From Candidatus Multivoradales bacterium (GTDB lineage: Bacteria; Acidobacteriota; Thermoanaerobaculia; Multivoradales; J023): 64,000 nucleotides of DNA. Below, piece by piece: positions 1-64,000 of this stretch. The translations under genes and the position numbers were made by a program. The notes under the pieces are model-generated. The model saw nothing but the letters and a program-made list of their open reading frames with translations, did not search any database and was not told where the DNA came from. How positions within the stretch are numbered: position 1 is the first letter of the stretch; each line of letters starts with the position of its first letter. The DNA lies in contig CBDFLE010000006.1 in assembly GCA_965248925.1 (NCBI GenBank), positions 1,280,001-1,344,000 of the forward strand, written 5' to 3'.

Positions 1-2231
1 CACCAGCACTGACCCAGCCGATACCGAGAACGAGGTGACACACCGCGTAGACGACGACGCACCAGGCGAGACACCTGCCTGCGCGCCCTCGTTGAAAGCG
101 ATGGTGCCGGAGCCACTACCGATTCCGTACTAATTCCCAGAAGAAAGTGTCTCATTCTCATTGACACATTCCGCATGACCTGCGCAATGTCCGCTGCTGG
201 AAACAGGAAGGTGAAGGGAGAAATCCCTGCTACGGGCTGCCCTCGTAGCTCCAGAACGTGGAATTGGAGCCATTCTTTCTTACCTTCAGCTGACGCCTCA
301 CGTACAAATTCCTCGAGCGCCGAAGCGTTGCTGCGCGAAGATGCTGTCTCGGCGAGGTCTATCCCTGTCGCTTGTACAGCCTGACCGTCGCCCAGTAGCC
401 GGCGGAACGCCAGGATTCCCAACAACCCGCGCCACTGCGCCACCGTTCGTGATCTGCCAGTCTTGTCAGATAGGAGCTTGGTTTCGAACAGATAGGCTCT
501 CGCCCAGGGCGAGGAGATCGGATTAAACAAGGCCGCGTCTCCGTCACCCACCTTGAGCCCATCTCCTATCTTGGCGAGAAGCTCTCGGCCGCCGTGGGTA
601 AACTCACCAGCATGGGCGAAGACCTCCGGCTCCCACTCCAGACGCGGCAGATAGCGGCTCTGTACGCTTGAGTCATGATCGCGGACTACTCCAGGTTGGA
701 CAACGCCGACCTGCGCCAGGTTGGCTTGCACTAACCCCTGTACCGCCGGAGAGGCAAAGAAGAGCAAACGACCTAGGGGTGAGCGGCGTGCGTCGCTGCC
801 CATCAAATCTGTGGGGGAGATACGATCCATCGCCGTGCAGATCTGGTGGTAGTAGTCTTCTTCGGCTTCTCCGATCATCAGCAATGAAGGTAGAAGGGCA
901 GCGCTGGCCCCAAGGTCAGTGTTCGGATCGATGGCCTTGAGCTGATCCGGACCCAAGGCCAATAGGCTCGGGTGGTCACTGCTTCCATTCCCGGAGGGCA
1001 CCGAGCGCAAGACCTCTGTGAGCCAACGAAGGTACTCGTCGCAAGCGTCCTCTATGATCCTCCTATCGTCGGCAGGCAACGAACGCTGAACTCCTTCTTC
1101 GTACCAGGGGTATCCCTCAAACCGTCCGTTGTGTAGCCCCGGCAATAAGTGACCACGGAGAAAGCTAGTTAGAATAGTCAGCTCCAAGAAGCCCGATCGG
1201 ACGCGGTCCTTCTCGCTTTTCCCCTCAACAGGCAGAGTTCCCCAGTTGATACCCAATTGCCGACGGCTCTCTCCGTCCCCGCTCTTGACAGTGGACTCTA
1301 CATACGAGCAGACGCCCGAACGATGCTCGCTGGAAGTGAAGAAATCAAGCGCTGCAAGGGCGGTCGTCCACTCTACATAGTGAGCTCTGTGGAGCTGCTG
1401 ATTGCCACCCTCGGCAGCACTGTCGCAAGTGACATGGAGCTGCGGGGCTCCCAACAAGTAGATTCGCTCATATTTTGGCAGGTGGCGCGAGTAGTGCTGA
1501 AGAATCGACCTCGCGTGAGAAATCAACCTGTTGACTTGCGGACCGTTCTCTCCTTTGTTGCCTTCTCCTCGCCATTGGAAGTATGGACCCACGAAGGCGG
1601 CGCCCAGGCAAAGCTGTGTTTGGCGAGTTGCGAACTCTGGCCTGACGCTGGCCAGTTCATCGCTAGCCAGAAATGCGGGCATGAACGGCAACCCCGAGGC
1701 ACCCGTGCCACCGAAGACGGAACCCACCACGAAAATTCTCGTCGGCTGGCCATGTTGCAACTCTTCAGCGAGTGCATTCACCGTGCGGCGAAGCCCGCTC
1801 TCTTCGTCGCTTAGGCTAGCTCGCAACAACCGACGGAGAATCAGCGAACCAATCTCGGGGTGTTGATAGCAGCCCTTGCTGAGATCGAGTTCCTCATACT
1901 CGCTCGAATAAAAAAGGCGCAGGAAGCGCTGCCCGCCTTCGCTTACAGACGACCACTGTAAAGCCTCACCAAAGGTCATTGCCGCCTCGGGCGCCTTCCA
2001 GACTTGAAGCTCCATCTTATCTCTGAACATCCTCCCTTCCGAAGCGTGGCCATGCAACTCGCGGTATCGAGTGATGATCTCTCGGGTTCGATCGAGATTG
2101 CCGTTGCTCTGGTCGAGATCAATAAGTAGAAAGCGGAGCTTCTCCCTGAACGCTCCGGTTGCGCCAAGATGAGCTATAGCCTCGGCGCAGCGGGCACCAG
2201 TACCACCGATCGCGATCACCGTATATGTCAT
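1..2231 (-). CDS. FtsZ/tubulin-like GTPase (Tubulin_2/FtsZ-like) fused in frame to a C-terminal partner domain; 3' end at or beyond the window edge
   Basis: Manual translation from ATG 2231 (ATGA overlap with the upstream stop) gives MTYTVIAIGGTGARCAEAIAHL...LIDLDQSNGN...IFVVGSVFGGTGASG (1692-1724)...PYF...HYVEW, then YLPRL...SPWARAYLF...QWRGLLGILAF. There is no complete stop down to position 1, which explains its absence from the ORF track. Confidence 0.88.
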   Translation of the reverse strand, partial: MTYTVIAIGGTGARCAEAIAHLGATGAFREKLRFLLIDLDQSNGNLDRTREIITRYRELHGHASEGRMFRDKMELQVWKAPEAAMTFGEALQWSSVSEGGQRFLRLFYSSEYEELDLSKGCYQHPEIGSLILRRLLRASLSDEESGLRRTVNALAEELQHGQPTRIFVVGSVFGGTGASGLPFMPAFLASDELASVRPEFATRQTQLCLGAAFVGPYFQWRGEGNKGENGPQVNRLISHARSILQHYSRHLPKYERIYLLGAPQLHVTCDSAAEGGNQQLHRAHYVEWTTALAALDFFTSSEHRSGVCSYVESTVKSGDGESRRQLGINWGTLPVEGKSEKDRVRSGFLELTILTSFLRGHLLPGLHNGRFEGYPWYEEGVQRSLPADDRRIIEDACDEYLRWLTEVLRSVPSGNGSSDHPSLLALGPDQLKAIDPNTDLGASAALLPSLLMIGEAEEDYYHQICTAMDRISPTDLMGSDARRSPLGRLLFFASPAVQGLVQANLAQVGVVQPGVVRDHDSSVQSRYLPRLEWEPEVFAHAGEFTHGGRELLAKIGDGLKVGDGDAALFNPISSPWARAYLFETKLLSDKTGRSRTVAQWRGLLGILAFRRLLGDGQAVQATGIDLAETASSRSNASALEEFVREASAEGKKEWLQFHVLELRGQPVAGISPFTFLFPAADIAQVMRNVSMRMRHFLLGISTESVVAPAPSLSTRARRQVSRLVRRRLRGVSPRSRYRLGQCW

Positions 2232-2731
2232 TCTGAGTCTCCAATCTCGTCCCAGGACCGAGGCTGGCGGGGAACAGGGGGCCACAGAGCCCGCCTGCCA
2301 GACCAGCGGTAAACCCTTAGAAAGTTCCAAGTAAGGCCGTACCAGCCCACCAAGCAAAGAGTCAAGAGCAGGCAATGCCGGAGACTCAACCACAGAGAGA
2401 GGCCGGTCCAGACCTTGGCACCACCAACACTGCTACCCTTCCAGGCGAAGACCACCTCCCAAAGGACGAGAACAGCCAGCCCGCACACCAGAGTGACTTT
2501 TCTCACCTGACTCGGATAGTGCTGGTCAGATCGATGTCTGATCGTTCGCAAAAAGGCTACGCTCGCAGCTGCTGCGATTGCGACATACAGCAAGGTACTC
2601 GGAAACATCCCAGCCAAGATCTGATCCTGCTCAAGTCCACTTAGCCCTTCTTCATTGCAACCAACAACGAACAGCAAGGGTAGGATTAACCCAAAGGATC
2701 GAGAAACGCTTCTTCGAAGATTTCTGGCCAT
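2228..2731 (-). CDS. Small membrane protein, possible lipoprotein signal
   Basis: 167-aa ORF with LFVVGC lipobox-like motif and several hydrophobic segments; coupled to the tubulin-like gene. Confidence 0.7.
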   Translation of the reverse strand: MARNLRRSVSRSFGLILPLLFVVGCNEEGLSGLEQDQILAGMFPSTLLYVAIAAAASVAFLRTIRHRSDQHYPSQVRKVTLVCGLAVLVLWEVVFAWKGSSVGGAKVWTGLSLWLSLRHCLLLTLCLVGWYGLTWNFLRVYRWSGRRALWPPVPRQPRSWDEIGDSE

Positions 2732-2762
2732 GACGTTCAGTTCCTCCTGCGATACGAATGGC

Positions 2763-4637
2763 TCACGGGCGATATACCGTCAGATAGAGTTCGGGCGCCG
2801 AGCCCTCCGCCGCCACCCGCTCTAGATGGGCTGCGGTCAACGCTCCGATCAGCTCAGCAAACCGATAGGTTCTGTGGGTCTGCGATGGTTCTGAATCGTC
2901 TACGGTTGATAGCCTGTAGACCTCAGGGCGGAGCTCCCGAATCCGCGGCACGAGACGAATCCTATAGAGGCCGGACTTCAGGTCAATTCCGCCAATGTTA
3001 AGGCTTATTTTGACATCCGTCGGTTCAACAGCTATATCTGGTACGTCGATTGCGGACGAATCGCCTGTCAGTTCCGAGGCCGGTTCAACCGCTCGAGAAA
3101 GCGCACTCTTTCCGGTGAGCCCTCTCAGTTGCTTCACCAGAGGAGCTAGCCCCGCCTGGCTACCGGAGGCGGCGAGCTCGAGGTAGTAGGTCCGCTCTTC
3201 CAACTGAGCTCGGTGGAAGGCATCGATGGCCGCGAGAATAAAGAATGGGGCCAGCTCACGATCGCTATCGCTCAAGACATCAATCTGGCGGCGGCTAGCG
3301 GCTAGACTCGCGCAGTAGAGTCGGCGCGGCTGGGCACAAAGGCTGTTCAGTGCCCGCCACTGCAGTTCTTCTCCGGTGTTTGCTCGCCGAGCCAAGAAGG
3401 AACTGCTCGATCGGTACAGCCGGGAGAGGTCCTCAGAGCAGGTTCGGCTGCCGATCAGAGGTTCGAAATCCACGGCACGTCGCGCCAGAGAAGACTCGCT
3501 GTATGCCACCGGCGGCACCACTTGGGCGACAGTGGAGCTTTCCGACACCCACGGCTGCCAACCACTGTTCTGCTTGAGTTCATGGCGCTCGAGTTCCACC
3601 ACCCAATCGAGCAGGTCGGCTGGGAAGCTGGGTGCTAATGCTGGGCGCACAGTGGCGACAAATGGGGAGGTGACCTTCGTCGACTCGACCATCAGCCAGG
3701 GCCAGCCACCTTCCATGTCGTAGTTTGGCACTGGGTCAAACTCAACTGTTGATACCCCTATGTGAGTCTTAGCGGCAGGCGCAAGCAGATAGGAATATAC
3801 TTCTCCTGATTCGCCGCTCTTCAAGACACTTTCTAGGGAATAATGGAGATCCGCAGAGGGGCTGAGCACGAAGACGTAGAACGGTCTTTCTACCCTACCG
3901 CAGTGGAAGGGGATAAGCTGGCTCCCCCGCTTGACCGCACGCGATTCAGAGTGAAACCAGCGTTCCGCCTCGGCACAGTACGAGCTACCAAGGATCTCGC
4001 ATGGAATTCCGTAGAACTCACTGGTAAGCGCGAAGATGCCAAGGACCCAACCGTCGTCGAGCAGTGCGTTTAGCGCTTCCACAACCGGTAGCACCCCGGC
4101 GGCCTCGGCCGGCGAGAAGACGGCGTCTGTAACCAGCACTAGTGGGCGAGGATCTTCTTCGCTTGCCAACGCGCGGAACAGCAGGTCGTCGTGGTTGTTG
4201 GCTCCGCTATAGCTGGCGGGGTTTTCGAACTCGCGGCCAAGACCCAGCGGTTGGGGTACCAAGAGGTTCTCAAGAGACGCCCCAAGTCCCGCGGATCGCA
4301 GACCATGACTCAGCAATTGGTGATTCGGCAGCCTTGCAGCGAGTTCTCGCAAACTGCGGTTAAACCGACTCAAGGGCTGCCCGTCTGGGGCCGCGAATCC
4401 CGCCATTGACTTCGTCCAATCCACTACTAGGCGGGACCTACCCACTGGCACCGGCGGCTGAACGGCAACTTGCAACTCGGTCTGGATCACGTGTCGGGAG
4501 GCCCGCGCAACTCGCATCCTGTCACTGTCGAACATGCCGCAAGTCGCTAGCAGCAGCGCGCAGCTTACGACCACCAGGCCGCCTGTGATGTCGTGTCGCT
4601 GCCGCGGTGGCGTTTTTCTTCCTTTATTGACAGCCAT
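2763..4637 (-). CDS. VWA-like domain lipoprotein
   Basis: 624 aa; LLLATC lipobox; MIDAS-like LVVDWTKSMAGF and LVLVTDAVFS. Confidence 0.7.
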   Translation of the reverse strand: MAVNKGRKTPPRQRHDITGGLVVVSCALLLATCGMFDSDRMRVARASRHVIQTELQVAVQPPVPVGRSRLVVDWTKSMAGFAAPDGQPLSRFNRSLRELAARLPNHQLLSHGLRSAGLGASLENLLVPQPLGLGREFENPASYSGANNHDDLLFRALASEEDPRPLVLVTDAVFSPAEAAGVLPVVEALNALLDDGWVLGIFALTSEFYGIPCEILGSSYCAEAERWFHSESRAVKRGSQLIPFHCGRVERPFYVFVLSPSADLHYSLESVLKSGESGEVYSYLLAPAAKTHIGVSTVEFDPVPNYDMEGGWPWLMVESTKVTSPFVATVRPALAPSFPADLLDWVVELERHELKQNSGWQPWVSESSTVAQVVPPVAYSESSLARRAVDFEPLIGSRTCSEDLSRLYRSSSSFLARRANTGEELQWRALNSLCAQPRRLYCASLAASRRQIDVLSDSDRELAPFFILAAIDAFHRAQLEERTYYLELAASGSQAGLAPLVKQLRGLTGKSALSRAVEPASELTGDSSAIDVPDIAVEPTDVKISLNIGGIDLKSGLYRIRLVPRIRELRPEVYRLSTVDDSEPSQTHRTYRFAELIGALTAAHLERVAAEGSAPELYLTVYRP

Positions 4638-5105
4638 TCCTTGAGTACTCCACTTGACTAGGTACTATCCAGAGCGAGATCTGCCTCTTCGAGGGACCAT
4701 CGATCTTGCTGGGAACTCTCGGGGTTGAGTTCTTTGGGGATCGCGAGGCTGGTGCCTGGTGCTGAAAGACCTGCAAATCCAAACGTCAAGACGCCCAAGA
4801 AGGACAAGAGAGGGCTCTAGGCGGAGTAGACCGCTGGCCCATATCGATGTAGTCGCCTGGTGAAGGACCCACACAGAATCCAAGGCTGACAACAGCAGGC
4901 AAATCACCTATACTGTCGGCGTTCGTACAACAATGAAGATGGATGCCTTGAGGGAGCGGCGCCAACACGTTCCATTGGTCCTTCCCGGCACTCGTGCGAG
5001 CGGGGGTTCCAATGGGCAGTTCCGCAAAACCTCAGTTGGAGCGTCCTGGGCCGCCATTGCGTGGGAAGGACTCCGGGGCTCAGCACGGCTGACTCCCCCC
5101 CTTAG

Positions 5106-5693
5106 ATGACCAAACTCACCGCAGACAGCGAGATCACCGAACTACTTCTAGCTTGGCGCAACGGCGAGCCGGAAGCACTCGATCGTCTGGCCCCCCTTGT
5201 TTTGGACGAGTTGCGCAAGATCGCGACAAGCCGGCTCAGAAGCGAGCGGGACGACCACACTCTCCAGCCGACAGCCCTGGTCAACGAGGTCTTTATACAG
5301 CTCATCGACAAGCAACGAGTCCATTGGAAGAACCGGGTCCACTTCTTCGCCGTTGCTGCCAAAATGATGCGCCACATTCTGGTCGACCACGCTCGCAGCC
5401 TGGGAACCCAAAAACGCGGCGGAGGTGTGCTGACAATTTCCATCGAAGACGCCCACAAACTGGGCCGGGAGCGTGGTATCGATTTGATCGCCCTTGATCT
5501 GGCTCTCGACAAGTTGGAGTTGATGGACAAACGACAAGCCCAGGTAGTCGAGATGCGTTTCTTCGCCGGCCTCGAAGTCAAGGAGGTCGCCGCAGAGCTC
5601 AGTATCTCGGCTACCCAAGTCAAACGAGACTGGCGAACTGCCAAACTCTGGCTGATCCGGGAGCTGACCGACACCTCACCTTCGAAGACTTAG
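5106..5693 (+). CDS. ECF sigma factor, kinase-associated type (ECF43/TIGR02999-like)
   Basis: ITELLLAWRNG...HTLQPTALVNE...HFFAVAAKMMRHILVDHAR...RFFAGL...VKRDWRTAKLWL. Confidence 0.93.
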   Translation: MTKLTADSEITELLLAWRNGEPEALDRLAPLVLDELRKIATSRLRSERDDHTLQPTALVNEVFIQLIDKQRVHWKNRVHFFAVAAKMMRHILVDHARSLGTQKRGGGVLTISIEDAHKLGRERGIDLIALDLALDKLELMDKRQAQVVEMRFFAGLEVKEVAAELSISATQVKRDWRTAKLWLIRELTDTSPSKT

Positions 5694-5852
5694 ACTAAGC
5701 CGTCGCTTCAAACCGAGCGCGCCAAGACTCACCATAGAAAGGCTCTCAGTCTTGGTCTCCCAACATGAAGGATCTCGCATATACCCGTAGGCACAACACT
5801 ATCTAGTCACGGATCTCGTCTACCACAGACGGTCCTAACGGTATGGAGTCCC

Positions 5853-8453
5853 GTGGAACCGAAACGTTGGCAGCTCGTAAAGCATATTCTCGATCAAGCA
5901 CTCGACGTTGAAAAAGGTGAGCTGCCGTCCCTAATGGTAGCGCTATGCCATGACGACAAAGCGTTGCAGCGAGAAGTGGAGTCGCTGCTCAGGGGACGTG
6001 AGAAGGTAGATCGATTCTTCGATGACCCTCTTCTAAGGCTGCGGTTTGCTGATACTACTGACTTCTCCTCTATCGAGCATCCGGATGAGCAGCAGGGGTT
6101 CCGCATCGGTCCCTACGAGCTACGCGAGCCCATTGGGCGAGGCGGCATGGGTGCGGTCTATCTGGCGACCCGAATCGACCAAGAGTACGAAGGACAAGTC
6201 GCGATCAAGATTCTCAAGCGTGGCATGGACTCCGCTGAGATCGTCCACCGCTTCCGCAACGAGCGGCAGATTCTCGCCAACCTAAATCACAACCATATCG
6301 CGCGCCTCTATGATGGCGGCACCACCGACGATGGTCGCCCCTATCTGGTGATGGAGTACGTCGACGGCACCACCGTCGACGTCTACTGCGATCAGCACCG
6401 GCTGTCCGCCTATCAACGTCTCAAGATTTTTCTCCAGATCTGCGAGGCCGTGGACTTCGCCCACCGCAATTTTGTCGTCCATCGGGATCTCAAACCGGGA
6501 AACATACTGGTCACTGTCGATGGCGTGCCCAAGCTCCTGGACTTCGGCATCGCCAAGCTTCTCGCTCCAGAGGTAGGCAGTAATTTTACCGCCGACCAAG
6601 GCTTGCGCATCATGACGCCTGCATACGCCAGCCCGGAACAGATCCGGGGCGAGGCAGTCACCACTGCCAGCGATACCTACTCGCTCGGCGTATTACTATA
6701 CGAGCTTTTGACGGGACGGCGTCCGTTTCACCTGCCCACCAGTCAGTGGGTTGAAGCGGCCCGGTTGTTGGAGGAACAGGAGCCCGTACCCCCGAGCGTC
6801 GTCGTGAGTCGCCACCAGGAGATGCTACTCCCTGACGGTAGCAAGAAATCGATCACGCCAGAGCAAGTCAGCGAGAACCGTTCCACCAGCCCTGGCAAGC
6901 TACGGAAGCTGCTACTCGGAGACATCGACAGTATCCTTATCAAGGCGCTTAAAAAGAATCCGTCCGATCGGTACAGCTCAGCGGCGGATTTGCTCGACGA
7001 CCTGAGGCGGTTCCTCAGTGGCAGACCGGTATCTGCGCAACGACTGACCGTCGGCTACAAAACAGCCAAGTTCCTGCGGCGCCACCGAGTCGCCATCGGC
7101 GTCCTGTTAGCCGTATTCCTCGCTCTCGGCAGCGTTCTGTATGCAGGCATGCAGCGCGCCAAAGCGGAACGAGAGCTCCTGCACAGCATGGATCAGCAGA
7201 AAAAGGCGCGATTGGAAACGCGAAAAGCGGAAAAGCTCGAAGACTTCTTAATCCTGTTCCTGTCCGGGTCAGATCCGGACAAGGAACGCTGGCGCAACGC
7301 TCGCCTGCGCGATGTGCTCGACCGCGGCGCCGCGCTCGTACCGGACGAACTCGACTCCATTCCCGAAGTACAAAGTACCTTGAGCAGTACGATCGGCCGC
7401 GTGTACCACAGCCTCGGACTGTTCTCGAGGGCGCGACCGCTGTTGGAAGCTAGCCTCAGGGCACGACTGGAGATACTTGGTCCGCAACACGAGCAAGTAG
7501 CGTACAGCGAAATCCATCTAGGCCGCCTCTACACCGATCTCCGCCTACTCGACCGCGCCGAGGAGCTGACCCGGCGGGGTCTGCGGAGCCTGCGCAACGC
7601 GGACAGCGCCCAGCAGCCATGGATTCTCAAGGCCGAGAACAATCTGGCCGCGATTTTCCAGATGCGTGGAGATCTTGCCGCCGCCGAGACCTTGTACCTG
7701 AAGGTTCTCAACCGGAAACGCAAGTTCCATGGTAAAGAACATCCTGCTGTCGCATTGGGGCTTCACAATCTAGCAGCTGTGGTTGCGGAACAGGGACGTT
7801 ACGAGGAGGCCAAAGAACTCTATACACAGTCCATCGCGATGAGGGAAGTCTTAGGGACCACTGAATCGCAGAGTATGGCGAAAACTCTGAGCAACTTAGG
7901 AGTACTAATGCAAAGCCAGATGGACCTTGATAAAGCATCTGATCTCTTTCACAGAAGCCTTGGAATCCGTAGACGACTCTTCCCGCGCGGCGACAATCGC
8001 GGCATCGCCATTACCCTGAACAACTTGGGAGTAACGCAGCATCTGCTCCGCGACTTGGAGATGGCAGGAGAGAGTTTTGACAGTGTGCTTGAGATACTAG
8101 AAAAGGCAGGTAGCGAGGGAGTTCTACTTGGTATAGTTCTCCGCAATCAAGCCAGTCTTATCGTTGACGAAGGGGCCTTCGATCGTGCCGACCTCAAAAT
8201 CCGACAGGCAATTAGAATACTCGAGAGGAATTTGCAAGACGACTCTTGGCGTCTCGCAGACGCCCGAAGCGTCCTCGGCGGTGTCTTGACAGGAATGGAA
8301 AGGTTTACCGAAGCAGAACAACTGTTGACGGATACTTTGAAAATCCTCCGGGCCCAGAGCGCCGCATGCCCAAGGCAGTTTCGTGAGGCAAGCCAGAGAC
8401 TACGTGATCTCTATACTAAGTGGGACAGGTCAGATGCGTCCCGGAGTCTGTAG
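5853..8453 (+). CDS. Membrane Ser/Thr protein kinase with C-terminal TPR repeats
   Basis: GRGGMG, VAIK, HRDLKPGN, DFG and TPAYASPEQ motifs; one TM helix; NNLA/HNLA/SNLG TPRs. Confidence 0.95.
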   Translation: MEPKRWQLVKHILDQALDVEKGELPSLMVALCHDDKALQREVESLLRGREKVDRFFDDPLLRLRFADTTDFSSIEHPDEQQGFRIGPYELREPIGRGGMGAVYLATRIDQEYEGQVAIKILKRGMDSAEIVHRFRNERQILANLNHNHIARLYDGGTTDDGRPYLVMEYVDGTTVDVYCDQHRLSAYQRLKIFLQICEAVDFAHRNFVVHRDLKPGNILVTVDGVPKLLDFGIAKLLAPEVGSNFTADQGLRIMTPAYASPEQIRGEAVTTASDTYSLGVLLYELLTGRRPFHLPTSQWVEAARLLEEQEPVPPSVVVSRHQEMLLPDGSKKSITPEQVSENRSTSPGKLRKLLLGDIDSILIKALKKNPSDRYSSAADLLDDLRRFLSGRPVSAQRLTVGYKTAKFLRRHRVAIGVLLAVFLALGSVLYAGMQRAKAERELLHSMDQQKKARLETRKAEKLEDFLILFLSGSDPDKERWRNARLRDVLDRGAALVPDELDSIPEVQSTLSSTIGRVYHSLGLFSRARPLLEASLRARLEILGPQHEQVAYSEIHLGRLYTDLRLLDRAEELTRRGLRSLRNADSAQQPWILKAENNLAAIFQMRGDLAAAETLYLKVLNRKRKFHGKEHPAVALGLHNLAAVVAEQGRYEEAKELYTQSIAMREVLGTTESQSMAKTLSNLGVLMQSQMDLDKASDLFHRSLGIRRRLFPRGDNRGIAITLNNLGVTQHLLRDLEMAGESFDSVLEILEKAGSEGVLLGIVLRNQASLIVDEGAFDRADLKIRQAIRILERNLQDDSWRLADARSVLGGVLTGMERFTEAEQLLTDTLKILRAQSAACPRQFREASQRLRDLYTKWDRSDASRSL

Positions 8454-8628
8454 AGAACAGACAACGGCACAGAGCTTCCGTTTGATTCAGGGTTGGGTTA
8501 ACCAACTTTGTAGGCAGGGCTCCTACCTAATTGGAATCGAGTTGGAATGCGAAGGGACCGTCGGCACATAAATCTGCCTGGCTAGCAAACGCGATGTTTC
8601 GGCCATCGACCTCGAACTCAAGCAGAGT

Positions 8629-9831
8629 GTGATCTTCCAGTGCACATTGATTCCCTCCCTTGGCGACCAGAGAGCCCGCAAAGCCTCCAGCACCACCGCT
8701 GGCAGCAGTCACCATGAGTCAGTGGTCTGCCGAGCGGCAGCTACTCCGCCACCGGCCCGGCCACTTACAGGTCGGCCCGGCCTGATCCAGCGCGAAACTC
8801 GTTACGCCCTCAAACTAGAGGTCGAAACCTTGCGCTCAGCCCTCGAACCCCGCATCTTGGGGACTTCATCGGTGATCGAAAAAATGCTCCAGCTGATCGA
8901 ACGGGCCGCCCCCACCGATGCCCGAGTACTGATCTGTGGCGAATCGGGGACCGGCAAAGAACTGGTCGCCGACGCCCTGCACCGGCAGAGTCCGCGCCAC
9001 GGCAAACCCTTTATCAAACTCAACTGCGCCGCCGTGCCCGAACAACTGATCGAAGACGAATTGTTCGGCCACGTCAAAGGAGCCTTCACCGACGCCCGTG
9101 GCGCCAAACCGGGCCTGTTCGAGGAGGCCGACGGTGGCACCTTGTTCCTCGACGAGATCGGCGACATGGGCTACCAGCTCCAGGCCCGCCTGCTGCGGGT
9201 GCTCGAAGACGGCCGGGTGCGGCGGGTCGGCGACACCCAGGATCGGGCGGTCGATGTGCGGGTGCTGGCCGCCACCCACCGCGACCTGCTGCAGACCGTT
9301 GCGGATGGCGCTTTTCGCGAGGATCTATACTTCCGCCTCGCCGCTCTGCCCATCGACGTGCCCGCCCTGCGCGAGCGGGAAGGCGATCTCAGGCTGCTCT
9401 TTCTGCACTTCCTCGACCACTTCAGTCGCCATCACCGGATGCGCCCACGGCAAGTCGCCGAGCCGGTGTTCGGGGTGATCAAAAACTACGCCTGGCCCGG
9501 CAACGTGCGCGAGCTACGCAATGTCTGCGAGCGCCTGGTGGTCTTCGGCTGCGACCCGGTGACCCTTGATCAACTACCGCCAGCCCTGTTCGCCGATGGC
9601 CGCCAAGGCGATGCCAACCTGCTGCGCCTCGAGCAGACCTTCCCGCCGATCCCCCTGCGCGAACTCAAGACCCGGGTCGAGAGGGAGTACATCGAGAGCG
9701 TGCTGCAACGCGCCCGGTGGAACTTCACCGCCACCGCCAAGCATCTCGGCATTCAGCGCACCTACCTACACCAGAAGGTGAACACGCTGGGGATCAGCCG
9801 ACCTGAGAACGGTGCCGAGGCGGAGGGCTGA
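8629..9831 (+). CDS. Sigma-54 dependent activator (NtrC-type AAA+ and Fis HTH); N-terminal receiver missing, probably 5'-truncated
   Basis: [27 protein letters not shown] and WPGNVREL motifs; the first ~50 aa are not receiver-like; true start uncertain. Confidence 0.85.
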
Positions 9832-9869
9832 ATCTACGACCGGTCGCCCTGATTCGACCGCCCGGCAGC

Positions 9870-10143
9870 GCCCCATCCGCGACACTGGCTACTTCTGTTT
9901 CATCGGTCCCGTAATGTCGAAGCGATCGTCAAAGTGATCGACGCCTGCGGCTCCCAGTTCGACAACTTCTGGGTAGTCACTGCCAGCTTGACCAACGTCG
10001 AAGCCTCTTTGCTGGTACTTGACCGCCAGAGCGGCGAAGTGCGGACCTACCGCAATCCACCAGGGCACCCCCTTCACACCGATTCAGGATACTTCGGCTC
10101 TTGCCACCTGCCCCTGACAGCCTTGCCCCAACAGGATCGGTAG
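9870..10143 (+). pseudogene. Remnant of a C-terminal domain typical of Thermoanaerobaculia secreted proteins
   Basis: DTGYFCFIGP, then a frameshift to NVEAIVKVIDACGSQFDNFWVVTASLTNVE...GEVRTYRNPPG; no start or N-terminal part. Confidence 0.55.
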
Positions 10144-10215
10144 GAGCTCCCCTTCCGCGCCTATCCCAACGGGTAGTGTCAAGCTCGCCGGCTCGTTCTA
10201 CAATCCGCGACTATC

Positions 10216-11190
10216 ATGGCTGAGACTTCCCAAACTTCTTCTCCCAACCCCGGTACCCGTTCCGCAGCCCATCCTGGGTCCAAGATCGGCGTCGCGGTGT
10301 CCAGAGTTTTCGACAACCTATCGCCCGACGAGCCGCAGAAGGCGGCGCGCACGGCCCGCCGGCAGCTGAAGAAAAAAGAGACCAAGCGGGTAGTACAAGC
10401 GGCGTTGGAACGCTACTTTGCAAGTGAAGATCTGAAGCCCTATCAGGCCGAGCTGATCAAGTTGCAGCAGCACATCGAGGCCACCGGCAAGAAGATCATC
10501 ATCCTCTTCGACGGTCGCGATGCTGCCGGCAAGGGCGGCACCATCCGCCGCGTCACTCGCTACATGAACGAGAAACGCTACCGCGTGGTGGCCCTGGGCA
10601 AGCCGACCAAAGAGCAGAAGACCGAGCTGCACATGAAGCGCTACATCGAGCAGCTTCCCCACGCCGGCGAGATGGTGCTCTTCGACCGCAGCTGGTACAA
10701 CCGGGCGATGGTCGAACCGGTCATGGGTTTCTGTAGCGCCAAGCAGTATCGCGACTTCATGCGCCGAGTCACGGGCTATGAAGAGCGCCTCTTGACCGAT
10801 GCCACGACTCATTTGATCAAGCTCTACTTCTCGGTCTCCAAAGACGAGCAGAATCGCCGCTTCGACCGGCGCCGCAACGATCCCCTGCGGCATTGGAAGT
10901 TGAGCGAAGTGGATCTGCAAGCCCAGGATCTATGGGACGAATTCACCGAGAAGAAGTTTCGTCTGCTACAGAAAACTCATACCGAGAAGACCCCGTGGTA
11001 CATTGTTCGGTCGGACCAAAAGCACTTGGCTCGCCGAGAGACCATCAAACTGATTCTCAAGCTGATCCCTTATCGGGGACGCAGCCGCAAGCTCAGCTTC
11101 GACCTCGACCCAGAGGTAGTGATCCCCGGCGACGAGGAGATCCGACTGATGCGCAGGCAGCGGCGCCGACACGGTAGGTTCTTGGCCTAG
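10216..11190 (+). CDS. ppk2: Polyphosphate kinase 2
   Basis: DGRDAAGKGGTI, FDRSWYNRAMVEPVMGFC, DPLRHWKLS. Confidence 0.95.
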   Translation: MAETSQTSSPNPGTRSAAHPGSKIGVAVSRVFDNLSPDEPQKAARTARRQLKKKETKRVVQAALERYFASEDLKPYQAELIKLQQHIEATGKKIIILFDGRDAAGKGGTIRRVTRYMNEKRYRVVALGKPTKEQKTELHMKRYIEQLPHAGEMVLFDRSWYNRAMVEPVMGFCSAKQYRDFMRRVTGYEERLLTDATTHLIKLYFSVSKDEQNRRFDRRRNDPLRHWKLSEVDLQAQDLWDEFTEKKFRLLQKTHTEKTPWYIVRSDQKHLARRETIKLILKLIPYRGRSRKLSFDLDPEVVIPGDEEIRLMRRQRRRHGRFLA

Positions 11191-11244
11191 AAGCACCCGC
11201 GAAGCCGACCACTGCAATCGCCCAAACTCACAGGTAACCACCGC

Positions 11245-12081
11245 ATGACCGAGAAAGAGAAAGAGAAAGAGAAAGAGAAAGAGCCGGCCGCTGGCGATGA
11301 CCTCATCGACAAGAGACTGAAGTACAGCGAGGACCTCCGCGGTTTGCAAGTCGAACTGCTCAAGTTCCAGAACCACGTCAAAGACCAGGGTCTGCGGGTT
11401 GTGTTGCTCTTCGAGGGGCGGGATGCCGCCGGCAAGGGTGGCACCATCAAACGCTTTACCCAGCACCTCAACCCTCGCGGCGCTCGGGTTGTAGCCCTAG
11501 AGAAACCTAGTGATCGCGAGCGAACGCAGTGGTTCTTCCAGCGCTATGTAGCCCATCTTCCTGCAGCTGGTGAGATCGTTTTTTTCGATCGCTCGTGGTA
11601 CAACCGCGCCATGGTCGAGCCGATCATGGGGTTTTGCAACGACGAGCAGAACAAGCGCTTCTTAAAGGATGTGCCGCAGTTTGAGAAACTGCTAGTCAAA
11701 GATGGCATTCTTCTGTTCAAATATTATTTCTCTGTATCGAAGGAAGAGCAGCTACAGCGCTTCGAATCGCGCACCAATGATCCCCTAAAGCAGTACAAAA
11801 TTTCGCCAGTGGACCGCGAGGCGCAGAATTTGTGGAACCAATACACGGTAAAGAAATTCCAGATGCTCGGAGAATCCAACCGCTCCCTGACCCCCTGGAC
11901 GATCATTCGTTCGGACAATAAGAAACGGGCTCGGGTGAATTGCATCAGACACTTTCTGAGCCAGGTCGATTTTCCAGCTAAACCCGACCCTGAGCGCTTC
12001 ACCACCGACCCAGAGGTCGTCATCTCCGGCATCGATGAGCTCAAGTTCCTCGAAGACAACCTCTTCGATATCCGCAAGTAG
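11245..12081 (+). CDS. ppk2: Polyphosphate kinase 2 (second copy)
   Basis: EGRDAAGKGGTI, FDRSWYNRAMVEPIMGFC, DPLKQYKISPVD. Confidence 0.95.
   Translation: MTEKEKEKEKEKEPAAGDDLIDKRLKYSEDLRGLQVELLKFQNHVKDQGLRVVLLFEGRDAAGKGGTIKRFTQHLNPRGARVVALEKPSDRERTQWFFQRYVAHLPAAGEIVFFDRSWYNRAMVEPIMGFCNDEQNKRFLKDVPQFEKLLVKDGILLFKYYFSVSKEEQLQRFESRTNDPLKQYKISPVDREAQNLWNQYTVKKFQMLGESNRSLTPWTIIRSDNKKRARVNCIRHFLSQVDFPAKPDPERFTTDPEVVISGIDELKFLEDNLFDIRK
11251..11283 (+). repeat. (GAGAAA)5.5 in-frame microsatellite encoding an EK repeat
   Basis: Read directly from the sequence. Confidence 0.95.
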
Positions 12082-12291
12082 TCCCCCCAGGCCCGGTACT
12101 TCAACCGGACCCACAACGACTTCGAATTGAACGAGTCTGGGAGTGCGGGAGTCCCAGGAAGGCGAAACGCAACATTATTTTCAAGAATTTCCGTGGGTTT
12201 TCGGAGTCCCGCCAATCCGCCACCGGCGACCGGGCACTGGGAAATGACGGCGGAGGCTGCGTATCGCCAAGAACAGGGGTACAATGAGCCC

Positions 12292-12513
12292 ATGAAGCCG
12301 ATCCGTGATCAGGCCCTGCTCGACCGCATGGAGAGGATGTTCGACCTCTGCGACGCCGCTGAAGACCTGATGCGGCAGAATATCCGCCGTCGCCACCCCG
12401 AGTTCAGCGACGCAGAAGTCGAGCAGCGCATCGCCGCTTGGTACCTAGACCGCCCGATCGAACTCGACGAGCACGTCGCCGGCCCCTACCAGCGCCTTGG
12501 CTCACTCCTATGA
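12292..12513 (+). CDS. Small helical protein, putative antitoxin partner of the nucleotidyltransferase
   Basis: MKPIRDQALLDRMERMFDL...RQNIRRRHPEFSDAEVEQRIAAW; ATGA overlap with the next gene; TACAAT 6 nt upstream of the ATG. Confidence 0.7.
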   Translation: MKPIRDQALLDRMERMFDLCDAAEDLMRQNIRRRHPEFSDAEVEQRIAAWYLDRPIELDEHVAGPYQRLGSLL

Positions 12514-13112
12514 GCCTCCTAACCCGCGGCTTGATTCAGCTGGATGCTGATCTGCGGGCCCTTGACCTGAGGTGGGCTGTGATCGGTGGACTGGCGGTAT
12601 CAGTCCACTCGATTCCCAGAACTACCGAGGACCTGGACGCTGCATTAGCGGTCACCGGAGACCCTCAAGCTGAGCAAGTCACAGGGGATCTGCGCGCCCG
12701 AGGCTACCGCCTGATGACCCCACCCATCGAGCAGACCGAGACTGGTAGGTTGGCCACGGTTCGCTTCCACGCTCCACCGCACGCCAGCCACCACCTGATC
12801 GTAGACTTGATGTTCGCCTCTTCCGGTATCGAGCGCGAGATCGTCGCAGCTGCCACAAAACTTGAGGTTCTGCGGCAAGTCGTCGTGCCCGTCATCTGCC
12901 TTGGACATCTCCTGGCCTTGAAGATGTTGGCCAGCCGGCCGCAGGATCTGGCGGACATTCAGCGGTTGCTAGAGACTGCAACGAGCGAAGATCGGCGACA
13001 GGCTGAGGATGCCTTGGAGCTGATCTCCCGACGAGGGTTCGACCGCGGCAAGAACCTGCAGACCAATTTTGCGCAGCAGCTGGCGCTGTTCAACGAAAGC
13101 AAATCCGGATGA
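12510..13112 (+). CDS. Nucleotidyltransferase (AbiEii/DUF6036-like)
   Basis: WAVIGGLAV...PRTTEDLD (GG...DxD), LLALKMLASRPQDLADI. Confidence 0.85.
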   Translation: MSLLTRGLIQLDADLRALDLRWAVIGGLAVSVHSIPRTTEDLDAALAVTGDPQAEQVTGDLRARGYRLMTPPIEQTETGRLATVRFHAPPHASHHLIVDLMFASSGIEREIVAAATKLEVLRQVVVPVICLGHLLALKMLASRPQDLADIQRLLETATSEDRRQAEDALELISRRGFDRGKNLQTNFAQQLALFNESKSG

Positions 13113-15964
13113 GCGGTACCGACATCAAGGATCCCTTCTACCAAAATATTTTTCAAGCGCTGGAATCGAAACGCTTCGACCCGCTCACCTTCGAAGCTTG
13201 CATGTGCGACTTGTTGCGGGGCGCGCCCTTCGACGATCTGGTGCCGGTCCCCGGCGGCAGCGATAGTGGCACGGACGGCGCCTTCGCGGATGGGAAGGGC
13301 GAAGCATATCCACTGATCACTACCACCGGTCAAAACGTGATCGGCAACCTCACCCGTAGCCTGGATTCCTACCTGAAGAAAGGCGGTAGGCGCCGAAAAG
13401 CGGTGCTCGCCACATCGGTCGCTCTGACCCCCAAACGCAGAAGAAACCTCGAAGAACGCGCCAGGGAAAAGGGTTTCGTGCTCTGCCAGGTTGTCGAGCA
13501 ACTAGGCATCGCCGATCGCCTCTACCGGAGTCCACACTGGTGCAAGGAGTTGCTCGGGCTCGCCGGTACACCACCAGCACTGTCGATCGTACCTCTGCGA
13601 CGCCGACCACACATTGAGATTGAGCTGATCGGCAGAGACGCTGACCTTGAGTGGCTGAGGACTACCGCTGGAGATCGGGTGCTATCTGGCCAACCGGGGG
13701 CTGGCAAGACCTTTCTCTTGCAACAGCTGGTCAAAGAAGGGGGCGGACTCTTCTTGACCAGCGACGATCACAACGAGATAGCCAACGCGCTGCGCAGCCA
13801 GCAACCGAGGGTGGTGATTGTCGACGACGCTCACCAGGGCCCCGAGCTGCTCATATACCTACGTCATCTGCGCGAGAGCCTGGACTCATTCTCGATCATT
13901 GCCAGCACTTGGATTAGCGGCCGGGAAGCGGTAGCCAGGGCGCTGGAAGCGCCTGATGAGCAATGCCGTCAGCTTGAACTCTTGACCCGCGAGCAGATCC
14001 TTGAGATCTACCGACAGGCCGGGGTCGATGCACACGATGATCTCCTCCGTGAGCTGGTCGACCAAGCGTCGAACAAACCCGGCCTGGCGGCCACCCTGGC
14101 ACGGTTCTGGTTGCGGGGCTCATGGCGCGTGGTGCTCGGGGGCAAAGCGCTGAGCCAGGCACTGATTCCCGATCTTCGCCAGCTCATGGGCAAAGGCACA
14201 ACCGATCTCTTGGCGGCGCTCGGAATCGGCGGCGAGGCTGGCATGGTGCCGCATAAAGTCGGGAAACTCCTCGGACTCAGCAAAGTGGAGACCCGCGAGA
14301 TTGCGAACGGCCTCGCCACGGGCGGCGTTCTCTTCGAGAACGGACAAAACCTCGTGGTGAGACCCGACGCGCTCCGCTCAGCTTTGCTGTCAGAGGTCTT
14401 CTTCAGTGGCTCGCCTACCGATCACAACTTTCTACCCATCCTTGAACTCGCACCCGATCGTTCCGCTGCTATCGTGGCGCTGGTCACCGCCGCACGCACC
14501 GGCGCCCAAATCCCAAAACTACAGCAGCTGATCCACGAGAGCGACTCCATCTACGCCTGGCAAGGTTACGCCGCTCTGGGCGAGCAAGAAGCTCGATGGG
14601 CGCTGACTCACTACCCTGGATCGGTCATCAACATCGCGCGGGAAGCGCTGGATCAAGCAGCTCCAAGCGCCATTGAGAAGCTCCTGGTAGCTGCCGCCAA
14701 TGGCCAGCCGGCGGCGGGCGAGCCGGCGTACTCCTGCCTCAGGAAGTGGCTCCAGGAGATACAGATCGCACCTGCCAAGTCGATCCGGCGGCGCCAGCTG
14801 CTGATGGATCAAGCCGAGCGCTACCTCAAGTGCGATGGAGACCCGCTGGTTGCCGTACGGGCCTTTCTCCTGACGCTGACTCCGATCTGCGCGGAGACCA
14901 CGGTCGACCCTGGTCTCGGCAAGAGAATCACTGACAGGTACCGCCTGCTGCCCGTCGAACAGCTGTCGGAGATCCTGAGCATCTGGAAGAAAGGACAGAA
15001 GATCATCGGCGATATCGACAGCGAAGTCTGGTCGTCTCTGAGCGGTGCGCTGTTGGACTGGATTCAACCTGGACGAGCCTGCATCACCAATGTACCGGCA
15101 GACCACTTTCAAGTCATGCAGGAAATCGCCAGAGTCATGCTGCAAGATCTGGCTCTACTGATTGGTGCTAACCCCAGCCTGGCGACTGGGCTCTCACGAC
15201 TGGCGAGCAAAATCGGGCATGAGTTAGAGGTGGGCATTGATGGAAACTTCGACTTGATCTTTCCCGATCCGGCGATGATCCAGCCCAGTCCCAACGAGGA
15301 GCCGCTCCGGCAGCTGGCCCGCCGGTGGAGCGAGACGATGCGGCCAGCCGAGATTGCGGACTGCCTGGCCACCTACCAGCAACAAGCTGACCTGATCGGT
15401 CACCGGCTGTCCGGTCGGCAAATCAGGTTCTGTGAGCTACTGGCCACTGAAGCGCCCGAGCCCATCCGTTGGCTGGACGCTTTCCTGGCCCGCGGTCTCG
15501 CCGGCAACCTCTTCCATCCACTCCTGGAGCGGATCGCCGAGTACAAGCCGCCAGGCTGGCAGAGATCCTTCGACAAGGTGCTCGCCATCGGGGACCAGTC
15601 GTGGGCAGCCATCGATCTGATCTTGCGTAGGCAGGCCCACTCAGGAGCTCTCCTGAGCAAAGCCCTGGAGCTTGGCGTGCTCTATCCGCAGCTGATCGAA
15701 ACTCTCTGCCTGCGACGAGAGATTCCGCTTGCCACTTTGAAGAAGCTACTCCAACATCCGAACCGGGAGCTTGCATTGACCGCTGCTATCGGCGAATGGG
15801 CCGCCAAATCCGACGGCAAAGTGCGTCCAGAGATCGAAGAGGCGTGGCGCCAGGCGATTCTCGACTTCGATCCCGGCGGCAGCGGTGGCAGAGCGGGAAA
15901 CGAAGCGCGGCTCTACTGGATGGAGCAGATTCTGCGCCGCAACCCCGACCTTGAGTATGCCTGA
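13109..15964 (+). CDS. N-terminal PD-(D/E)xK REase-like domain + STAND-type P-loop NTPase + helical region (Avs-like putative defence protein)
   Basis: FEACMCDLL...GGSDSGTDG; Walker A GQPGAGKT; Walker B VVIVDDAH; 951 aa; ATGA-coupled to the NTase. Confidence 0.75.
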   Translation: MSGTDIKDPFYQNIFQALESKRFDPLTFEACMCDLLRGAPFDDLVPVPGGSDSGTDGAFADGKGEAYPLITTTGQNVIGNLTRSLDSYLKKGGRRRKAVLATSVALTPKRRRNLEERAREKGFVLCQVVEQLGIADRLYRSPHWCKELLGLAGTPPALSIVPLRRRPHIEIELIGRDADLEWLRTTAGDRVLSGQPGAGKTFLLQQLVKEGGGLFLTSDDHNEIANALRSQQPRVVIVDDAHQGPELLIYLRHLRESLDSFSIIASTWISGREAVARALEAPDEQCRQLELLTREQILEIYRQAGVDAHDDLLRELVDQASNKPGLAATLARFWLRGSWRVVLGGKALSQALIPDLRQLMGKGTTDLLAALGIGGEAGMVPHKVGKLLGLSKVETREIANGLATGGVLFENGQNLVVRPDALRSALLSEVFFSGSPTDHNFLPILELAPDRSAAIVALVTAARTGAQIPKLQQLIHESDSIYAWQGYAALGEQEARWALTHYPGSVINIAREALDQAAPSAIEKLLVAAANGQPAAGEPAYSCLRKWLQEIQIAPAKSIRRRQLLMDQAERYLKCDGDPLVAVRAFLLTLTPICAETTVDPGLGKRITDRYRLLPVEQLSEILSIWKKGQKIIGDIDSEVWSSLSGALLDWIQPGRACITNVPADHFQVMQEIARVMLQDLALLIGANPSLATGLSRLASKIGHELEVGIDGNFDLIFPDPAMIQPSPNEEPLRQLARRWSETMRPAEIADCLATYQQQADLIGHRLSGRQIRFCELLATEAPEPIRWLDAFLARGLAGNLFHPLLERIAEYKPPGWQRSFDKVLAIGDQSWAAIDLILRRQAHSGALLSKALELGVLYPQLIETLCLRREIPLATLKKLLQHPNRELALTAAIGEWAAKSDGKVRPEIEEAWRQAILDFDPGGSGGRAGNEARLYWMEQILRRNPDLEYA

Positions 15965-15966
15965 CT

Positions 15967-16494
15967 TCAGAAGCTAAACCGCGACACCCAGCGCCGCGGC
16001 TCGAAAGGCGGGATCGCCAGCGGCTCCAGCAGCTCAGTGCCGGGCTCGAGGAGTTGGCGGAAGTCGACCTTCTCGCCAGTGCGGTAGAAGTGCTCGAGGT
16101 AACGCCAATCGGCGGCCGACCAATCACCCAGCCATTGATCGAAATCCGCCAGGCCCGCCTCGCGGAAAAGCTGCAAGGCGTAGCGCGCCGCTTCTTGCTC
16201 GTAAAGCCGCACTTTTTCCAGCAAATGCGCCGGCGGTTTCTACACCCCATAGCGAGTGCCGAGTTCGCGAGCATCGTAGTCCACCGCCCACTGCACGGTG
16301 TGGCCGAAGAGGTGGGCCAGGATAAATACCGCCAAGTCAAAATCCAGATCTTAGTCGACCCGGATCGATACGCCATCGAAGTCGCCGGTGTTGGGAGCGA
16401 CCACATCGGAGATCATCACCGGCAAACCATATCGACGCTCGATGTGGCGCTCCAACCGGTCGTAAGCTTGCTTGAGGTTCAACTTGCGACCCAT
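15967..16494 (-). pseudogene. Hypothetical protein with HLFGH motif, interrupted by two in-frame stops
   Basis: MGRKLNLKQAYDRLE...SIRVD*DLDF...LAHLFGHTVQW...RYGV*KPPAHLLEKVRLYEQEAARY; TAA at 16351-16353 and TAG at 16240-16242, one frame throughout. Confidence 0.75.
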
Positions 16495-16523
16495 CCAAGT
16501 CACTGTTTCTTGAGCGGTGACGG

Positions 16524-17927
16524 TCATCCTTCGCTGCCCAAGTCCAGGACTTGAACGGTCATTCGCTGGCGCAGGGTGGCAGCTTGCGCAGCGATCTGCT
16601 CGGGGGCAGTTCCCCCCTCTGAAGTGCGCCGCTCGGCGGCACGGCGGGGATCGAGCACCTCGCTCAAGTCGGTGGCCAGGGTCGGGTGGAAGCGGCCGGC
16701 GATCTCCGGAGTCAGGGCCAACAGATCGGTGCCCTGCTCTTCACACCAGCGGACGATCTGGCCGACGACCTCGTGCGCCTGACGGAACGGTACTCCCTCG
16801 GCGGACATCAGGTCGGCAAGTTCTGTGGCGAGGCTGAAATCCCCCTGCAGAGCCGCCTCGAAACGATCTCTTCGCACCTCCAAAGTGCGCCAACAACCGG
16901 CCATGATCTCCAGACTCGCTTGCAGAGTCTCGACGGCATCGAAGAGCGGCTCGCGGTCTTCTTGCAAATCTCGGTTGTAGGCTAGCGGCAGACCCTTGGT
17001 CAGGTGCAGCAGAGCCATCAGGTCGCCAACCACCCGCGACGCCTTACCGCGCACCAGCTCGGCAGCATCCGGATTGCGCTTCTGCGGCATGATCGACGAA
17101 CCGGTGGCGTAGGCCTCGCCGAGACGCACGAAGGCGAACTCGCTGGAGGACCACAGCACCAGCTCTTCGGCCATGCGACTGAGGTGGGTGGCGCAGATCG
17201 CCGCCGCTGCCGCCACCTCTTGCTGGTGATCGCGGGCGGCCACCGCGTCCATGGCGTTGACGGCCACGGAGGCAAAACTGAGCAGCTCGGCGGTGCGCTC
17301 GCGATCGATCGGATGCGGGGTGCCGGCCATCGCACACGCTCCCAGGGGGCATTTATCAAGTCGGGCAAGGGCATCGGCAAAGCGGCCACGGTCGCGCTCG
17401 AGCGCCCAGGCATGGGCCAGCAACTGATGACCCAGCAAAATCGGCTGGCCGCGCTGCAAGTGGGTGTAACCCGGCATCAACACCTGGCCGTCGACCCCTT
17501 CCACCCGATCGAGCAAGGCGGTCAACAACTCGTCCAAGGCCCGATCAACTTCCACCAGGCGGCGCTTGAGCCACAGACGGACATCGGTCGCCACCTGATC
17601 GTTGCGCGAGCGGGCGGTGTGCAGCCGTCCACCAACCTCGCCCAGCAGGGTGGTGAGCCGCGCCTCGATCGCCATGTGGATATCCTCGTCGGCGTCTCCC
17701 GGGCGCAACTCACCGGCGGTTAGTTCAGCCGCCACTTGGTGGAGGCCCGCGACCAGGGCCGCCGCATCAGCGCTGTCGAGAATGCCCTGCTCGCCGAGCA
17801 TGCGAACATGGGCCAGCGAGCCGTCGACATCTTCCCGCCACATCCGCAGGTCGACCTCGGTCGACGACGAGTAGGACTGCATGTCGGCCCCGGTGGCGGT
17901 ACCAAATCGACCGCGCAAGCGACTCAT
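16524..17927 (-). CDS. argH: Argininosuccinate lyase
   Basis: [29 protein letters not shown]. Confidence 0.97.
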
Positions 17928-19129
17928 TCACCCTCCGAGATGCGACGCTGGCCAAAGGACCGCAGCCGCAGCGCGCCGAGGCGGATGAAGCCAGTGGCGT
18001 CAGACTGATCGAAAACATCGTCGGCCTCAAAGGTAGCGGTTTGCTCGTCATACAAGGTGTGCTCGTCAGAGCGCCGGCCTTCGAGGGTGACGTTGCCTTT
18101 GTAGAGCTTCAGTCGTGCCTCGCCGCCGACCCGCTTTTGCACGTTGTCCACGAACGATTGCAGGGCCTCGCGCTCAGGGCTGAACCAGTAGCCGTTGTAG
18201 ACCATCGCCGCATAGCGCGGCATCAACTCGTCGCACAGGTGGGCGACCTCGCGGTCCAAAGTGATCGATTCGACGGCGCGGTGAGCGTGGTGCAACAAGG
18301 TCGCTCCCGGTGTTTCGTAGACTCCTCGGCTTTTCATCCCCAAGAAACGATTCTCGACGATGTCGACCCGGCCTACACCATGCCTTCCAGCCAATCTGTT
18401 GAGCTTCTCGAGCAAGGCCACCGGCGCCAACTCCTCGCCATCCACTGCCACCGGATTGCCCTGGTCGAAGCGAATGGCCACCCATTCGGGCTGGTCGGGG
18501 GCGAGCTGCGGATCGACGGTCATGCGAAACATATCCGCCGGCGGCGCTGCCCAAGGGTCCTCCAGAACCCCCCCTTCGTAGGAGATGTGCATCAGATTGG
18601 CATCCATCGAGTATTCGGGCTTGGGTGCCGCCGCCAGGTCGATCTGGTGCCGCTGGGCGTAGGCCACCAGGTCGGAACGGCCCTTGTACTCCCATTCTCT
18701 CCATGGCGCGATGATCTGGATGTTGGGATCAAGTCCATAGGCGGCGAACTCAAATCGGATCTGATCGTTGCCTTTGCCGGTGGCACCATGAGCAATCGCC
18801 TCGCAACCTAGCCGCTTGGCGGCGCGCATCATGCCGCGAGCGATCACCGGCCGGGCCAAGGCGGTGCCCATCAGGTAATAGCCCTCGTAGATGGCACTGG
18901 CGCGCAACGCCGGAAAAATACAATCGCGGACGAATTCTTCGCGCAGATCTTCGATCACCAGACCATCGGAACCGGTGATCTCAGCTCCTCGGCGCGCCTT
19001 CTCCAGCTCGTCGGAACCTTGGCCAACATCACCGGTGTAGGCCACCACCTCAGCGTCGTACTGGCGCTGAATCCAGTGCAGGATTACCGACGTATCGAGC
19101 CCACCAGAGTAGGCCAACAAGACTTTCAT
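17924..19129 (-). CDS. argG: Argininosuccinate synthase
   Basis: [34 protein letters not shown]. Confidence 0.97.
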
Positions 19130-19134
19130 GGTTC

Positions 19135-19602
19135 TCAGGTCTCCAAGATCTCTTCCAGCCGGGTCACCAGCTTGGCGCCGCCATCGAGGCCGCGAGCCAC
19201 CACCATCACCGTGTCATCACCAGCCAAAGTAGCCACCACGTCATCAAGACCAGCACTGTCGAGAACCGCCGCCAGGGCACTGGCGGCCCCCGGCGGAGTG
19301 CGTAGCAACGCCAGGTTGAGGGAGTGGTCGAGTTCGACGACGAAGTCCCGCAGCATCCGAGCAAGCTCGGTGTAGCCGCCTGCCAGCCCGAGGTTTCGCC
19401 GCAGGCTGTAGTACTCCGTGCCATCGGCCGCCGCGACCTTCTCGGCACCTAGCTCCGCCAAGTCGCGCGACACGGTGGTCTGAGTGACTCGGTGGCCGCT
19501 TTCGGCGAGCAGCGCGACGAGGTCGGACTGCTGATTTATTTGCCGCCCGCCCACCAGCCGACGGATCAGCAAGCGGCGCGCACTGGCACGATGGCGAGTC
19601 AT
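19135..19602 (-). CDS. argR: Arginine repressor
   Basis: [23 protein letters not shown]. Confidence 0.95.
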
Positions 19603-19637
19603 TTAAGATCTCTGCAAGTTTGCGAATGCTAAATTGC

Positions 19638-19655
19638 AATGCGCATACGCGCATA
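19638..19655. promoter_or_regulatory. Candidate ARG box (ArgR operator)
   Basis: Palindrome ATGCGC-ATAC-GCGCAT (19639-19654) with TG-N10-CA geometry just upstream of argR; more GC-rich than the canonical box. Confidence 0.35.
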
Positions 19656-19695
19656 GTAGCTAGAGACTCGAAGCTTTGTCAAGCAGCAGCCGTGG

Positions 19696-20403
19696 CTAGC
19701 CAACAAATCTATAGCCGCGTCCACGAACCGTGTGGATATAGCGTGGTTTGGCGGGCTGCGGTTCCAGCTTGTGGCGCAGCGCGGCCACATGCACATCGAC
19801 GGTGCGAGTCTGCGGCGTGGCGCTGTAGCCCCACACCTCGTCGAGCAGCAGGTCGCGACTGAGCACCTTGTCCCGCTGCTCGACAAAGTAGGCCAGGAGG
19901 CGGAATTCGAGGGCCGACAAGTCTACCGGCTGGCCCGCGCGCAAGACTTCACCGCGTTCGAAGTCGATTCGCACATCACCGAACAGATAGCTGCCGGTGC
20001 CAGGCTCGATCGGCGAGCGAGCCCGGCGCAGCAAGGCTTCGATTCTGGCCAGCAGTTCCAGCATCTCGAAGGGCTTGGTCAGATAGTCATCCGCGCCAAT
20101 CTTCAGGCCGACCACTTTGTCGACCACCTGACTGCGGGCGGTGAGCATCAGCACCGGTATCCGCAAGTCGTGGCGACGCAGGTCGCGACAGACATCGAGC
20201 CCGCTCTTCTTCGGTAACATCAGATCCAGAATCACCAGGTCGTAATGACCGCTCAGGGCGAGTTCCAGCCCACGCTCGCCGTCGGTCGCGACCTCGACTT
20301 CGTAGTCTTCGCTTCGCAAGCGGTCTTCCAGGGTCAGCACCAAGCTAGGCTCGTCCTCGACCACCAAAACACGGCGCCGTGGTGGGCGCGGCTCAACCAA
20401 CAT
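19696..20403 (-). CDS. OmpR/PhoB family response regulator
   Basis: VVEDE, ILDLMLP, GADDYLTKPF, wHTH with RTVDVHV...TVRGRGY. Confidence 0.95.
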   Translation of the reverse strand: MLVEPRPPRRRVLVVEDEPSLVLTLEDRLRSEDYEVEVATDGERGLELALSGHYDLVILDLMLPKKSGLDVCRDLRRHDLRIPVLMLTARSQVVDKVVGLKIGADDYLTKPFEMLELLARIEALLRRARSPIEPGTGSYLFGDVRIDFERGEVLRAGQPVDLSALEFRLLAYFVEQRDKVLSRDLLLDEVWGYSATPQTRTVDVHVAALRHKLEPQPAKPRYIHTVRGRGYRFVG

Positions 20404-22159
20404 GACTAACCTCTGGCATCGCCAGCGGCAAACGCAAAGTAAAGCGGCTGCCTTCCCCTGGAACCGAACGCAGCTCTAACCCGCCGCCATGGCCTTCCGC
20501 GAAGTGACGCACCAGACTGAGCCCAAGACCGCTGCCACCGGTAGCTCCCGCAGCCGCCAGCCGGCCGCGGACAAAGGGCTCGAAGATACTCTGCTGCTCA
20601 GCCAGCGGAATACCCGGGCCGCGGTCGGCCACCGCGACCCGCAGCTCACAGCCATCCTCGATGGTCGCCTCGACTCCGATCCAACCGCCTTCACCGGCAT
20701 ACTTGATGGCATTGGTCACCAGATTCTGCAAAGCCCGCCGCAGGGCTGCCCCATCGACCCACAGACTCGGTAACGCCTCAGGCAGGTGTTGCTCCAGTTC
20801 GACCCCCCGCTGCTCGAGCGCTGGACGGCAGTCTTCGAGCGCCGCTTGGATGACCGCCAGAGGCTCGACCTCGGAGCGTTGGTAGTCGCGGCCGCCTGCT
20901 TCCATGCCGGCAAACTCCATCACCTGGCCCACCATCTCACTGAGCCGCCGCCCTTCGCTGTCGATCATCCGCCCATATTGTCGAATTTTGGCGCCGTCGC
21001 GCACCACCCCATCGGCCAGGTTCTGGCCCGCCGAACGCATCGCCGCCAGCGGAGTCAGCAGCTCGTGGCTGACCCCGGCGACAAACTCCAGGCGCTGCTG
21101 AGCCAGGCGCTGCGCTCGTCGGCTCGACGCCACCAACAGCAAGGCGCTCAAGCCGAGCAGGGCGAGCACCGCCAGGCTGACCGCCAGATTGCGCCGCCGA
21201 GCACGATCGATCGCCGCTTCGAGAGACCCTGCTGGATGGGTCACCGACAAGCGCCACCGCGGCACATCGCGCAACGCCAGTGCCAAACCCAAGGGCGCAC
21301 GATGGCGATGCCGAGGCTCGCCAACCGTCTCCTTCCGCGACGGGCCATGACCCTCGACCCCATGCTTGGCAACCCGTGGATGCGGCAAACCGAAGTAATC
21401 GGGGGACAGCAAAGCAAACATTCCCACCTGGACATCGGCGCGCCGCGCCACCGATCCGCTGGTGAACAGCACGCGCTGGTCCGAGCGACGCTCGACCGTC
21501 ACTCGATAGGCACCATCGGCGGTCGCGATGAGATGGCGTTCCACCAAGATCGGTAAGAGACTGCTGAGCAGCAGCTCCTGATCGATCCAAAACACCAGAA
21601 AAGTCGCCCCTTCGCGCCAGCCATGGCCGGCACGAAAGGTACCTAAAAGAGGCTGCACAAAGACCGGCAACTCGTCGTGCCCCGCACTCACCCGCCGCTG
21701 CCGCTCACCACGGCGGCGGCGCAGGACATCAAAACGCTGATTCAAATCAGCCAGCTCCGCCGGCCAAGCGGCCGGCGCCAACACTCCGCTAGTCGAATCC
21801 AAGCTCTCCATCACCGGTCCACTTGCCTGCAGCCGTACCACCAACACTTCGCGCAGCAGCTCGGGATGCTCGACCAAAGTAGGCCAGCGCTCGGCGCTCT
21901 GCGCCAAAGCCAGCGCCAACTCCTCGGAACTGCCGCCAGACACATTCCGGTAGAGCAAGGCGAGTTGGGTGAGCTGACGATCGACTCCATCGGCAACCTG
22001 CCGAGCCGACGCTTCGAGGGCTGCTTGCGCGCGCCCTCGCTCACCTTCGCTGAGCTGTCCCAGCCAACGGTGCTGAAGCCAGGCCAGCAAGATCAGCAGC
22101 GCCAGTAAGACAGCCGCCAGTACCGCCGGAGCTACTTGTCTGAGCCCTGTGGATCGCAT
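20393..22159 (-). CDS. Sensor histidine kinase
   Basis: Two TM helices; SHELLTPL H-box; NLVTNAIKY, DRGPGI, GSGLGL. Confidence 0.95.
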   Translation of the reverse strand: MRSTGLRQVAPAVLAAVLLALLILLAWLQHRWLGQLSEGERGRAQAALEASARQVADGVDRQLTQLALLYRNVSGGSSEELALALAQSAERWPTLVEHPELLREVLVVRLQASGPVMESLDSTSGVLAPAAWPAELADLNQRFDVLRRRRGERQRRVSAGHDELPVFVQPLLGTFRAGHGWREGATFLVFWIDQELLLSSLLPILVERHLIATADGAYRVTVERRSDQRVLFTSGSVARRADVQVGMFALLSPDYFGLPHPRVAKHGVEGHGPSRKETVGEPRHRHRAPLGLALALRDVPRWRLSVTHPAGSLEAAIDRARRRNLAVSLAVLALLGLSALLLVASSRRAQRLAQQRLEFVAGVSHELLTPLAAMRSAGQNLADGVVRDGAKIRQYGRMIDSEGRRLSEMVGQVMEFAGMEAGGRDYQRSEVEPLAVIQAALEDCRPALEQRGVELEQHLPEALPSLWVDGAALRRALQNLVTNAIKYAGEGGWIGVEATIEDGCELRVAVADRGPGIPLAEQQSIFEPFVRGRLAAAGATGGSGLGLSLVRHFAEGHGGGLELRSVPGEGSRFTLRLPLAMPEVSHVG

Positions 22160-22216
22160 TGCTTCAGTATAACTCGTTTCTCGGTGAAGGCTTCACAAGC
22201 CACAGTACACTTTGGC

Positions 22217-22250
22217 TTTACAAACCTTACAAAGAGCTTGCAAAAGCTTG
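22217..22250. promoter_or_regulatory. Direct repeats TT(A/G)CAAA, putative OmpR-family binding site in the divergent promoter
   Basis: TTACAAA at 22218 and 22227, TTGCAAA at 22238; about one helical turn spacing. Confidence 0.5.
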
Positions 22251-22373
22251 GGGACAGCAGCGCGCTGTCCTCCTATGATAATTCAGTGATCACGGCCAAC
22301 GCCTTGCTTGACCAGCCCGAAATCAGAAGGATGCAAAACACCCAACCCCTCAATGTAACGTGAGGTACCGAAA

Positions 22374-23231
22374 ATGGAACGCACAAGTCTGTTTACGATC
22401 GCCGCTACCGCGGCCGCCCTGTTCGCCGGTTCAGCCTTGGCTCAGCCCGCCGGCGACGATGCTGCGAAGGGACCTGGAGCCCACCACCCTGGCCACCGAC
22501 TGGGAGGCATGCTCGTTCGTACCGCCGATGTCGACCAAGACGGCGCGGTCAGCCAAGACGAGTGGCAGGACTTCCTCGCCCTCCTCGACATCAGCGGCAA
22601 CGGCGAGATCGAACCGCAGATCCTGCACCAGATCGTCAACCACCGCCGCCTGACCACTCGCCTCAGCCTGCTCCTGGACCGCGATGACGACGGCCTGGTG
22701 ACCCCGGTTGACCTGGAGGAACTCTTCGCCCACTTCGACCAAAACGACGACGGCATGCTGAGCGAAGAAGACCGGCCCGGCGACGGCCCCGCCGATGACC
22801 AAACCCGCCACCCTCACCGGGGTCGTGGCAGGGGCCACGGACACCACGACGGTGGCTTTGTTAGGCTGGCCGATGCCGACCAGGACCAGACGGTCAGCGC
22901 TGAAGAATGGCGGACCTTCGTCGACAGCTTGGAGATCGGTTCTGACGGCGGCTTCGAGCTAGGCCAATTCGCCGACCGGCCCCAGCCCCCAACCGCCGGC
23001 CACCCCGGCCACGGCCAGCGGCATCCTGGCGGCTTGCTCGATAGCGACCAGGACGGCACCCTCGAAATCGACGACTTGCAAGCCATCTTCAGCCAGCTCG
23101 ACAGCAACTCCGACGGCACATTGGACGCTGAGGAACTCCCCCATCGCCGCCACCACCTTGGCCGGCAAGGCCGGCGGGGCCGGTCGGGCCAAGGGGGCAG
23201 GGGCGGCTTCGGCCAACCCGCCAACATCTAA
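22374..23231 (+). CDS. Secreted His/Gly-rich EF-hand repeat protein
   Basis: Signal peptide (ALA-Q); several DxDxDG loops; HHPGH, HGHH and HRRHH tracts. Confidence 0.9.
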   Translation: MERTSLFTIAATAAALFAGSALAQPAGDDAAKGPGAHHPGHRLGGMLVRTADVDQDGAVSQDEWQDFLALLDISGNGEIEPQILHQIVNHRRLTTRLSLLLDRDDDGLVTPVDLEELFAHFDQNDDGMLSEEDRPGDGPADDQTRHPHRGRGRGHGHHDGGFVRLADADQDQTVSAEEWRTFVDSLEIGSDGGFELGQFADRPQPPTAGHPGHGQRHPGGLLDSDQDGTLEIDDLQAIFSQLDSNSDGTLDAEELPHRRHHLGRQGRRGRSGQGGRGGFGQPANI

Positions 23232-23276
23232 GCTGCTGAACTCACCCTCCCCGACGCGGTCCTGCCGCACCTCCCA

Positions 23277-23312
23277 GGCGGCCCCCGGCAACAGCTGTGG
23301 GCCGCCCTTTCT
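23277..23312 (+). terminator. Putative intrinsic terminator
   Basis: GGCGGCCC...GGGCCGCC stem followed by CTTTCT. Confidence 0.5.
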
Positions 23313-23420
23313 TCATCCCTACAATCCCCACCCCCCGAGCCTCGGCCAACAACCTTCAGCCCAACGCCTGACAGAATGCATTCTCTCAGGCGTCAAGATG
23401 TCATGCTGAATCGGTGATCG

Positions 23421-24056
23421 TTGGCTCTGGCCAACCACAGCCTCCTCTGCCAAGTCGCAGGGGATCCAACCGTCGACATCCGCGCTAGTCAGTCAATCCT
23501 CGGGGTGTGGAAAGGCGGCCACGAAATAGAACGTCAACCCGCACCGCAGCGACCCAGCGGCCCAGCGATATTGCGACAGGTGGCGACTTTCGGCGAGGCC
23601 GATCTGTCATCAGACTTCGGTAGCGATTGGGCCCCCTCGGACGACAGCTTGCGCGGCGGCGACTCGACGGTCGAACTGAACACTACACAGCGGAGCGATG
23701 GCGACGACTGGGCCCTACACATCCAAGGAACGCTCAGCGCGGACTACCCCTTTCCCTGGGCCGGAGCCATGGTGTTCACCGGCCAGCCACCGATGCAGGC
23801 AGTGGACCTATCAGTCCATCGTTCAATTTCTTTCGAGGTACGTGGCGATCATGACCACTTAAACCTCCTGGTGTTCAGCGGCAGCGCTGCCATTCCGGCT
23901 TCCAAGATTCTCAAGATCAGCAGTGAGTGGCAGCGTCTTGAGGTATCGTTCGAAGATCTCGGAGCCGAGGCGGCCAGCCTCAAAGCGTTCCTCTTCTCCG
24001 CCGGCCCTGAGCGCGGTTCCTTTGAGTTGTGGATCGACAACGTGCTCTTGCAGTAA
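23421..24056 (+). pseudogene. 3' remnant of an amidohydrolase-CIA30 (carbohydrate-binding-like) fusion
   Basis: Begins with the amidohydrolase C-terminal motif GDPTVDIRASQSILGVWKGG, then a CIA30-like domain (WAPSDD.RGGDS, FPWAG, FELWIDNV); catalytic part absent. Confidence 0.6.
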
Positions 24057-24072
24057 TATTACTGGAGATTGC

Positions 24073-24100
24073 TTGACAGGCGAGAACCCTAGGCTATACT
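24073..24100 (+). promoter_or_regulatory. Sigma-70 type promoter
   Basis: TTGACA-N16-TATACT upstream of the Cys-rich peptide gene. Confidence 0.7.
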
Positions 24101-24162
24101 TCTTCCGTCCCTTATTAGATGGTATCGGTCTTGCTCTATGCAAATACTTGGAGGATCTCCTG

Positions 24163-24381
24163 ATGAAAGCCTGTCGGCTCTTTTTTCTTGTAGCGCTAGT
24201 ATCTCTTTTCTCCGCTTCGCATCTCGCCAGCCAAGCTGATTGCCAGACGATTTGCCAGGAAGGCAACACGATCTACCCCACCTACTTCTGCATAGTAGCT
24301 GCATACCCGAACGACTGCACCTACTGCACCGTAACCTGCCCGAGCGGCGGCGGCGGTGGTCAAGTACTGGTCCAACACTAA
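24163..24381 (+). CDS. Small secreted Cys-rich peptide (72 aa, 6 Cys in the mature part)
   Basis: RBS GGAGGA 24150-24155; signal peptide, then DCQTICQEGNTIYPTYFCIVAAYPNDCTYCTVTCPSGGGGG. Confidence 0.8.
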   Translation: MKACRLFFLVALVSLFSASHLASQADCQTICQEGNTIYPTYFCIVAAYPNDCTYCTVTCPSGGGGGQVLVQH

Positions 24382-24395
24382 GCCGAGGTCTCGCG

Positions 24396-25523
24396 ATGAG
24401 AATCTGCGGACTCGTGTTCGTTCTTGCGTTCGCCTCTGTTCTGAGTATCGCGCCACTGAGCCTGGGCGTTGTGGAGGCATCTTGTCAGCGAGTTGAACTC
24501 ACCGGCGACGTAGGTATTGTCGCGTCAGCAGTCTGGGGTCCAGCCGAAGAGGCCCTCTGGTTGGCCGACAGCATGGCCGGAGCACTACTGAAAGTCTCCA
24601 TCGACGGCAACTTCGTCGAGCGAGTAGAGCCGCGCGGACGGAACCTGCACGAACTCTTCCGACCAGCGCGGATTCTTCGCCACGGCCAGGGATACGTCGT
24701 CCTGGAGATGGTCGATCGTCTGATCTGGCACGATGGCGAGATGCAGCCCCTCTTCGCCAGGGATCTGCGCCAACACAGTTCCACCTCAGAGCTTCCCGAT
24801 GACATCACCTCTCTGGCCTTGACCGACCCCGTCCTGATCGGCTCCGAACTCTACGCCTACGGCTTTTTGCAGCCCAAGGGTGAGTCCTCGAAAGTACGTA
24901 GCTTTCTGCACTTCCGACTCGATCCCAAGTTCGAGTTGGTCGAGCAGATTCGCCAGATTCCCTGGGACAGCCCAGCGGCACCCCACTACGCCTTTCACCC
25001 CTACGTGGTGGCGGTGGCTGGCGACCGGGCTTGGGGGTTGTCCTTCGCCGAGCCGCCGAGTATCTTCTCTCTCTCGCCGCCGCATCAGGTACTGAAGACC
25101 TTTCCTCCTGGCTTCGAGCAGCTGCCGACCCTGACTCATTCCAGACCCGGTAGCTTTGCAGCCGTGTTTAGGCGGATCGCCCTGTCGACCACGCCGACGG
25201 CTCTCCTCGGCCACGGTGAGTTCCTCTATTTGCTGACCCGGCGGCCAACAGCCGAAGCCACACTCTGGCAACTGCACCAGATTGACCCACGGACAGACCG
25301 ACTGCTGAAAACTGTCGATCTGCCCACCGTGGCGCCTCATTTGATCGTCGTTCCAGGCGCGAAGCGTTGGGCGGTGCTGGAGGCGCAGGGCTTGCAGGAG
25401 CCCGCCGAAGGTACTCCCCGCCAACCGATCCCCTCGATGCTATTGATCGATTCCCAGTGGATCACCAACCCTGAGACTAAGGCCAGTGGGCAGCTAGGAA
25501 AATGTTCTAGCATCGCCCCCTGA
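24396..25523 (+). CDS. Secreted beta-propeller-like protein
   Basis: ATG 24396 with signal peptide; propeller-like strands (LWLADS, YVVLE, LYLLT). Confidence 0.65.
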   Translation: MRICGLVFVLAFASVLSIAPLSLGVVEASCQRVELTGDVGIVASAVWGPAEEALWLADSMAGALLKVSIDGNFVERVEPRGRNLHELFRPARILRHGQGYVVLEMVDRLIWHDGEMQPLFARDLRQHSSTSELPDDITSLALTDPVLIGSELYAYGFLQPKGESSKVRSFLHFRLDPKFELVEQIRQIPWDSPAAPHYAFHPYVVAVAGDRAWGLSFAEPPSIFSLSPPHQVLKTFPPGFEQLPTLTHSRPGSFAAVFRRIALSTTPTALLGHGEFLYLLTRRPTAEATLWQLHQIDPRTDRLLKTVDLPTVAPHLIVVPGAKRWAVLEAQGLQEPAEGTPRQPIPSMLLIDSQWITNPETKASGQLGKCSSIAP

Positions 25524-25553
25524 CCCCGCGCCGCTAGCGGTCACCTTAATAGC

Positions 25554-28271
25554 ATGACTGCCTTCTTCAACCTGCTGATCCTCTTCTGCTGCTCCGAGCC
25601 ACCGCCGTGGCCGCCGCAGGTGGTCGATCAAGCCGGCATGCCGATCTCAGGCGCGGCGGTGGAGGTCATCGAAGTCGCCGAGCAGGTGGATAGCTGGCGC
25701 GTGCTGATGCCTGCTTTCATGTACACCACCACCGATGCCATGGGTCGCGTTACCGGGCTGCCGGCATCGGGCCTGCTGGAGCTGCGCATCGATCACCCCG
25801 ACTTTGCCCCCTGGGTCGAGCTGGTCGACGACAGCCCGCAGCGCTGGGTGGTTCTGCAAGCCGGGCGGCGCTGGCCAGGACGAGTCGGGGTAGCCGGAGA
25901 GAATCCATCATTTATAGGTAAGGCGTGTGCATCTTGGAACACACCGGCGCCGCGAGGCGAGCACTTCAGCCACTCCTGGACACGCTGTGCGACACTAGAG
26001 CAGGATGGGTCGTTCGAACTCCGAGGCCTGGACTTGACAACCTTTCAACTGAGAGTCTCAGCACCCGGCTTCTTGCCCCTCCGGCGCACCGTACAGGGCG
26101 AGATGCACCAAGCGTTGTTGCTCGAACGCGGAATCTTGATCAACGGTCGCACGATCGCCGCGACCGGCGGCAAACCGCTGGCGGAGGTCGAGGTCCGCAA
26201 CGCGGCCGGCGGTCGCGTCTTGACCGACCAAGAAGGGTATTTCGCGCTGCCAGTGGCCAGCCTGCCCACCCAGCTGCGAGCCAGCGCCACCGGCTTTCGC
26301 GCTCAGACCCATGAACTGCTCGCGGACTCGGCGGCGCAAGCTCAAGTTGTTCGGCTACAGCGGGGCGAGCAGCTGACCTGCCTGGTGCTCGCGGCGGACG
26401 GCACGCCGATCGAGCGGCTGATCGCCTGGGTGACTCGCTTTCGAGACGATGGCGAAAGCACCTCACAACAGCGGCATCAAGAAACCGAAGAGGGACGCTT
26501 GACTCTCGATCTCGATGGGGCGGGGCACTATTCGCTGCGCCTGCTGGCCGCTGGTTACCGTGAGGTGACCCTGAATCAGCCGTGGATTGCGACGGGCTCC
26601 AGCGTCGATCTTGGCACCATCGTCCTCGACCGCGGCGCCGGCCTCAGCGCCCTACTGGCCGACGCCAGAGATGGCGAACCTGTGGTCGGAGCGCGAGCGG
26701 AGATCCTCCCCATCGGCGCCGCGTTGCTCGACGCTCTGCGCTTGCGTCACGTCGACCACGCGGTCAGCGACCGGCAAGGGCACCTCGACATCGGTGGGCT
26801 CGAAGCCGGCAGGTATCAACTGCGAATCAAGCGCCAGGGCTTCGCTGAACTAACCCTGCCCTTAGCGCTGGAGGAGAGCGTGATCAAGGATCTGGGTCGC
26901 CTGTGGATGGATACCGGGACCACTATCCACGGCCTGGTGAGCCGCCGAGACGAGCAGCCGGTGGGCGGTGCCCTCATTGAGATTTTTGATTCCGTGGCAG
27001 ACGCGGTGGTACCCATCCTCGAGCACCTCACTGACCAGGAGGGCCGCTTCGGCGGCTCCAGTCTCGCCGCTGGCGACTACCGGGTAAAGATCACGAAAGG
27101 CAGATTACTGCTGGCGCAAGAGATCCACATTACCGCGGGGACGAGCGAGCAAGAGCTGACCTTCCAAGTCAGCGGCACCCAGGTGAACGGCCGGGTGAGT
27201 CGCCGGGGCGAGCCGGTCAGCAGAGGATTGATTACCCTGCGACCGGTCATCGACCCCAGTGAGCAGTTGGGGAAGCACTTCCTGAATGTGAAAGGCGCCG
27301 GGGAGATCTCGGTGGGGGTGCCAGATTCCTCACCGATCGCCGATGTCCTGGCCGACGGCACCTTTCATATTGCCGATATCCAACCTGGGTGGTGGCTGTT
27401 CAGTTTCTTTGGCATCGACGCCGGTAGTGTCTCTCGACGCGTTCTGGTTCAAGACCGGGACAGTGTCCAGATCCATCTCGAATTGGCTGGTGCGGCCCTC
27501 GTTGGAACCGTGACCAGTTCGGCGACCGGATTGGGCTTGGAGGCTTCGGTCCGGCTACTTGATGATTTTGGCAAGTTGATCAGCCAGCTGAGTTCCGACT
27601 ATGAGGGGAGCTTCGTTTTTCAACACCTACAGCCCGGCACCTATGCCCTCGAAGCGTTCGCGCCAGGGTTTGCAGCCCAGGTGACCAAGGGGGTCATGGT
27701 CAAACAAGGCGGCGCACCCGTGCAGCTAGTACTGGCAGCTGGAGGAGGGGGAGAGGTGCAAGTCGTCCTGCGGCGCGGAGCAGGCCTGTCGGCGGCTTCC
27801 GTACCCATCTCGCTGCTCCGTGCCAGCGGCCCGTTAGCCCAGGCAGGACTCAGCGATGCACAAGGAAAGCGTCGCTTTCGCAACGTGCCGGCGGGTACTT
27901 ATGCCATGGCTTGGTCAGACTCGGTAGGGGGTGCCGGTGCTTCGCCCTTTTTCGCCGTCGGCGAGGCTCGCGAGCCGATCCGCCTGGCCTTTGAACTGCG
28001 GCCGAGCAGCGTTTTGCGGCTTGATTGCAAGCCGAGTCTCTGTGGCGGGCGGCGGCTCGACCTCCTCACCCTGCACACCAGCGATGGAGTGGACCTCGCT
28101 CCCTTTCTCTCCGCCGCCTCTTTGCAGTTGAGATTCTCTGCTGACGGCGCCCTTACCCTTGGCCGCCTGGCCCCAGGTACCTACCGCCTCAGCACCGTCC
28201 TCGATTCTGGCGAGCTCTGGCAGGAGGTGTTTCACACCGGCGGACCGGTGACCACGGTACGCCTACCTTGA
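25554..28271 (+). CDS. Carboxypeptidase-regulatory-like (beta-sandwich) repeat protein
   Basis: Repeated G.V...G.P..GA.V, TD..G.F and L.PG.Y.L motifs; 905 aa. Confidence 0.85.
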   Translation: MTAFFNLLILFCCSEPPPWPPQVVDQAGMPISGAAVEVIEVAEQVDSWRVLMPAFMYTTTDAMGRVTGLPASGLLELRIDHPDFAPWVELVDDSPQRWVVLQAGRRWPGRVGVAGENPSFIGKACASWNTPAPRGEHFSHSWTRCATLEQDGSFELRGLDLTTFQLRVSAPGFLPLRRTVQGEMHQALLLERGILINGRTIAATGGKPLAEVEVRNAAGGRVLTDQEGYFALPVASLPTQLRASATGFRAQTHELLADSAAQAQVVRLQRGEQLTCLVLAADGTPIERLIAWVTRFRDDGESTSQQRHQETEEGRLTLDLDGAGHYSLRLLAAGYREVTLNQPWIATGSSVDLGTIVLDRGAGLSALLADARDGEPVVGARAEILPIGAALLDALRLRHVDHAVSDRQGHLDIGGLEAGRYQLRIKRQGFAELTLPLALEESVIKDLGRLWMDTGTTIHGLVSRRDEQPVGGALIEIFDSVADAVVPILEHLTDQEGRFGGSSLAAGDYRVKITKGRLLLAQEIHITAGTSEQELTFQVSGTQVNGRVSRRGEPVSRGLITLRPVIDPSEQLGKHFLNVKGAGEISVGVPDSSPIADVLADGTFHIADIQPGWWLFSFFGIDAGSVSRRVLVQDRDSVQIHLELAGAALVGTVTSSATGLGLEASVRLLDDFGKLISQLSSDYEGSFVFQHLQPGTYALEAFAPGFAAQVTKGVMVKQGGAPVQLVLAAGGGGEVQVVLRRGAGLSAASVPISLLRASGPLAQAGLSDAQGKRRFRNVPAGTYAMAWSDSVGGAGASPFFAVGEAREPIRLAFELRPSSVLRLDCKPSLCGGRRLDLLTLHTSDGVDLAPFLSAASLQLRFSADGALTLGRLAPGTYRLSTVLDSGELWQEVFHTGGPVTTVRLP

Positions 28272-28335
28272 TCCCTGTTGACCACTGATCTCCGCCGCCT
28301 CTCACCTGGCTGGTGCTGGTTGTAGACTAGCGGCA

Positions 28336-28568
28336 ATGTCGACAACCAACGCCGAGACTCCGGCGCCGATCCCAACTTGCGCCAACTGCGATGCCCCTCG
28401 CCAGGGCAACTTCTGTGCCAGCTGTGGCCAGCGACATCGCGCCCACCGCCTGAGCTTACGCATGCTGGGCGCCCAGCTAGTCGAGGTGATTCTCGACCTC
28501 GAAAGCGGCCTGCTGCTGACCCTGCGAGAGATGCTGCTCGACCCCAGCGGCCTGATCTTGCGCTACTC
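28336..28568 (+). pseudogene. DUF3667-like zinc-ribbon membrane protein, truncated by the IS remnant
   Basis: CANCDAPRQGNFCASCGQR...TLREMLLDPSGL..RY, then IS701 sequence. Confidence 0.75.
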
Positions 28569-28949
28569 TATTGGCGGCTTGCCCTGATCCAGCGTCAGCG
28601 CTACTGGATCGAGCGCACTTTTCAAGACGCCAAGAGAGAGGCCGGAATGGCCGAGTACCAGGCCCGCAGTTGGAAGGCTTGGCATCACCACATGGCGCTG
28701 GTCATGATGGCCCTGCTCTTTCTCCTTCAACAACGCCAGAAACATCAATCGACCCACCCTTTGCTCAGCTGTACTGACCTCAAGATCTTGTTGGCCAAGG
28801 TCCTACCAAGACGGGATGTTGGCCTTGATGAAGTGCTACATCTCATGGAATAACGACATCAGCGACGACAGGCCGCTACTAGGTCCGCTTACCAGAAACG
28901 ACGGGCGCGAGACGGGATATTTCCCGGCTCTGGGAATCTGACAAAGTAG
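28569..28949 (+). mobile_element. IS701-family remnant (3' end with IRR)
   Basis: Near-identical to ~40217-40591; IRR AATCTGACAAAGTAG ends at 28949; premature TAA at 28851 (CAA in the full copy). Confidence 0.92.
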
Positions 28950-28950
28950 A

Positions 28951-29440
28951 GTTAGCTACATCGATACTCCGGAGCAAGCCGGGCCGGCGCTGCTGCACAA
29001 TCTGCGCAGTGAGGGAAATGATCGGGCGGCGATCAGCCGCGAGTTCAACGCCAATACCCATCTGCTGCCACCGCGCAAGAACGGCAACCTGCTCTACCAC
29101 GAGGTGCTCAGCTTCGCCGCTGAGGATCGAAAAGTCGTCACCCCAGCCGTCCTCGAGGATCTGACCCGCCGTTACCTGGAGCTGCGCGCTCCCTATGCTC
29201 TCGCCTACGCCAAGGCTCACTTCGATACCGACTGCCCGCACGTCCACCTGCTGATCTCCGCCAACGAGGTCGGCAGCCACCGCCGGTTCCGGCTCTCCAA
29301 GTCCCGTTTCCGGACGATTCAGAAGCAGCTGGAGCAAGCCCAGCGCCAGCTCTACCCGCAGCTCCAACACTCGCTAGCTCAAGAGCGTCGGTCGAAACCG
29401 CAGCACACCAGAGCGGAGCAGGAGCGACAAAGACGCCTCG
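28951..29440 (+). pseudogene. Relaxase/mobilisation nuclease (MOBP-like) remnant, cut at the 5' end by the IS
   Basis: VSYIDTP...KNGNLLYHEVLSF...AHFDTDCPHVHLLISAN (HUH 3H motif); no start; C-terminus lost. Confidence 0.8.
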
Positions 29441-29489
29441 CACCATCTGGTGCGGGGCACAGCGGTGAGGGAAAGAAGTCGCGGGAACC

Positions 29490-29921
29490 GTCCGCTACCG
29501 CGTTGCCCTCGTCCTCGCTGAAGAAGGACGCGGCCCGGTGCATCGCCTCGATGATCCCGTGGTCGCCGCCGACTTCTTTGCCCGTCAGCTCGAGGATCGA
29601 GCGCAGGAAGAACTCCTGGCGATCTTCGTTGACGCCCAGTTCGGCCTGATCGGCTGGCAACACGCCTTTATTGGCACCCTGACCAAGGACGTCTTCGATG
29701 CCAGGCCAATCCTGCAAGCAGCGCTGCTCTGCAACGCCGCCGGCTTCATTGTCGGCCACAATCACCCTTCGACAGGTGATCCGCTGCCCTCAGCAGACGA
29801 TCTTCGCGCGACCGAACGCCTGGTGAAGGCCGGTGAAGCGGTCGGCATTCAGCTGCTCGACCACATCATCGTTGGGGAAAGAGGCCGGTGGGTGGCGCTG
29901 CGGAGGAGGGGTGGGTGGTGA
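29490..29921 (+). CDS. RadC/JAB domain protein (start uncertain)
   Basis: RYRVALV...QEE...GHNHPSTGDPLPSADD...LLDHIIVG. Confidence 0.85.
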   Translation, partial: VRYRVALVLAEEGRGPVHRLDDPVVAADFFARQLEDRAQEELLAIFVDAQFGLIGWQHAFIGTLTKDVFDARPILQAALLCNAAGFIVGHNHPSTGDPLPSADDLRATERLVKAGEAVGIQLLDHIIVGERGRWVALRRRGGW

Positions 29922-30238
29922 GGATCCGAAGGCTCGAATGATCGCGGCTAGATCCTAAGATCTTCTCTAGAGGAACGCGGCGTGGGAGCCGCTCCACAAC
30001 ATAATGGTGGGATACAAGTCCATGCCGGAGTCTCCTTGTCGAAGGCGACTTGACAAGGAGACTGGGTACGGTAAATGAGGTATTTGCCAGCAAACTTTTT
30101 TCTCTGGTAGCCTTCTCGAGAAGCAGCCTGACGATGTTCGCGAATGCTTGAAGCGAGGCGTTCGAGAGATGCGGTCTTGGGAAGGTGTTCTGGTGGATCG
30201 GCCCAGCACGCCAAGGGAGGATAGGACGGTGCAGGGCT

Positions 30239-30766
30239 ATGAAGATTCCTAAAGAGCTGCGTTTTCGATTGGCGGCGATAGATCTAGACCAGATCTATCG
30301 CCTGGTCCTGGCTGCGGTGGAGCTATCGCACCGGAGCCCGAGTCCTCAAGAGCTGGCGAAGCTCAAACCTACTGAAACCAAAGTCCTGCTGCGCGAGGCA
30401 CAGGCGGGCCGGCAGGATCTTGCGACGGCGGTCCTGGCCCTCAGCCGTCTTCGCGCGCAGCTCCAACGCTACGCACTGGAAGTTGTCCTAGACAGTCCGG
30501 ACGATTCTGACAGTGAGAGCACAGCTACCCGACTTGCCCTGTGGCATCAGATGCGTGGCGTGATTAGGGATCTGGGGCATCTGATCGAGCGACTCCAAAA
30601 ATCGACCCGAGGATTCCGCGCCACACCTTTGAGAACAAGTTTACAGGTACTCAGGAGGCGAGTTGGCCCTGCCGCGAGGGGCTTCAGGCTGCTCCCCAAG
30701 AAAGAGGCCCAAGCGAAACGCGACAGGATCCGGATTGGGGAGCAGGGAACGAGGCGTAGCGCCTAG
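30239..30766 (+). CDS. Hypothetical helical protein
   Basis: ATG 30239 after GGAGG-rich upstream sequence; open frame; no recognisable motif. Confidence 0.45.
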   Translation: MKIPKELRFRLAAIDLDQIYRLVLAAVELSHRSPSPQELAKLKPTETKVLLREAQAGRQDLATAVLALSRLRAQLQRYALEVVLDSPDDSDSESTATRLALWHQMRGVIRDLGHLIERLQKSTRGFRATPLRTSLQVLRRRVGPAARGFRLLPKKEAQAKRDRIRIGEQGTRRSA

Positions 30767-30820
30767 AAGACATCCGGCAGGTCAAACGGGCAGACTCTGA
30801 GATTGCGAGGGAAGGGCCGA

Positions 30821-31086
30821 ATGGCACAGACGAAAGCAGTGATGACAGCAGATGGCAGGAGGCCGATCAATGAGTTCCTGTCTTTGTTCCTGGACACCAA
30901 GCCTAGTGAGCGATCTAGCGTTTTCCTGTCGGTCCGCGAAGCGGCTGATCTGGCGGCAGTGAATCCGCGCACGATCCACCGCTGGGTGAGTCTGGTCAAG
31001 TCCGAGCTCTCCGCCTGGGCCGCCGGTTGTGGGTCCTGCGTGCCAGCTTTGTCGAGCTACTTGTTTCCGTCACCTGGGAAAGTTGA
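30821..31086 (+). pseudogene. Excisionase-like HTH protein, frameshifted
   Basis: LSVREAADLAAVNPRTIHRWV, then a 1-nt shift near 30988 restores ESGQVRALRLGRRLWV...TGA 31084-31086. Confidence 0.7.
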
Positions 31087-31269
31087 CTTTGCAGTTGTCT
31101 CCGGACAGGCAGAAGGCGCGTTGGCGACGTTCGCGGCTGCTGCGACAATTGCGACATTCGCGGTTGAGAACCCAGTTGGACACATAGAAACTCAGCGGCG
31201 CAAGGCTTTAGTTTGATTATTAGTACTGCATTCCCTGGGCGTTCTGCGCGCAGGCCGGGAGGTGAGGAC

Positions 31270-34200
31270 GTGAGGTTCAACGGGACCTGGTTGGCTGCTC
31301 TTTTTGTGATGCTTTCAACGCCGATGGCTCTGGCACAGACCATCGACGGTACTGTCTTTCGGGACTATGACGCCGACGGCGTGAACGACATTTCGGAGCC
31401 GGGTGTAGGCGGCATCACGGTCGACGTGTTTGATGGTACTGGCGCCAGCGCCGGGTCCGCAACGACTCTCCCCAACGGAACATATTCGGCGGCATTGACC
31501 GTCGGTGCGGGCACGGATATCCGCGTCGAGTTCTCAAGCCTGCCTGCTTTCCTGCAGCCGGGGCCCTTCGGATCTGCTTCGGGAACTACGGTTATTTTTG
31601 CCCAAAGTGGCGACTCTGGCATCGACGTGGGTCTCAATAACCCTGGAGAACATTGCGAGTCTTCAACGGTGGATGTAGCTACGCCCTGTTTTCTGTACGG
31701 CGACCAGTTAACAGGACCCTTTGCGGCAGGCGACGCTTTGGTCGCTCTCGCTGAGACAGCAAGCGGCAATTCGCCGCCCAAGACCCTGCAGCTCCCTGCT
31801 CAGGATATCGGTGCTGTCTGGGGCTTGGCGTATCGGCGCCAAACCAACGTGTTGTACAGCGGCGCGTTCATCAAACGCCATGTCGGACTGGGCCCGATTG
31901 AGAATCCAACGACGATCTATGTGACTGACCTGGACACCAATGTCACCAGCGAATGGCTGACTTTGGATGCAGCACGATCAGATCCTCATCCCAACGCGAC
32001 GGCCGATTTTCTACGTGATTTCGGGACATTTGACGATGTGCTCAAAGACGGCCTGGGCGACGTCGATATTTCCGAGGATGGCAACACGCTCTATGCTGTG
32101 GACCTGGGCACACGCGAGCTCGTCATAATTCCCATCAATGCGGACGGTAGCCCAGGTACTCCGACGATGGTAGACATCGTCTCTGCTATCTCCACAGCCG
32201 ATGTCCAGGCGCAATGCACTGACGATACGAGCGCGTTTGTTGCTGAAGATCTGCGCCCGTTCGGTCTCGGCATCAATGACGGTCAACTCTACCTCGGAGT
32301 GGTGTGTTCAGCCCAATCAACTGTCGACGAGGCCACGGAACTGCCGATCGAGGGTCCTTTGACCGACAACATCGTGATCACCAGGCCAGGTGACCAAGCC
32401 AAACTGCGTGGGTATGTCTTCTTATGGGACGGCGGGAGCAGCTTCTCCGAGGTCTTGGACTTTCCTCTGGTTTATGAGCGGGGCTGCAGCAATAACAATA
32501 ATAACGGTCTTTGCTTGAACTCCTTTGATGCCCGCTGGAACGCCTGGATTGATACCTACCCCTTCTACGCCAATCAGAGTCAAGGATTAGCTCACTCGGG
32601 TCACTACTCGATGCCGGCTATCTCAGACATCGAATTCGACAGCGGCGACATGATACTTGGCCTAGTGGATCGTTTCGGCCATCAGGCCGGGCCCGCTACA
32701 GTGACACCAGTTCATCCGCTAAATGCACTCGGCGGTGAAGGGACACTCGGCCCGATGAACACCGGTGGTGATTTGCTTCGCGCTTGCGCCGACGGCGCCG
32801 GTGGCTGGGGAATGGAGGAACTGATCGATCCGGCCAACACTGGCTGCGGTACAGCGGGAACATCGTCCAATAGGGGTGGTGGTTTGAGCATCGATGAATA
32901 CTACTATCAGGATAGTATTTCGATTCATAGCGAACAGGGAGTAGGTGGCTTACTGCAGATCCCCGGTCGTGCTGAAGTGGTGACGAGTAGCATCAATCCG
33001 ACGAATACGTTCAATTCCGGCGGTCTCGTCTGGCACACTAATGCGGACGGGAGCAAGGACAAAGGAGCCCGGCTTTATTTGGTGAATGGTGGTACGCCGG
33101 CTCTAGGTCCCTTCGGAAAGGCCAACGGCTTCGGCGATGTTGCAGCTTTTTGTGCCGCTGCGCCGATCGAGATCGGCAACCGGGCCTGGTGTGATGGCAA
33201 TATCAACGGCATCCAGGATCCCGGAGAGGCCAATGTCAACGACGGCGTACAGTTCCGCCTGATCTGCGACGTCGACAATAACGGCATCGGCACGGGTACT
33301 GATTTGACTGCGAATACCACGATGAGTGGTGGTCAGTACCTGTTCAATGACGCCAATGTCACCGGTGGAGTTCCCACGGGAACGCTCTGTCGGGTCGAGG
33401 TCACCTTGGCCGATCTCGCCGCTTCTTGCGGAGGAGTGTTGGCGGTCGCACCGCCGAATGCTGACCCGGCTGCGAATGGGGATCTGCATGACTCAGATGG
33501 AATCAACAACAGCGGCAATGTTGAAGTGGATTTCACTACTGGCGGTTCCGGAGCCAACAATCACACCTACGATTTAGGGTTTGTCAACGTTTTACCAACC
33601 GACGATTTTGGTGACGCGCCGGATCCAACGTACCCCACGTTGGCAGCGAGCAGCGGGGCGTCGCATACGGTTGTTGTCGGGACGTTCCTCGGCAGCACGG
33701 TCGATGAGGAGCCCGATGGGCAACCTTCCGCAGCCGCTACGGGCGACGGGAGCGATGAGGACGGTGTGACCTTTGACAACATGGTTGTCGCGTGTGGGAC
33801 GAGCAACGTGACGGTTACCGCCTCGGTGGCAGGTGCGCTGGACGCCTGGATCGACTTCAACGACAACGGAAGCTGGTCCGACGCCGGAGAGCAGATCTTT
33901 ACGAGCCAAGCTCTGTCCGCCGGAGCCAATGCCGGTTTGGTGTTCACCGTCCCCTGCGGCGCCGTAAGCGCGAATACTTTCGCTCGCTTCCGTTTCTCTA
34001 CAGCCGGTGGACTGTCTTTCGACGGCGGACCGGCGGCTGATGGCGAGGTGGAAGACTACCTGGTCACGACCAAGGGTCTCGACCTGGGTGATGCCCCAGA
34101 CTCCTATGGGACCTTGATCGGGAGTACCGGCGCCAGGCATGTCGTCGATCCCGGTACACCGCTGTATCTCGGCGCCTGTGTCGATACCGAGCTCGATGGC

Positions 34201-37200
34201 CAACCGGCTACCTCTGGCAACCCAGCCAACGGTGACGACATCGGAGCGGGTCTGAGTGACGTTGGCGGATGCGCTGGGCCGGATGACGAAGACGGCGCGA
34301 CATTCGACACCATGATCGTCGCTTGCTCGACCACCAACCAGGTCACGGTGACCTCGGTCGGCGCGGGAGCACTGCTCGATGCCTGGATTGACTTCGATGG
34401 CGACGGCGACTTTGCCGATGGCGGCGAGCAAGTCTTTACCAGTCAGGCCCTGACCGGTAGCGACGCGCTGATGTTCGCCGCTCCCTGCAGCACCGAATCG
34501 GGCCTGACATACGCACGATTCCGGGTCAGCTCAACCGGCGGCCTGAGCTCGAGCGGGGCGGCGATGAGCGGTGAAGTCGAGGACTACCAGGTGACCACCA
34601 AGGGCATCGACCTCGGCGACGCGCCGGACAGCTACGGCACCATGAACCCGGCTACCGCCGCGGTCCATCCGGTCAACCCGAGCACCCCGCTTTATCTGGG
34701 CGCTTGCGTCGATACGGAAGCGGCTGGCCAACCCAACGCCACAGCGACGGGTGACGACTCGGGAGTCGGTCTTTCGACCGTCGGAGCTTGCACCACCGCC
34801 AACGACGACGAAGATGGCGTCACCTTCGACACCATGATCGTCGCCTGCTCGACCACTAACCAGGTCACCGTGACCTCGGTCGGCACGGGTCTGCTCGACG
34901 GCTGGATCGACTTCAACGACGACGGCGACTTCGCCGACGCTGGCGAGCAGATCTTCACCAGTCAGGGCCTGACCGGTAGCGATGTGCTGGCATTTACCGC
35001 GCCGTGTACCGCCGAGTCGGCCACCACCTATGCCCGCTTCCGAGTCAGCTCGACCGGCGGCTTGGGGTCGGCAGGCGCGGCGATGGACGGTGAGGTCGAG
35101 GACTACGAGGTCACCACCAAGGGCCTCGATTTCGGCGATGCGCCGGACACCTACACCACCACGGCGAGCCCGAGTCACGTGGTCGATCCAGGAACGCCAC
35201 TCCATTTGGGCGTTTGCGTTGACACCGAGCTGCTGGGCCAGCCGGGGGCTGGCGCTGATCTTGACGACACCACCGCGGGATTATCGGTTGTTGGAACTTG
35301 TGCCGCTAACGACGACGAGGACGGTGTCACCTTCGACACCATGATCGTCGCCTGCTCGACCACAAACATGGTCACTGTGACCTCGGTGGGCAGCGGCGCG
35401 TTGCTCGATGGCTGGATCGACTTCGACGGTGACGGAACTTTCTCCGGCGCTGGCGAGCAGATCTTCACCAGTCAGGCACTAACCGGTAGCGACACCCTGA
35501 GCTACATGGCACCGTGTGATGCGGAGTCGGGCGATACCTTTGCCCGCTTCCGCGTCTCCACTGCGGGCGGCCAGTCGTTCGACGGTGCGGCGATGGACGG
35601 TGAGGTCGAGGACTACCCGGTCACCACCAAGGGCCTCGACTACGGCGACGCCCCGGATACCTACGGCACCTCTGCCGGTGCTGGCGGTCCGAGCCACGCG
35701 GTCGATCCAAATACACCGCTCTTCCTGGGCGCCTGTGTCGATACCGAAGTCGACGGTCAACCGGTGATGGCCGGCAATCCAGCTGATGGCGACGACCTGG
35801 GGGCTGCCCTTTCGACCCTGGGCACCTGCGCCGGGGCGGACGACGAAGATGGCGTCACCTTCGACACCATGATCGCCGCTTGTGGTACTGCCGATGTGAC
35901 GGTGATGGCCTCCCAGGCCGGCATGCTCGACGCTTGGATCGACTTCAACGGTGACGGCGATTTCGCCGACACCGGCGAGCAGATCTTCGTCGCCCAACCG
36001 CTCGCCGCAGGAACGAGCAGCGAGGCCTTCGCTGTGCCTTGCGATACGGCCATCAATGCCGTGACCTACGCCCGCTTTCGCGTCTCGACAGTCGGCGGCC
36101 TCGGTGCCACCGGCGGGCCGGCGCTCAACGGTGAAGTCGAGGACTACGCGGTGGCCACTAAGGGAGTCGACTTCGGCGACGCGCCAGATTCCTACAGCAC
36201 CTCGCAGTCGACCAGCGGACCGAGCCACGTGGTGGATCTGGGCTCACCGCTCTTCCTGGGTGCTTGTGTCGATACCGAAGCCGACGGCCAACCGGTGATG
36301 GCCGGCAATCCAGCTGATGGCGACGACCTCGGGGTCGGCTCGTCAGTGCTCGGTACCTGTACCGGCAATGACGACGAGGATGGCGTCATATTCGACGAGA
36401 TGGTGATCGCCTGCGGGACCTCCAATCTCACCGTGACGGCTTCCCAGACTGGTTTGCTCGATGCTTGGATCGACTTCAACGGTGACGGCGACTTTGCCGA
36501 TCCGGGCGAGCAGATCTTGGCCAGCCAGGCGGTCACGGCGGGAGCCAACGCGGTGCCCTACGCGGTGTCATGTACCACCGCCACCACCGCAGTAAGCTAC
36601 GCGCGATTCCGCCTCTCCACCGCGGGCGGACTGCTCCCCGGTGGACCAGCGATGGACGGTGAAGTCGAGGACTACGAACTCGCCACCAAGGGCCTCGACT
36701 TGGGTGACGCGCCGGAAGCCGATGGCTATCCGACGCTGATCGTCTCCGACGGTGCCCGACACGTCGTGCAGCCGATCGCCAACCCGAGCCTCGCTGGTGG
36801 TCCCGACACCGAGCCGGACGGTCAACCCACTGCCAGCCACCTGGGCGACGACCAGAACGGTTCGCCCGACGATGAAGACGGCGTGTCTTTTGCCGGCGTC
36901 TTCGTGCCGGGCGGCGGTCCGATCGACGTCACGCTCACAGCAGGTGCCACCGGCGGCTTGGTCAATGCCTGGATCGACTGGAACCAGGACGGCGATTGGG
37001 ACGATCCGGGCGAGCAGATCGCTACCGACTTGCCAGTGGCGGCCGGCGCCAGCGAGGTGGTGATGGTGGCGGCTCCAGCCGGCATCGCTGACGGTATGAG
37101 CTGTTCCCGCTTCCGCATCGACTCGGCTGGCGGCTTACTGCCCACCGGTCTGGCGATGGACGGTGAGATCGAGGACTATCCGGTGGCGATCGGCGTCGAA

Positions 37201-37797
37201 GACCCGGTGATCGGGATCAGCAAGGAGCTGATCTCCGTGCAGGATCTCGGCGCTGGCGAGCATGCTGCGCTGTTCGAGATCACCGTCGTCAATCTGGGCA
37301 ACGTCAAACTGTCGAACGTGCAGGTGACGGTCGATCTGGCCACCGCCTTCGCCGATGCCGAGGGCTTCGCGCTCGACTTCGCCAGCAGCTCGGACCTGAC
37401 CATCAGTGGCAGTTTCGATGGTGACGGCGACCCGCTGGTGCTCGAGAGTACCGACATGCTCGACATCGGTGAGACCGGCACCATCCTGCTGCAGGTCTTG
37501 GTGATGCCGGGTAGCAACGCGGGGCCGTACGTTTGCTCCAGCCTGGCCGACGGCACCAGCCCTGCTGGCACCGGCGTGACGGATGTCTCCCAGGACGGTG
37601 GTGACGCCGACCCGGATAACGACGGAGATCCGAGCAACAACGACGATCCCACCGAGATCATCTTCCAGATCTCGATCATCGAGATCCCCACCCTAGGCTC
37701 GATCGGTTTCGCTGCACTCGCCGCCATGCTGGCTTTGCTAGCAATGGCTCGCCTGCGGCGCTTGGCCTGGCAAACTAAGGATGGGAGTCGCATTTAG
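31270..37797 (+). CDS. Large surface protein: SdrD-B-like domains, 7 GEVED repeats, IPTL-CTERM anchor
   Basis: GTG 31270 with RBS and signal peptide; GTVFRDYDADG and IGNRAWCD.N.NGIQD; 7x WID(F/W)...ARFR/SRFR...GE(V/I)EDY; C-terminal IPTL + TM + RLRR. Confidence 0.93.
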   Translation: MRFNGTWLAALFVMLSTPMALAQTIDGTVFRDYDADGVNDISEPGVGGITVDVFDGTGASAGSATTLPNGTYSAALTVGAGTDIRVEFSSLPAFLQPGPFGSASGTTVIFAQSGDSGIDVGLNNPGEHCESSTVDVATPCFLYGDQLTGPFAAGDALVALAETASGNSPPKTLQLPAQDIGAVWGLAYRRQTNVLYSGAFIKRHVGLGPIENPTTIYVTDLDTNVTSEWLTLDAARSDPHPNATADFLRDFGTFDDVLKDGLGDVDISEDGNTLYAVDLGTRELVIIPINADGSPGTPTMVDIVSAISTADVQAQCTDDTSAFVAEDLRPFGLGINDGQLYLGVVCSAQSTVDEATELPIEGPLTDNIVITRPGDQAKLRGYVFLWDGGSSFSEVLDFPLVYERGCSNNNNNGLCLNSFDARWNAWIDTYPFYANQSQGLAHSGHYSMPAISDIEFDSGDMILGLVDRFGHQAGPATVTPVHPLNALGGEGTLGPMNTGGDLLRACADGAGGWGMEELIDPANTGCGTAGTSSNRGGGLSIDEYYYQDSISIHSEQGVGGLLQIPGRAEVVTSSINPTNTFNSGGLVWHTNADGSKDKGARLYLVNGGTPALGPFGKANGFGDVAAFCAAAPIEIGNRAWCDGNINGIQDPGEANVNDGVQFRLICDVDNNGIGTGTDLTANTTMSGGQYLFNDANVTGGVPTGTLCRVEVTLADLAASCGGVLAVAPPNADPAANGDLHDSDGINNSGNVEVDFTTGGSGANNHTYDLGFVNVLPTDDFGDAPDPTYPTLAASSGASHTVVVGTFLGSTVDEEPDGQPSAAATGDGSDEDGVTFDNMVVACGTSNVTVTASVAGALDAWIDFNDNGSWSDAGEQIFTSQALSAGANAGLVFTVPCGAVSANTFARFRFSTAGGLSFDGGPAADGEVEDYLVTTKGLDLGDAPDSYGTLIGSTGARHVVDPGTPLYLGACVDTELDGQPATSGNPANGDDIGAGLSDVGGCAGPDDEDGATFDTMIVACSTTNQVTVTSVGAGALLDAWIDFDGDGDFADGGEQVFTSQALTGSDALMFAAPCSTESGLTYARFRVSSTGGLSSSGAAMSGEVEDYQVTTKGIDLGDAPDSYGTMNPATAAVHPVNPSTPLYLGACVDTEAAGQPNATATGDDSGVGLSTVGACTTANDDEDGVTFDTMIVACSTTNQVTVTSVGTGLLDGWIDFNDDGDFADAGEQIFTSQGLTGSDVLAFTAPCTAESATTYARFRVSSTGGLGSAGAAMDGEVEDYEVTTKGLDFGDAPDTYTTTASPSHVVDPGTPLHLGVCVDTELLGQPGAGADLDDTTAGLSVVGTCAANDDEDGVTFDTMIVACSTTNMVTVTSVGSGALLDGWIDFDGDGTFSGAGEQIFTSQALTGSDTLSYMAPCDAESGDTFARFRVSTAGGQSFDGAAMDGEVEDYPVTTKGLDYGDAPDTYGTSAGAGGPSHAVDPNTPLFLGACVDTEVDGQPVMAGNPADGDDLGAALSTLGTCAGADDEDGVTFDTMIAACGTADVTVMASQAGMLDAWIDFNGDGDFADTGEQIFVAQPLAAGTSSEAFAVPCDTAINAVTYARFRVSTVGGLGATGGPALNGEVEDYAVATKGVDFGDAPDSYSTSQSTSGPSHVVDLGSPLFLGACVDTEADGQPVMAGNPADGDDLGVGSSVLGTCTGNDDEDGVIFDEMVIACGTSNLTVTASQTGLLDAWIDFNGDGDFADPGEQILASQAVTAGANAVPYAVSCTTATTAVSYARFRLSTAGGLLPGGPAMDGEVEDYELATKGLDLGDAPEADGYPTLIVSDGARHVVQPIANPSLAGGPDTEPDGQPTASHLGDDQNGSPDDEDGVSFAGVFVPGGGPIDVTLTAGATGGLVNAWIDWNQDGDWDDPGEQIATDLPVAAGASEVVMVAAPAGIADGMSCSRFRIDSAGGLLPTGLAMDGEIEDYPVAIGVEDPVIGISKELISVQDLGAGEHAALFEITVVNLGNVKLSNVQVTVDLATAFADAEGFALDFASSSDLTISGSFDGDGDPLVLESTDMLDIGETGTILLQVLVMPGSNAGPYVCSSLADGTSPAGTGVTDVSQDGGDADPDNDGDPSNNDDPTEIIFQISIIEIPTLGSIGFAALAAMLALLAMARLRRLAWQTKDGSRI

Positions 37798-38154
37798 TCA
37801 AGGGTCTAGCGGCGCTACCAAGCTGGTAGCAGAACAGCCCTTGGGTGCCTTTCGACCTTGACGCCAAGACCTGTTTTTCGCGGTTTCCGCTGTCCGCTCC
37901 CGGGCTGCACTGCAGCCAGGGAAACACTAGGGAACGCCATGAGATTCAGCGTCCGAGCTGGTCTGTCTCAGTGAGGCCGGTGCGTTTGAACTACGCAGTT
38001 GATAGCTGCGATTGGCTGCCTTCCCGAAGAGTCCGGGAAGGCGTCGAACTCCGCAGCGAAAAGGCTCGAGCGAGACGGTTGCTGAAGAGTGTTGCTCAGG
38101 CCTTGGAAGAACACCTCGGAAGGGTGGCCGAGAAGCTGGCTGCTGCTGGCCTTC

Positions 38155-39046
38155 TCAGCTTCCCAACACATTCTGTAGCTGCGCCCCAATCCGCTCTGCC
38201 GCCTCGTGCATCGGGGCCGCCGCCAGATGAGCATACCGGGCAGTGGTACGCGGCTGGGTGTGCCCGAGCAGCTTGCCGATGATCGGGAGCGAGACGCCCA
38301 TCCCTACCCCAATGCTGGCGAAGGTGTGGCGCAGGTCGTGCAACCGCACATCTTCCAGCTCAGACACAGCCCGAATCCGCCGCCAGGGGCCTTTGAGGTC
38401 GGAGAGATGGGAATCGGGAATGCGGCCCTCGATGACCCGGGGTTTCCCTGCGTCCGCGGCAGGTTGGCGATGATCTCTTGTGCTGGCGAGGCCAAGAAGA
38501 CGACCTTAGCGCCCGTCTTGGAGTCCGGCAAATGCAGCTGTCCGCGCTCGAAGTCGACGTGCTCCCAGCGCAGGTGCAAGATCTCGCGGAGCCGACAGCC
38601 GGTCAGCATCAAGAGCCGGATGGCCGCGAGGGCATGGACGCTTTCACGTCCGGAGTCCTCTGCCGCAGTCAGGGCTTTGCTCAAGCGGGAAAGTTCGTCC
38701 GGACTCAGGTAGCGCTCACGCGGCTGCTCTTTGAACTTCTCGACATGGCGGCAGGGATTGGAACCGTCCGGCCGCAGCTCCCATTTCTCGGCCAGATTCA
38801 GCATCTTCGACACCAACGCCAGGACGCGGTTGGCCAGGTAGGGCTTCGCATACTCACCGAGCCAAGCACCTGCTGCGCTTTGGCTCGGGCCTGTGGCAGG
38901 GTCAGAACGCCGTAGGTGCCCAGGGTCATCTGGCGGTGGCGTGAACCGGCCCGGTAGAGGAGGATAAAGCTCTTTTTGCCGCCAGGGGTAGTCCGCAGGC
39001 CCAGACCACGCACAGCGTCGTCCCAAAGGACGCAGCGACTCCACTT
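38155..39046 (-). pseudogene. Tyrosine integrase (P4-like, arm-binding domain), fragmented
   Basis: Three frames: WDDAVRGLGLR...TLGTYG (arm), TGCRLREI...DSKTG, and HDLRHTFAS...LLGH...TARYAH; internal deletion; 5' end cut by IS701. Confidence 0.9.
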
Positions 39047-39050
39047 AGTT

Positions 39051-40591
39051 CTACTTTGTCAGATTACTTAAATTGGTGACGACAAAGGCTTTAACCTGTA
39101 TTGGCGGCCCCGATGAAGGCCGTCACTAAACCCATGGAGGAACTCAGGGCTCAGCTTGAGCCCCCAGTTCCCTAGTCGTTCGGAGATCAGCGATGCCCCA
39201 GTTTCCTACCAAAATCTGGGGCGCGAGTTGTGGGATTTTGCCCAGGGCTTTGCCCTTTGTTTCTCTCGCTTTACACGCAGTGTGCTGCCGCAGGCGGGGC
39301 AGTATCTTTGCGGCCTAATGCAGGCGCGACGCGCTACCATGCTGCAAATGGCTGAAGTTGTCCCCGATTCCGATTCCCAAGCTTTGCATCACTTCCTGTC
39401 GGTGTCGGACTGGGAGAGTCAAAAGGTTATGGACCAGGTTGCTGCGGGAGTCGATGCCGAGCTGGGCGGCACCCTGGATTCGGCACCCTGGATTCGTGCC
39501 TGGTTATCGACGAGTCGAGTTTCCCGAAGAAGGGGAAGAAATCTGTCGGGGTGGCCCGGCAATGGTGCGGAACTCGGGGCAAGACCGACAGCTGTCAGGT
39601 GGGCGTTTTCGCCAGCCTCGGTCACGGCAATCGCGCGTCCTTGATCGATGCCCGGTTGTACCTGCCCCGCGAGTGGACCAACTCGCCGAAGCGCTGCCGT
39701 CAAGCGGGTGTTCCGGAATCGGCACGAACGTTTCAAACCAAGCCGGAATTGGCTCTTGAGATGGTCCACAGAGCGCGGGCTCAGGGCCTTCGCTTTCGTT
39801 GGGTTGCCGCTGATGGTGGTTATGGGAACAACCCAGCATTTCTTCAGGGCCTGGACGATGCGGGCGAAGTCTTCGTCATCGATATCCATCGCGATCAACG
39901 CATCTACGCCGAAGACCCGAAGCCGGAGATTCCGACTTCGCCGTCGGGACGTTCTCGCCGACGAGTTACCCAGATGAAACCTATGCGAGTGGATGCTTGG
40001 TTGCCACAGCGGCCGGAGTCGGCTTGGAAGCGGCAGTGGATTCGTCATACGACGAAAGGCGAGTTGCACCTGGATGTGATGCGAGGCATGGTCTGGCTGT
40101 GGGATGGCCGAGAAGCCTCGGCCCGCTGCTGGCACCTGTTGGTGACCCGCGATCCCAGCGATCCTGCGAGCCTGAAATACAGCCTGAGTAATGCACCCGC
40201 TGAAACCCCGGCAGGCCGGCTCGCCCAGATCCAGCGTCAGCGCTACTGGATCGAGCGCACTTTTCAAGACGCCAAGAGAGAGGCCGGAATGGCCGAGTAC
40301 CAGGCCCGCAGTTGGAAGGCTTGGCATCACCACATGGCGCTGGTCATGATGGCCCTGCTCTTTCTCCTTCAACAACGCCAGAAACATCAATCGACCCACC
40401 CTTTGCTCAGCTGTACTGACCTCAAGATCTTGTTGGCCAAGGTCCTACCAAGACGGGATGTTGGCCTTGATGAAGTGCTACATCTCATGGAACAACGACA
40501 TCAGCGACGACAGGCTGCTACTAGGTCCGCTTACCAGAAAGGACAGGCGCGAGACGGGACATTTCCCGGCTCTGGGAATCTGACAAAGTAG
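39051..40591 (+). mobile_element. IS701-family insertion sequence, full length
   Basis: Perfect 15-bp terminal IRs CTACTTTGTCAGATT (39051) and AATCTGACAAAGTAG (40577-40591). Confidence 0.93.
39156..40591 (+). pseudogene. IS701 DDE transposase, frameshifted by a 14-bp tandem duplication
   Basis: GGCACCCTGGATTC x2 at 39468-39495; removing one copy gives LVIDESSFPKKGKKSVGVARQWCG, continuing to ADGGYG...RYWIERTFQDAK. Confidence 0.9.
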
Positions 40592-40729
40592 AGCTGGGCA
40601 AGGCGATCAACCGTTCGCGTCAGCAGGCAATCACCGGCAGATTCCCCTCCCTGCCACTCTTTACGCCTACAGCTGAGCCGCCTACACTGAGGCCTCACCC
40701 GCCAACCCGGAATCCCGAGGAACTTGCCG

Positions 40730-42361
40730 ATGCGTGGACAGATGATGGACCGACCGCTGTTGATCTCGTCGCTGATCGAGCACGCGGCGCTCTACCACCG
40801 CGAGATCGAGGTGGTGTCGCGGACTGTCGAGGGGCCGATCCACCGCTACACCTATCTGCAGGTACAAAAGCGCTCGAAGCAGCTGGCCAACGCCCTGGCC
40901 GGCCTCGGTATCGAACTCGGCGATCGGGTGGCAACGGTGGCCTGGAACGGCTTTCGCCACGTCGAACTCTATTTCGCCATCTCCGGCATGGGCGCGGTCT
41001 GCCACACCATCAACCCGCGGCTGCACCCCGACCAGCTGACGTACATCGTCAACCATGCCGAAGACAAAGTCATTTTCCTCGACCTGACTTTCGTCCCGCT
41101 ACTCGAAGCGGTGGCCGCTCAACTACCCACCGTAACCACCTACGTGGTGATGACCGATCGGCAGCACATGCCCGACACCTCACTGCCGGGTGCGCTGTGC
41201 TACGAAGATCTGCTGTCCGCCGCCAGCACCGATTTCGACTGGCCGCAATTCGACGAGAGCACCGCTTCCAGCTTGTGCTACACCTCCGGCACCACCGGCA
41301 ATCCCAAGGGAGTGCTCTACAGCCACCGCTCGACCGTGCTGCATTCGCTGGCGGCCTGCCAAGTAGACACCCTGGGCATCTCCTCGCAGGATGTCATCCT
41401 GCCCGTAGTACCGATGTTTCACGTCAATGCCTGGGGACTGCCCTACGCCTGTGCGATGTGCGGCGCCAAGATGGTGATGCCCGGCGCCCTGCTCGACGGC
41501 GCCAGCGTCTGGGAGTTACTCGACAGTGAACAAGTGACGATGACCGCCGGAGTGCCGACAGTGTGGCTGATGCTGCTCAACTACATGCGGGAGAATGACC
41601 TCGGCCTCAAAACCGTCGCTCGGGTGGTGATCGGTGGCTCGGCAGCTTCGCAATCGATGATCGAGGCTTTCCAGGACGAGTTCGGCACCCAGGTCATTCA
41701 CGCCTGGGGAATGACCGAGACCAGTCCACTGGGCACCATCGGCACTCTAAAAAGCAAGCACCGCCATTTGAGTGCTCAGGAACGGCTAGCCCTCCAGCTC
41801 AAGCAAGGTCGCGGGCTTTATGGCGTGGAGATGCGGATCGTCGATGAGGATGGCAACGAGCAACCGCGCGATGGCCAAGCCTTCGGCGAACTACAAGTAC
41901 GCGGGCCTTGGGTAGTGGGCGAATATTTTCGCCATCAGGGGAGTCCCACCCTAACCGCGGACGGCTGGTTCGCCACCGGCGATGTCTCGACCCTCGATGC
42001 GGATGGTTTCATGCAGATCACCGACCGCGCCAAGGATGTCATCAAGTCAGGGGGAGAGTGGATCTCTTCGATCGATCTGGAGAACGAGGCCGCCGCCCAT
42101 CCGAAGGTCGCCGAGGCGGCGGTCATCGGCGTTCCTCACCCCAAGTGGTCGGAACGTCCGATCCTGGTAGTGGTGCCAGTCAAGGGCGATCCACCGAGCA
42201 AGGAAGAACTGCTCGCCTTCCTCGACGGGCGGGTCGCCAAATGGTGGCTGCCGGACGACATGGTGCTGGTCGACGAACTCCCCCACACCGCCACCGGCAA
42301 GGTCTCGAAACGAACCCTGCGCCGCCAGCTGGCCGACTATCGCTTGCCCGACGCTGACTGA
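40730..42361 (+). CDS. Medium/long-chain acyl-CoA ligase (AlkK/DmdB-like)
   Basis: [46 protein letters not shown]. Confidence 0.93.
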
Positions 42362-42372
42362 GGGCAACTGCG

Positions 42373-43080
42373 ATGAGCGTGCTGGTACTGATTCGTCATG
42401 GTCAGGCATCGGCCCACACCGACGACTACGACCGCCTATCACCCCTCGGCGAAGAACAAGCTCGGATCTTGGGCCAATATTGGACCGCTCGCGGCGAACG
42501 CTTCGACCGGGTCTTGGTCGGGCCGCTTCGCCGCCAACGCCAAACTCACGCTGCGGTGCGCCAAGCTTACCAACGACAGGGCCAGAGCTGGCCGCTGCCC
42601 GAGACCTGTGATGCCCTGGCCGAACACCACGGCCCGACGGTCCTCCGCCAAGCGATCGCTAACGGCGACTTGGAGCATGAGGGCGTTGGCGCACAGAACG
42701 CCGACGGCAGCTTTAGCGAGATGCTCAAAGACCCGTCGATCTTCACCCGCTGGAGCAGGCGCTGGGCCAGCGGTGAGCAACCAACGCCGACCGAACTCGA
42801 GAGCTGGTCAGCCTTTCGCCAACGGGTACGAAGCGAGCTTAACAAGATCTTCGCCACTACTGAGCGCGGCCAACGGGTGGTGGCATTCACCTCCGGCGGA
42901 GTGGTGGCGGCAGCGGTGGGCACGGTCTTCAAGCTGCCACCGACGCCAGTGATCGAGCTCAGCTGGCGGATTCGCAACGCTTCGATCAACGAAATCCTGT
43001 TCCGCGAGCACCAGGCGATGCTCCACACCCTCAATACCGTTCCCCATCTACAGGAAGATCGGTTGCTGACCTATGTTTGA
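42373..43080 (+). CDS. Histidine phosphatase family protein
   Basis: LIRHGQAS, LRRQRQT, FTSGG. Confidence 0.9.
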   Translation: MSVLVLIRHGQASAHTDDYDRLSPLGEEQARILGQYWTARGERFDRVLVGPLRRQRQTHAAVRQAYQRQGQSWPLPETCDALAEHHGPTVLRQAIANGDLEHEGVGAQNADGSFSEMLKDPSIFTRWSRRWASGEQPTPTELESWSAFRQRVRSELNKIFATTERGQRVVAFTSGGVVAAAVGTVFKLPPTPVIELSWRIRNASINEILFREHQAMLHTLNTVPHLQEDRLLTYV

Positions 43081-43179
43081 CCCACTTCCCAAGACCTAAG
43101 TACAAGTAAAATATCTTTCATTTCGCAAATTGGAAGAAAGACCCCAACTTCCAGCTAGCCTAGAGTAGCCACTCTTCCA

Positions 43180-43261
43180 TCGGGTGCATCCGGTTCCTAG
43201 CGGGTGGTCGCTGACCACCTACACTTGCTCGCTAAACGTCTTCGGCCCTTCGCCGCCGACG
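43180..43261 (+). ncRNA. Candidate structured 5' leader, copy 1
   Basis: Three hairpins shared with copies 2 and 3, with compensatory changes. Confidence 0.5.
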
Positions 43262-43276
43262 AGAAGCGTTCAGAAG

Positions 43277-43852
43277 TTCGTGCATCGCTTCGACGATGCT
43301 TTCTTCGATGCCAAAGGCACCGCCTACACCCGCGTCCAGGTTCGTGCCCCCGCCTTTGAGAGCTTGAAGCCGGTCGAGACCCTCTGCGGCAATTTCGACG
43401 TCACCGTTACCTTGGACGGCGAACAACCGATCACCAAGATGCAGATCCTCCGCGATAGCACCGAGGGTGGCCGTTTCTTCTCTCCCATCTCAGTGATCGT
43501 CAAGCTCAACTTTGTCGCGGCCGATGGCAGCAAGCACGAGCCGCTGGTGATCAGCCGCCGCTTGGATTTCAAAGCGATGGACAACGGCCGTTGGACCGAG
43601 AGCCCGGCGAAGCACAACCTAGTGGCGAAGAGCTTCCTCTTGGTCGACACCAATGCCGATGGTGATCCCGATACCTACTTGCCTGGCACCTCCAATTTCA
43701 TCGCTAGCGCTGGCGAGCCCGTAGCTCCCGGTCAGAAGGCACAGTCGATCATCCAACAGCCGAGTGATTGTCACTGTGAATACGCCACTTGCGGCCATCA
43801 GCACTGCATCACCGTGCCAACCGACGATTGTGGCGGCTATGTGTGTCGCTAG
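43277..43852 (+). pseudogene. Secreted CHCxxxxCGHxHC-tail protein, paralog 1 (RBS, start and ~85 codons deleted)
   Basis: Homology to 44228-45052 starts at VHRFDDA, directly after the leader motif. Confidence 0.8.
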
Positions 43853-43933
43853 TCAACGCCGATAGCTTGGTCAACTTAGGGTCGGCGGTCATCCGCTGCC
43901 AATATTGAACTGCGAGCCATCTTGAGTTCGCCC

Positions 43934-43976
43934 GGTGCCGAGCCACCTGTGGGTGGCCGGCGCCCTCTTCTTCTTT
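43934..43976 (+). terminator. Terminator hairpin after paralog 1
   Basis: GGTGCCG-a-GCCAC/GTGGC-CGGCGCC followed by a CT-rich tail. Confidence 0.65.
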
Positions 43977-44109
43977 CGATCTCTCAATAGCAGCGGTTGG
44001 CGGCGTGCCGATCCGAAAGACCAGGCCACTGGGTCCTCGAAGATGAGCATTTCGCAAGACGGAAGAAGCGTCCGGCCGATCACTGAATTAACCTCTCCCC
44101 ATCGTTGGA

Positions 44110-44192
44110 TCGGATTTATCCGGCACCTAGCGGGCGGTCGAAGGCCGCCTACCATGCGCACCGACCTGCTACCGGCTCGTAGCCGCTGGTAG
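44110..44192 (+). ncRNA. Candidate structured 5' leader, copy 2
   Basis: CGGA-N4-TCCG; CCTAG; GGCGGTC/GGCCGCC; CTACCGGCT/AGCCG..GGTAG. Confidence 0.5.
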
Positions 44193-44227
44193 AAGGTGCG
44201 CTGAACCCCGTCCTAGGGAGAACTAGA

Positions 44228-45052
44228 ATGCGTAAGTTCTTGCTCTTGACCGGCCTCGCCCTACTTCTCATCGCCCTACCTGCCGCCGCCGATTCGGTGA
44301 TCTACAGCGGTGTCGACCTCTGGACCAGCTCAAGCGACGGCTCGACACAGTCAAGCTTCGCCGAAGAAGCGATTCCGGCCAACTTCTTCTGCAGCGGCTC
44401 GGAGCCGTTCACCGGTGTTATCAAATTCCGCGGCCAGCCGTTGGCAACCGAGCCCGCCGGACTGCTGGGCAAAGTCGACACCATCGTGCATCGCCTCGAC
44501 GATGCATATTTCGGCGCCAAAGGCATCGCGGATACCCGTATTCAGGTGCGCGCCCTGGCCTTCGAGAGCCTTGAGGCAATTGATACCACCTGTGGCAAGT
44601 TCAACGTCACCGTGGTGCTCGATGGTGAGCAGCCGATCACCAAGATGCGGATCTTGCGTGACAACGAGAAAGGCGGCGCCTTCTTCTCGCCGATCTCGGT
44701 GCAGGTCAGCATGAATTTCAGCCACGCTAGCGGTCGCCTGCACGAGCCACTGTCCATCAGCCGCCGGCTGGACTTCGCGCCAATGGGCAACGGTCGCTGG
44801 ACTAGCGAAGCGTTCGAGGGCCAGGTCACCGCCAAGGGCTTCGTGCTGGTCGACACCAACGCCGACGGCCAGCCCGACACCTACCTGCCTGGTACTTCGA
44901 ACTTCAATGCCCATGCTGGTTCGGTCGACATCGACGGCTTAGGCCAGAAGGCGATCATCGCGCCGGTCGACTGCCACTGCGAGTTCGAGTCGTGCGGGCA
45001 TCGCCACTGCATCGCCAATTGCGGCGGTGGTACCCAATACGCGTGTCCGTAA
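44228..45052 (+). CDS. Secreted CHCxxxxCGHxHC-tail protein, paralog 2 (intact)
   Basis: RBS GGAG; signal peptide; beta-rich body; VDTNADG.PDTYLPGTSNF; tail DCHCEFESCGHRHCIANC...ACP. Confidence 0.9.
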   Translation: MRKFLLLTGLALLLIALPAAADSVIYSGVDLWTSSSDGSTQSSFAEEAIPANFFCSGSEPFTGVIKFRGQPLATEPAGLLGKVDTIVHRLDDAYFGAKGIADTRIQVRALAFESLEAIDTTCGKFNVTVVLDGEQPITKMRILRDNEKGGAFFSPISVQVSMNFSHASGRLHEPLSISRRLDFAPMGNGRWTSEAFEGQVTAKGFVLVDTNADGQPDTYLPGTSNFNAHAGSVDIDGLGQKAIIAPVDCHCEFESCGHRHCIANCGGGTQYACP

Positions 45053-45108
45053 GCAATACCCGCAATTCCGGCACTTGGTCACTTGACCGCTAATGCCGGT
45101 TCGGCAAG

Positions 45109-45145
45109 GGCGCCGCACCACCCCCCTTCGGTGGCCGGTGTCTTT
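45109..45145 (+). terminator. Terminator hairpin after paralog 2
   Basis: GGCGCCG..CCAC/GTGG.CGGTGTC followed by TTT. Confidence 0.55.
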
Positions 45146-45292
45146 GACGTCTGATCTCATGGTGGCAACAGCTCGACGTGGCCCGCGACGGGTTGGAGTG
45201 ATTCCGCGCTGTCCGAACCTTGGACAATTCGCAAGATGAAAAAAGCGCCCGCCTGGAATTCGGATTAACGTTCTCTCACGTTTATCGGTTTG

Positions 45293-45373
45293 TCGGATGT
45301 TTCCGGTTCCTAGTTGGCGGCCAGCAGCCGCCTACCTCGCTCGTCTCGTGCTTTCGACCTTCTGTCGTCGGCG
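45293..45373 (+). ncRNA. Candidate structured 5' leader, copy 3
   Basis: CGGA-N4-TCCG; CCTAG; GGCGGC/GCCGCC; CGAC/GTCG. Confidence 0.5.
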
Positions 45374-45412
45374 TGCAGCGTGCAAAACCCTGTTCGCAGG
45401 GAGAATCTCGAA

Positions 45413-45936
45413 ATGCGTAAGTTTTTGCTCTTGACCGGCCTCGCTGTGCTGCTTCTTGCCCTGCCGGCCGTCGCCGACTCGGTGATCTATAGCGGTATCG
45501 ATCTGTGGAAGACCATGGAGATCCTCCGCGATAGCGCCGAGGGTGCCGCTTCTTCTCGCCCATCTCGGTCATCATCAAGCTCAGTTTCACCGCCTCTGAT
45601 GGCGGCAGCCATGAGCCCCTGGTGATCAGCCGGCGTTTGGATTTCAAAGCGATGGACGACGGCAGTTGGACCGAGAACCCGGGCAAAAGCCGCATCGTAG
45701 CCAAGAGCTTCGTCGTGGTCGAAACCGACGCCGACGGTGAGCCCGACACCTACCTGCCTGGCACCTCGAACTTCAACCCCTCCTCCTCAGCACCCGCGGC
45801 GCCAGGTCAGAAGTTGGCCGACACCAACGGTTGTCACTGTGACTACGAGACCTGCGGTCATGTGCACTGCATCGGCGTGCCAATCGACGACGACTGTGGT
45901 GATACCTCCTTCGGCAACGTGCAGATTTGCCAGTAG
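45413..45936 (+). pseudogene. Secreted CHCxxxxCGHxHC-tail protein, paralog 3 (internal deletion + frameshift)
   Basis: MRKFLLLTGLA...SGIDLW jumps to TMEILRD (~100 codons missing); 1-nt shift near 45547; tail GCHCDYETCGHVHCI. Confidence 0.85.
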
Positions 45937-46001
45937 TCCTGATCCTGTCGGATCGGCGATCCTGAGTCGACGGTGAAGGGTATGCCGATTCGAGTTTGTT
46001 C

Positions 46002-46042
46002 GGCGCCGCGCCACTCTTGGGTGGCCGGCGCCCTCTCTATTT
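46002..46042. terminator. Terminator hairpin after paralog 3 (convergent with the degV-like gene)
   Basis: GGCGCCG-c-GCCAC/GTGGC-CGGCGCC. Confidence 0.65.
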
Positions 46043-46068
46043 GGTCTGTTGGCAGTATCTGTAGCCGA

Positions 46069-47862
46069 CTAGCGTAGTGGCGCCAGCATTTCGACTTCGT
46101 CTTCGAGCGGCTGAAACAGCACCGCACCGACCGCCCCCGGCCCAACATGGGCGCCTACCACCGGCCCCATCTCGCCAACGATCAGCTCTTGCACCTTGAA
46201 TTGCGCTTCGATGTGCTCGCGCAGCAGATCCCCCCAGACCGGGGCGGCTGCGTGGGCAACACCGACGATGGTGGGTAGGTCGGGGTCGGTGGCCTCAATC
46301 AATCGTTGCATCATGCGCTCGATAGCCGCCCGATTGCCACGACCACGATCCACCGCCACGATCTCTCCACCGACCACTCCCAGCACCGGCTTGATGCCGA
46401 GCAGCTTGCCGACCAACGCCCGCGCTCTACCAATGCGGCCACCACGAACCAGGTATTCCAATGTGTCGACCACGAATAACGTAGGCATGCGTTCGACCAT
46501 GCCGCGGAGGCGCTCGGCGACTTCGACGGCCGACAATCCTCGCTCTACCATGCGCGCCGCGAACAGGCTTTGCAAACCCAAGCCGATAGTGACTTGAGCA
46601 CTGTCCACCGTTTGGATTTGTAGCCGTTGAGAGGGCGTAGAAGCAACGGGCAACATACCTTTGGCAGCCATCCAAGAATGTCTGAAGGTCTCCGACAACT
46701 TGCTCGAGATATGCACCGACACCACTTCCTTCTCGCCGGTCAGCTGAGCATAGAGGGCACTGAACTCCTGCGGTGATGGCGGCGTGGTGAAAGGGTGATC
46801 GCCGCTACTTTGCAGCAGCTCATAGAACTCGCTGTTACTCAGGTCGATACCGTCGAGAAATACCTTGTCACCAAAGGTCACGGTCAGTGGCACGACGTGA
46901 ATCCGGTGTGCCGCGGCAAGCTCTTTGGGCAGGTCGGCGGTCGAATCGGTGACCACCGCTACTGTCGGCTCAGGGTCGGACAACAGCAGCAAGCCGCTAC
47001 TTTCGAGGCGACGCAAGGCAGCGATCAGCCGGCTATCAGTCTCGGTCAACGCGTCGAGCAACTCACCGAGGGCGGAAAGGGAATGCAGCGCCACCAAGAT
47101 CTCCATCTCCGCCGGCTCGAGCTGACGCTCGAGCACGTTGGCGCCAGCTTGGGGACATACCCAGCTGCGCAGATCAGGGAAATCTGCCAAGCAATCCTCG
47201 ACTGCCCGCGCCAGCAGTTCGTCGCTGCCCAGATGCAGGTTGCGACGAATTCGGGTGGGGTCTGGGAACACCCGGAAGGGGCCTTCGCCATGCCGCGCCA
47301 GGCGGCAGAAAGCCTTGAGCCCCGCCGCGCGACGGGTACGGGCCGCCACCGGCTCGCCGGCCTGCAACGCGATCGAGCCATAGCGGGTCTGCAACTGACC
47401 GGTGAAGCGAGTTTCCACCAATGCTGGAATCAGCTCGAAGAAGGGCTTGCGGCCCAGATCACCAACCAACGAATTGGCATGCAGGTTGGGCTCGACGCCC
47501 AGTTCTCGGCCCAACATCAACAGTCGCAGGCGGGCTAGCAGATCGCCTTCGCCCAGCTCTGCCCGGCTGACGAACAAGACCTCGTCCGGCAGCTGGCTCG
47601 CCTCGCGCTGGCTGCGCCCAACCGCCAAGATCGGCGTTGGCGTCGCCCGCGCCAGTTCGAGCAGCTCGGCACCTTCACTGGCATCGAGCAACAGCTCGCT
47701 GGCCATCACCACCATCCACGGCTCAAGGGCGGCGGCGAAACGCACCGCGTCTGCGGCACGGCCTACCGGCACAACTTCGTAACCGGCTTCGGTCAGGCCG
47801 ACGCTCAACGCCCGCCGGCTCTCGGCTTGCGGGTCGACAATCATGACTACGGGTCGCGACAT
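46069..47862 (-). CDS. Pseudo-receiver + DUF4388-like + DegV (FakB-type fatty-acid binding) fusion
   Basis: Start MSRPVVMIVD; VGDLGRKPFFELI (DUF4388-like); VVTDSTADLP, HISSKLS, GGRIG, HVGPG (DegV). Confidence 0.88.
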   Translation of the reverse strand: MSRPVVMIVDPQAESRRALSVGLTEAGYEVVPVGRAADAVRFAAALEPWMVVMASELLLDASEGAELLELARATPTPILAVGRSQREASQLPDEVLFVSRAELGEGDLLARLRLLMLGRELGVEPNLHANSLVGDLGRKPFFELIPALVETRFTGQLQTRYGSIALQAGEPVAARTRRAAGLKAFCRLARHGEGPFRVFPDPTRIRRNLHLGSDELLARAVEDCLADFPDLRSWVCPQAGANVLERQLEPAEMEILVALHSLSALGELLDALTETDSRLIAALRRLESSGLLLLSDPEPTVAVVTDSTADLPKELAAAHRIHVVPLTVTFGDKVFLDGIDLSNSEFYELLQSSGDHPFTTPPSPQEFSALYAQLTGEKEVVSVHISSKLSETFRHSWMAAKGMLPVASTPSQRLQIQTVDSAQVTIGLGLQSLFAARMVERGLSAVEVAERLRGMVERMPTLFVVDTLEYLVRGGRIGRARALVGKLLGIKPVLGVVGGEIVAVDRGRGNRAAIERMMQRLIEATDPDLPTIVGVAHAAAPVWGDLLREHIEAQFKVQELIVGEMGPVVGAHVGPGAVGAVLFQPLEDEVEMLAPLR

Positions 47863-47878
47863 CGTCCGATCCAAAGGC

Positions 47879-49405
47879 TCAGAAAAGACCCAAAAGACTC
47901 GCCAGATCGGCAGGAGTATTCGATAGCACTCGCACCTGTTCGAGATTGGCAATAATCTCTTGAGCGCGCCGACGAACCCTCTCATCCGCGGCCACCACCA
48001 AACCCGAACGACGGCGGCCCGGAGCGGTCAGCCTGGCTACCAACTTGCGTAAGGCCAGGTCAGATGATTTGTCTTGGTCCTCACTACCAAGCCAAATCAC
48101 CAACCCAGAGCATAGCGGCAGCACCGCCGTGTGCTGGTCCAAACCACCACGCAGCGGATAGAGGTGCAGCGATAACCGGCCGGCACCATTCTCGACCGTG
48201 CAAGTGCCACCGTGAGTCGTCGCCAGTTGTTCGCGCAAGCGCCCCCAAGCATCCTCGGCAAAGCTGTCCGGCAACTGCAAGACAAGACCGACGATCAACG
48301 GCCAAGAGCTCTCCTCGGCCAAGAAAAGCAAGTGCACGTGGCTGTCGCCAGCGGCCTTGCAAATTTTATGCACCGCCGCATACATCTTGCGCACGGTGGC
48401 TCTATCTCTATCCTGAGGCGGGCTCTCAAGCCCCACCGTGACGCCGTCCTGGGCAACCACGAAGCCGGCCTCGACCAACACTGCAATGGTCGCGTCAAGG
48501 GTGGCCGGTGCCGCCAGCGCCGCCTCGTGCAGCGCGGCAAACGAACTCGGCCCTCGCTGTCGCAGGAAGCCCAGAACCGACTCCACCGGTAGGGAGTCAA
48601 GCCCGTGTTCGAGCCGAGGCGTTCCGCGAACCACCGAGCGCAGCACCGCATGGCGACTGGGCAAGCTATCCTTCCTTCGTCGCAGCTCGTCCTGCAACCA
48701 CGAATGACGCAGCAACATCGATTGAAAATCTGCCATCGGCAGGGTCGACAGAGTCACCGAGGAATCGTCGACATCGCCCAGACGGAACTGGAATGAGCCT
48801 TCGCCCAGGTCGAGCAAGGCGAGCAGTGCTTCGTCGCCGTGCAGCATGCCGTAGGTGGCGGCTTCGATCTGGCCGCGGCCAAACCGCACCTCTGCCGGCG
48901 ACAATTCGACCGACAATCGCAGCGTGCCGGTGCGGCGGCTGCGCTCGAGCGACTGCATCAGCTCCCAACAGGGGTAGGTGTCCAAATTGCCCGAGATATC
49001 GGCTTTCGGCAAGCTGGCGCCCAGCAGGCGCTCGAGCCGCAGCACTAGCTCTTCCGGGTCGAAGGGTTTGGCCAAGTAGTCCGAAGCGCCGGCCCGCAGC
49101 CCCCGAACCCGATCTGCCTTGGTATCCAGAGCGGACAGCATCAGCACTGGCAGGGAGGCTGTTTCGGACCGTGCTCGCAGGCTTTTCAGCAGATCGAGAC
49201 CGGAGATCTCAGGCATCGACACATCGAGAACCGCGGCATCAAAATCGCGCGCCGCGACCAAGCCATCCACTCTGCGCGGATCACGACAGGTGGTGACCTC
49301 TAACCCAGCAGCTTCCAAAGTCGAATCCAGCATCAGCAACAGGTCGGGATCGTCGTCGACCACCAAGATTCTAGGCACTGCTGCTCTCCTCTTCCTGCCC
49401 ACCAT
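47879..49405 (-). CDS. Response regulator with DUF4388-like domain and C-terminal alpha/beta domain
   Basis: ILVVDDD, VLDVSMP, DYLAKPF; ISGNLDTYPCWELMQSLE...TGTLRL. Confidence 0.88.
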   Translation of the reverse strand: MVGRKRRAAVPRILVVDDDPDLLLMLDSTLEAAGLEVTTCRDPRRVDGLVAARDFDAAVLDVSMPEISGLDLLKSLRARSETASLPVLMLSALDTKADRVRGLRAGASDYLAKPFDPEELVLRLERLLGASLPKADISGNLDTYPCWELMQSLERSRRTGTLRLSVELSPAEVRFGRGQIEAATYGMLHGDEALLALLDLGEGSFQFRLGDVDDSSVTLSTLPMADFQSMLLRHSWLQDELRRRKDSLPSRHAVLRSVVRGTPRLEHGLDSLPVESVLGFLRQRGPSSFAALHEAALAAPATLDATIAVLVEAGFVVAQDGVTVGLESPPQDRDRATVRKMYAAVHKICKAAGDSHVHLLFLAEESSWPLIVGLVLQLPDSFAEDAWGRLREQLATTHGGTCTVENGAGRLSLHLYPLRGGLDQHTAVLPLCSGLVIWLGSEDQDKSSDLALRKLVARLTAPGRRRSGLVVAADERVRRRAQEIIANLEQVRVLSNTPADLASLLGLF

Positions 49406-49634
49406 GAATAGCTGCTTTGCTCTCCTCGCGAGAGTCGCGTGGAGGGTCCCGAGCGCACGATCGCCGCAGGCAGGCTCGCTAGCAACAGTCTAAGTTGTCT
49501 CAACTGGTGACAATAACATAGAGCAGGCAGCTGCTCATCGAGCCAATGTTTGGCAATCACCCCGAAGTCGAATAGCCTGCCTCTCAACACCGTACCGAGC
49601 CCCAACCGCAGTCAATCGAAGGAGTTTCTTACCC

Positions 49635-50582
49635 ATGTCTGACGCACTGACCCTTGACCGGGTCACCAAACGGTTCGGTGAGCTAGTCGCTGTCAACCGT
49701 ATCTCCCTGTCCATCCCACAGGGCTCGATCTACGGCTTCTTGGGGCAGAACGGTGCTGGCAAGACCACCACCATCCGGATGATCATGAGCATCCTCTACC
49801 CCGACGAAGGACGGATCCGCATCCTTGGCCAAACCAACTCAGAATCGATCAAGGACCGGCTCGGCTATCTACCGGAAGAGAAGGGGCTGTACAAGAAGAT
49901 GACCACCGGCGAGATCCTGACTTACTTCGGACGTCTCAAGGGCATGTCGGGGCGCGACGCCAAGCAGCGCGCCCATGAGTTGCTTGAGCGTTTTGGTTTG
50001 GGGGAGTGGATTCAGCAGAAGTGCGAGGCTCTCTCCAAAGGCATGGGGCAGAAGGTGCAAGTGCTCGGCACGCTAATCCACAGCCCCGAGCTGGTGATCC
50101 TCGACGAGCCCTTCTCGGGACTCGATCCAGTCAACGTCGAGACCATGCGCGAGGTCATCCTAGAGATGAAACGCGAAGGTCGCACGGTGATCTTCTCGAC
50201 CCACATCATGGAGCAGGCCGAGCAGATCTGCGACTCGATCTTCATGATCCACAAGGGCAAGAAAGTGCTTGACGGACCTCTCACAGAGATCCGCGGCGGC
50301 GGTGACCAAGGCATTCGCCTGGACTACGACGGCGACAGTACGGTGCTGGCGGCTCTGTCCGGTGTCAGGCGGGTCAACGACGCCGGCAAGCAGGCCGAGA
50401 TTTACCTCGAGGAGGGAGTTGATCCGCAGCAGATCTTGCGGCAGCTGGTCGGCAGGCTTACCATCCGCCGCTTCGACCTGCGCGAGCCCTCCTTGCACGA
50501 GATCTTCGTCCGCGCGGTGGGTTCGGCCAACGAGGCTCTCGACAGCAGGGCCAACAACGGGAGTGTGAGCCATGTCCAATAA
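49635..50582 (+). CDS. ABC exporter ATP-binding subunit (NatA/YhaQ-like)
   Basis: GQNGAGKTT, LSKGM, ILDEPFSGLDP, STH, EPSLHEIF. Confidence 0.95.
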   Translation: MSDALTLDRVTKRFGELVAVNRISLSIPQGSIYGFLGQNGAGKTTTIRMIMSILYPDEGRIRILGQTNSESIKDRLGYLPEEKGLYKKMTTGEILTYFGRLKGMSGRDAKQRAHELLERFGLGEWIQQKCEALSKGMGQKVQVLGTLIHSPELVILDEPFSGLDPVNVETMREVILEMKREGRTVIFSTHIMEQAEQICDSIFMIHKGKKVLDGPLTEIRGGGDQGIRLDYDGDSTVLAALSGVRRVNDAGKQAEIYLEEGVDPQQILRQLVGRLTIRRFDLREPSLHEIFVRAVGSANEALDSRANNGSVSHVQ

Positions 50583-52212
50583 GAGCTTTTTAGTAGCGCA
50601 ACGTGAGTTCCTAGAGAACGTCCGCACCAAGGCTTTCTGGATCGGCATCTTGGTCTTTCCGGTCATGTTGACTCTGGCTTTTATCGTGCCTTCCTTCTTC
50701 GACCGCGCCAAGGCGGCGCGAGAGTACGTGGTGATCGATCACTCAGGCTGGCTGCTCGAGGCAGTCGAAGAGCGGGCCACCCTGCCCGACTTGGAAAAAG
50801 TCCTACGCGAAGCCGTACGCCGAGTCCGCAAGGGCGGCGAAGCAGCAGCTACGCTGCCCAACGCCTTGCGCGAAACCGCCACTCAACTCAACACCGTGCT
50901 GGCCTCCATGGTCGACCAGGACGGCGGCGAGTCACCGATGGCTGACAACATCTATCGCGGTTTCGCCGGCCTGCTGAGTGGCGTCGGCGGCGCTGAGGGC
51001 GGACCGCTGGCCAGCCTCGGCGCTGGTCAAGCAGAGCAGGTGATCGCCAGCCTCAATCTGCTCAAAGACGAAATTCGCCGTTGGTGGCATGATCTGCCGG
51101 CCGATCAGGCCAAGGAATTCGCCGACGGCCGCACCGCCAAAGGGCGCTACGCACGCATCCCGGTCGAAGGTAGCGACGAGGCCGTCATCCAGGATCTCAA
51201 TCGACGGGTCGGCGATGGCGAGCTATTCGCCTACTTCGTGATCAACGCCGACCCCGTGGAGGGCGCGGAGGGCGCCAAATATGTATCGGCAAACCTGACC
51301 GACGACGACTTGCGCGACTGGTTCCAGCGACTGGCGTCGGAAACCGTCCGCGACCGGCGCTTGGCGCAAGAGAACATCAACCCGGAAATCGCCAGCTGGG
51401 TGCAGGAGCCGCTGCGCTTTGCTGCCAAGCAAGTGGGAAAGGGCGGAATCGAGAAGCAGGTCGAAGCGCGCGACATGGTGCGCCAGTGGGCACCGGCAGT
51501 GTTCGTTTATTTGTTGTGGATGGCTATCTTCACCATCGCCAACATGCTGATGACCAACACCATCGAGGAGAAATCCAATCGCATCATGGAAGTACTGTTG
51601 TCCTCGGTCTCGCCGATCGAGCTGATGGCCGGCAAGATCATGGGCATCGCCGCCACTGGCTTGACCCTGGTGGGTTCCTGGGTGCTCTTCTTCATCGTTG
51701 GCTCCCGCTTGCTGCCGCGACTGCTCGGCTTGGACCTCGACTTCGACCTCACGGTGATCACCGCCGATCCGTTCTTCATGGTTTCGTTCGTGGTCTATTT
51801 CGTTCTCGGCTATCTGTTCTACGCCGCGGTGCTGGTCGGCATCGGCTCGGTGTGCAATAGCTTGAAAGAGGCCCAAAACCTGATGGGGCCGATCATGCTG
51901 GTGATGTTCGTACCACTGATGACCATGATGCCGATCGTCGAGGACCCCAACGGCACTTTGGCCAAGGTTCTGTCCTACATCCCGCCGTTCACTCCCTTCG
52001 TGATGATGAACCGAGCGGCGGCACCCCCCACCGGCATGGAATACCTCGTCTCAACCCTGGTGCTGTTGATAGCTGTCGGAGTGGCCTTGTGGGCGGCGGC
52101 CAAGGTCTTCCGCATCGGTATCTTGATGACCGGCAAGCCGCCCAAGATCCGCGAGATCTTCCAGTGGTTGCGGGCGCCGGTGGGGTTGGTTCCCGAGCGC
52201 GATCAGAGCTAG
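50572..52212 (+). CDS. ABC-2 type permease (NatB/YhaP-like)
   Basis: IEEKSNRIMEVLLSS, LMAGKIMG, IPPFTPF; multiple TM helices. Confidence 0.92.
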   Translation: MSNKSFLVAQREFLENVRTKAFWIGILVFPVMLTLAFIVPSFFDRAKAAREYVVIDHSGWLLEAVEERATLPDLEKVLREAVRRVRKGGEAAATLPNALRETATQLNTVLASMVDQDGGESPMADNIYRGFAGLLSGVGGAEGGPLASLGAGQAEQVIASLNLLKDEIRRWWHDLPADQAKEFADGRTAKGRYARIPVEGSDEAVIQDLNRRVGDGELFAYFVINADPVEGAEGAKYVSANLTDDDLRDWFQRLASETVRDRRLAQENINPEIASWVQEPLRFAAKQVGKGGIEKQVEARDMVRQWAPAVFVYLLWMAIFTIANMLMTNTIEEKSNRIMEVLLSSVSPIELMAGKIMGIAATGLTLVGSWVLFFIVGSRLLPRLLGLDLDFDLTVITADPFFMVSFVVYFVLGYLFYAAVLVGIGSVCNSLKEAQNLMGPIMLVMFVPLMTMMPIVEDPNGTLAKVLSYIPPFTPFVMMNRAAAPPTGMEYLVSTLVLLIAVGVALWAAAKVFRIGILMTGKPPKIREIFQWLRAPVGLVPERDQS

Positions 52213-52286
52213 GAAGCCGCGGCACCGCTATCGACTACGACGGATCGACGGAGACAAGCGGCCCCGATCCGGCACATAATCCGTCC

Positions 52287-54053
52287 ATGCGGATCCTCGG
52301 CCTATCGGCCTTCTACCATGAGTCAGCTTGCTGCTTGCTGGCTGATGGCGAGCTGGTCGCGGCAGCGGCCGAGGAACGTTTCTCTCGCCGCAAACACGAC
52401 TCGGGTTTGCCCGTCGCGGCGATGCGCCACTGCTTGGAGAGCGGTGGCATCGACCTGACGGAACTCGATGCGGTGGCCTACTACGAGCAGCCGGTCGACA
52501 AGTTGGCGCGGCAGCTGTGGGCCGGGGTACCGCGGGGGGATCACGATCTCGGCTGGCTCGATCCGCGGCGGGCCGAACGCGCCGTTCGTGAGCGGCTGGG
52601 ATGGGAGGGGCCGCTGCTGAGCTTTCCCCACCATGCTTCGCACGCCGCCAGTGCCTTCTTCTACTCCGGCTTCGAAGATGCCGCCCTGCTGACCAGCGAT
52701 GGGGTCGGCGAATGGGCCACAGCCACCTATGGTCGTGGCGAAGGCACTCAGCTGGAGCTATTCGAGGAGGTCCAGTTTCCTCATTCGCTGGGCTTGCTCT
52801 ACTCCACTCTGACCGCTTTCCTCGGCTTTCGGGTCAACGGTGGGGAATTCAAAGTGATGGGCTTGGCACCTTATGGCAAACCCCGATTCATCGATCAGAT
52901 CTGCCAATTGATCGGCGTCGGCGCCGAGGGTCAACTGGCTCTCCATCTGCGCTACTTCGACTTCCTGCGCGGCCCGCGCATGTGGAGCGACCAACTGCCA
53001 CAGCTGCTTGGTATCGCCGCGCGGACCGCCGAGGGGCCGATCGAGCAAGTGCATCAAGACATCGCCCACAGCCTACAGCTAGTGGTCGAAGAGATCCTGC
53101 TGGAGAAAACCGCCTATCTGGCCCAACGGACCGGGGCGACGAAGCTGGCGATGGCCGGTGGCGTGGCGCTGAACGCGGTCGCCATGGGTCGGATCGCACG
53201 CGAAGGCCCCTTCGACCAGGTGTTCGTGCAGCCCGCCGCGGGCGACTCGGGAGCCTGCCTGGGAGCTGCCGCCCTGGCGCAGATCGAACTCACTGGCAAA
53301 CGCCCCCGAGAGCGCCAGCGGCACACCTTTCTCGGCCCTCGCTACTCGAACGGAGAGATCGCCAGACTGCTGGCCTGTTGCGAGATCGCGGCCGAGGACT
53401 TTCGCCACCGTAGCGACGAATTGCTAGAAGAAGTAGCCCGGCGGCTTGACCAACGGCAGATCATCGGTTGGTTTCACGGCGCCATGGAACACGGACCGCG
53501 AGCTCTCGGCGGGCGCTCGATTCTGGCCAACCCGCTCGATCCACAAGCACGGCAGCGGCTCAACGTCTCGGTCAAGCGGCGCGAGTCCTTCCGTCCTTTC
53601 GCCCCCAGCGTACTGGCCGAAGCCGCCGCTGATCACTTCGAACTCGACCAGCCGGCGCCGTTCATGCTGCAAACTTGCCAAGTGCGCTCACCGCTAGAGC
53701 TGCCGGCGATCACCCATGTCGACGGCTCAGCTCGGCCGCAAACCGTCGACCGGCAAACTTGCCCCCGTTTCGCCGCCCTGATCGATGCCTTCGCCCGCCG
53801 CACCGGCTGCCCGATGCTGGTCAACACCTCGTTCAACCTGCGGCGCGAGCCGATCGTGGCAACACCCCAAGATGCTCTATTGACCGCCGCTACAAGCGGC
53901 CTCGATGCACTGGTGCTGGAAGACTTTCTAATCGATGGTCGGGCGCTACCGAATATTTTGCAAGAACTGCAACCGGCCTGGGATCGCCGCCGCCCGCAAG
54001 CCCTCGGCAGCGGCGCCGATGGTCTTGGTGGCCAGCTGTACACCTTCGTCTGA
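52287..54053 (+). CDS. O-carbamoyltransferase (NodU/CmcH/TobZ family)
   Basis: AFYHES, EERFSR.KH, HHASHAASAF, DGVGE, MGLAPYG, GPRALGGRS, RESFRPFAP, NTSFN. Confidence 0.93.
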   Translation: MRILGLSAFYHESACCLLADGELVAAAAEERFSRRKHDSGLPVAAMRHCLESGGIDLTELDAVAYYEQPVDKLARQLWAGVPRGDHDLGWLDPRRAERAVRERLGWEGPLLSFPHHASHAASAFFYSGFEDAALLTSDGVGEWATATYGRGEGTQLELFEEVQFPHSLGLLYSTLTAFLGFRVNGGEFKVMGLAPYGKPRFIDQICQLIGVGAEGQLALHLRYFDFLRGPRMWSDQLPQLLGIAARTAEGPIEQVHQDIAHSLQLVVEEILLEKTAYLAQRTGATKLAMAGGVALNAVAMGRIAREGPFDQVFVQPAAGDSGACLGAAALAQIELTGKRPRERQRHTFLGPRYSNGEIARLLACCEIAAEDFRHRSDELLEEVARRLDQRQIIGWFHGAMEHGPRALGGRSILANPLDPQARQRLNVSVKRRESFRPFAPSVLAEAAADHFELDQPAPFMLQTCQVRSPLELPAITHVDGSARPQTVDRQTCPRFAALIDAFARRTGCPMLVNTSFNLRREPIVATPQDALLTAATSGLDALVLEDFLIDGRALPNILQELQPAWDRRRPQALGSGADGLGGQLYTFV

Positions 54054-56218
54054 TGGCCGCCAACGACAGTCGCCAGAGTTCCCCCCGACACCGCGCCGCC
54101 GGTGAACTCGCCAAGCTTCTAGACACCCCGGAAGGCGCCCGCACCGCCCGTCTGCTGCAACAGCTCGGAACCTTCGCCGATGAACCCTCGGTCGCGATCG
54201 CCGAGGTCCAGCCCGAGCCGCCAAAGTCCGCCCCGCGACCGATTGGCATCTGGCAGCCGCGGCAGCTCGACGGTGAACTGATCTTCGAGCGCCCGCCGCT
54301 CTCGCCACTCGGCGATCACCACGCCAGCATTCACCAGCTGCGGGCCACCAAGCCGGCCGGCTGCCGGCGCCTCGGATGGTTTGGCGAATCAGCCGCCGCC
54401 GGCTACCTCTATGCTCCTCACTGGACACCGGCCCAGCTGATCGAAGGACAGTTGGCGCATCGCGCCGACCAGCCGTGGCAGGTGATCGATCTCGCCCGCA
54501 CCAACGAGCGACTGGCGCCAATGATCGAGCGCATCGACGCCGCCCGCCAACTCGATCTTGACCTGTGGGTGATCTACGCCGGCAACAACTGGCCCTTGCT
54601 GGAAATGCCCGAGACCTCGGCCTACCACTCCGGAATCCGCTCGCGCCAACGCTGGGCGGCGGCCTGGCGGCGCCACGGACCCAGCGGCCCCCGCCGCCAA
54701 GCTCAGCAGCAGCTCGAGCAACGGATCCTCTCCGCCCTGGACCAGCTCAAGCGACTAGCCGACGGTACACCGGTGCTTTGGGTCGTGCCAGAAGTCAACC
54801 TGGCGGATTGGCAGACCGCTCAGCCGCCGACTTGGCTAGCAGGCGATGGCGCCACTCGCTGGCACCGGCTCTACCAAGACGCTCGCCAAGGGCTAGCCGC
54901 CAAGGACCTTGACCGGATCCTGCGAGCCGCCAAAGCGATGAGCGACCTGGACCAGGGCGATAACCCCACCCCCTACCGCTTGCAAGCCGAGGCTCACCTC
55001 TTGGCCCAGCGTCCAGTGGCCGCCAGACGAGCCGCGCGCGCCGCTATCGACCGGCAGTCCTACGCCAATCTGGCGATGCTGGCGGCACCACAAGCCAACA
55101 GCTCGGTGATCGAACTATTGCGCCAAACCGTGACCGACAGAGGTTGGCAACTAGTCGATCTGCCACAGATCATCGAGCGGCAAGACCCTCAGCGACTCGC
55201 CGATCGCCGCCTATTCCTCGACTACTGCCATTTGCAGGCGGATGGGCTGCGCCTATTGGCCACCGCGGTGGTCGATGAAGTGCTGCCAGGCTCAGCGGTA
55301 GCCGGTCCAGATCACCGTGCGAGAGATGAAACTGAGGATCTTCCAACCGCCGCCGTCGAGGCTACCGCCTGCTTAGGAGCGGCGGTTCACAGCGCCCATC
55401 GTCTTCTGAGCAGCGGCGACAAAGTCGCCTCGCTGAGAGCCTGGCTCGAAGACGCTCTGAGCGCCGATCCCGGTTGCGAAGCAGCGATGCTCGACTTGCT
55501 CGAAGCCCGCATCAGCCTACCCGGAGAAGAGCTGCTGAGCGCTGCCCAACGTCGCAATCTCGATTCACCCTATCCGCTGGGGCTCCAGCATGGCTGGCGC
55601 TGGGAGCATCTCGACTGTGATCTCTTAGAAGCGATATGCCAAGCACTCGAACCCCGAAGAGCCAACATCCGGCAATGGTTGGCAAACTTGTTGGTCGAAC
55701 ACCATGCTGCCGACCAGCACCCTCGCCAGTTGGCCACCGCGCCCTACTTGTGGGAGCCACTTGCCCAGTTGTTTCCCGCGGCGATCGGCGACAGCAGCGC
55801 CCTGCGGCTGATGCTGCGCTCCGCCTGGCCAACCACCCGGCTATGCCTGATCGCCAGTGGCGAGTCACCCTTGGCACTGCACAGCGTCGCCCGCCTGGCA
55901 CCCACCCCTGGCCTTGACCCAGATCGTCGAGGCAGCGCCAGCTGGCAGCTCAACGGCCGTCCGATCGGTCAACAGCAACTCGGCTGTAGCTGGCAGAAAC
56001 AGGCGTTGGTGGTGGCGCCTGAGAACCTGCAACGAGGTCTAAACTGCTTGACTGTGCTCTGGCCACCCCTACCACCCCAAGGCGAGGCCGCCTTAGAAGC
56101 CGCCTTACGCCGGTTGGAAGAAGGAATCGAAGCCGACCTACACCCGATTTTCGGTGAGTTGGCCTCGTTGAGAGCCGGACCAGTCGCCCGGCCGCCGACC
56201 CACGAGCTTGGCCGATGA
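54053..56218 (+). CDS. SGNH-hydrolase-like protein
   Basis: FGESAAAG, IYAGNNW, FLDYCHL (DxxH); TGATG overlap with the carbamoyltransferase stop. Confidence 0.65.
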   Translation: MAANDSRQSSPRHRAAGELAKLLDTPEGARTARLLQQLGTFADEPSVAIAEVQPEPPKSAPRPIGIWQPRQLDGELIFERPPLSPLGDHHASIHQLRATKPAGCRRLGWFGESAAAGYLYAPHWTPAQLIEGQLAHRADQPWQVIDLARTNERLAPMIERIDAARQLDLDLWVIYAGNNWPLLEMPETSAYHSGIRSRQRWAAAWRRHGPSGPRRQAQQQLEQRILSALDQLKRLADGTPVLWVVPEVNLADWQTAQPPTWLAGDGATRWHRLYQDARQGLAAKDLDRILRAAKAMSDLDQGDNPTPYRLQAEAHLLAQRPVAARRAARAAIDRQSYANLAMLAAPQANSSVIELLRQTVTDRGWQLVDLPQIIERQDPQRLADRRLFLDYCHLQADGLRLLATAVVDEVLPGSAVAGPDHRARDETEDLPTAAVEATACLGAAVHSAHRLLSSGDKVASLRAWLEDALSADPGCEAAMLDLLEARISLPGEELLSAAQRRNLDSPYPLGLQHGWRWEHLDCDLLEAICQALEPRRANIRQWLANLLVEHHAADQHPRQLATAPYLWEPLAQLFPAAIGDSSALRLMLRSAWPTTRLCLIASGESPLALHSVARLAPTPGLDPDRRGSASWQLNGRPIGQQQLGCSWQKQALVVAPENLQRGLNCLTVLWPPLPPQGEAALEAALRRLEEGIEADLHPIFGELASLRAGPVARPPTHELGR

Positions 56219-57870
56219 TCCCCGCCACCAACGCCTTCCCGGCTCACCTGGCGATCTTGCTCGAAGCAGGATTGTTACTCGCTTGGCTAACCGTGGCCGG
56301 ATATCGACCGCGACTCGGCGAGCGCCTCGACAGATGGCTGAACCGATGGCTCAGGCGCTGGGCGCGGCGACCTCGCCGAACCCTGCTGATCCTGGCCCTG
56401 GCCACCGCCACCGGCAACGCCGCGGTGGTTTGGCAAGCTGGCTTCCCGGAACCCGACGTGGCCGACGAGTTCAGCTATCTGCTAGCCGCCGACACCTTCG
56501 CCCACGGCCGGCTGGCCAACCCCCAGCACCCAATGTGGCAGCACTTCGAATCGCTGCATGTAATCCAAGACCCTACCCACAGCTCGAAATACCCACCTGC
56601 TCAAGGTTTGCTCCTGGCCGTTGGCCAACGACTCGGCGGCCATCCTGGAGTCGGACTGTGGCTCGGTTCGGCATTGCTGGTAGCAGCAGCGGGCTGGATG
56701 CTACTCGGCTGGCTACCGCCTCCCTGGGCGATCTACGGCAGTCTGTGGGTCGCCCTGCACCTCGGCATCGGCAGCTATTGGAATCAGACCTATTGGGGAG
56801 GCTCGCTAGCCGCAATGGGCGGTGCGCTGCTTTACGGTGCCCTGCCCCGCCTGCTCAAACGGCCACGCCCCCGAGACGCCGTCTTGCTTGCCCTCGGAGT
56901 GGCATTGCTGGCCAACACTCGACCGTGGGAGGGTCTGGTGGTCTGCCTGCCGGTGACGGTGGTCTTGGCGGGTTGGCTGCTACATCGACCCCAACGAGCG
57001 ACGAGCCGATTTCTCCTGCCAGCCAGCGGCGTGTTGCTCGCCACCGTCGCCTGCATGCTGATTTACAACCAGCGCGGCAGCGGCGATGCGCTACGCATGC
57101 CTTACCAAGTCCACGAGGCGACCTATGCCGTACGCCCGCTGTTCTTGTGGCAGGACTTCCGTCCCGAGCCCCAGTACCGCCACCCGGAGATGCGCGACTA
57201 CCACCTGGGTTACGCCCGCCGAGTGCCGCAGACACCAAGTTGGCCCCGGAGAGCCTTAGTCAGTGGCTGGAATAGGGTCGCCACTCAGCTCTACTTCGTG
57301 CTCGGCCTCGGACTTGTCCCAGCGCTGCTGGCCTTGCCCCTGGCTTGGCACCGGCACTGGGCGCGCCTACTAGTCGGCAGTGGCGCCCTGCTCGCTCTGG
57401 CCAACGCGGTTAGCCATGCCTGGTGGCCGCATTACAGCGCACCCTTAGCTGTGCCATTGCTGGCTCTCAGCCTGATCTGCCTGCGCCATGCGCGAGCCTG
57501 GCACCGCCGCCAAGCGCGGGGTCGGTGGCTGCCCATCGCCGCCCTGTCGATCTGCGTGGCCAGCCTGGTAGTGCAGCTACCCTTCTTGCGCCCCGCCGCC
57601 GAAGAACGCGGCCAGCGCCGAGCACGCATTGAAGAGCAGCTACACGCCCATGGCGGCAAACACCTGGTTTTCGTCCACTACACCGCGATTGGCGCCGAGT
57701 GGGTTTACAACGCAGCCGACATCGACCGAGCACAAATCGTCTGGGCGCGGCAAATGGGAGCACGCGACCAGGAGTTGATCGACTACTACCCAGAGCGCAA
57801 AGCCTGGAGCTTGGACCTCGACCCAATGACGCGACAGATTTCACTGAAACGCCTGCCAGCAGCGAGCTGA
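56215..57870 (+). CDS. Multi-TM GT-C-fold glycosyltransferase-like protein
   Basis: PDVADEFSYLLAADTFAHGRL, SKYPP, RPWEG; many TM helices. Confidence 0.75.
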   Translation: MIPATNAFPAHLAILLEAGLLLAWLTVAGYRPRLGERLDRWLNRWLRRWARRPRRTLLILALATATGNAAVVWQAGFPEPDVADEFSYLLAADTFAHGRLANPQHPMWQHFESLHVIQDPTHSSKYPPAQGLLLAVGQRLGGHPGVGLWLGSALLVAAAGWMLLGWLPPPWAIYGSLWVALHLGIGSYWNQTYWGGSLAAMGGALLYGALPRLLKRPRPRDAVLLALGVALLANTRPWEGLVVCLPVTVVLAGWLLHRPQRATSRFLLPASGVLLATVACMLIYNQRGSGDALRMPYQVHEATYAVRPLFLWQDFRPEPQYRHPEMRDYHLGYARRVPQTPSWPRRALVSGWNRVATQLYFVLGLGLVPALLALPLAWHRHWARLLVGSGALLALANAVSHAWWPHYSAPLAVPLLALSLICLRHARAWHRRQARGRWLPIAALSICVASLVVQLPFLRPAAEERGQRRARIEEQLHAHGGKHLVFVHYTAIGAEWVYNAADIDRAQIVWARQMGARDQELIDYYPERKAWSLDLDPMTRQISLKRLPAAS

Positions 57871-58011
57871 TATCAAATCCTAAACTCTCTCCTTTCAAAT
57901 ACTTATACAGTAAAAACCACCAAATATCGAAACCTTGTAACTTCTCGGCTCTTCGTGCGCCTATAAGTAGTGAAAGCAACTTAGCCACAAAACCAACTGA
58001 AGGGTGAAGCG

Positions 58012-58440
58012 ATGCACCGAAGAAGATTCTGCCTGAATACTGCCCCCCTGCTGCTCCTGGCCTGCCTGGCCACAGCTCCGCTCCTGGCTCAATGCGACAA
58101 CAATCCGATCGCGGTTGACGACGAAGTGCTGCTCGCCGCCACTCCAGTGCTGATCGACGTGCTGGCCAATGACCAAGAGCCCGACGGCGAGGCCCTCCGC
58201 CTGACGGTCCTCTCGACCACTTGTCCACTGGCCTTCGAGGTGCTTTTTGATGTCGTCCGGCTGACCCCGACCCCGGCGGTGCGAACGGCTTGCACGGTGA
58301 CCTACCGAATCGAAGATGAGTCGCAGAATTTCGCCACGGCCACAATCAACGTGACCCCGAACGGACCTTTATTTGCCGACGGCTTCGAAACCGGGAATAG
58401 CTCGCAGTGGACCGAAACTTGCGCCAGCGCCAGCTGCTAG
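58012..58440 (+). CDS. Secreted Ig-like (Big_9/cadherin-like) protein with FADGFE tail
   Basis: Signal peptide; PIAVDD...IDVLAND..PDG; LFADGFETG. Confidence 0.8.
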   Translation: MHRRRFCLNTAPLLLLACLATAPLLAQCDNNPIAVDDEVLLAATPVLIDVLANDQEPDGEALRLTVLSTTCPLAFEVLFDVVRLTPTPAVRTACTVTYRIEDESQNFATATINVTPNGPLFADGFETGNSSQWTETCASASC

Positions 58441-58452
58441 GGGAGAACAATC

Positions 58453-61400
58453 ATGCGAATTAGACCTCTCACTTTCATCCTTCTCGGCCTCTGCATCGCC
58501 CTGCCGCTAACCGCGCAACTCCCCCCGAGCCACCAGCGCGGAGTGACCGCCGACACCGCCTACCAAATCGGCGACCTGGATCAGATCAATCTCTTCAACG
58601 GCAGCCTGACCGTATCTTTGCCGATCGGCATCACCTATCCGGTCGGCCCATCCCTGAGCTTCAGCCTGACCGCCTCGTACAGCTCAGGAGGCTGGGAGTA
58701 CGACGAGAACCACCAATGCCAAGACATCAACCCGCCCTTCGCGCTGCGTACCTACAGCCTGCCGATCCAGGATCTCAAGACGCAGGCCGGCTTCGGCTGG
58801 AGAGTCAGCCTAGGAGAGCTGATCGCGCCACGTAACAGTCCGACGACAACGCCTGAGATTTACGTCGATCCAAGTGGCGGCGAGCACAGGTTTTATACCG
58901 AGCTGCATCCCGGCGGCTTCCCGGCGACACCGCAGCCCAGCACCTGGTTCACCAACGACAGCACGTACCTCCGTCTACGCAAGCGCAATCCGGGGGTGTG
59001 CGAGCTGCCGTCTGGCACCTTTGTCGATCAGAGCTGCTACACGGTAGAATTTTCTGGCGGCGAGCTGCATGAGTTCCATAACTACGCCTCCGTCGGCGAT
59101 CTCTGGCGCTTGACTCGGATGGAGGATCGCTTCGGCAATTGGATCAATGTGCGCTATGCCAACGATGGCGACTGGACATTGACCGACAGCCAAGGGCGCA
59201 CTCACACGGTGGACTTTGTCGGTGGCAGAGTCGCCACCGTGAGGCTCGAAGCCTTCGGCAGCCAAAGCAACTCGACCTTCCTCTTTCAGTACCGCACCGA
59301 GACCCTCGAACGGCAGTTCGGTTTCCGCCCCGGCTGCGTGCCGATAGCCGAGCACACCCTCACCACCCAGGTGCTCGACCGGGTGGTGTTGCCCGATGGT
59401 TCGTTCTACGAGATGGACTACCTGACCGTCGACAACCTGCTCTCGGGCGGCTTGTCGAAGCTGCGCCTGCCCACCGGCGGCGCCTACGGCTACGACTACC
59501 AGCTCTTCCCCTTCCAGACCCAGCTGGCCGACCTCTTCCACGCTCCCGATTGGGGCACGGTGGCGCGGGGAGTCAAGAGCAAGCATCTCTTCCTCGACGA
59601 CGGCGACACCACCCCCTACGCCACCTGGAGCTACACCTACGACACCGCAAACCCGCAAGCCCCCGGCGATCCGCTGGGCCACCCCTGCTTCCACTCGATG
59701 AAAGTGACTGATCCACTGGGCTTCGAGACGGTGAGCTATTTCTCCACCGTCGGCGCCAACAATCGCTGGTCCTACGGCCTGCCCTACACCTACTGCGATC
59801 CCATCAGCGGCAGCTTCTCAGAAGCCGGCCCCTTCCTTTCCCAAGAACTCTTCAACGCTGGCGGAACCAAGCTCCGCTCGATCTTCGTTGAGTTCGACAG
59901 CGATGGCCGCGACGCCGGCAACTACAACGAGAAGGCCCACCGCTTGCGCTATCGCAAGGAGACCTTCCACGACGACGGCGGCAAGTTCCGCGAAGTCACC
60001 TTCTCGGACTTCGATGGCCTGGGCCACTTCCGCACCATGACCACCGGCGGCAACTTCGGCGCCGCCGACGTGCGCACCAGCAGCACCACCTACAACCCCA
60101 ACAGCGGCACCTACATCATCGCCAACCCCGACGACAGCTCGATTGATCCGGCAACCGATTTCGTGCTGCCAAGCCACAACGCACGCTGGATCTTGGAGAC
60201 CTGGGACGAGCAGTCGGTGAGCGAAGGCGGGACCACCGAGAAAGCGGAGTTCTGCTTCAACAGCACCACCGGCTTCCTCGAACGCCGCCGCCAGCTGGCC
60301 GGTAGCAATCGCCAGAGCCGCGACGTGGTGAGCCTCCTCACCTCGAGCAACGGCTTCGTCACCCGCCAGCGGGTCTATGGCGGCGACACCCAGAACCTCG
60401 GCACCGGCTCCTTGTGCAGCCTCAGCTTGTCCGGCCCGACCTACCGCACCGACCACGTCTACGCCAGTGGCAGCCTGCGCAAGTCGACGGCGGTGGACTG
60501 CACCGGCACCGCGATCCTCACCCTGGCCGACTACGACATCGACTCAGACACCGGCCTGGTGGCCACCAGCCGCGACGCAGCGGGCCTGGGCACCAGTTTC
60601 ACCTACGATCGCTTGGGCCGCTTGACCGGCCAGCGCCCGGCCGAGCTGGGCTGGACCCAGTGGACCTACACCCTGCCCACCACCGCCAACCCCAGTCTTG
60701 CCCCCAAGCTCACCGAGCAACAGTGCCAGCCCTTCCAGACCTCCTGCAGCGGCACCGACCTGATGAGCTTCCGCGAGCACCGCTACGACGGCCTCGGCCG
60801 GCGGCTGCAAGAAACCGTGCGCATCCCCGTCGCCAACGCTGGCCAGACCGAGCTCTGGCATCGCTACACGACCTGGAACCCACGTCACTGGAAGACGGAC
60901 GAGTCGGTGTGGACCACCGCCTCAGCGGCCGGCGAAAGCCGCCGCACGACCTACCTCGCCTACGACCGCTTCGGCCGCCCCGGCCGGGTCAAGCCGCCAG
61001 AACAGCCGGCGACCTTCTTCACCTACCAGGGCGACCGGGTACAGACCCGGCGCTTCAAAGTGCAGCTGACCAGTGGCCAGCAGGACACCTACGTCACCGA
61101 GATCATGGACGGCCAGGGCCGTCTGGCCGAGGTCTGCGAGGGCAGTTCCGCCGCCTGGTCTGGCAGCTGTGGTGGTGGCGGTCTGCTGACCCGCTATTCC
61201 TATGACGATGGTGGCAGACTGACCAAAGTGTGCCAGAACCTCAGCGGCTCGACCTGCGGCCAGACCCGCTTGTTCGACTATGACGGTCGCGGTTTCCTAC
61301 TCTCCGAGACCCATCCCGAGATCGGACCCTCGGGCAACGGCCGCATCGATTACCGCTTCGACGCCGGCGGCAACGCCACCTCCAAAGATCTGATCGGCAG

Positions 61401-63477
61401 CACCGCCTTCGATCTGAGCTTCGATTTCGACGCCGCCGGCCGACTGATCAGAGTCCTCGAATCGAGCAATGGCGCGGGGAGCACCCCGCGTCTGCAGAAG
61501 CAGTTCCGCTACGCCCGCGCCAACTCTGGCAGCGACCACCGGGCCGGGAAGCTGGTGCAGACCGTGCGCCACAACTGGGTCGACATTCAGAGCCCCCTGG
61601 CCCCCGAGCCCGGCTCCCTCGACGTCAAGCTCTCCGAGAGCTTCCGCTACACCGGTCGTCAGGGCCTGATGTCGGAGAAGCAGACCCGCTACCAATTCTT
61701 CGCCGGCAACTACGCCTTTACCACCGGCTTCGCCTTCGACACCCAGGGCAATCTGTCACAACTCGACTACCCCAGCTGCCAGCACGCCGACGGTGGCTGC
61801 GCCACCAACGATCCGCAGCGCACGGTGAATTTCAACTACGAGAAGGGTATGCTGAGGTCCGTGCCTGGATTCGCCAACAACCTCACCTACCAGAGCGGTG
61901 GCATGCTGCATCAGCTCGCCCACAGCGATGGTGTAGTCGACAGCCAAGAAGTCAGCAGCTTGAACGGCCTCGCCCGGCCGCACCAGCTGACCACCTCTGC
62001 GGGCTGGAGCAGCGGTAACTTCGCCTACGACGGAGCTGGAAATATCTCCGCCATTGGCAACTTGGCGTACCGCTATGACCGCCTCGGCAGGTTGATCTCC
62101 GGCCAGACCTCCGTCGGTGCCACCCTCTTCACCCAGACCGCGAGCTTCGACAATTTCGGCAACATCCAGCAACTATCAACACCCGGTTTCGCGGCTCTCA
62201 ACCTCAACCCCAGCGCCACCACCAACCGCCTCGGCCTCTCAGGCGCTCAGTACGACGCTGCCGGCAATCTGACCGACATCACCCTCGGCAGCGAGAGCTT
62301 CGACTACGCCTTCGACGGCGCCAACATGATGAAGCACCTGCGCTCGAACACCGATCAAGCGCGGGTCTTCATCTACAACGCCAGCGACGAGCGGATCCTC
62401 ACCTTCGACTGCTTCGGCCCCGGCGCCACCAGCACTTGCACCACCCAGCCCGCCAGCCTCACCTGGACCCTGCGCGGGCTCGGCAATGAGGTCCTGCGGG
62501 TCTACGATCAGCCAGCTGGCGGCGCCTTCAGCTGGAGTCGAGACTACGTCCATCGCGGCGGGCAGCCCCTCGCCACCATCGAGCCCGATGGCAGCGGCGG
62601 CGAGATGACTTCGCACCTGCACCTTGATCATTTGGGTACACCTCGGCAGATCACGCGCGGTGGTCAGCAAGTGGCGTTGCACAACTACTTTCCCTTTGGT
62701 CAAGAGGCGACCAGCGCGGAGGCTGACGAGATTCAGCTGAAGTTCACCGGACATGAGCGGGACAAGACCGGGACCGGCAGCCGCTCCGAGCTGGACTATA
62801 TGCATGCTCGGCATTGCAGCCCGGTGGTGGGGCGGTTTTTGAGTGTGGATCCATCTCTGGGTAGCCGGTCCTCACCACAGAGTTGGAATCGCTTCTCTTA
62901 CGTCAGCAACAGTCCAATCAACCAGGTAGACCCGGACGGAAGGCTTGGGTTTCTGGTAACTGCATTTCTTGGCGGAGTCGTAGATGTTGGGATTCAAATT
63001 GCGAGCAACGCGCTTTCAGGGGAAGAGCTCACATCAGGCGTAGCCGGGGCTTTCGTCACCGGAGCAGTGGCTGGTGCCACAGGTCTTGGGCTATTGAAGG
63101 TGGCTGGTAGGGGAGCGAAGCTCGTAGGAGCCGTTAGAAATGCAAAGAAACTGAAGAAGTCAACTGCTGCTGCTGGCGCAGCAAGAGCGGGCGCAAGGGG
63201 AACAGCGGGAGTCGACGATCTCATCAGGGGAGCGACCAAAGGCAAGACGGGGAGGAGTCGGCAGTTCGGTAGGAACGGTGGCATTGACCAGGCCAACAAG
63301 GATTTCGACAGTCTCGTTGGTAGCGGGGCCATGAAGAGCCAGGGTGGCGGGATTAGATCGGCAAAGCTCCCTGACGGGTCGACAATCAGCGTCCGCCCCG
63401 GCAGTACTCAGGGATCCCCTACGATCCAGATCAACCCGCCTGCTGGGAAGCCGATCAAGGTGAGGTATGAAGAATAG
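58453..63477 (+). CDS. Rhs/YD-repeat polymorphic toxin with Sec signal peptide and C-terminal nuclease-like domain
   Basis: Signal peptide; YD repeats; core LDHLGTPR...YFPFG...KFTGHERD...RFLSVDP...NRFSY..NSPINQVDPDG (ends 62940); variable C-terminus. Confidence 0.95.
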   Translation: MRIRPLTFILLGLCIALPLTAQLPPSHQRGVTADTAYQIGDLDQINLFNGSLTVSLPIGITYPVGPSLSFSLTASYSSGGWEYDENHQCQDINPPFALRTYSLPIQDLKTQAGFGWRVSLGELIAPRNSPTTTPEIYVDPSGGEHRFYTELHPGGFPATPQPSTWFTNDSTYLRLRKRNPGVCELPSGTFVDQSCYTVEFSGGELHEFHNYASVGDLWRLTRMEDRFGNWINVRYANDGDWTLTDSQGRTHTVDFVGGRVATVRLEAFGSQSNSTFLFQYRTETLERQFGFRPGCVPIAEHTLTTQVLDRVVLPDGSFYEMDYLTVDNLLSGGLSKLRLPTGGAYGYDYQLFPFQTQLADLFHAPDWGTVARGVKSKHLFLDDGDTTPYATWSYTYDTANPQAPGDPLGHPCFHSMKVTDPLGFETVSYFSTVGANNRWSYGLPYTYCDPISGSFSEAGPFLSQELFNAGGTKLRSIFVEFDSDGRDAGNYNEKAHRLRYRKETFHDDGGKFREVTFSDFDGLGHFRTMTTGGNFGAADVRTSSTTYNPNSGTYIIANPDDSSIDPATDFVLPSHNARWILETWDEQSVSEGGTTEKAEFCFNSTTGFLERRRQLAGSNRQSRDVVSLLTSSNGFVTRQRVYGGDTQNLGTGSLCSLSLSGPTYRTDHVYASGSLRKSTAVDCTGTAILTLADYDIDSDTGLVATSRDAAGLGTSFTYDRLGRLTGQRPAELGWTQWTYTLPTTANPSLAPKLTEQQCQPFQTSCSGTDLMSFREHRYDGLGRRLQETVRIPVANAGQTELWHRYTTWNPRHWKTDESVWTTASAAGESRRTTYLAYDRFGRPGRVKPPEQPATFFTYQGDRVQTRRFKVQLTSGQQDTYVTEIMDGQGRLAEVCEGSSAAWSGSCGGGGLLTRYSYDDGGRLTKVCQNLSGSTCGQTRLFDYDGRGFLLSETHPEIGPSGNGRIDYRFDAGGNATSKDLIGSTAFDLSFDFDAAGRLIRVLESSNGAGSTPRLQKQFRYARANSGSDHRAGKLVQTVRHNWVDIQSPLAPEPGSLDVKLSESFRYTGRQGLMSEKQTRYQFFAGNYAFTTGFAFDTQGNLSQLDYPSCQHADGGCATNDPQRTVNFNYEKGMLRSVPGFANNLTYQSGGMLHQLAHSDGVVDSQEVSSLNGLARPHQLTTSAGWSSGNFAYDGAGNISAIGNLAYRYDRLGRLISGQTSVGATLFTQTASFDNFGNIQQLSTPGFAALNLNPSATTNRLGLSGAQYDAAGNLTDITLGSESFDYAFDGANMMKHLRSNTDQARVFIYNASDERILTFDCFGPGATSTCTTQPASLTWTLRGLGNEVLRVYDQPAGGAFSWSRDYVHRGGQPLATIEPDGSGGEMTSHLHLDHLGTPRQITRGGQQVALHNYFPFGQEATSAEADEIQLKFTGHERDKTGTGSRSELDYMHARHCSPVVGRFLSVDPSLGSRSSPQSWNRFSYVSNSPINQVDPDGRLGFLVTAFLGGVVDVGIQIASNALSGEELTSGVAGAFVTGAVAGATGLGLLKVAGRGAKLVGAVRNAKKLKKSTAAAGAARAGARGTAGVDDLIRGATKGKTGRSRQFGRNGGIDQANKDFDSLVGSGAMKSQGGGIRSAKLPDGSTISVRPGSTQGSPTIQINPPAGKPIKVRYEE

Positions 63478-64000
63478 AGCCCTGAAACGCGCACCGAACG
63501 GGGCAAAAGCATCTTTGGCGGAGAAATGGCTTGAAAGAGCTCTCGACAACACCTATCAGCTTACGCGCGAGTTCCTGCGAGTTCGAGGATGGGTGGTAGT
63601 CCCGGTCGAGTCGGCACTTCATATCGATGAGCACGACGCAGAGCGTCTTGCCAGAGCGGCGTCTCTGTTAGGCAAGACGAAGCTGAGAGCTGTTCTGCTC
63701 GAAGGCTTGAAGGAGGTCAGGAGTCACCTAGAGGTAGAAGCCACGAAGGAAGGGCTACTCCTGTTTAATCGAGAGTGTGCACACTTTAACTTTGCCCTTC
63801 TCCCAGAAGATCAGTCTTTTGCAGTCATATGTACAACGGACGATTATTATCTGGTGGCCGGTTCGAAAAAGTTTGTGGAGATCGTCACAGGAAAGGAAGT
63901 CGCTGAGGCACGTTCTGACTTCGAAGTCTTCGCAAGTGACAGTTTTTGGAGTGAGCCTGAGAGGGCTCGGCTTGTTGGGGTGTGCCGACAGTATGAAAGC
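63467..64000 (+). CDS. Putative cognate immunity protein (open at the right edge)
   Basis: ATG 63467 overlaps the Rhs 3' end; MKNRALKR...GWVVVPVES...DYYLVAGSKKFVE open to the end; absent from the ORF track. Confidence 0.8.
   Translation, partial: MKNRALKRAPNGAKASLAEKWLERALDNTYQLTREFLRVRGWVVVPVESALHIDEHDAERLARAASLLGKTKLRAVLLEGLKEVRSHLEVEATKEGLLLFNRECAHFNFALLPEDQSFAVICTTDDYYLVAGSKKFVEIVTGKEVAEARSDFEVFASDSFWSEPERARLVGVCRQYES

Follow-up and report, generated by a model that had tools for sequence, protein, structure and literature searches.

Three paralogous units lie in tandem on the forward strand of the window, i.e., the whole 64,000-nucleotide stretch of the Candidatus Multivoradales genome analysed here, and their proteins end in a short tail rich in Cys and His. 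This raises the question of whether the tail is a peptide cargo that is released from a carrier, as a first-pass annotation of the DNA had proposed, or a part of the protein fold. The answer that we hold to be moderately probable is the second one: the product would be a Sec-exported barrel with a likely calcium loop; a hairpin stapled by disulfides would close the barrel, and the His pair or triad of this hairpin would bind a metal. The features of the locus are as follows.

43122..43161, + strand: unit 1 promoter-like box TTCGCAAATTGGAAGAAA (43122-43139) and -10-like element TAGCCT (43156-43161)
43202..43220, + strand: unit 1 leader hairpin, GGGTGGTC..GACCACC
43265..43852, + strand: copy 1, a 5'-truncated pseudogene with the tail SDCHCEYATCGHQHCITVPTDDCGGYVCR
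43951..43975, + strand: terminator-like hairpin after copy 1, GGGTGGCCGGCGCCC (43951-43965) plus a T-run
44051..44094, + strand: unit 2 promoter-like box TTCGCAAGACGGAAGAAG (44051-44068), a 20-nt spacer and -10-like element TAACCT (44089-44094)
44132..44150, + strand: unit 2 leader hairpin, GGGCGGT..GCCGCCT, in the presumed 5' untranslated region
44228..45052, + strand: copy 2, the intact gene of 274 aa, encoding signal peptide, beta-barrel body and Cys/His hairpin
44228..44290, + strand: Sec-type signal peptide of copy 2, MRKFLLLTGLALLLIALPAAA, with an AAA/DS cleavage site read by eye
44852..44905, + strand: calcium-type loop DTNADGQPDTYLPGTSNF, residues 209-226, with a thrombospondin-type-3-like DxDxDG motif
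44966..45016, + strand: last beta-hairpin of the barrel, VDCHCEFESCGHRHCIA, residues 247-263
45017..45049, + strand: variable C-terminal extension NCGGGTQYACP with the Cys pair C265 and C273
45110..45150, + strand: counterpart, by alignment, of the unit 1 and unit 3 terminator hairpins, 3' of copy 2
45228..45271, + strand: unit 3 promoter-like box TTCGCAAGATGAAAAAAG (45228-45245), a 20-nt spacer and -10-like element TAACGT (45266-45271)
45315..45333, + strand: unit 3 leader hairpin, TGGCGGC..GCCGCCT
45413..45936, + strand: copy 3, a pseudogene whose C-terminal part (45622-45936) keeps the calcium-type loop; tail NGCHCDYETCGHVHCIGVPIDDDCGDTSFGNVQICQ
46019..46043, + strand: terminator-like hairpin after copy 3, GGGTGGCCGGCGCCC (46019-46033) plus a T-rich tail

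The ORF list and the DNA alignment of the units agreed with the first-pass annotation in that three tandem paralogues were found on the + strand, only copy 2 being intact, and the three tails that it quoted are present letter for letter in the ORF translations. Copy 1 is contained in the ORF 43184-43852; its homology begins at about 43265 and covers residues 82-267 of copy 2 (E 3.1e-73, 63% identity). The DNA alignment showed that about 280 nt are missing from this copy, comprising the ribosome-binding site, the start codon, the signal peptide and approximately the first 82 codons, and the loss of its signal peptide had been rightly noticed before. Copy 3 is split into two ORFs in different frames (45314-45625 and 45622-45936); it retains the signal peptide and 13 mature residues, followed by a deletion of about 315 nt, with the junction near 45514, and by a frameshift near 45544, where the loss of 1 nt changed GGTGGCCG to GGTG-CCG. 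The region 43000-46100 was reproduced with 0 differences in contigs assembled independently from 4 public runs, all of one sample that is possibly the source of the window DNA, indicating that the deletions and the frameshift are not peculiar to the GCA_965248925.1 assembly. The amino acid identity was 63% between copies 1 and 2 (190 codons), 66% between copies 1 and 3 (97 codons) and 49% between copies 2 and 3 (96 codons), with dS of 0.7-1.6 and dN/dS of 0.20-0.34 among the three, and the copies are old duplicates rather than a recent triplication. One paralogue of the tandem array is functional and the other two have decayed. The array is flanked in the window by acyl-CoA synthetase-like, histidine-phosphatase-like and receiver-DegV-like genes, named by eye.

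The proposal that these proteins form an unrecognised family was borne out. Copy 2 matched 0 Pfam families at E<=1, only gave a 12.7-bit chance match over the signal peptide in NCBIfam, and retrieved nothing below E 0.9 in a PDB profile search, and every named homologue is a "hypothetical protein" from Thermoanaerobaculia, Holophagales or other Acidobacteriota. A word-indexed search returned 340 proteins at E<=0.01, and 954 cluster representatives (50%-identity clusters) were found at E<=1e-3, with 395 at <=1e-10; a further view came from genome contigs, where 299 relatives were detected, several per MAG. Genomes with the family tend to hold several copies, often in tandem and accompanied by decayed ones. 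Of the 11 family loci in the window's own genome, 5 are broken, and in other genomes 16 of 77 loci contain 2-6 family stretches, including a locus with five whole copies (L076) and one with six stretches (L033), some of which are split pieces, apparently of frameshifted copies. The family was present in 8 of 31 related genomes, with 1-21 matches each. It is, then, a large, undescribed birth-and-death family of the Acidobacteriota, mainly of Thermoanaerobaculia. These bacteria are abundant in soils and poorly understood, and about a thousand cluster representatives, with up to some two dozen copies per genome, amount to a sizeable blind spot in their secreted proteome. Proteins of up to 3118 aa also contain the domain, at internal positions and in repeated form, and these multi-domain relatives also carry TSP3 repeats, which flank or follow the domain, Cys-rich repeats, IPTL-CTERM or T9SS-type ends, or a subtilase.

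The N-terminus of copy 2 has neither a twin-arginine motif nor a lipobox Cys, and the product would be exported via the Sec pathway with removal of its signal peptide. The structure prediction called for by the first-pass annotation agreed with the beta-rich body that it described: the AlphaFold model of copy 2, built with 50 sequences, is all-beta (pLDDT 89.1, pTM 0.85), and a second model, of a Cys-free homologue (P0088, tail WDHQAPTHTH), reached a pLDDT of 91. When the copy 2 model was compared with 48,161 chains by VIA-align, the best matches were NspA (Z 9.4), DynF (9.3), OmpA (9.2), PagL (8.7), OprF (8.0) and OmpW (7.9), followed by YceI-like chains (5.0-6.0); values of 8-9.4 are only little above the 7-8 that is the typical best for models with no clear relative, and Foldseek gave no match at E<=1e-3. 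A closed antiparallel barrel of about eight strands is common to the model and the matches of Z 7.9-9.4, and the product is predicted to be a closed beta-barrel, probably a soluble one. In the 50-sequence alignment, the invariant polar residues on the barrel strands include, among others, D30, R89, D91, R104, Q106, T138 and M140. In the loop DTNADGQPDTYLPGTSNF, which reads D209-T-N-A-D213-G-Q-P-D217 at its start, D209, T210, D213, P221 and F226 are invariant in the same alignment, and D209, D213 and D217 are invariant or nearly so. The Pfam TSP_3 model did not match copy 2, and FG-GAP_3 weakly matched 3 of the 50 members; from its motif, the loop is likely a thrombospondin-type-3-like calcium-binding element. 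The barrel would be stabilised by this loop together with a C55-C122 disulfide, a likely pairing. A c-type cytochrome was rejected as a candidate, since the CxxCH haem motif is in none of the three copies, as had been stated earlier.

The tail itself is the part on which the question turns. In copy 2, the hairpin carries H250, H258 and H260 along with C249, C251, C256 and C261, and its strands 247-252 and 258-263 form a block with a pLDDT of 93; the equivalent hairpin of P0088 (231-236 and 239-245) has a block pLDDT of 96, and strand register places its H234, H239 and H241 on one face, and D, Q, T and S on the other. The structural alignments with the barrels end at model residue 264, i.e., they include the Cys/His hairpin. 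The six Cys (C249, C251, C256, C261, C265 and C273 in copy 2) and three His described as invariant are so in the three window tails. Among the 50 sequences, H250 and H260 never vary, C249 and C261 reach at least 90% conservation and a third His is frequent; in 67 more diverse sequences H234 and H241 (P0088 numbering) are at least 90% conserved. The C-terminal extension falls below a pLDDT of 50 at residues 267-270, and its length and sequence vary among homologues.

A wider set of tails was sorted with regular expressions that select the His pair with the highest score within the last 110 residues and are thereby biased towards the counted pattern; at least the His pair was kept in 237 of 246 tails. 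This count left out 91 sequences missed by the calcium-loop pattern and 32 for their length. The classes were CH..HC (136 tails), CHC..CxHxHC (42), Cys-free H..HxH (24), CHC..HC (18), H..H (8), H..CxH..C (5) and HC..CxHxH (4), and some of the 9 tails with no His pair look frameshifted. Both Cys flanking the His pair were present in 216 of 317 tails and neither in 84, and only 17 were discordant; these Cys are gained and lost together. In tails sorted this way, V, T, P or I mostly occupies the position two residues past the last His, which shares the His face. An odd number of Cys is seen in some tail classes, e.g., CH..C.HCVG with 5 Cys in the protein; there, not every Cys can be disulfide-bonded, and some may be metal ligands or free thiols.

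These data bear on the idea of a carrier or leader body from which a metal-binding or disulfide-knotted Cys/His peptide, diversified by duplication, is cleaved; we now judge this attractive idea very unlikely. In its favour, the last 8-20 residues past the core motif do differ in length and sequence and contain a further Cys pair, model confidence is lower in the linker at residues 231-246 (blocks 64 and 71), and Lys is common upstream of the motif in homologues, as judged by eye. The motif, however, is a confident hairpin in both AlphaFold models, its core is as strongly conserved as the body in 50 homologues, and the same hairpin occurs within multi-domain proteins with further domains downstream. 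The contrast drawn before between a conserved body and a variable tail has to be narrowed to those final 8-20 residues, and the GQK junction that was to separate them is not conserved in homologues. When all ORFs of 110 aa or more from 82 loci were grouped into clusters, no maturase, protease, transporter or exporter emerged as a conserved neighbour, and the commonest non-family neighbour, an alpha/beta-hydrolase-like protein, was found in 13 of the 82 loci, in line with a stand-alone gene. The Sec-type signal peptide further weakens the carrier idea; a folded leader of 230 residues exported via Sec would not resemble the ribosomal peptide precursors known so far. The analysis corrects the proposal as follows: a metal or disulfide role of the tail would fit the conservation pattern, but a separate peptide is unsupported. 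A ribosomally made, post-translationally modified peptide precursor was likewise rejected, with no gene for a modifying enzyme, protease or exporter as a conserved neighbour in the 82 loci and a core that, in the two models, is not separable from the fold.

The fold admits other functions. The same barrel and hairpin could belong to a calycin-like protein that binds or converts a small, perhaps hydrophobic molecule, in which the His are catalytic or contact the ligand with no metal and all the Cys form structural disulfides. DynF as the best soluble structural match (Z 9.3), the matches to YceI-like polyisoprenoid binders (Z 5.4-6.0) and the many invariant polar residues on the barrel strands all agree with this, but we consider it rather unlikely, because the Cys-free class keeps exactly H...HxH, Pfam gave no sequence-level link to YceI or lipocalin families (both were absent among the 9 weak families matched by the 50 members), and HxH together with a His on the facing strand is a geometry typical of metal sites. 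Less probable still is a module for structure or adhesion at the cell surface or in the matrix, with the stand-alone copies as secreted building blocks and calcium, disulfides and perhaps structural zinc serving stability only; repetition of the domain in giant proteins with TSP3 and Cys-rich repeats and IPTL-CTERM or T9SS-type ends, and the multi-copy tandem arrays, would be expected of such a module, whereas the invariant polar residues and His pair exceed what stability usually needs and the copies in the window have no anchor signal. A small integral outer-membrane beta-barrel of the OmpA/OmpX/NspA/OmpW kind is the least probable of all, despite its place among the top structural matches and a weak NCBIfam match to such a family (E 0.053, residues 5-42 only). 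The NCBIfam match spans just the signal peptide. Outer-membrane barrels have an aromatic C-terminal residue in their insertion signal, and all their strands cross the membrane with about 10 residues. The last residue is P, R and Q in the three copies and C, G, Q, E or Y in homologues, and many strands of the copy 2 model have only 3-7 residues (8 of 16 have 3-5). Moreover, the family protein has conserved Cys pairs and a calcium-type loop, and the domain is internal and repeated in giant soluble surface proteins.

In the metal-binding barrel that we favor, the Cys/His tail would be the last two barrel strands and not cargo. H250 and H260 would stand opposite each other across the hairpin with H258 on the same face, which most likely faces the barrel interior, judging from strand register and residue composition. 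The His would form a two- or three-His site, most likely for a divalent metal, Zn or Cu being the obvious candidates, and this site would serve binding or catalysis on a small ligand inside the barrel. The opposite face would carry two disulfide staples, C249-C261 linking the strands and C251-C256 at the closure of the loop. Three-His metal sites with HxH on one strand and a His on its neighbour are well known, e.g., His94, His96 and His119 of carbonic anhydrase II, and CusF and PCuAC are periplasmic His/Met copper binders. The likeness is H250 plus H258-x-H260 across an antiparallel hairpin, read from the sequence rather than from 3D coordinates, and M140 is invariant as well; the folds of all three are unrelated to that of the window protein. 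Since the His signature is nearly always kept and lies on a well-predicted hairpin, the metal hypothesis is concrete and cheaply tested.

The closest soluble fold, DynF (PDB 6ubl) from the dynemicin pathway of Micromonospora chersina, is likewise a closed antiparallel barrel (rmsd 4.0 over 148 residues), described as eight-stranded with palmitic acid bound inside (PMC8725005). It has 14% identity to the window protein, with which no sequence-level relation was found, and lacks the signal peptide context, the TSP3-like loop and the Cys/His hairpin; relative to DynF, the window protein has about 60 additional residues and extra strands at its N-terminus. The YceI-like or calycin-type proteins (1wub, 1y0g, 3q34) are soluble, often periplasmic eight-stranded barrels with a small molecule in the lumen, but align with lower Z and have no His hairpin. 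With NspA (1p4t), OmpA, PagL, OprF and OmpW, the window protein shares barrel topology, and it differs in its short strands, disulfide-type Cys, calcium-type loop and non-aromatic C-terminus. By protein-language-model features, the nearest named clusters are the actinobacterial Pfam families DUF6073 and DUF6004 (0.84 and 0.81, below the similarity line of 0.9), both uncharacterised and unnamed in the literature searched. One giant homologue has a DUF6073 match of 21.7 bits, below the cut-off of 25. Membership in the two families was rejected: the PF19550 and PF19467 HMMs matched neither copy 2 nor the window's genome at E<=1.

Each unit would have its own promoter-like box, leader hairpin and terminator. 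The description of the units as upstream motif, CDS and terminator stood in that the upstream regions align and terminators were called after copies 1 and 3, but the terminator scan made no call in 45110..45150, after copy 2. The spacer between the box and the -10-like element is 4 nt shorter in unit 1 than in units 2 and 3, and the leader hairpin has a 7-pair stem in which 4 pairs are changed on both sides among four paralogous leaders. As a tentative possibility, the proteins may represent a new class of extracytoplasmic metallo-beta-barrels with a luminal His pair or triad on a stapled hairpin, expanded by tandem birth and death in Thermoanaerobaculia, in part under a dedicated promoter box, and reused as a module in giant surface proteins. 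If so, they would have a role in metal capture or be a new extracellular metalloenzyme, and the dedicated box would imply a dedicated regulator. The box was found ahead of 16 of 104 family genes and of 0 of 526 other ORFs; it is specific to the family and provides a handle on the regulator and on the conditions of expression.

The region 43120-46045 of the forward strand contained three head-to-tail units of a common design. Each consists of an A-rich upstream box, a leader containing a GC-rich hairpin, the coding sequence and a terminator hairpin, and only the second unit carried an intact gene. The elements were placed as follows.

44228-45052, forward strand: copy 2, complete gene of 274 amino acids
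43122-43161: upstream box, unit 1
44051-44094: upstream box, unit 2
45228-45271: upstream box, unit 3
43202-43220: hairpin in the presumed 5' leader, unit 1
44132-44150: hairpin in the presumed 5' leader, unit 2
45315-45333: hairpin in the presumed 5' leader, unit 3

The copy 2 product starts with a Sec-type signal peptide (MRKFLLLTGLALLLIALPAAA/DS). When compared with copy 2, copy 1 lacked about 280 nt, and had thereby lost its ribosome-binding site and start codon, as well as the signal peptide and some 82 codons; the ORF listed for this copy, starting at GTG 43184, is fortuitous. Copy 3 kept the signal peptide and 13 mature residues, after which about 315 nt were missing, and a 1-nt deletion shifted the frame. 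The sequences quoted in the first-pass annotation for the three tails, the Cys/His-rich C-terminal segments (CHCxxxxCGHxHC in the window), were exact. The paralogues shared 49-66% amino acid identity, with dS of 0.7-1.6 and dN/dS of 0.20-0.34, so that the duplication is ancient and the inactivation of copies 1 and 3 comparatively recent. The stretch 43000-46100 was reproduced with no differences in independently assembled contigs (four public runs from one sample, possibly the source). Long antisense ORFs lay opposite the family genes in this GC-rich DNA, at 44351-44914 and 45282-45749 of the reverse strand and in many other loci; these "shadow" ORFs clustered as if they formed a separate family (184 members, 76 loci), and a longest-ORF gene caller picked them, missing real receptor genes.

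AlphaFold2, run with a 50-sequence alignment, gave a confident all-beta model of the copy 2 protein (mean pLDDT 89.1, pTM 0.85). No match at E ≤ 1e-3 was found when this model was searched against the PDB with Foldseek. An exhaustive VIA-align search placed it among closed small barrels, with Z-scores of 9.4 for NspA, 9.3 for DynF (148 aligned residues, 14% identity), 9.2 for OmpA, 8.7 for PagL, 7.9 for OmpW and 5-6 for YceI-like proteins. The best of these are just modestly higher than the stated background of 7-8; we claim a barrel architecture and not homology.

The tail of copy 2 was modeled as a beta-hairpin of residues 247-252 and 258-263 (VDCHCE and HRHCIA, block pLDDT 93), with pLDDT of 64-71 in the preceding linker and below 50 in the last residues. 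In 50 homologues, H250 and H260 were invariant and C249 and C261 were conserved in at least 90%; in a more diverse set of 67 sequences, conservation of the two His remained at 90% or higher. The CHC...CxHxHC form is not local to the window and was also found in distant members, its loop ranging from 4 to about 25 residues. Most near relatives had a shorter form, CH...C.HC. In giant multi-domain relatives, a basic residue followed by H...H was kept in the segment past the acidic loop. A rough purpose-made classifier sorted 246 tails, after 91 sequences missed by the calcium-loop pattern and 32 others, for their length, had been left out.

Tail classes assigned by the classifier (246 tails)
CHC..CxHxHC: 42
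CHC..HC: 18
CH..HC: 136
HC..CxHxH: 4
H..CxH..C: 5
H..HxH (Cys-free): 24
H..H: 8
none: 9

A homologue with a Cys-free tail, P0088 (WDHQAPTHTH), was also modeled with AlphaFold (pLDDT 91), and its hairpin was confident (block pLDDT 96). Its H234, H239 and H241 are the equivalents of H250, H258 and H260 of copy 2, and the strand register placed them on one face of the hairpin. The opposite face carried D, Q, T and S in P0088, and C, C, R and C in copy 2. Across the family, the His face mostly had V, T, P or I two positions past the last His, from which we infer that this face most likely points into the barrel, with the Cys face exposed and stapled.

HxH together with a His on the adjacent antiparallel strand is a well-known arrangement for binding metals, found for example in carbonic anhydrase. 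We favor, with moderate confidence, a mechanism in which the barrel would be exported by the Sec pathway, its acidic loop would likely bind calcium, and the closing hairpin would hold a divalent metal in a two- or three-His site while being fastened by cross-strand and loop-closing disulfides. The Cys pairs predicted in copy 2 are C55-C122, C249-C261, C251-C256 and C265-C273. M140, which is invariant like D30, W32, R104 and Q106, could supply a further ligand, as could acidic positions close by, and the metal may be structural, captured for the cell, or catalytic on a ligand inside the barrel. The Cys residues directly flanking the His pair were both present in 216 and both absent in 84 of 317 tails, with 17 discordant, as expected of a disulfide pair or of joint ligands. 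A barrel that binds its ligand without metal is considered less likely, and a surface module with a purely structural role less likely still.

The annotation had read the body as a conserved carrier and the tail as a variable, possibly cleaved peptide, and neither part was borne out. The hairpin is integrated in the predicted fold, with all barrel alignments of the model reaching residue 264, and the tail core was conserved as strongly as the body. The proteins have a Sec signal peptide, and when all ORFs were compared among 82 loci no conserved processing genes were found near the family genes. Release of a peptide is, therefore, very improbable. An outer-membrane barrel would agree with the closed-barrel alignments and is given the smallest chance of all, and we read the modeled protein as a soluble barrel because half of its strands span 3-5 residues, the Cys pairs and an acidic DxDxDG loop are conserved, the final residues of the three copies (P, R and Q) are not aromatic, and the domain sits internally or repeated in proteins of up to 3118 amino acids.

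Copy 2 matched no Pfam family, and its sole NCBIfam match (12.7 bits) lay over the signal peptide; a PDB sequence search with the 50-homologue profile gave only a chance match (E 0.92). A word-indexed search returned 340 proteins at E ≤ 0.01, and all those with a name were "hypothetical protein" from Thermoanaerobaculia or Acidobacteriota. Among 50%-identity cluster representatives, 954 were detected at E ≤ 1e-3, including 108 at E ≤ 1e-30, and a collection of species-representative genomes contained 299 confirmed places, mostly in Thermoanaerobaculia and Holophagales MAGs. With all candidates scored, 8 of 31 genomes related to that of the window (itself counted) contained the family, with 1-21 matches each; in a phylum-wide search it was present in at least 6 of 301 genomes, probably an undercount as eight candidates per genome were scored. 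Five MAGs reached via their loci had 3-25 matches each. Two to six same-strand family stretches were observed in 16 of 77 foreign loci; locus L076 had five whole copies, and some of the six stretches in L033 were fragments of copies apparently split by frameshifts. In the genome of the window itself (8 Mb) there were 11 family loci, six intact and five broken, the latter being copies 1 and 3 and the following members.

C6:1945380-1946200: frameshifted gene (C6:1945415), frame lost near residue 55
C6:423813-424136: C-terminal fragment
C5:1173435-1173749: C-terminal fragment, box still present 121 nt before it

The family evolves by birth and death of its genes, and the triplet of the window is a typical array. 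In multi-domain relatives, which reach 3118 amino acids, the barrel domain was internal and present in as many as six places, accompanied by TSP3 repeats, Cys-rich repeats, subtilase, and IPTL-CTERM or T9SS-type ends. Five giants of 1687-3118 amino acids (P0247, P0249, P0252, P0204 and P0250) had 4-6 barrel-domain stretches along with TSP3 repeats, subtilase, DUF7901, DUF4215, Cys-rich repeats or a galactose-binding-like domain. In a distant subfamily (P0219, P0223, P0227, P0246, P0248, P0264 and P0242), a Cys-framed H..HxH hairpin led into a helical extension conserved at the C-terminus (...LEARGLLxISAEELxEEI...), which matched no Pfam family.

The upstream motif described in the annotation was real and was also found beyond the window. 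In the window's genome, the loose pattern YYCGCAA-R-W-N1-4-RAARAA had 14 matches, compared with 4 after the sequence was reversed and 0-5 after block shuffling, and 7 of the 14 preceded a family gene or fragment by 120-185 nt. Across genomes, a box GCAA-N4-7-RARAAR, with a -10-like YAnnnT placed 19-22 nt further downstream, preceded 16 of 104 distinct family genes at 80-185 nt from the start codon; none of the 526 other ORFs of these loci had it, and reversed and reverse-complement controls gave no matches. Outside the window, the box was found in L002, L004, L006, L020, L026, L042, L051, L053, L071, L077, L080 and L101, and in a same-family relative (G310) it lay 149 nt upstream of one paralogue. 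We read the box as a putative promoter to which a dedicated sigma factor or activator would bind. Readings as a sigma-54, ECF-type or sigma-70 promoter were not convincing by eye, and a sigma-70 scan found no forward-strand promoter in the region. Unit 1 had a spacer shorter by 4 nt, consistent with the decay of this copy. At C6:1967136, a perfect match to the box (TTCGCAAGATCGAAGAAG) had no family ORF within 1.6 kb downstream; it may be an orphan promoter, or else what remains of a copy that was deleted.

In the leaders that follow the box, a GC-rich 7-pair hairpin was common to units 1-3 and the paralogue in L002, and four of its pairs were changed on both sides with the pairing kept; since just four related sequences were compared, this evidence for pairing is weak. 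Rfam gave no match in 42000-47000 of the window at E ≤ 1, and scans of 23 homologous loci at gathering thresholds detected no known riboswitch immediately upstream of a family gene. Members of another subfamily (L013, L015, L016 and L022) had a conserved leader, TTAGGAGATCCGAAAT...CG(A/C)xCTCC, about 40-70 nt upstream of the start and just 5' of the real Shine-Dalgarno; its decoy GGAG and CTCC could pair mutually or with the ribosome-binding site, and the leader looks like a translational control element. The motif GCCCGCGCTCCGCC recurred about 70-100 nt upstream of the start in L023, L029, L032, L033, L036, L041, L043, L044 and L048, often with a complementary GGAGCG-like sequence after it, and CGCTCCGCC was present in 15 of 107 family upstream regions.

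The nearest named sequence families, DUF6073 and DUF6004, were language-model leads only (0.81-0.84), are themselves uncharacterised, and failed an HMM test in the window's genome. Neither these two nor DUF7901 was named in the literature searched, and further searches there yielded nothing relevant. The fold class is familiar. As far as our searches reach, there is no earlier description of the family, of the His hairpin with its Cys staples, or of the putative promoter box dedicated to these genes.

The commonest non-family neighbor, an alpha/beta-hydrolase-like protein in 13 of the 82 loci, mirrors the synteny of related MAGs. Cobalamin riboswitches were observed 2-3 kb from family genes in L024 (9312-9558, forward strand) and L039 (2598-2826, reverse strand), where they precede TonB-dependent receptor genes, with a periplasmic-binding-protein gene next in L024. 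As such receptors were near the family in only 2 of 82 loci, this proximity is probably a coincidence. An Acido-Lenti-1 RNA (Rfam RF01687, 55 bits) was detected at 1424-1469 of L016, where a family gene follows about 4.5 kb downstream.

Follow-up and report, generated by a model that had tools for sequence, protein, structure and literature searches.

Three neighbouring gene copies in an acidobacterial genome each carry a folded RNA leader of ~100 bases at their 5' end. The locus raises the question of what these leaders do, i.e., whether they sense a ligand or a protein, act on their own mRNA without sensing, or have no function. The copies lie in a window of 64,000 nucleotides on contig CBDFLE010000006.1 of Candidatus Multivoradales bacterium. 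A preliminary description of this DNA had named three hairpins per copy (H1, H2, and H3), and all of them were recovered in the three copies where they had been placed. The leaders were delimited by the RNAalifold consensus and its pair table, and scored with a covariance model, R1, built from the three copies:

43180-43271, + strand: leader of copy 1 (covariance-model match 106.9 bits), with H1 at 43180-43193, CCTAG at 43196-43200, H2 at 43202-43220, and the long H3 at 43227-43271
44110-44201, + strand: leader of copy 2 (covariance-model match 108 bits), with H1 at 44110-44123, CCTAG at 44126-44130, H2 at 44132-44150, and the long H3 at 44156-44201
45293-45383, + strand: leader of copy 3 (covariance-model match 106.4 bits), with H1 at 45293-45306, CCTAG at 45309-45313, H2 at 45315-45333, and the long H3 at 45339-45383

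H1, H2, and H3 are directly followed by GUUCCUAG, UAC, and GAAC/AAAC/CAGA, respectively. As first described, the CCTAG after H1 and the TAC after H2 are invariant in all three copies. The covariation noted in H2 is also present, with one pair changing from T-A to C-G and another reading T-A, T-G, or C-G. In copy 1, H2 forms a perfect 7+7 palindrome. The arms reported for H3, namely CGGC/GCCG in copies 1 and 2 and CGAC/GTCG in copy 3, exist but constitute only the apex of a longer, interrupted stem of 15 pairs. The three hairpins are independent of each other, their loops differ in every copy, and the linkers are variable. The consensus fold of the three leaders contains no candidate for a multi-helix junction or a pseudoknot.

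The leader fold exceeds chance, and its pairing has been kept by evolution. Across the 28 pairs in three copies, 79 of 84 pair cells (94.0%) hold standard pairs on the + strand. Shuffled controls are 88.7 ± 1.8% paired, with 0 of 500 reaching the observed value, and pairing falls to 32-54% when the partners are slid by 1-3 columns. The RNAalifold consensus energy is -37.0, compared with -18.1 ± 3.3 in 300 column shuffles, which corresponds to a z of -5.8 on the + strand and is reached by none of the shuffles. The + strand is favoured as the folded strand by 13 G-U cells, since only 68 of 84 cells pair on the - strand. In copy 2, the single-sequence fold has a z of -3.28 on the + strand and of -0.02 on the - strand. 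The compensatory substitutions announced earlier are real in the sense that 8 of the 28 pairs show double-sided changes, six of them in the long H3 stem, but their number is borderline. With only three sequences, and with at least 8 such pairs in 16 of 300 refolded shuffled alignments, the covariation count alone is only marginal.

The units are homologous from ~60 nt ahead of H1 onwards, beginning with a conserved box. Together with a -10-like element, this box defines a predicted promoter for each copy:

43122-43166, + strand: predicted promoter of copy 1, with the box TTCGCAAATTGGAAGAAAG at 43122-43140, the -10-like TAGAGT at 43161-43166, and a start at ~43172-43174
44051-44094, + strand: predicted promoter of copy 2, with the box TTCGCAAGACGGAAGAAGC at 44051-44069, the -10-like TAACCT at 44089-44094, and a start at ~44100-44102
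45228-45271, + strand: predicted promoter of copy 3, with the box TTCGCAAGATGAAAAAAGC at 45228-45246, the -10-like TAACGT at 45266-45271, and a start at ~45277-45279

The box is an asymmetric 19-nt element common to the gene family and was found by a genome scan. Allowing up to two mismatches, it occurs at six sites in the 7.98 Mb host genome, five of which precede paralogs of the secreted-protein family. It lies upstream of 9 of the 11 family loci in this genome, and variants are found ahead of family genes in other Thermoanaerobaculia genomes. One orphan box adjoins an AraC-family gene. The promoter proposal rests on the regular spacing between the box and a TAnnnT element: 15 of 19 box instances have one after 19-21 nt, compared with 2.2% of random positions. 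A standard scan returned no sigma-70 promoter on the + strand, and a TTGACA-like -35 element is absent. An equally possible reading of the box, instead of an activator site, is a -35 element recognised by an alternative sigma factor, in which case the spacer would be unusually long. As a dedicated element on the family genes, it suggests that they are under coordinated control. For Acidobacteria, a literature search on start sites and promoter motifs yielded only PMC3426412, which deals with ECF41 sigma factors. A search for the asymmetric class II marbox consensus gave nothing relevant, PMC7940368 being off topic.

Since the box and TAnnnT predict transcription starts 7-15 nt before H1, the hairpins are probably part of the 5' UTR. 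The initial interpretation as a structured 5' UTR has therefore proved the best reading of an element that is conserved in fold, strand-biased, and located downstream of a predicted promoter. In folds beginning at the predicted +1, pairing sets in at nucleotide +3 in copy 2, +7 in copy 1, and +10 in copy 3. The first 60 nt of 13 box-driven predicted ends of the family have a mean z of -0.68, with 5 of 13 below -1. These ends are not clearly above shuffles, and a structured 5' end thus appears to be no family-wide rule.

The leaders are followed by one intact gene and two damaged ones:

43265-43852, + strand: gene remnant of copy 1, matching residues ~82-267 of copy 2 (tblastn, ORF list, unit alignment)
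43951-43975, + strand: terminator-like hairpin after copy 1, GGGTGGCCGGCGCCC with a T-rich tail (consensus scan)
44216-45052, + strand: Shine-Dalgarno sequence (GGGAGAA, 44216-44222) and gene of copy 2 (ORF 44228-45052, 274 aa)
45399-45936, + strand: Shine-Dalgarno sequence (GGGAGAA, 45399-45405) and broken gene of copy 3 (ATG at 45414)
46019-46043, + strand: terminator-like hairpin after copy 3 (consensus scan)

A homologous terminator-like block follows each unit in the unit alignment. The element had been described as standing before each paralog, which is only loosely true. Copies 2 and 3 have a ribosome binding site, but the copy 1 remnant lacks signal peptide, ribosome binding site, and start codon, and its leader is fused to the gene at codon ~82-87. 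The gene of copy 3 has lost ~106 internal codons (codons ~34-139) and carries a 1-nt deletion near 45546, which leaves its tail in another frame (45622-45936). Both damaged copies recur in assembled reads, with 0 differences for the copy 1 sequence in contigs of four runs of one sample (possibly the source sample) and an identical broken gene of copy 3 in independent contigs from runs of one sample, again possibly the source; these contigs do no more than confirm the assembly. The protein of copy 2 carries a signal peptide and a Cys/His tail, CHCx4CGHxHC. It has no sequence match in Pfam, NCBIfam, or PDB (best NCBIfam E 0.053, confined to the signal-peptide region), and Foldseek gave no match at E <= 0.001. 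VIA-align placed it closest to small 8-stranded β-barrels (OmpA, NspA, PagL) with a best Z of 7.3, which is within the noise band of the tool, and the ESM Atlas returned only "hypothetical protein" clusters of Acidobacteriota.

Judged by a synonymous divergence of dS 0.77-2.3, the three copies are old duplicates, and unconstrained stems would therefore have decayed. Identity between the copies amounts to 58-65% in the leaders and 64-82% in the coding sequences. With a dN/dS of 0.15-0.32, the genes must have been under selection for most of their divergence.

Taken together, a lineage-specific leader acting in cis on mRNA stability or translation, with no ligand-sensing aptamer, is the reading we put forward, with about even confidence. 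The three leaders would be the 5' UTRs of one transcription unit that was duplicated in tandem long ago, ordered as promoter box, -10 element, leader, gene for a secreted, Cys/His-tailed protein, and terminator. The sense-strand RNA would fold into a short, 5'-proximal H1, a G+C-rich H2, and a long, interrupted H3, with selection presumably keeping the pairing while the leader sequence drifts. Stable hairpins near the 5' end may slow 5'-end-dependent decay by enzymes of the RNase E/G type, a family with two PF10150 matches above cut-off in the genome (E 1e-95 and 1e-94). 5' stem-loops shield mRNAs such as that of E. coli ompA from RNase E. The classic 5' stabiliser tolerates only few unpaired 5' nucleotides, and the ~7-15 unpaired nucleotides predicted before H1 would exceed this tolerance, a possible point against the stabiliser. 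The hairpins may also set ribosome access to a partly occluded Shine-Dalgarno sequence, most of which is expected from the folds to be base-paired (its mean probability of being unpaired is 0.14 for copy 2 and 0.41 for copy 3). As its pairing partners differ between copies 2 and 3, the occlusion may be incidental. A pyrimidine tract complementary to the Shine-Dalgarno sequence directly follows the -10 element (CTCTCCCC, TCTCTC, CTCTTCC). Its position is upstream of the predicted +1, other box promoters lack it, and it is not relied on here. Pairing of CCUAG with CUAGG at the Shine-Dalgarno sequence is possible in copy 2 only and was rejected as a shared mechanism. A leader peptide was likewise rejected, given that the copies do not agree in which ORFs their leaders contain or in the frame of these ORFs.

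Alternatively, the leader could respond to a factor in trans or to a ligand, either as an orphan riboswitch or as a site for an RNA-binding protein or small RNA, with H1-CCUAG-H2-UAC as the sensor and H3 as a spacer. We regard this as unlikely. The single-stranded CCUAG and UAC have remained invariant in the three copies despite a dS above 0.77, and invariant columns make up 27 of 43 in the module compared with 14 of 45 in H3. The word CCTAG is under-represented in the host genome, at 0.30 of expectation. Conservation of the module in sequence and the rarity of CCTAG hint that a specific sequence is recognised, something that would be superfluous in a pure stability element. The promoter box on the family genes, with the coordinated control that it suggests, would also suit a sensor.

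The absence of a known family is also consistent with an orphan sensor. In accordance with the preliminary description, the whole window gave 0 matches at the gathering threshold (Rfam 15, 4227 models). Permissive filters returned only two matches in 42000-47000, LhrC at 43091-43179, upstream of H1 (E 9.9, 21 bits vs 110), and mir-1662 on the - strand inside the gene of copy 3 (E 4.4). A sensor is less easily reconciled with the narrow distribution of the leader. In the host genome, model R1 finds only the three copies (E ~1e-26), the next match having an E of 1.9. It has no credible match across 23 genomes from the family of the host (best E 0.10) or at 79 Thermoanaerobaculia loci that encode the protein family (best E 0.097, at a site not upstream of a gene). 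A paralog in the same genome, 69% identical, has a degraded leader that has lost CCUAG, shows non-standard combinations at 2 of 5 H1 pairs, and has a shortened H3. A four-sequence alignment including this paralog was left out of the counts; the model also took in reverse-strand half-hits. BLAST with the leader found nothing else below E 2.4. In metagenome contigs, an exact IUPAC pattern scan gave 0 leader matches, and none of the 99 pattern matches in a scan for close relatives of the protein was confirmed as a relative. A literature search on riboswitches in Thermoanaerobaculia found no paper. Among the genomes searched, the leader thus appears to be lineage-specific and confined to three paralogs of one genome. 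With only three tandem copies above noise in 7.98 Mb, a dispersed repeat of the REP or MITE type was rejected as well.

The structure also speaks against a sensor, and the metal- or protein-responsive element proposed at first found no support: there is no junction, the loops vary, and no shared expression platform was found. No terminator-like site was flagged in 43172-43271, 44101-44227, or 45278-45413, so a terminator-type platform is missing. A CsrA gene was not found (PF02599) in the host genome, which is 96.9% complete, and control genomes gave matches. Furthermore, the GGA of H1 sits in the stem, and copy 1 has GGG in its place. Finally, the product is secreted and would therefore not feed back on its own mRNA. 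In an extended version of the sensor reading, the module would be an orphan, genus-restricted RNA sensor for a ligand or protein, combined with an activator-dependent family box in the control of a hitherto undescribed family of secreted, Cys/His-tailed Thermoanaerobaculia proteins. As the leaders are kept ahead of two broken genes, they would also act in trans. This combination is judged quite improbable.

The hairpins might instead work at the level of DNA, with H1 and H2 as inverted-repeat operators for a repressor at +10 to +50 and the RNA fold being incidental. The palindromic H2 of copy 1, the position of the module just downstream of the predicted start, its conservation in sequence, and a consensus fold almost as significant on the - strand (z -5.2) would all suit an operator. 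This explanation is nevertheless given a low probability. Watson-Crick pairs, as needed for duplex DNA, occupy no more than 66 of 84 cells, and the 13 G-T combinations are not tolerated by duplex symmetry. The arms co-vary from T-A to C-G within one genome, which would bar a single repressor with fixed half-sites. H3, with six co-varying pairs and little sequence conservation, fits RNA rather than an operator.

The hairpins could also be functionless leftovers of duplication in a G+C-rich genome. Only three related sequences are available, their number of compensatory pairs is within reach of refolded shuffles, and the single-sequence z is weak for copies 1 (-1.59) and 3 (-1.04). The chance that this explanation is correct is slim: the consensus fold lies outside all column shuffles, the 94% pairing persists at 35-42% divergence with saturated synonymous sites, and the copies share only 45-53% identity in their flanking non-coding DNA. 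Least probable of all, the leaders would themselves be small RNAs kept despite the broken genes, that of copy 1 ending at a hairpin at 43282-43299; copies 1 and 3 do keep box, -10 element, three hairpins, and terminator ahead of or behind truncated or frameshifted genes, and this terminator-like hairpin, which has a T-rich tail, is separated from H3 of copy 1 by 11 nt, but the hairpin is ordinary coding sequence present in the intact copy 2 too, no complementary target was found, and, the genes having long been under selection, leader retention needs no separate function.

On its own, the leader is a modest result, adding one more lineage-specific structured leader from one uncultured acidobacterial genome. 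In it, selection on RNA pairing is cleanly documented by paralogs of considerable age. The 19-nt box with its TAnnnT -10 element is a better-supported regulatory signal than the leader. The two mark almost every member of a multi-copy, so far unannotated family of secreted Thermoanaerobaculia proteins, and the box offers a first way into promoters and a regulon in a class for which genetics hardly exists. Should the CCUAG/UAC module bind a factor, it would represent a new regulatory RNA.

Among known systems, metal riboswitches (NiCo/czcD, yybP-ykoY Mn2+, M-box) resemble the locus in having a structured 5' UTR, here ahead of a protein with a Cys/His-rich, possibly metal-binding tail, and in the invariance of some single-stranded bases. 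Unlike riboswitches, the leaders have no Rfam match, junction, or constant loops, no conserved expression platform was found in them, and they are restricted to three paralogs, whereas riboswitch cores are typically conserved across phyla. An intrinsic terminator or attenuator was rejected, with no U tract after H1, H2, or H3 and a blank terminator scan in the leaders. CsrA/RsmA leaders are similar in placing hairpins before a Shine-Dalgarno sequence that contains GGA, and regulation by CsrA was rejected on the missing PF02599. The marbox promoters of MarA, SoxS, and Rob are class II, activator-dependent promoters with an asymmetric site of ~20 bp overlapping the -35 region. They compare with the box, not with the hairpins: the sequence of the box does not appear to be the marbox consensus and any regulator of it is putative, while the asymmetric 19-nt box is likewise centred near -42 with no TTGACA-like -35, is common to a gene set, and has an orphan copy beside an AraC-family gene. 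The ompA 5' UTR differs from the leaders in sequence and model, to which there is no similarity, and in its shorter single-stranded 5' stretch (7-15 nt are predicted here). In addition, the H1-H2 module is conserved in sequence and any effect on half-life is putative here. In common, the two have a multi-hairpin leader of ~130 nt before the gene of an exported protein, a hairpin near the (here predicted) 5' end, no need for a ligand, pairing that counts for more than sequence, as in H3, and a host genome with RNase E/G homologues.

The leaders of three tandem gene copies have solid structural support for a conserved, sense-strand-biased fold, and their position in the 5' untranslated region (UTR) is predicted from a putative promoter. 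The segment 43081-46060 is one transcription unit in three tandem copies, within a genome of 7.98 Mb (6 contigs); relatives of the window's genes are from Acidobacteriota, class Thermoanaerobaculia. Every copy looks like a complete unit, given the predicted promoter upstream and a terminator-like hairpin (copies 1 and 3) or a homologous block (copy 2) downstream. The inter-unit homology starts at a 19-nt asymmetric box, TTCGCAAGATGGAAGAAGC.

Features of the three copies
43122-43140, box of copy 1
43180-43271 (+), leader of copy 1
43184-43852, broken copy 1 with 5' truncation
44051-44069, box of copy 2
44110-44201 (+), leader of copy 2
44228-45052, copy 2 gene (274 aa), the sole intact copy
45228-45246, box of copy 3
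45293-45383 (+), leader of copy 3
45414-45936, broken copy 3 with internal deletion and frameshift

Copy 1 lacks its first 82-87 codons, ribosome-binding site and start codon, so that the leader joins mid-gene directly. Copy 3 has lost codons ~34-139 (an internal deletion of ~106 codons) and a single nucleotide near 45546, causing a frameshift. These lesions are not errors of this assembly, since independently assembled contigs from four runs of one sample, possibly the window's own source, reproduce 43000-46100 with no differences and no gaps. The broken copies nonetheless retain promoter box, leader and terminator. Further downstream, a 638-aa protein is encoded at 46069-47985 (-); its N-terminal part is weakly receiver- or DUF4388-like and is combined with a DegV domain (E 3.5e-78). 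As listed, this ORF shares ~100 nt with the end of a 508-aa gene at 47879-49405 (-), whose N-terminal sequence suggests a putative receiver-domain gene; the true start codon of the 638-aa protein is probably further downstream.

The copy 2 protein carries a signal peptide, ends in a CHCx4CGHxHC tail and matches nothing in Pfam, NCBIfam or PDB sequences. It belongs to an unannotated secreted family of ~270 aa with invariant G28, D30, C55 and C122, among others, and a variable Cys/His tail. The family is widespread in the order, where 19 of 61 genomes, this one among them, have members. It is also multi-copy, with up to 21 matches in a single genome, and often tandem in Thermoanaerobaculia, with an array of seven in another genome. 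The AlphaFold2 model of the copy 2 protein is all-beta (pLDDT 82.5), with the tail (239-274) below pLDDT 50. A Foldseek search with the predicted structure found nothing, and the top VIA-align score (Z 7.3, small 8-stranded barrels) lies inside the noise band.

A preliminary description had placed three hairpins in each leader, and all the motifs it listed were found at the coordinates it gave. Its third hairpin, H3, is present as given, but is merely the tip of a long interrupted stem. The RNAalifold consensus (43170-43275, 44100-44206 and 45283-45388) contains H1 with 5 pairs, H2 with 8 pairs and this long stem with 15 pairs. Standard pairs occupy 94.0% of the 84 cells (28 pairs in three copies), compared with 88.7 +/- 1.8 in shuffles (0/500 as high), and sliding the partners by 1-3 columns lowers this to 32-54%. 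Changes on both sides occur in 8 of the 28 pairs, six of them in H3, against 3.8 +/- 1.4 in shuffles (0/500) and 0-4 in slid controls. As the tested structure came from the same three sequences, alignment columns were also shuffled and refolded. None of 300 such alignments reached the consensus energy of -37.0 (z -5.8), while 16 of 300 contained at least eight "compensatory" pairs. The conserved fold is thus well supported, whereas the covariation count by itself, from three sequences, is marginal.

Watson-Crick pairs fill 66 of the 84 cells and + strand G-U pairs another 13; two more would be G-U on the - strand alone and three pair on neither strand, giving 79 paired cells on + versus 68 on -. 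The copy 2 fold reaches z -3.28 on + and -0.02 on -; single-sequence folding of copy 1 or copy 3 gives weak values for both strands. The consensus-fold z cannot tell the strands apart, because the - strand reaches -5.2. Both the excess of G-U pairs and arms that co-vary inside a single genome speak for sense-strand RNA and against a palindromic operator.

Synonymous divergence in the shared C-terminal part is 0.77 (copies 1/3), 1.31 (2/3) and 2.26 (1/2), with dN/dS of 0.15-0.32 across copies and 0.31 between broken copies 1 and 3. Between pairs of copies, the H1-H3 region is 58-65% identical, coding DNA 64-82% and the non-coding flanks 45-53%. That the stems are still 94% paired despite such divergence implies selection on leader pairing. 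Invariant columns comprise 33 of 56 paired versus 9 of 35 unpaired ones, and 27 of 43 in the H1-CCTAG-H2-TAC module, above the 14 of 45 in H3.

A covariance model of the three leaders, as proposed in the preliminary description, found no further members. It scores 106-108 bits on the copies, and the next match in the genome has E 1.9. The leader of a 69%-identical paralog (G000:C6:894472, -) scores just 11.7 bits: H2 is retained with a larger loop and one of eight pairs non-standard, H1 has two non-standard pairs out of five, another sequence takes the place of CCUAG, and 10 nt stand in place of the inner 33 nt of H3. The model gave no credible match in 23 other genomes of the same taxonomic family (best E 0.10) or in 79 loci holding the protein family, where the best match (E 0.097) had no gene downstream of it, and metagenome scans for the leader or close relatives found none. 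In another genus of this taxonomic family, two tandem paralogs (locus L028) share a different multi-hairpin leader of ~240 nt, in which some arm changes appear to preserve pairing; its segment adjoining the start codon has a conserved counterpart in a third genus (locus L029). Across 13 box-driven predicted 5' ends, structure in the first 60 nt is not clearly above shuffles (mean z -0.68).

The box is more widely distributed. With at most two mismatches it occurs at six genome sites, five upstream of family paralogs and one orphan. A weight matrix, trained on these very sites, places it upstream of 9 of 11 family loci in the genome.

Further box sites in the genome
C6:894655 (-)
C6:1945097
C6:2826081 (-)
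C6:422463
C6:423544
C5:1173314

Variants (TGAGCAATCTCGAAGAAGT and alike) lie upstream of family genes in other Thermoanaerobaculia genomes (MAGs), with seven strong matches within the upstream 660 nt of the 79 loci; a looser threshold gives nine upstream matches versus six in 440,883 background bases. Of 19 box instances, 15 have a TAnnnT hexamer beginning 19-21 nt further on, compared with 2.2% of random positions (17-23 nt window). The box is therefore read as standing in for the -35 region of a predicted promoter, with putative +1 positions near 43173, 44101 and 45278, 7-15 nt upstream of H1. A standard sigma-70 scan found no + strand promoter at this locus, and box plus TAnnnT has the look of a promoter that depends on an activator or an alternative sigma factor and delimits a small regulon. 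This family-wide box is arguably a more useful by-product than the leader. The orphan box (G000:C6:1967136, +; locus L007, 1503-1521) has no family gene downstream. It faces a convergent gene for an AraC-family regulator (L007 1725-2606, -; HTH_18 E 5e-23) and is directed into the 3' end of that gene, which may encode a regulator acting on the box or be a target of antisense transcription. Two distant family paralogs lie ~7 kb beyond. CTAG is depleted genome-wide (0.48 of mononucleotide, 0.68 of Markov expectation), yet it turns up repeatedly in the -10 regions of promoters with the box and also in the leader linker that does not vary.

The leader would shield the mRNA 5' end from RNase E/G, for which the genome has two genes, and may tune ribosome access to the Shine-Dalgarno sequence (predicted mean unpaired probability 0.14 for copy 2, 0.41 for copy 3). 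Several features speak against a purely passive role and make recognition by a specific RNA-binding factor possible: CCUAG and UAC are invariant across the three leaders, CCTAG is rare in this genome (0.30 of expectation) and the sequence of the H1-H2 module is itself conserved. CsrA was rejected as a candidate, its gene not being found in the 96.9%-complete genome. The observation in the preliminary description is thus confirmed and extended, and its interpretation is supported in part: a structured 5' UTR is the favoured reading, whereas a sensor, possibly metal- or protein-responsive, is unlikely. The three hairpins of the leader stand independently, meet in no junction and differ in their loops between copies; the leader lacks a terminator or a Shine-Dalgarno-sequestering platform common to the copies, and decays rapidly outside the three paralogs. 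It looks like a generic leader rather than an aptamer, and could not be assigned to any Rfam family, the riboswitch class, the attenuators, the CsrA leaders or the dispersed repeats. For the protective and tuning role preferred here, the ompA-type 5' stabiliser would be the nearest counterpart in function.
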